From Oligoflexia bacterium (GTDB lineage: Bacteria > Bdellovibrionota > UBA1018), in contig JAYTHP010000093.1 in assembly GCA_043732485.1 (NCBI GenBank), forward strand, positions 1 through 14,488: DNA of 14,488 bases, read 5' to 3'. How positions within the stretch are numbered: the stretch's first letter is position 1; each line of letters starts with the position of its first letter. This document shows positions 1 to 14,488 of the stretch, piece by piece. The notes beneath the pieces are model-generated. The model made no database searches and was not told where the DNA came from. It saw nothing but the letters and a program-made list of their open reading frames with translations. The translations under genes were made by a program, and so were the position numbers.

Positions 1-480
1 ATTCGCAAAAACGGTTTGCTGCTCATGCTTCTACCCTCGATGAACAAAAATTTTAAAACCTACATCAAAAAGGAGCTGACTTGGGGGCAGGCATCGCCTA
101 TGAGTGAGCTGCAAAACCAGACCGAGATCGATGCTTTTGAATGCCTTGGCGTCGCGCACTTTCAATTCAATCAAGATCCAGGCTTCTTGCTGCTAGGACT
201 CAAGAAACAGGCACTAGTCGAGATGGTCTCTTTAATCATGAAAAAGAGTTGCAAGTGGGAAGATCCAGGCGTGCAAGAATGGTTAGCTGAGCTACTCAAC
301 TCGAGCTTAGGTTCCCTGAAGGTGGCGCTGCGCAATCAAGGGCATGTGTTTCAGTTTGGTTTGCCAACGGTGATGGCTGGCGCGGCGCTTTCGGAGTTTA
401 AAAAAACAAAAGCCAGCGTGTCATGTGAGCAAATCGAGGGCACAGGACCCTTTGGTCAATGCTCGCTCCTGATCGGATAG
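1..480 (+). CDS. CheX/CheC-like chemotaxis phosphatase domain protein (probably 5'-partial)
   Basis: Frame +1 is open from base 1. WLAELLNSSLGSLKVALRNQGHVFQFGLPTVMAG resembles the CheX C-terminal pattern (ExxN...G...F.L.LP.V..G), and the ExxN motif (ELLN) is intact. Confidence 0.65.
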   Translation: MRKNGLLLMLLPSMNKNFKTYIKKELTWGQASPMSELQNQTEIDAFECLGVAHFQFNQDPGFLLLGLKKQALVEMVSLIMKKSCKWEDPGVQEWLAELLNSSLGSLKVALRNQGHVFQFGLPTVMAGAALSEFKKTKASVSCEQIEGTGPFGQCSLLIG

Positions 481-553
481 TTGTAGCCGGATCAACAAAG
501 AGTGCCTTTTCAGCGAGCTTTGTCAGTGCTTCCGCGGCAGGCCTTGCAAGAGG

Positions 554-926
554 GTAACAGCGCGAGGGAATGACAGGATAGTGAGGGGGCCTTTCTCCTA
601 TTGCATCCAGGCCCCGTTCGCAAAGCGTGCTCAATCCCAGCCTAGCCTAGTACAAGACGCTCCAGTCGATTGGAGGCGGTTTTCATGTTAAAGCGCTGGA
701 ATTACAGACGAGGGCGCAACAGCCCTCCTGGGAGAGCTCGGGCGAGTGCTTGAGTTTGCGAAACAATCTCATTAGCGAGGGTGGAGCCAGATCGATGGCT
801 CATGCCCTATCGGGGATCCATCATCGCAATCGCCTGGCGCGCATCGATCTCGAGGGCAACAGCATTGGCGAAGGGGGGCAGCAAGCACTCAGATAAGCGG
901 CGCCGAACTGCACTTTTTATTTTTAA
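554..926 (+). pseudogene. Decayed leucine-rich repeat (RI-like LRR) protein, C-terminal fragment
   Basis: Frame +3 750-926 reads LSLRNNLISEGGARSMAHALSGIHHRNRLARIDLEGNSIGEGGQQALR*AAPNCTFYF* (internal TAA 894-896). Frame +2 698-730 reads GITDEGATALL. Weaker pieces are VTARGN (554-571) and DSEGAFLLL (577-603). These fit LxLxxNxIxxxGAxALA repeats broken by frameshifts and stops. Confidence 0.75.
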
Positions 927-1486
927 GAGCGCCTGAGGGGCTGGTGGATCGACCTCCCTCTTCAGCTTCCCTATGATGATACCTCTTACCGCAGGGTTAA
1001 GACTTGAAACACTTGGGCTAGAGCTTTGGGGACGGGGCGATTTTGAGGGGCTAAAATCCTAGCCAGGGTGGCTTTAGAGGTTTTTTATTTTTTGCAACCT
1101 CGGCTTTTTGGGCTACTTTACTCACGACCGTGGCCTGGGTTTCGAGGATCGCCTGAAAAGCCTCAAGATCGACCCCCTTTCAACAATGCACGAATGCAAA
1201 GAAAATGAAGGTTCTATTTTGGAGAGCTTTTTTTGGTGAGTGCTTGAACAGCAGGACGGTTGAGCTGAATGGAACCGGCAGGAGGTTTCTTTTTTACAGA
1301 GGTTTCAGTCCTTTTTTTCTGATATTCCCTTCTCATCTTGGGTCAAAAGGTCGATGGCAACTGACCCCTCTTAAAGTCATCCGACTGTTCTGCTGCTCCT
1401 GGAACTCTGCCATTGCGGAAGAGACGGTGCAGGCGAAAATCGTGGCGACCGGGTGCAAGGATTGAGTTAAAATTGATTGATTTCAA
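927..1486 (-). pseudogene. Probable decayed gene for a secreted repeat-containing protein
   Basis: Minus-strand fragments in shifting frames: LKSINFNSILAP / VATIFACTVSSAMAEFQEQQ (signal-peptide-like), KGVDLEAFQAILETQATVVSKVAQKAEVAKNKKPLKPPWLGF* (1179-1051) and KLKREVDPPAPQALL. The last two share a DNA repeat at 930-954 and 1150-1174. Confidence 0.35.
930..1174. repeat. Degenerate direct repeat CGCCTGA-N3-GC-N5-GATCGACC, two copies 220 bp apart
   Basis: Copies at 930-954 and 1150-1174 have identical internal spacing, and both continue into a CCCT(C)TTCA tract. A possible partial third copy (GACCCCTCTTAA) lies near 1363-1374. Confidence 0.55.
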
Positions 1487-1661
1487 TGGCTTGCATTAAT
1501 AATTGCGACGATGGTTCTTGTCTTTTGCTGCCAAGGGGAGCGCAGCAAAGCCGCGAGGAGTTATAGGTGCGATTTTAGCTTAACTTTTTTGCAAGTGTTT
1601 TCGATAGGTGGAGGTGAGAACTCACTTTTACTTACCGTTTCAAGCGTTTTTTTTGCAGCGG

Positions 1662-3404
1662 ATGAGTCGTGTTGCTGCCATTTTGCTAGGGGCACTGATC
1701 CCGTGTTTTGTGATGCAAGGGACTGGATTTGCTTATCCTTTTGGCGAGCTGATGAATAACGATGCACTCAATGGCCAGAAGTTCGATTCACCCCAAGAAT
1801 TAAAGCAGGCTGAAGGGGACGCCGCGCTTTTCATTCGCCAACCTCTGAGACCGAAGGATGCTGCCATTTGCTGGAAGGATGGCATGTTTTCACCTGTCAG
1901 CCCCATTTGTTTGAGTGATCTTGATGCCCCAGTACCCGTGGCTCAGGTCCATCACTGGCAATCTAAGCGGGTCAAAAAGCTTGCCCTGCAGATGGCAGCT
2001 GAGCAGTTTTTAAAAGGACACCCTGAAAAAATCGATTTACAAGTCAGCGCTGGTTCCTTAAGCAGTGCCCTGAAGAAACGAGCTCATGCCTCGCGTTTGC
2101 AAGCAATGCTCGAGCAAAGTTTTGAAAAACTCATGCAGCCGCAGGTGTGTTTTTCACAGTCGGTTTACCTGGCCTCAGCCACCTTTTTTGAGGAGAAGTT
2201 GCAAGAAGGATCTTTGCAAAAGGCAGTGCAGCTGTACGAAAAGTCTTTACGTTGCGCTGACGCTTTTTCGTCCCATCAAGCCGCCTATCGCTTAGGCTTA
2301 TTGGCATTTTTAAAAAAAGATTACCAACGGGCCTTGAGCTTTTTAACGCCGCTCATTCGCATGAACGATGAGGACAAAGAAATGGACGTTCGCATGCGAG
2401 CGGCCTTTTGGGGCTTGATGTGTCATAGTAAGCTTGGGCATCAAGATCAGTTCAATTTACTGCGAGAAAAGTTTTTAAGAGATTACCCCCTCAGTTTTCA
2501 TGCCTTAACCCTGCAGGAACTGAGCGGCAAGCACCCCTTTCATGAGGAGGAGCCCATTGAGGTGCTCACTCGCTCGGTGTTGTCGCCCCAATTATCGCGA
2601 ACCACCCGCTTAGTCGAATTGCTTTTAAAAAATAAAGAAAAGACGCTTGCTGCTCAGTTGTTATCCGACCAGATGGATCACCTGGTCGGTCTGGAGCCAG
2701 CGTTTCAGTTGTATTGGGTGGTTTTGCTAAAACGGGCGCAATCGACCCTTTCTGGCTTTGAGATCCTCCGTGCGGTCTTTCGTGAGCATCCTAACTGGAT
2801 GACGCCAAGTACCCTGAAGCTGATGTATCCGGTGCCTTTTTTACAAAAAATCCAAGGCTTACACCTGAGCGAGGATCCCTTTTTCCTGCTCTCCATCATG
2901 CGACAAGAAAGCGCTTTTAACCCCAATGCTCGCAGTCCGACTGGAGCCCTGGGTTTGATGCAGGTCCAGCCGCAAACCGCCAGGCAGATTAAAAAACGGG
3001 TGACTAAGGCTCAGCTGGTTCAGCCGGAGGTGAACATTCAAATTGGATCCCTTTATGTCAAAAAGTTACTCGAGCGCTTCCCTGGCGAACCTGAATTAGC
3101 CATTGGCGCTTATAATGCCGGACCCAGTCGCATGGAGCAGTGGCTAAGAAATTATCCCATTGACCAGAAATTACTGTTTATCGATTTCTTACCGGTGGTC
3201 GAAACGAGAGACTATATCACCTCAGTGATGAAGAATTTTTTCTGGTACCATGCCCTCTATCACACCGAAATCCCAAGCGATCTGGCCAGTACGCAGTCCC
3301 AAGCTCTAGCCGACAAGCCTGGCGAGCGTAACCCAGCCGCCAGCCAACCTGAATCCTCGGAACAGTTTTTCCTGCTTTTTAAAAGGATTTTTAAAGATTT
3401 CTAG
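1662..3404 (+). CDS. Secreted lytic transglycosylase (Slt70-like; TPR-like helical region plus SLT domain)
   Basis: SLT motifs SIMRQESAFNPNARSPTGALGLMQV (catalytic Glu), NIQIGSLY, AYNAG and ETRDY. TPR-like helices include HQAAYRLGLLAFLKKDYQRALSFL. ATG 1662 gives a signal peptide (MSRVAAILLGALIPCFVMQGTGFA), preferred over the ORF-track start at 1608. Confidence 0.92.
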   Translation: MSRVAAILLGALIPCFVMQGTGFAYPFGELMNNDALNGQKFDSPQELKQAEGDAALFIRQPLRPKDAAICWKDGMFSPVSPICLSDLDAPVPVAQVHHWQSKRVKKLALQMAAEQFLKGHPEKIDLQVSAGSLSSALKKRAHASRLQAMLEQSFEKLMQPQVCFSQSVYLASATFFEEKLQEGSLQKAVQLYEKSLRCADAFSSHQAAYRLGLLAFLKKDYQRALSFLTPLIRMNDEDKEMDVRMRAAFWGLMCHSKLGHQDQFNLLREKFLRDYPLSFHALTLQELSGKHPFHEEEPIEVLTRSVLSPQLSRTTRLVELLLKNKEKTLAAQLLSDQMDHLVGLEPAFQLYWVVLLKRAQSTLSGFEILRAVFREHPNWMTPSTLKLMYPVPFLQKIQGLHLSEDPFFLLSIMRQESAFNPNARSPTGALGLMQVQPQTARQIKKRVTKAQLVQPEVNIQIGSLYVKKLLERFPGEPELAIGAYNAGPSRMEQWLRNYPIDQKLLFIDFLPVVETRDYITSVMKNFFWYHALYHTEIPSDLASTQSQALADKPGERNPAASQPESSEQFFLLFKRIFKDF

Positions 3405-3481
3405 CGCGGGTACAGATTTTGTAAGCATGATGCAAAAAATAGGAAAAAAACGCTTTTACCTATGCTAGCCTCACAGGATTC

Positions 3482-4642
3482 ATGAAATTTCTTGCCACTG
3501 TTTTTTTTGTTCTTGCGCTCCTTCATTGTTTTTCCATTAACGCCTTAAAAAAAGAGTTCAGGCGGCTAAAAAAAGACCATCCCCGTGCTGATCGTTGGTG
3601 GGCTTTGCTCAGCCCAGCCACGGAAATTGAAACCGCAGTGGCACTGTGGGCTTTGGGTTTATTGGTAGTACAAACCACGCTCACGGGATGGGCTACTACC
3701 CATGCGTTCTTGCTGAGCTTAAATTTTCGAGAAATTTTCATCCTCTTCGTGATTCTCTGTTTTAGCTCCAGTCCGGCACTTTTTTTGCCACTGCAATGGC
3801 TCACTCGGCGGATTAGCAAGCGGTTTGCAAAAAAAGAAGTTTTTGCTTTTTATTTTCTCACCTTAGGCGTTTGGCCGCTGCTCGGGAGTGTCATTTCAGA
3901 GCCGGCTGCGATGGTGCTGGTGGCGCTGTTGATTGAGCGTCACGAGCTTTTAATTGGGGTCTCGCACCGCTTAAGGTATCTCACCCTAGCGATCCTCTTC
4001 GTCAATATCTCAGTCGGTGGCACCTTAAGTTCGTTTGCTGCACCCCCGGTGTTGCTCGCAGCCCCGCTTTGGGGTTGGGACTCGCGCTTTATGTTCACCC
4101 ACTTCGGCTGGAAGGCCTGTTCGGCGGTTTGGCTCAACACCGCCGGGGTTTTATGGCTTTGCAGGAAGGAACTGCGTAAACAGGTCTTGCCGCCGCTTGC
4201 TCAACTTTTAGCCCAGCAGGAACGCCATTCGTTGCGTTTTTCGCTCTTACAAGTGCGTCTCAGTTTCAATGTGGCGCTTTTTCTTGCGGCCTTGCTGATC
4301 CTGGGAAAACCGCAAAGCTGGTGGCTGCAGTTGATCTTTGATGCCGCAACACCGGACTGGCAGCTATTTTTAGGCAGTACGCTGCTCACCTCGATCATCG
4401 ATAATGCCGCGCTCACTACCCTTGCTACTCAGGTGCCTGAGCTTCAGCCTGCAGCCCAGTACGCCGTGATGGCTGGCGCAGTGACAGGAGGTGGTCTGAC
4501 GCTGCTTGCTAATGCCCCGAATCTCATGGGCTTTGAGATCCTAGCGCGACACTTTCAGCCGCAAGGCTTAGGGGTGGTGGAGTTGTTGAAAGCCAGTCTT
4601 TTACCGACCTTGCTCACGATGGCTTGTTTTTGGCTATTGTGA
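3482..4642 (+). CDS. Putative Na+/H+ antiporter (Na_H_antiport_3 / DUF1504-like, IT superfamily)
   Basis: Multi-TM protein with family motifs LGSVISEPAAM, LFVNISVGGTLSSFAAPPVL, LTSIIDNAALT and AGAVTGGGLTLLANAPN. Confidence 0.85.
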   Translation: MKFLATVFFVLALLHCFSINALKKEFRRLKKDHPRADRWWALLSPATEIETAVALWALGLLVVQTTLTGWATTHAFLLSLNFREIFILFVILCFSSSPALFLPLQWLTRRISKRFAKKEVFAFYFLTLGVWPLLGSVISEPAAMVLVALLIERHELLIGVSHRLRYLTLAILFVNISVGGTLSSFAAPPVLLAAPLWGWDSRFMFTHFGWKACSAVWLNTAGVLWLCRKELRKQVLPPLAQLLAQQERHSLRFSLLQVRLSFNVALFLAALLILGKPQSWWLQLIFDAATPDWQLFLGSTLLTSIIDNAALTTLATQVPELQPAAQYAVMAGAVTGGGLTLLANAPNLMGFEILARHFQPQGLGVVELLKASLLPTLLTMACFWLL

Positions 4643-4672
4643 GTTAGAACACAGCATGCTAAAGCATCCCAG

Positions 4673-5680
4673 ATGCAAGCAAGACAACCTGCCGAATGGC
4701 AACCACATCAGACTTGTTGGACTGCCTGGCCCAGCCGCGAGGACCTTTGGGGTGAGAATCTGCCCCGGGTGCAAGCAGAAATGGTGCAGTTTTGCCAAGC
4801 CATTGCGGAGTCCGAGCCTGTGAGCCTCCTCGTGCAATCGCCGGAGGCTGCAACAGTCGCAAGAGAGCGGCTTGCAGGTCTTGACATTAGCTATTACGTT
4901 GAGCCTTTTGGCGATATCTGGATTCGCGATACCGGACCCATTTTCTTGCAAGTCACCTCACAAGTCGGCGCAGTGCAAACCCATGCCGCCCGGTTCTCCT
5001 TCAATGGTTGGGGAGAAAAGTATCTTTTCCCTGAAGACCTTGATCTTGCGGAGCGGATTGCTCATCGGAGTGGCGCGCAGGTCCTGGCGTTTCCTTGGGT
5101 TTTAGAAGGTGGATCGCTAGAAGTTGATGGCCAAGGAATGGCGATCACTACGGAAGAGTGTCTGTTGAACCCTAATCGCAACCGGGATTGTAGCCGGGAG
5201 ACGATTGAAGGGTATTTGCGAGAGCTTGGGATTGCAAAGGTGATCTGGCTGCGCAAGGGGCTAGCCAATGATCACACCGACGGCCATATTGATAATCTAG
5301 CACGGTTTGTGGCCCCGGGCGTGGTGTTGTGTATGCGAAGTGCGTCTCGTTCTGACCCCAATAGCGCGGTGCTCAGTGAAATTGAGGATCGCTTAAAAAG
5401 CGCACGGGATCAGCAAGGAAAAGCTTTGCAGGTCATGACGATCTCCTCGCCAGGTGAGGTCGTTGATGATCAAGGCAGGCTGATGCCTGCCAGTTATATG
5501 AACTTTTATATTGCCAACGCGGCAGTCGTGGTGCCGCAGTTTGGTGTCAGTTCGGACCAGCCAGCGCTTGCATTGATTCAAAGTTGTTTTCCTAAGCGAC
5601 GCGTGGTGGGTGTCTCGGCCTTAGGTCTTTTAACCGGTGGAGGAGCTTTTCATTGTATCACCCAACAGCAACCCCTGTAA
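4673..5680 (+). CDS. aguA: Agmatine deiminase (PAD_porph family)
   Basis: PAEWQPH, DIWIRDTGP, FNGWGEKY, LEGGSLEVDGQG, DHTDGHIDN, ASYMNF and C-terminal GGGAFHCITQQQP with the catalytic Cys. Confidence 0.96.
   Translation: MQARQPAEWQPHQTCWTAWPSREDLWGENLPRVQAEMVQFCQAIAESEPVSLLVQSPEAATVARERLAGLDISYYVEPFGDIWIRDTGPIFLQVTSQVGAVQTHAARFSFNGWGEKYLFPEDLDLAERIAHRSGAQVLAFPWVLEGGSLEVDGQGMAITTEECLLNPNRNRDCSRETIEGYLRELGIAKVIWLRKGLANDHTDGHIDNLARFVAPGVVLCMRSASRSDPNSAVLSEIEDRLKSARDQQGKALQVMTISSPGEVVDDQGRLMPASYMNFYIANAAVVVPQFGVSSDQPALALIQSCFPKRRVVGVSALGLLTGGGAFHCITQQQPL
5641..5645 (+). promoter_or_regulatory. Shine-Dalgarno site (AGGAG) for the aguB TTG start
   Basis: GGAGGAG at 5639-5645 ends 7 nt before the in-frame TTG at 5653. 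Confidence 0.5.
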
Positions 5681-6528
5681 GAAAAATCACAGCGGCGGTT
5701 TTACAAAGCGCTTTTTCGCAAGACACCGCGGCAAACGTACGGCGGATGGAGCGCGCGGTCCGTGACGCGGCTCAGCAAGGCGCGCAGCTGATTCTCATGC
5801 CTGAGCTTTTTGAAACTTGGTATTTTTGCCAGGAAGAAAAACAGCAGTATTTTGCTCTTGCGCATCCGGTGGAAGGGCATCCGACGCTGTTGCATTTTCA
5901 AAAGCTTGCCAAAGAGTTAGCGGTGGTCTTGCCGGTGTCTTTTTTTGAGAAGGCTGGACCCGTCTATTATAACAGCTGCGGGATGATTGACGCAGATGGC
6001 ACGCTCTTGGGGGTTTACCGCAAGAGCCACATTCCGGATGGTCCAGGGTACGAGGAAAAGTTTTATTTTAGGCCAGGGAATACCGGCTTTAAGGTCTGGA
6101 AGACGAAAATTGGCAACCTAGGTGTTGGGATTTGCTGGGATCAGTGGTTTCCAGAGTGTGCCAGGGCGCTTGCCTTGCAAGGAGCAGAATTGTTACTTTA
6201 CCCGACGGCCATTGGGTCAGAGCCTAATGGGCTAGATACCGGACTTGATACAAAAGACCCGTGGCAACGAGTGATGATCGGTCATGCGGTGGCCAATATG
6301 ATCCCGGTGCTTGCCGCCAATCGCGTTGGGCAAGAGGGTACGCAAAGCTTTTATGGGCACTCCTTTCTGGTCAATCACTTAGGCGAAAAGCAGGCGGAGC
6401 TGAACCGGGAGGAGTCGGGAGTGGCGCTTGCTACCTTCGACTTGCAGAAAATTCAGCTCGACCGCGCGGCCTTTGGGTTCTTTCGCGACCGCAGGCCGGA
6501 GCTTTATCACGACCTCACCACTCCGTAA
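5653..6528 (+). CDS. aguB: N-carbamoylputrescine amidase (nitrilase family)
   Basis: Nitrilase triad Glu (LMPELF), Lys (YRKSHIPDGPGYEEKFYFRPG) and Cys (ICWDQWFPE), plus YPTAIGSEP and FFRDRRPELY. It is adjacent to aguA. The start codon is uncertain. Confidence 0.96.
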   Translation: MYHPTATPVRKITAAVLQSAFSQDTAANVRRMERAVRDAAQQGAQLILMPELFETWYFCQEEKQQYFALAHPVEGHPTLLHFQKLAKELAVVLPVSFFEKAGPVYYNSCGMIDADGTLLGVYRKSHIPDGPGYEEKFYFRPGNTGFKVWKTKIGNLGVGICWDQWFPECARALALQGAELLLYPTAIGSEPNGLDTGLDTKDPWQRVMIGHAVANMIPVLAANRVGQEGTQSFYGHSFLVNHLGEKQAELNREESGVALATFDLQKIQLDRAAFGFFRDRRPELYHDLTTP

Positions 6529-6552
6529 GTGCAGTGAGGTGATGGTCGAGGC

Positions 6553-6795
6553 TTAGTTTTGCAGGGCTTGGAATTCCTTAAAGAGGCTAAAGACCTGTGA
6601 GCCGGTTTGATAGGTCACCCAGATGGAAAAAGCGGTGACGAGAAGGACGACCAGGGTTAAAATCCATTTTTTTGGTTTTGAGAGCCGTTGGCTGATCCAA
6701 ATGAGCGGGAGGGCTGCAGGACCCAGCACCAGAATGCTGAGGGTTAGCAGCCAGTAACTGTCGGCAAACCGGGTCTTGAGTTGTTGGAGATCCAT
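6553..6795 (-). CDS. Small hypothetical membrane protein (2 TM, 80 aa)
   Basis: MDLQQLKTRF...LLTLSILVLGPAALPLIWISQRLSKPKKWILTLVVLLVTAFSIWV has two hydrophobic segments around a basic loop. ATG 6795 is preceded by AAGGA. The longer ORF-track extension to 6930 looks non-coding. Confidence 0.7.
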   Translation of the reverse strand: MDLQQLKTRFADSYWLLTLSILVLGPAALPLIWISQRLSKPKKWILTLVVLLVTAFSIWVTYQTGSQVFSLFKEFQALQN

Positions 6796-6974
6796 GGGGG
6801 TGTTTTTCCTTTGAGGGTCAGTAACTTTTCTGTTCATTTTAGCGAAAATGGCGTATTTTCGGAAGCAAATTGAGCAAGCATCGAGCAAGTAAGGGTGAAA
6901 GTGAGCCAAGCCTAACGCAAAGCGACCCAAAGTCCACCCTCTTTTGCTCTCCTAGGCGCTTGATGAAAAAAGCC

Positions 6975-7003
6975 GTGACTCACAGGCCAATGACGGTTAA
7001 AAT
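6975..7003 (+). promoter_or_regulatory. Candidate sigma70 promoter (upstream) for the DEAD-box helicase
   Basis: GTGACT (6975-6980) - 17 nt - TAAAAT (6998-7003). Confidence 0.4.
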
Positions 7004-7017
7004 CGAGAAATTGAGTC

Positions 7018-7046
7018 TTGAAGGTCGCGTCTTTGCTTTCTAAAAT
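7018..7046 (+). promoter_or_regulatory. Candidate sigma70 promoter (downstream) for the DEAD-box helicase
   Basis: TTGAAG (7018-7023) - 17 nt - TAAAAT (7041-7046). Confidence 0.5.
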
Positions 7047-7269
7047 AGCAGGACTAGGGGGAAAAACGCACCCCGCGAAAAATTAAAGTCATGAGTGAGA
7101 GGAGTGGTGTGTCTGCCTCGCTCGCTCACTCTGACACTGACAATGTCACTGACTGTATCAATGACCCTTGAGCTTTAAGTTGAACACTGAGCTAGACTTT
7201 GAACTTTTGAGTACTTTCTTGGAAAGTAACGTAACTTGAGATCGCAACATTAAAATCTCTATTGGAAAA

Positions 7270-8508
7270 ATGATGACCGAATTGAACTCTGCAGAACCGA
7301 TCCCGTCCACTGGCAATGCTTGGAGCGAACTGGGCGTTGCACAAGCCACTATTGACTTACTCTTAAAGGCAGGCCTGACGAATCCCACTCCGATTCAAAA
7401 AGCGGCCATCCCCCTGGCGCTGGCAGGTAAAGATATCATCGCCACCGCGCAGACCGGAACCGGTAAGACGGCAGGCTTCGTTTTACCGATGATTGAAAAC
7501 TTGAGGGGCAAGGAAGGTACTTTGGGGCTTATTTTAGCGCCGACTCGAGAAATAGCGCAACAAATTCAAGCCGTTTTTGAAGGGTTTGGGGCACCCCAGG
7601 GGATTCGCTCCATCGTTTTAATCGGGGGTATAAATCTGCGACAAGATGATCTAGCGATTGCAACTTACCCGCAGGTGATTGTGGCCACACCAGGTCGGTT
7701 ATGTGACCATTTGGATCGCGGTAACCTATGGCTAGATTTTATGAAATGGCTGATCATTGATGAGGCAGACCGAATGCTGGACATGGGGTTTGCTGCCCAG
7801 CTCGGGCGGATCATGGAAGACATTCCTGATACCGCACAGACGATGATTTTTTCAGCGACGATTTCCCCTTCCGTGCGCAAGCTCGCCAATACCATTCTCT
7901 CAGAGCCTGAGTCTATCAGCATCGGCGCTGGCAACACGGCAGCTGACACGGTGGATCAGCGTATTTTTTGGCTGCAAGAGGAGTCCAAGGGCTCGGTCTT
8001 GCGACGCCTGATTGCTGATGAGCCAGGGACGTTGATTGTCTTCGTCCGCTCAAAGGACGCGGCTAGCCGACTGTTTCGCTCTTTGCAAAGCCGTAATTTT
8101 CGCGATGTTACCGTGATCCATTCTGATTTAAGGCAAGTGGACCGCGAGCAATCGCTGATTGACTTTAAAGAGGGTAAGTGTCGGGTGCTGATTGCCACGG
8201 ACATTGCAGGGCGTGGGATTCATGTCGATGCGGTGTCACACGTCGTCAATTACGATATCCCACGGGAGCCTGAGGACTATATCCACCGCATCGGGCGAAC
8301 AGGACGGAGCTTTGCGCGAGGCAAGGCCACCACTTTTGCCACTCAAAAGGACCAAAAAACGGTGGACGCTATTGAAGCCTTACTGCGTAAGAAGATTCCG
8401 TCTCAGACTATCGGCGCTCCCCCGCAGCAGCGACCACCCCTCAAGAAGCGACACCCTCAGCCCTTACCCCAGGCTGCAAACTGTGGGCGCTTGCAAGTCA
8501 AAAAATAG
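7270..8508 (+). CDS. DEAD-box ATP-dependent RNA helicase (RhlE-like)
   Basis: Q motif PTPIQ, AQTGTGKT, PTREIA, GG, TPGRL, DEAD, SAT, TDIAGRGI and HRIGRTGR, with a short basic/Pro-rich tail and no obvious DbpA-type domain. Confidence 0.96.
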   Translation: MMTELNSAEPIPSTGNAWSELGVAQATIDLLLKAGLTNPTPIQKAAIPLALAGKDIIATAQTGTGKTAGFVLPMIENLRGKEGTLGLILAPTREIAQQIQAVFEGFGAPQGIRSIVLIGGINLRQDDLAIATYPQVIVATPGRLCDHLDRGNLWLDFMKWLIIDEADRMLDMGFAAQLGRIMEDIPDTAQTMIFSATISPSVRKLANTILSEPESISIGAGNTAADTVDQRIFWLQEESKGSVLRRLIADEPGTLIVFVRSKDAASRLFRSLQSRNFRDVTVIHSDLRQVDREQSLIDFKEGKCRVLIATDIAGRGIHVDAVSHVVNYDIPREPEDYIHRIGRTGRSFARGKATTFATQKDQKTVDAIEALLRKKIPSQTIGAPPQQRPPLKKRHPQPLPQAANCGRLQVKK

Positions 8509-8658
8509 CGAGAGCAAGAGAGAGAAAAAAAACAAAGCCAGTAGGCAGGAAACACGGGGTAGCAAAGCTCTAAGTTTTCACACGCTTGAAGGAGTGTTTT
8601 CTGCTCATCAGACACACTCATCCACCCACACCTCTCGTGCTTTTAGGCAGAGGGCTTA

Positions 8659-8678
8659 AGCCAAATGAGCCAAATGAG
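8659..8678. repeat. 9-bp tandem duplication AGCCAAATG x2.2
   Basis: agccaaatg agccaaatg ag read directly from the sequence. Confidence 0.7.
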
Positions 8679-8829
8679 AAGATGGTGACTCAAGCTTCAT
8701 GAAAGCATGAGCTCTGTCGGTGGGCATAGACTGAGGTGGGAATGAGGCAAAAACAAGGGGTTGAGAGGAGATACCGAAACCTCCTGGCTGTATAAGGTGT
8801 GTCAAAGACTGAGAGGGAGAAACAAAAGT

Positions 8830-8914
8830 TGGTGCGGTCGGACGGATTTGAACCGTCACACCTTTCGGCATACGCCCCTCAAGCGTACGTGTCTACCAAT
8901 TTCACCACGACCGC
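8830..8914 (-). tRNA. tRNA-Leu (anticodon GAG), 85 nt, encoded CCA
   Basis: Minus strand GCGGTCGTGGTGAAATTGGTAGACACGTACGCTTGAGGGGCGTATGCCGAAAGGTGTGACGGTTCAAATCCGTCCGACCGCACCA. Acceptor stem GCGGTCG/CGACCGC, anticodon stem TACGC/GCGTA, long variable arm and TTCAAAT T-loop. Confidence 0.98.
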
Positions 8915-8929
8915 AAAAGAATCTTTTGC

Positions 8930-8958
8930 AAAGTAAACTGTCAGTGCCGGCCTGTCAA
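8930..8958 (-). promoter_or_regulatory. sigma70 promoter of tRNA-Leu
   Basis: Minus strand TTGACA (8958-8953) - 17 nt - TACTTT (8935-8930), ending 15 nt upstream of the mature tRNA 5' end. Confidence 0.8.
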
Positions 8959-9172
8959 GCGCCAAAGTGAACTTAAAAGAAGTGTGACCGCACGCTCCCT
9001 GGATCAGCGGGTCTTTACGATCCTACTCGCTGCTGGGTCTTTTTCTTTCACCCGGAGGTTTCCTGTGCCTTCAGATTTGCCAATGTGCTGAGATCCTCCC
9101 GCTAGGGATCCCTAAAGCTTAGCTGCTGAGCGGGATATTTTTTTGCTCATTGGCTCAGTCTGTCCAGTTTTG

Positions 9173-10258
9173 ATGGCGCCCAACCTTAACTCGTTGAGAC
9201 TGCTTATGGTTTTATCCTGCTTGAGTTTTTTAAAAACTTTAAACTAATTTAATACCGTTGGTTTGTCATTTGCCAACAGTCCTTTAAAGAGTAAGATTTC
9301 TCAGGATTTTAAAGAGTTAACCGTTTTCAATGGAAAGCTGAGTCAAAAAAAGACTCAAAACGAAATTGCGCTCCATGAAAAAGAAGAAGAACAATTCGGA
9401 TGTCAGTCTTTTACGCATGAGTTGAGGTGGGGGACGAGGCAATTTTACCGGCTAAATGACACGTCGAGGGTTCTTGCCCCCCTCCTAGAACGTGTTCGGA
9501 CCTCTAAAGATCAGGCAGTGTTGAGCAATACGGCTGCTGCGGATACCCACGCTCAGGCTGCTGAATTTTTTAAAAATTTTAAAATCAAGCACGCTGATCA
9601 CTCTCCCCTTGCAGCTGAGGAGTTTGAGCAAAAGCAGTATCATGAAGGAAATTTAAAAAAATTATCGTTACAAGCCATTCAAGATAGTAAGCTTGCTGAG
9701 GCAAATCAAAGCGAGGCCTCAAAGCATATTATTGGCAATGCTCTTGACGCAGACAATCTTTTCGTCAGACTGAAGAAGAAAGTCAACTATGTTACTAGTA
9801 AATTATATTCTTCAGGCGGAAACTTAAACGAGAGTAACAATCAGTACGAAATGCAGCTCCATGAAAAAGAATCAAAAAAATTCAACACCCGAGCTCACGT
9901 TCATAGCGCCCTGTGGGAAGGCGCTTGGTTCGAAAGAAGCAATCTTGACGCAAAAGTTCCTACTGAGCCCAAGCAAAATAGCTTGCGATCGAGAGATTTA
10001 GCCGAGAAAAGCAACAAGTTGGCTGCTCAATCCCATCTTGAGGCTGCCGGCCTTGCTCTCGGATTTAAAAAAAAGTACCCTCATAATGCTCCGATGAGTG
10101 CTGAAGATCTTGAGAAAAAGAAGACCTCCGAAGAAAAAGAAAAAACTTTATCATGGCAAGCAACTCAAAATACCCATAGTGCGGACGACGATCTCAGCAA
10201 AGCTGATAAGTATATTTGGCTGAAGATCAATGATATAAAAGCAGGATCCGTGAAGTGA
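9173..10258 (+). CDS. Hypothetical alpha-helical protein with two tandem 162-aa repeats; the N-terminal signal peptide is interrupted by an in-frame stop (possible pseudogene)
   Basis: ORF 9263-10258 aligns to itself without gaps at a 162-aa offset. The same frame extends upstream to ATG 9173: MAPNLNSLRLLMVLSCLSFLKTLN*FNTVGLSFANS, with TAA at 9245-9247. Confidence 0.7.
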
Positions 10259-10351
10259 CCGTCCTGATCTCCAATCGCCAGATCCTCCCTTTGAAGGCAA
10301 GGTGGGTTTGCTCTTAAACGGTTACGTACGGTTGGTTTAGCTCAGTTCGCC

Positions 10352-11191
10352 CTAGTGCTCAAATCTCACCCCAAAGTAAAACGAATAGCCTGTGATTGCA
10401 GTATAGGAAACGCTGCCTTGCAGACCCTTCATCTCGGCAATGAGATAGGTTCTCAAGATTTTGCTGTTGAGATAGAAGTGACTGGCCGAGTTTTGGTCAA
10501 TGCCATTGAGCAACAGCCAAAGACCCACTGACGGTCCGCGCAAAACTGACCAGGCATTTTGATCTTTGAAAAGCGTGCGCAGCAGTTCGTACTGATAGGC
10601 AACCGTGGGCACCAAAATCTGCTCGCGAAAAAACCGTGCCTGATAGCGAATCGAAATGCCGGTGGAGACGATCGTAAGTAAACTATCGTTGCCTCCAAAA
10701 TAGGGATACACGTGCAACGAGCCACCAAGCGAGAAGACGCCAAAAGGCTGCAAAAAGGCTGGCTGATATTCAGCAAGCGCACCGAAGGCGATGGCTTGAT
10801 TGTTGTTTTGGGAGGGGTGGAGTGCTTGACCGCCAAACGATTGTAAGCTTGACTCGATTTGCCACCCCCACTCGGGACGAAGCAGTTGATAGCTTGCTCC
10901 CCGCTCTTTTGGTACGCCCCTGGGCGGTGCAACGGCAAGAGAAGAGACAGGCTGAGAAAGCAAAGAAGGCGGTGTTGTCGTGACCGGCGACGGCGAGGAA
11001 ACGGGCAAAGGGTGAGCATCGATAGCCGTAGCTTCTTCACTCGAAGCGGGGGTAAGCGGGTCATCTGCGTAAGTAGGTGTGAGGAGCAACAGGCATGCGT
11101 GGCCACCTAACGCGAGGACAGAAGCAAAGACTGCTGCGGCCCGAGTTTTGCCTGCTTTTGCAGTCTGATTGAAGACTTTTGGCTTGTTCAT
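10352..11191 (-). CDS. Secreted hypothetical protein, probable outer-membrane beta-barrel with an N-terminal Ser/Thr/Pro-rich linker
   Basis: Signal-peptide-like KTRAAAVFASVLALGGHACLLLLTPTYA-DD, linker PLPVSSPSPVTTTPPSLLSQPVSS, alternating aromatic strands (ISIRYQARFF, VAYQYE) and a C-terminal beta-signal-like YSFYFGVRFEH. The start is ATG 11191 or 11215. Confidence 0.7.
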   Translation of the reverse strand: MNKPKVFNQTAKAGKTRAAAVFASVLALGGHACLLLLTPTYADDPLTPASSEEATAIDAHPLPVSSPSPVTTTPPSLLSQPVSSLAVAPPRGVPKERGASYQLLRPEWGWQIESSLQSFGGQALHPSQNNNQAIAFGALAEYQPAFLQPFGVFSLGGSLHVYPYFGGNDSLLTIVSTGISIRYQARFFREQILVPTVAYQYELLRTLFKDQNAWSVLRGPSVGLWLLLNGIDQNSASHFYLNSKILRTYLIAEMKGLQGSVSYTAITGYSFYFGVRFEH

Positions 11192-11195
11192 TTGC

Positions 11196-11237
11196 TTTTC
11201 GTCATCTTCTTTCATCCTTTTTTTTCGTCATCTTCTT
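11196..11237. repeat. Perfect 16-bp direct repeat TTTTCGTCATCTTCTT x2
   Basis: Copies at 11196-11211 and 11222-11237 (26-bp period) at the 5' end of the minus-strand barrel gene. Confidence 0.85.
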
Positions 11238-11497
11238 GGAATCAGACGCATTTTTAACCTACGGTGCGCACTGCTCACCACCACCACCGACGACGAGCAA
11301 GCCTACGGGAGCGAGGCTGCTTGAAGCCTTACTTTCCTTCATCCTACGATAGAATCGAAAAAATCTGGACTTTTTTTTAAGAGCGCGTAACAAAACCATT
11401 GCTGCTTGCGCCTCTCTAATCGTGTTAGGGTTTTCAAAAAGTCTTAGGTTTGCTAGCAACACAAGCCTCGAAGAATAGAAAAACTTTAAGGAAAGGT

Positions 11498-12445
11498 ATG
11501 ATGGAAGCGCCTCATCACGAGAAGCACGATCCGAAGCAAGAAGTCTCGTTCTCCCGGGCCTTAAAACTCTTTTTAGGTCATTTGGCGGCCGCGGGGAAAG
11601 CCAACCACACGCTGCAGAGCTATCAGCTTGATTTGCAGTCTTTTGATCATTTTTTGCAGTCCCAGTACGGTAAAAATCTCCCTAATCTCAAGCAGTTACC
11701 TCCCAGCGATTTTGCAGCGTTTCGACAAGCGCTGATCGCCCAGGGCTTAAAGACCAATACCCGCAGACGCAAATTACTGACGCTCACCCAGTTCCTCAAA
11801 TACATTGCGTTGCGGCTGGAGGGCGCACCCGAGTTGGCACAAAAAAGAGCCGTTCCCTATAAACTGGAAAGAGTCCCTTTTACCGTTCCGCTGCCACCCT
11901 TGATCGCTCAGCTCACGGGACTTCCTACCGCCTCGCTCTTAGAAAATCGCAATCGCTTGCTGTTATGGACCATGGCTGAGAGTGGTTGCTTGGTGAGTGA
12001 GCTGCCCGAGGTCCGCTTTCAAGACTGGAGCCTGGATGCCACCGGGCAATGGAATCTACATTTTGCTGGCAAAAACCTGAGAAACGTGGCTGTTTCTCAA
12101 CCTTTGAGCCGAGCGGTTCGTGAGTTTGAAGCAACCGCCCGGGACGCTTCTTGGATCTTTTTTGGCTTTAATCGCTTTGGATCCTTAGGTTCACCGATCA
12201 GCGTGCGGGGGATCGAACTGATGGTGCGCCATTACTCCCTAGTGCTCAACATTCCGCAGCTGACCGCAAGGACCATTCGCCACTCAGTCATCTTGCATTG
12301 GCTGCAAGAGGGCGTGCCGGAAAAAGAGATCATGCAGCGTCTAGGTCTCAAGTCAACCTATGCCTTTCGCTCTTATCAATCCTTACTCAGCAAACCTGAA
12401 GCAGCGCCTGATTCTAGCGAGGCTGCGACCCTTGATTTGCTTTAA
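11498..12445 (+). CDS. XerC/XerD-like tyrosine recombinase family protein with non-canonical active site
   Basis: N-terminal SAM-like domain (ANHTLQSYQLDLQSF; LKTNTRRRKLLTLTQFLKY), box I RNRLLLWTMAESGCLVSEL and box II LTARTIRHSVILHWLQEG...IMQRLGLKSTYAFRSY. ATG 11498/11501 follows AAGGAAAGG. Confidence 0.9.
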   Translation: MMEAPHHEKHDPKQEVSFSRALKLFLGHLAAAGKANHTLQSYQLDLQSFDHFLQSQYGKNLPNLKQLPPSDFAAFRQALIAQGLKTNTRRRKLLTLTQFLKYIALRLEGAPELAQKRAVPYKLERVPFTVPLPPLIAQLTGLPTASLLENRNRLLLWTMAESGCLVSELPEVRFQDWSLDATGQWNLHFAGKNLRNVAVSQPLSRAVREFEATARDASWIFFGFNRFGSLGSPISVRGIELMVRHYSLVLNIPQLTARTIRHSVILHWLQEGVPEKEIMQRLGLKSTYAFRSYQSLLSKPEAAPDSSEAATLDLL

Positions 12446-13764
12446 ACCCAGCTCTTAAACCACATCCAGGCACGAAAGCTCAGGGTGGGGATCTTCAGGC
12501 CTGCTAGGATCGGGAAGAAATACAAGAAGAGCAGGAAAACGCCTGAAAAGTAGACCCACTTCAGCCAAGCACGGTACTTCCCGCCTTTCAGCTCGTCGTA
12601 ATGAAAGATGTAGGCCAGCGCAAAGCTGAGTAACATCCCAGAGGGGTAGTAATAATAGTAAAACAGAATTTTTCGCGGGATAAAGTACCAGCAAACGTAG
12701 CAGATCAGATAGAAGTAGCAGATGAACAAGGCGTTCATTCGTTGCGTGCGGATACCATCCCAGAAGCAGGCAATCAGCGCCAAAAGCCCGCTCCACATGA
12801 TCAGCGGGTTGCCAAGCAACAACACCCCGCGGACAAAGGCATCATTCGTCGGCTCCCGCTCAAAGGCATACCAAATCGGTCGCCCTAGAAGGGGCCAATC
12901 CAGCCACTGACTCATATAGGGGTGGGAGCTCACCACTCTGAGCTGGTCGCTCCACATCCGTTTTTGCATGAGAACCACCACGCTATAGAACGAGCACGGC
13001 ACGTCTTTTAAGAAACAGTAGGGGATAAACGTCAGATAGTAGAACACCACCGGTACCAGGAAAAGAAGCACAAAAAACTCAAGCATGCTGACTTTTTTCC
13101 AAAGATTTTTCCGGTACCAAGCCTCTTGTGGCAAATGGGTGGGCGGGTGACTGGAGATTTGAAAATCCACCGTTTGTAAAACTTTCACTAGCACCACCCA
13201 ACCTAAGCACCCGAACCAGGGAATGAGCGAAAACCATTTACAAGCCATAGCGAGCCCAAAACAAGCGCCTGCAAAAAACAGCAGCCGGAGGGATTGTGGG
13301 CGCGTCCAGCGCGGGGCCCAGGTGGTCGTAAAGGCGGTGAGCCCCCAGATCAGGAAGCAAAACATGAAGGTGTCGAGCATCCCAATCCGGGCTTGGACGT
13401 AAAGCAGCTGATTAAAAAGGGTAATCAGCGCAATCCAAAGCGCAGTGCTTTGCTTACCAAACAAAACCCAGCCCATAAGATACATGCCAACCAGGGTCAG
13501 TGCGCCAAAAACGGTGCTCATCAGGCGCCAGCCAAACGGCCTGTCGCCGCCGACTGCCACCCCGACGGTCATCAGTAACTTGCCGAGTGGGGGATGCTCC
13601 CAGTTTTTTGGCTCTTCGCGCTCAAGCAAGCGGCGAACCACCGGAATATAATGAGCTTCATCAAAGCTGTATTTGAGGGGAAACTGGACATAGATCAGGA
13701 AAAAAAGTTGACTCAGTCCGTATAAAATAAAAGAAGTGATCCAAATTTGACGTCGCACAGCCAT
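12442..13764 (-). CDS. Phospholipid-carrier-dependent glycosyltransferase, PMT / protein O-mannosyltransferase family (GT39-like)
   Basis: FDEAHY (DE motif), EHPPLGKLL, FGWRLMS, ARIGMLD, ACKW, HPYMSQWLDWPLLGRPIWY, GNPLIMW and LFYYYYYP, with many TM segments. Confidence 0.9.
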   Translation of the reverse strand: MAVRRQIWITSFILYGLSQLFFLIYVQFPLKYSFDEAHYIPVVRRLLEREEPKNWEHPPLGKLLMTVGVAVGGDRPFGWRLMSTVFGALTLVGMYLMGWVLFGKQSTALWIALITLFNQLLYVQARIGMLDTFMFCFLIWGLTAFTTTWAPRWTRPQSLRLLFFAGACFGLAMACKWFSLIPWFGCLGWVVLVKVLQTVDFQISSHPPTHLPQEAWYRKNLWKKVSMLEFFVLLFLVPVVFYYLTFIPYCFLKDVPCSFYSVVVLMQKRMWSDQLRVVSSHPYMSQWLDWPLLGRPIWYAFEREPTNDAFVRGVLLLGNPLIMWSGLLALIACFWDGIRTQRMNALFICYFYLICYVCWYFIPRKILFYYYYYPSGMLLSFALAYIFHYDELKGGKYRAWLKWVYFSGVFLLFLYFFPILAGLKIPTLSFRAWMWFKSWV

Positions 13765-13770
13765 TTTTTT

Positions 13771-13800
13771 AATTTAGAACTGGCCAAAGCTTTGGGTCAA
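13771..13800 (-). promoter_or_regulatory. Candidate sigma70 promoter for the PMT gene (leaderless geometry), with a 12-bp palindrome in the spacer
   Basis: Minus strand TTGACC (13800-13795) - 18 nt - TAAATT (13776-13771) - AAAAAA - ATG (13764). Palindrome CCAAAGCTTTGG at 13784-13795. Confidence 0.55.
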
Positions 13801-13847
13801 GGAAACATTTGATAAAACTTGAGAAATTCGCTATTTGTAAAGAATCT

Positions 13848-14384
13848 ATGATTGCCAAAAATGACCCTTGTTCCTGTGGTAGCCGTAAAAAATACAAACG
13901 CTGTTGTGGAGCAGAAGAAAAGCCACTTGCTGCCCCGCAAACCCCTGCGATGGGGGGATTTGACCCGTCGCAGTTTGATCCCTCGCGTCTGGATCCTGAC
14001 ATGATGCAGCAAATGCAAAAAGCCATTAAGCGATTGCCCCGGGGGCAAGTGATGCAAATGCAAAACCTGATGCAAAAAGCTATGCGCGGTGAGGACATTG
14101 CTTCGGTGGCTGACCAGTTTGAAAAGACTTTGCCCGCTGATTTTCAAGAATTGATGCGCGGTTTGGCTTTTCAAGCGGCGGCGCAACAAGCGGAGGTCCC
14201 TGCTGCACCCGTGCCGACTCAAGAAGAGATGGATCTTGAAGAGGCCCGTCAGGTGGTGGCGGCTGCAATGGAAGCGGGATCGTTATCGCGCACGGAAGGC
14301 GAAGAGCTGCTGCAAAGCAAGGAGCCGAATGCTCCGGCTGCAGCCAAAGCGCGTTCATGGCCCAAGTGGCTAGGAAAGAAATAA
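13848..14384 (+). CDS. SEC-C metal-binding motif protein with a Met/Gln-rich helical region
   Basis: ATG 13848 gives MIAKNDPCSCGSRKKYKRCCG (canonical SEC-C), then FDPSQFDPSRLDPDMMQQMQKAIKRLPRGQVMQMQNLMQKAM. Confidence 0.85.
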   Translation: MIAKNDPCSCGSRKKYKRCCGAEEKPLAAPQTPAMGGFDPSQFDPSRLDPDMMQQMQKAIKRLPRGQVMQMQNLMQKAMRGEDIASVADQFEKTLPADFQELMRGLAFQAAAQQAEVPAAPVPTQEEMDLEEARQVVAAAMEAGSLSRTEGEELLQSKEPNAPAAAKARSWPKWLGKK

Positions 14385-14488
14385 CTTGAAACTGCCAAAC
14401 CTGGTGGGTTTGCTACAACTACTTCCGCTGCCAGGGGCACCCTTAGGCGCGAGCGAAAATCCGGCTAAGTTACTGCAGGCGGCAGGCC

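Follow-up and report, generated by a model that had tools for sequence, protein, structure and literature searches.

An uninterrupted gene for a Xer-like protein, found in a genome of an Oligoflexia bacterium (Bdellovibrionota), belongs to an old, conserved and apparently undescribed family that lacks the normal catalytic residues of tyrosine recombinases. Its members have lost the residues Arg I, His II and His III and are not constrained at the nucleophile position. The gene is inherited vertically under purifying selection, and it persists in genomes where XerCD and dif are not found. The window, i.e., the whole stretch of DNA that was analysed, is 14,488 nucleotides long (contig JAYTHP010000093.1 of assembly GCA_043732485.1). 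As judged from sequence, the protein is probably dead rather than rewired. The explanation that we favour, at about even confidence, is that it may act as a non-cleaving, sequence-specific DNA clamp on a chromosomal site of its own, helping to handle the chromosome independently of XerC/XerD. No description of the family was found in the literature searched, subscription papers lying outside its coverage, and the main text of PMC8138268 names neither Bdellovibrio nor inactive groups.

The gene, its fold and its family

The open reading frame encodes 315 amino acids from an ATG that is directly preceded by a Shine-Dalgarno-like run; an alternative in-frame TTG start at position 11450 would extend the product to 331 amino acids. 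Both PF02899 and PF00589 matches are above the Pfam cut-offs, as expected of the tyrosine recombinase fold, and the AlphaFold2 model of the protein (pLDDT 91.3) was matched by Foldseek to Cre/Tre, XerA and XerH at E values of about 1e-10. The initial annotation of this DNA had described a full-length frame with replaced catalytic residues, and this was borne out, all six codons that it named being correct (Table 1). Alignment of the family profile to XerD (1a0p) and XerA (4a8e, 5hxy) confirmed the register, with boxes I and II unambiguous. In the window's clade, conservation stops near residue 297 and is followed by a variable, low-confidence tail, and the C-terminal helix that serves the cyclic synaptic swap in XerC/XerD is missing. 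The tail of Bacteriovoracaceae members is longer and different.

Table 1. Features of the window around the degenerate Xer-like gene
Feature	Position	Strand	Evidence and remarks
Degenerate Xer-like tyrosine recombinase gene (P0001, 315 aa)	11498..12445	+	ORF, Pfam, NCBIfam, homologues
Core-binding (SAM-like) domain, residues 23-103	11564..11806	+	PF02899, E 1.4e-9
N87-T-R-R-R-K92 on helix D, predicted DNA-reading helix	11756..11773	+	Conservation; helix 86-106 in model
Degenerate catalytic domain, residues 148-294	11939..12379	+	PF00589, E 1.7e-8
L165, Arg I position	11990..11992	+	Codon TTG
K192, catalytic Lys position, loop two residues short	12071..12073	+	Codon AAA; alignment to XerD
R237-G-x-E240 on helix J, predicted DNA-contacting helix	12206..12217	+	R237 184/184, E240 183/184
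R258, His II position	12269..12271	+	Codon AGG
R261 (Arg II), sole pentad residue kept family-wide	12278..12280	+	Codon CGC
L284, His/Trp III position	12347..12349	+	Codon CTC
Y288, family-specific tyrosine, five residues ahead of canonical Tyr	12359..12361	+	Conservation
Y293, canonical nucleophile position, not conserved in family	12374..12376	+	Codon TAT
Protein O-mannosyltransferase-like (PMT) gene, convergent, 4-nt overlap	12442..13764	-	Pfam; within 2.5 kb in 33/40 loci
SEC-C motif protein, syntenic neighbour	13809..14384	+	Pfam, gene order
BtpA-family gene, likely 5' end; remainder on contig C89	14386..14488	+	Gene order of relatives
Divergent upstream gene, no Pfam match, conserved in block	10352..11215	-	Pfam, gene order
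tRNA-Leu(GAG), conserved block marker	8830..8914	-	tRNA, relatives

Among 3129 candidates, 140 relatives were retrieved at E ≤ 1e-10, the best 120 of which show 38–52% identity; the taxon names of homologues among the matches listed are Bdellovibrionota, Bdellovibrionia and Oligoflexia. For the phylum survey, an 84-row profile was run against 300 other genomes, each at least 85% complete, and membership was set at E ≤ 1e-48, weaker matches being XerC/D cross-matches in the ten genomes checked. By this measure, 56 of the 75 genomes sampled from the window's class carry the gene, among them 36 of 39 from the window's own family, and so do 73 of 74 genomes of family f22. We take f22 as Bacteriovoracaceae, since named Halobacteriovorax/Bacteriovoracaceae records are 59–87% identical to an f22 protein. 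The gene is also found in G257, whose genome of 0.9 Mb contains a single further PF00589 match. A family-level match is absent from f10 (0/12) and from 150 other phylum genomes surveyed, and the job of the gene is therefore dispensable or replaceable. A further degenerate group, with proteins named Oligoflexus and Pseudobacteriovorax (Pseudobacteriovorax antillogorgiicola), joins the family with an SH-aLRT of 95.8 in a fast 61-sequence tree, where long-branch attraction is possible, and with 100% probability by hhalign.

The distribution of the family tracks host lineages, i.e., inheritance is vertical. Nei-Gojobori dN/dS values of 0.025, 0.042 and 0.060 were obtained for the three closest pairs among 59 coding sequences, all of them f22 pairs and none from the window's clade, while many other pairs were saturated. 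Since dN/dS is 0.03–0.06, the gene is not decaying, and the initial annotation, which had preferred repurposing to decay and proposed low dN/dS as a check, was right in this respect. The synteny with the PMT gene that it had pointed to is likewise kept in most loci (Table 1). A recombinase of a mobile element (phage integrase, RIT trio or TnsF) was rejected on account of the conserved core-gene block, the lineage-following distribution and the GC content of the gene, which is 0.52 compared with 0.54 for the genome; an active island at tRNA-Leu was rejected because the intervening genes are conserved core genes.

Two further groups of proteins were noted. P0219, P0222 and P0254 form a sister group whose residues are intermediate between those of XerD-like proteins and those of the degenerate family: Arg I is R/K, His II is Q, His III is H/F and the nucleophile is Y/L. 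P0229, P0230, P0234, P0235 and P0249 are distant matches of about 600–650 amino acids with two recombinase-like stretches each (tandem fusions).

Catalytic positions, DNA-facing residues and binding-site searches

Residues were counted in 184 of 265 proteins (those with at least 170 bits and 270–420 amino acids), in 120 Oligoflexia proteins out of 157 Oligoflexia-type matches and in 17 Bacteriovoracaceae (f22) loci. The catalytic set of the window protein is L-K-R-R-L and not the R-K-H-R-H/W of active enzymes. The eight commonest residues at Arg I (165) among the 184 proteins are L117, Q38, T7, A6, R5, S5, N4 and F1, the five arginines being scattered tips; lysine occupies this position in 15 of 17 Bacteriovoracaceae loci and in 120/120 Oligoflexia proteins. 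His II (258) is R171 and K11 of 184, lysine in all 17 Bacteriovoracaceae loci and glutamate in all 120 Oligoflexia proteins, and His III (284) is leucine in 177/184 and 120/120 and V/L in 17/17, respectively for the family set, Oligoflexia and Bacteriovoracaceae. Arg II (261) is kept in 182/184, 17/17 and 120/120. The best 120 of the 140 homologues, query included, show the same replacements (L83, Q31, S3, R2 and T1 at 165; R116 and K4 at 258; R120 at 261; L120 at 284), which rules out the sequence error or strain-specific decay that the initial annotation had named as its refutation. No canonical pentad is present among the 26 patterns of the 184 members; the clade patterns are K-K-R-V/L-Y in f22 (17 loci) and K-E-R-L-H in Oligoflexia.

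The nucleophile tyrosine had been described as kept, which is true of the window protein but not of the family: position 293 is Y93, F25 and L2 among the 120 matches listed and Y144, F34, L4, W1 and one gap in the larger set, where the non-tyrosine residues (39/184) correspond to about 31 separate changes by parsimony. It is H118 and Y2 of the 120 Oligoflexia proteins and tyrosine in all 17 Bacteriovoracaceae loci. Table 1 of PMC2943603 gives a tyrosine nucleophile for 99.6% of tyrosine recombinases. The lysine of the GK motif, also claimed earlier, is indeed present, but in a loop that reads GK-x-x-R instead of the GKGNKER of XerD, and position 192 is lysine in only 150/184 members of the wider family. 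Tyrosine 288 is found in 175/184 proteins and in 16/17 Bacteriovoracaceae loci, and glycine takes its place in 120/120 Oligoflexia proteins.

Saturation mutagenesis of Cre found five substitutions at His II (D, E, K, R and W) to be the only ones that abolish recombination in vivo, and three of these, R, K and E, are the residues present in the three clades; at Arg I, either Lys (in vivo only) or His retains activity, others such as Ala being inactive (PMC2943603). On the strength of these results, carried over from a distant protein, and of the free nucleophile position, we infer that members of the family do not cleave DNA. Bacteriovoracaceae members, where Tyr293 and a Lys at Arg I are present, may have residual activity.

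The predicted DNA-facing residues are stricter than every catalytic residue except Arg II. N87, R90 and R91 are invariant (184/184 each), as is R237, and in Oligoflexia positions 87, 90 and 91 are N in 119, R in 120 and R in 120 of 120 proteins. The helix D residues of this protein family differ from those of XerC/D. For XerH, it was reported that N-terminal helices give most base contacts and that the C-terminal helix builds the tetramer (PMC5241119).

Searches for a cognate site were made in several ways. Gapped palindromes in the window's own genome were mostly repeated insertion-sequence-like ends, and no binding site was identified among them; several such ends recur at contig ends. The palindrome GTCAA-N4-TTGAC occurs 20 times in this genome versus about 3 expected and has one match in the other loci; it is possibly a site of a lineage-specific regulator. 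Gibbs sampling upstream of 53 genes produced no motif clearly above shuffled controls, and non-coding footprinting recovered dif and tRNA-Leu and no other shared site. No dif-type site like those of XerS, XerH and XerL was seen adjoining the gene, and a promoter scan of positions 11150-11560 returned no promoters. Near the gene in G257 there is an 11-base match to a XerD arm, which by a rough estimate is a chance occurrence in this AT-rich genome and was discounted. A -10-like box (TAnnnT) is located 4–10 nt before an in-frame start in 31 of 58 members, a count made with no control, and suggests leaderless transcripts. TGTCAA, the reverse of TTGACA, was seen by eye in the first codons of several members and is possibly the -35 element of a divergent livK promoter.

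Gene neighbourhood, XerC/XerD and dif

In the window's class, the gene is part of a block that consists of tRNA-Leu(GAG), an unknown gene, often livKHMGF, the degenerate gene, PMT, SEC-C, BtpA and an intact recombinase; in relatives, livKHMGF is often placed between the counterpart of the 10352..11215 gene and the degenerate gene. In f22, the gene is divergent from rnc-era-der. Since the BtpA gene is split across both contig ends, contig C89 likely follows the window's contig (C93), a join inferred from the gene order of relatives, with no sequence overlap. After BtpA, C89 encodes an intact R-K-H-R-W-Y recombinase (L073), about 3 kb beyond the end of the window's contig. Such a recombinase (R-K-H-R-W/H-Y) is found within 5 kb of the degenerate gene in 24 of 40 loci, usually at 3–5 kb. 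The window's own family has 24 genomes with both genes, 12 with the degenerate gene only, 1 with the partner only and 2 with neither; 15 genomes of the class keep the degenerate gene with no neighbouring recombinase, and 50 genomes of four other families have the intact partner and no degenerate gene.

Several observations concern the recombinase and the rest of the window. L073:637-2343 (G000:C89) and its orthologues form an intact recombinase family (HSxRAT ... Y[DN]KR) present in 170/301 phylum genomes. Recombinases of this type are often encoded close to dif: 0.3 kb from it in G220, 6 kb in G183 and 16 kb in G274 and G291, and 4–27 kb from the terminus recombinase in f22. A 331-aa frame at 9263-10258 (+), with a GC content of 0.42 and no Pfam/NCBIfam match, is located between tRNA-Leu(GAG) and the conserved block; it is absent from the neighbour clusters of 40 other loci and is possibly a recent insertion. 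At 4673-6528 (+), an agmatine deiminase-like gene is followed by a carbon-nitrogen hydrolase, an aguA-aguB-like pair.

With a XerC/D-level match defined as a match to the XerD model at E ≤ 1e-50, such matches were found in 1 of 74 f22 genomes, in 36 of 39 genomes of the window's family and in nearly all others. Neither XerC/D nor dif within two mismatches was found in the window's assembly (89% complete), and G021, G131 and G313 (95–97% complete) also gave no XerC/D match and no canonical dif match. Incompleteness is possible for any single genome of this kind; for the window's genome (G000), G021, G131 and G313, all of the window's family, it is nonetheless likely that the XerCD/dif system has really been lost. 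Because 73 of 74 Bacteriovoracaceae genomes and the window's assembly show no XerC/D, the gene is probably no XerC/D accessory, and a general role as partner or regulator of true XerC/D, one of the options raised by the initial annotation, is not supported. The co-occurrence with dif and a Xer partner that would be expected of XerC/XerD does not hold for this gene family.

The dif consensus of the class was matched in 31 of 76 genomes and resembles the published B. bacteriovorus dif site (PMC2731167); xerCD and dif are present in B. bacteriovorus (PMC8987985, PMC5357621, PMC11318664). Distances were taken in the 18 class genomes with both dif and the gene, one further match with no GATAA context having been dropped. 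The two share a contig in 11 of them, at 4–120 kb (median 10 kb), and lie on different contigs in the other 7. Among five f22 genomes, the gene and the dif-like site are separated by 0.34, 0.37, 0.40 and 0.43 Mb in four and by at least 1.0 Mb in the fifth. Given these f22 distances, the link to the terminus is not general and is perhaps a matter of ancestral gene order.

A separate observation was made in the five near-closed Bacteriovoracaceae genomes (G160, G068, G126, G187 and G235). All five encode an intact recombinase with a palindromic dif-like site (core TATAA-N6-TTAT) just upstream of its start; in G160 and G068 the recombinase gene maps to about 49% of the chromosome length, and the protein falls below the cut-off of all NCBIfam Xer models. 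Together they look like an undescribed single-recombinase system of the XerS/difSL type.

Possible roles and comparison with known systems

If the protein is a clamp that does not cut, helices B, D and J of its C-shaped fold would grip DNA as in XerH, Arg II would still hold the DNA backbone, and the invariant, family-specific N87 and R90 would direct it to a site different from dif. Proteins from the window's class would be unable to form the normal synaptic tetramer, since they lack the C-terminal swap helix. As for the job, weak indications favour a structural one, in the terminus region or during segregation, over a transcriptional one. By analogy, TnsF may serve as a precedent for site-specific binding by a dead tyrosine recombinase. 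The proposal of the initial annotation that the protein binds DNA or is architectural is the one of its options for a role that gained support. An extended version, which we hold as tentative and rather doubtful, would have an ancient pseudo-recombinase descend from the common ancestor of Bacteriovoracia, the window's class and Oligoflexia and become a dedicated chromosome-organising or cell-cycle factor, one that clamps a conserved near-terminus site of its own, makes no cut and is retained more strictly than XerCD. An important job on DNA is implied by the survival of the gene both where a whole family has lost XerCD and under extreme genome reduction.

Other explanations were weighed as well. 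A short gap usually separates the gene from a divergently oriented core operon (livKHMGF within 2.5 kb in 21/40 loci, rnc-era-der in 17/18 Bacteriovoracaceae/f35 loci), and the predicted DNA-reading helices are conserved. Together with the TGTCAA and TAnnnT elements, this would suit a dead recombinase turned transcription regulator that binds promoter operators, but the divergent neighbour is not the same between clades, and neither the Gibbs search nor footprinting, with dif and tRNA-Leu as its only shared sites, provided an operator; we consider this reading unlikely, though by no means negligible. It is improbable that the protein is a non-cutting subunit acting with the neighbouring dif-linked recombinase, in which case only a single strand pair would be exchanged and either replication or a resolvase would deal with the junction. 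Apart from the proximity described above, the partner recombinase is present in 71/74 Bacteriovoracaceae genomes, the two genes are the only PF00589 matches in G257 and, with the degenerate gene taken from the phylum survey, in G021, and both genes of family f2 occur in one and the same set of 4 of its 6 genomes. However, the degenerate gene retains its motifs in the 15 class genomes that have no partner match, loss of the partner is visible at the syntenic position in L041, L047, L049, L051 and L054, the partner occurs alone in f10 (5/12), f16 (14/14), f18 (29/29) and f27 (2/2), and no linkage between the two genes exists in Bacteriovoracaceae.

An enzyme with altered chemistry, in which R258 replaces Arg I and Y288 is the nucleophile, would be consistent with the conservation of Y288 in two clades, with the near-invariance of R261, with a basic residue at 258 in two clades and with the shifted arginine of CTnDOT integrase (PMC8138268). 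We give this little credence, and the rewired pentad of the initial annotation is disfavoured by the variation at the nucleophile position. At 288, all 120 Oligoflexia proteins have Gly, G257 has Glu and 8/184 members have S/H/F/W/N; Arg or Lys at His II abolishes recombination by Cre in vivo (PMC2943603); and in the model Y288 begins the helix that bears residue 293 five residues on and probably faces elsewhere. Hardly any credence goes to a non-cutting modulator of canonical XerC/XerD at dif, whether competitor or third subunit. The closeness to dif in 11/18 class genomes and the presence of XerC and XerD in most class genomes speak for it, and against it stand the Bacteriovoracaceae genomes that carry the gene with no XerC/D-level match (73/74), its presence in G000, G021, G131 and G313, where XerC/D and canonical dif were not found, and helix D residues unlike those of XerC/D. 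A decaying xer paralogue or a sequence error can practically be dismissed: long tree branches and low identity to XerC/D-level matches (21–28%) might suggest it, but hundreds of intact homologues with the same replacements have already refuted it, as do dN/dS values of at most 0.06 in the closest pairs and the conserved synteny. As to which Xer gave rise to the family, trees gave no clear parent.

If the extended version with its ancient chromosome factor is right, dead Xer proteins would represent a class of bacterial chromosome factors that recurs and has gone unrecognised. Databases label family members XerC, XerD or integrase, so that the whole family is mis-annotated. Since cultured genera carry the gene (Halobacteriovorax, Bacteriovoracaceae, and, from the sister group, Pseudobacteriovorax antillogorgiicola and Oligoflexus), knockout and ChIP-seq are within reach, and the family offers a clean system in which to study the role of conserved dead Xer-like proteins, streptococcal YnbA among them.

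Orthology with XerC/D was rejected, since the window protein scores far under the NCBIfam cut-offs (75.4 bits against 335 for TIGR02224, XerC, and 66.6 against 330 for TIGR02225, XerD) and the family forms a clade separate from the XerC and XerD held by the same genomes. The XerS model gave 17.7 bits against a cut-off of 267. With XerC/XerD (1a0p), XerA (4a8e, 5hxy) and XerH (5jk0), the family shares the two-domain fold, a single chromosomal copy and Arg II and, with XerC/XerD, proximity to dif in the window's class. Unlike all of these, it has no Arg I, His II or His III, its nucleophile position is free, and the terminal helix that contains HP is missing from the window protein. Streptococcal XerD-like proteins carry an L-Q-R-L replacement pattern. 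Membership in the streptococcal family (PRK02436) was rejected, the score being 24.9 bits with a cut-off of 178; only residues 244-293 of the window protein (50 residues) align to this model of 245 amino acids.

YnbA, of the PRK02436 family, is likewise a conserved chromosomal homologue without catalytic residues and the extreme C-terminus, outside a working Xer system. It lacks two tetrad residues and the C-terminus, is inactive on difSL and does not bind it, and in contrast to the family described here it is reportedly closer to phage integrases (PMC1914069). The streptococcal likeness therefore looks, from the sequences, convergent and of independent origin. TnsF of Tn6022 likewise derives from a tyrosine recombinase, is inactivated and binds DNA at a specific site (PMC10293859); it is transposon-borne and has zinc fingers, tandem core-binding domains and only a partial catalytic domain, whereas the window protein is encoded by a core gene of the chromosome and its catalytic fold is complete. 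The CTnDOT integrase subgroup shares the absence of Arg I from its canonical position, and CTnDOT integrase is active with a shifted substitute arginine (PMC8138268), but it has an arm-binding domain, and the family described here also replaces His II, His III and often the tyrosine.
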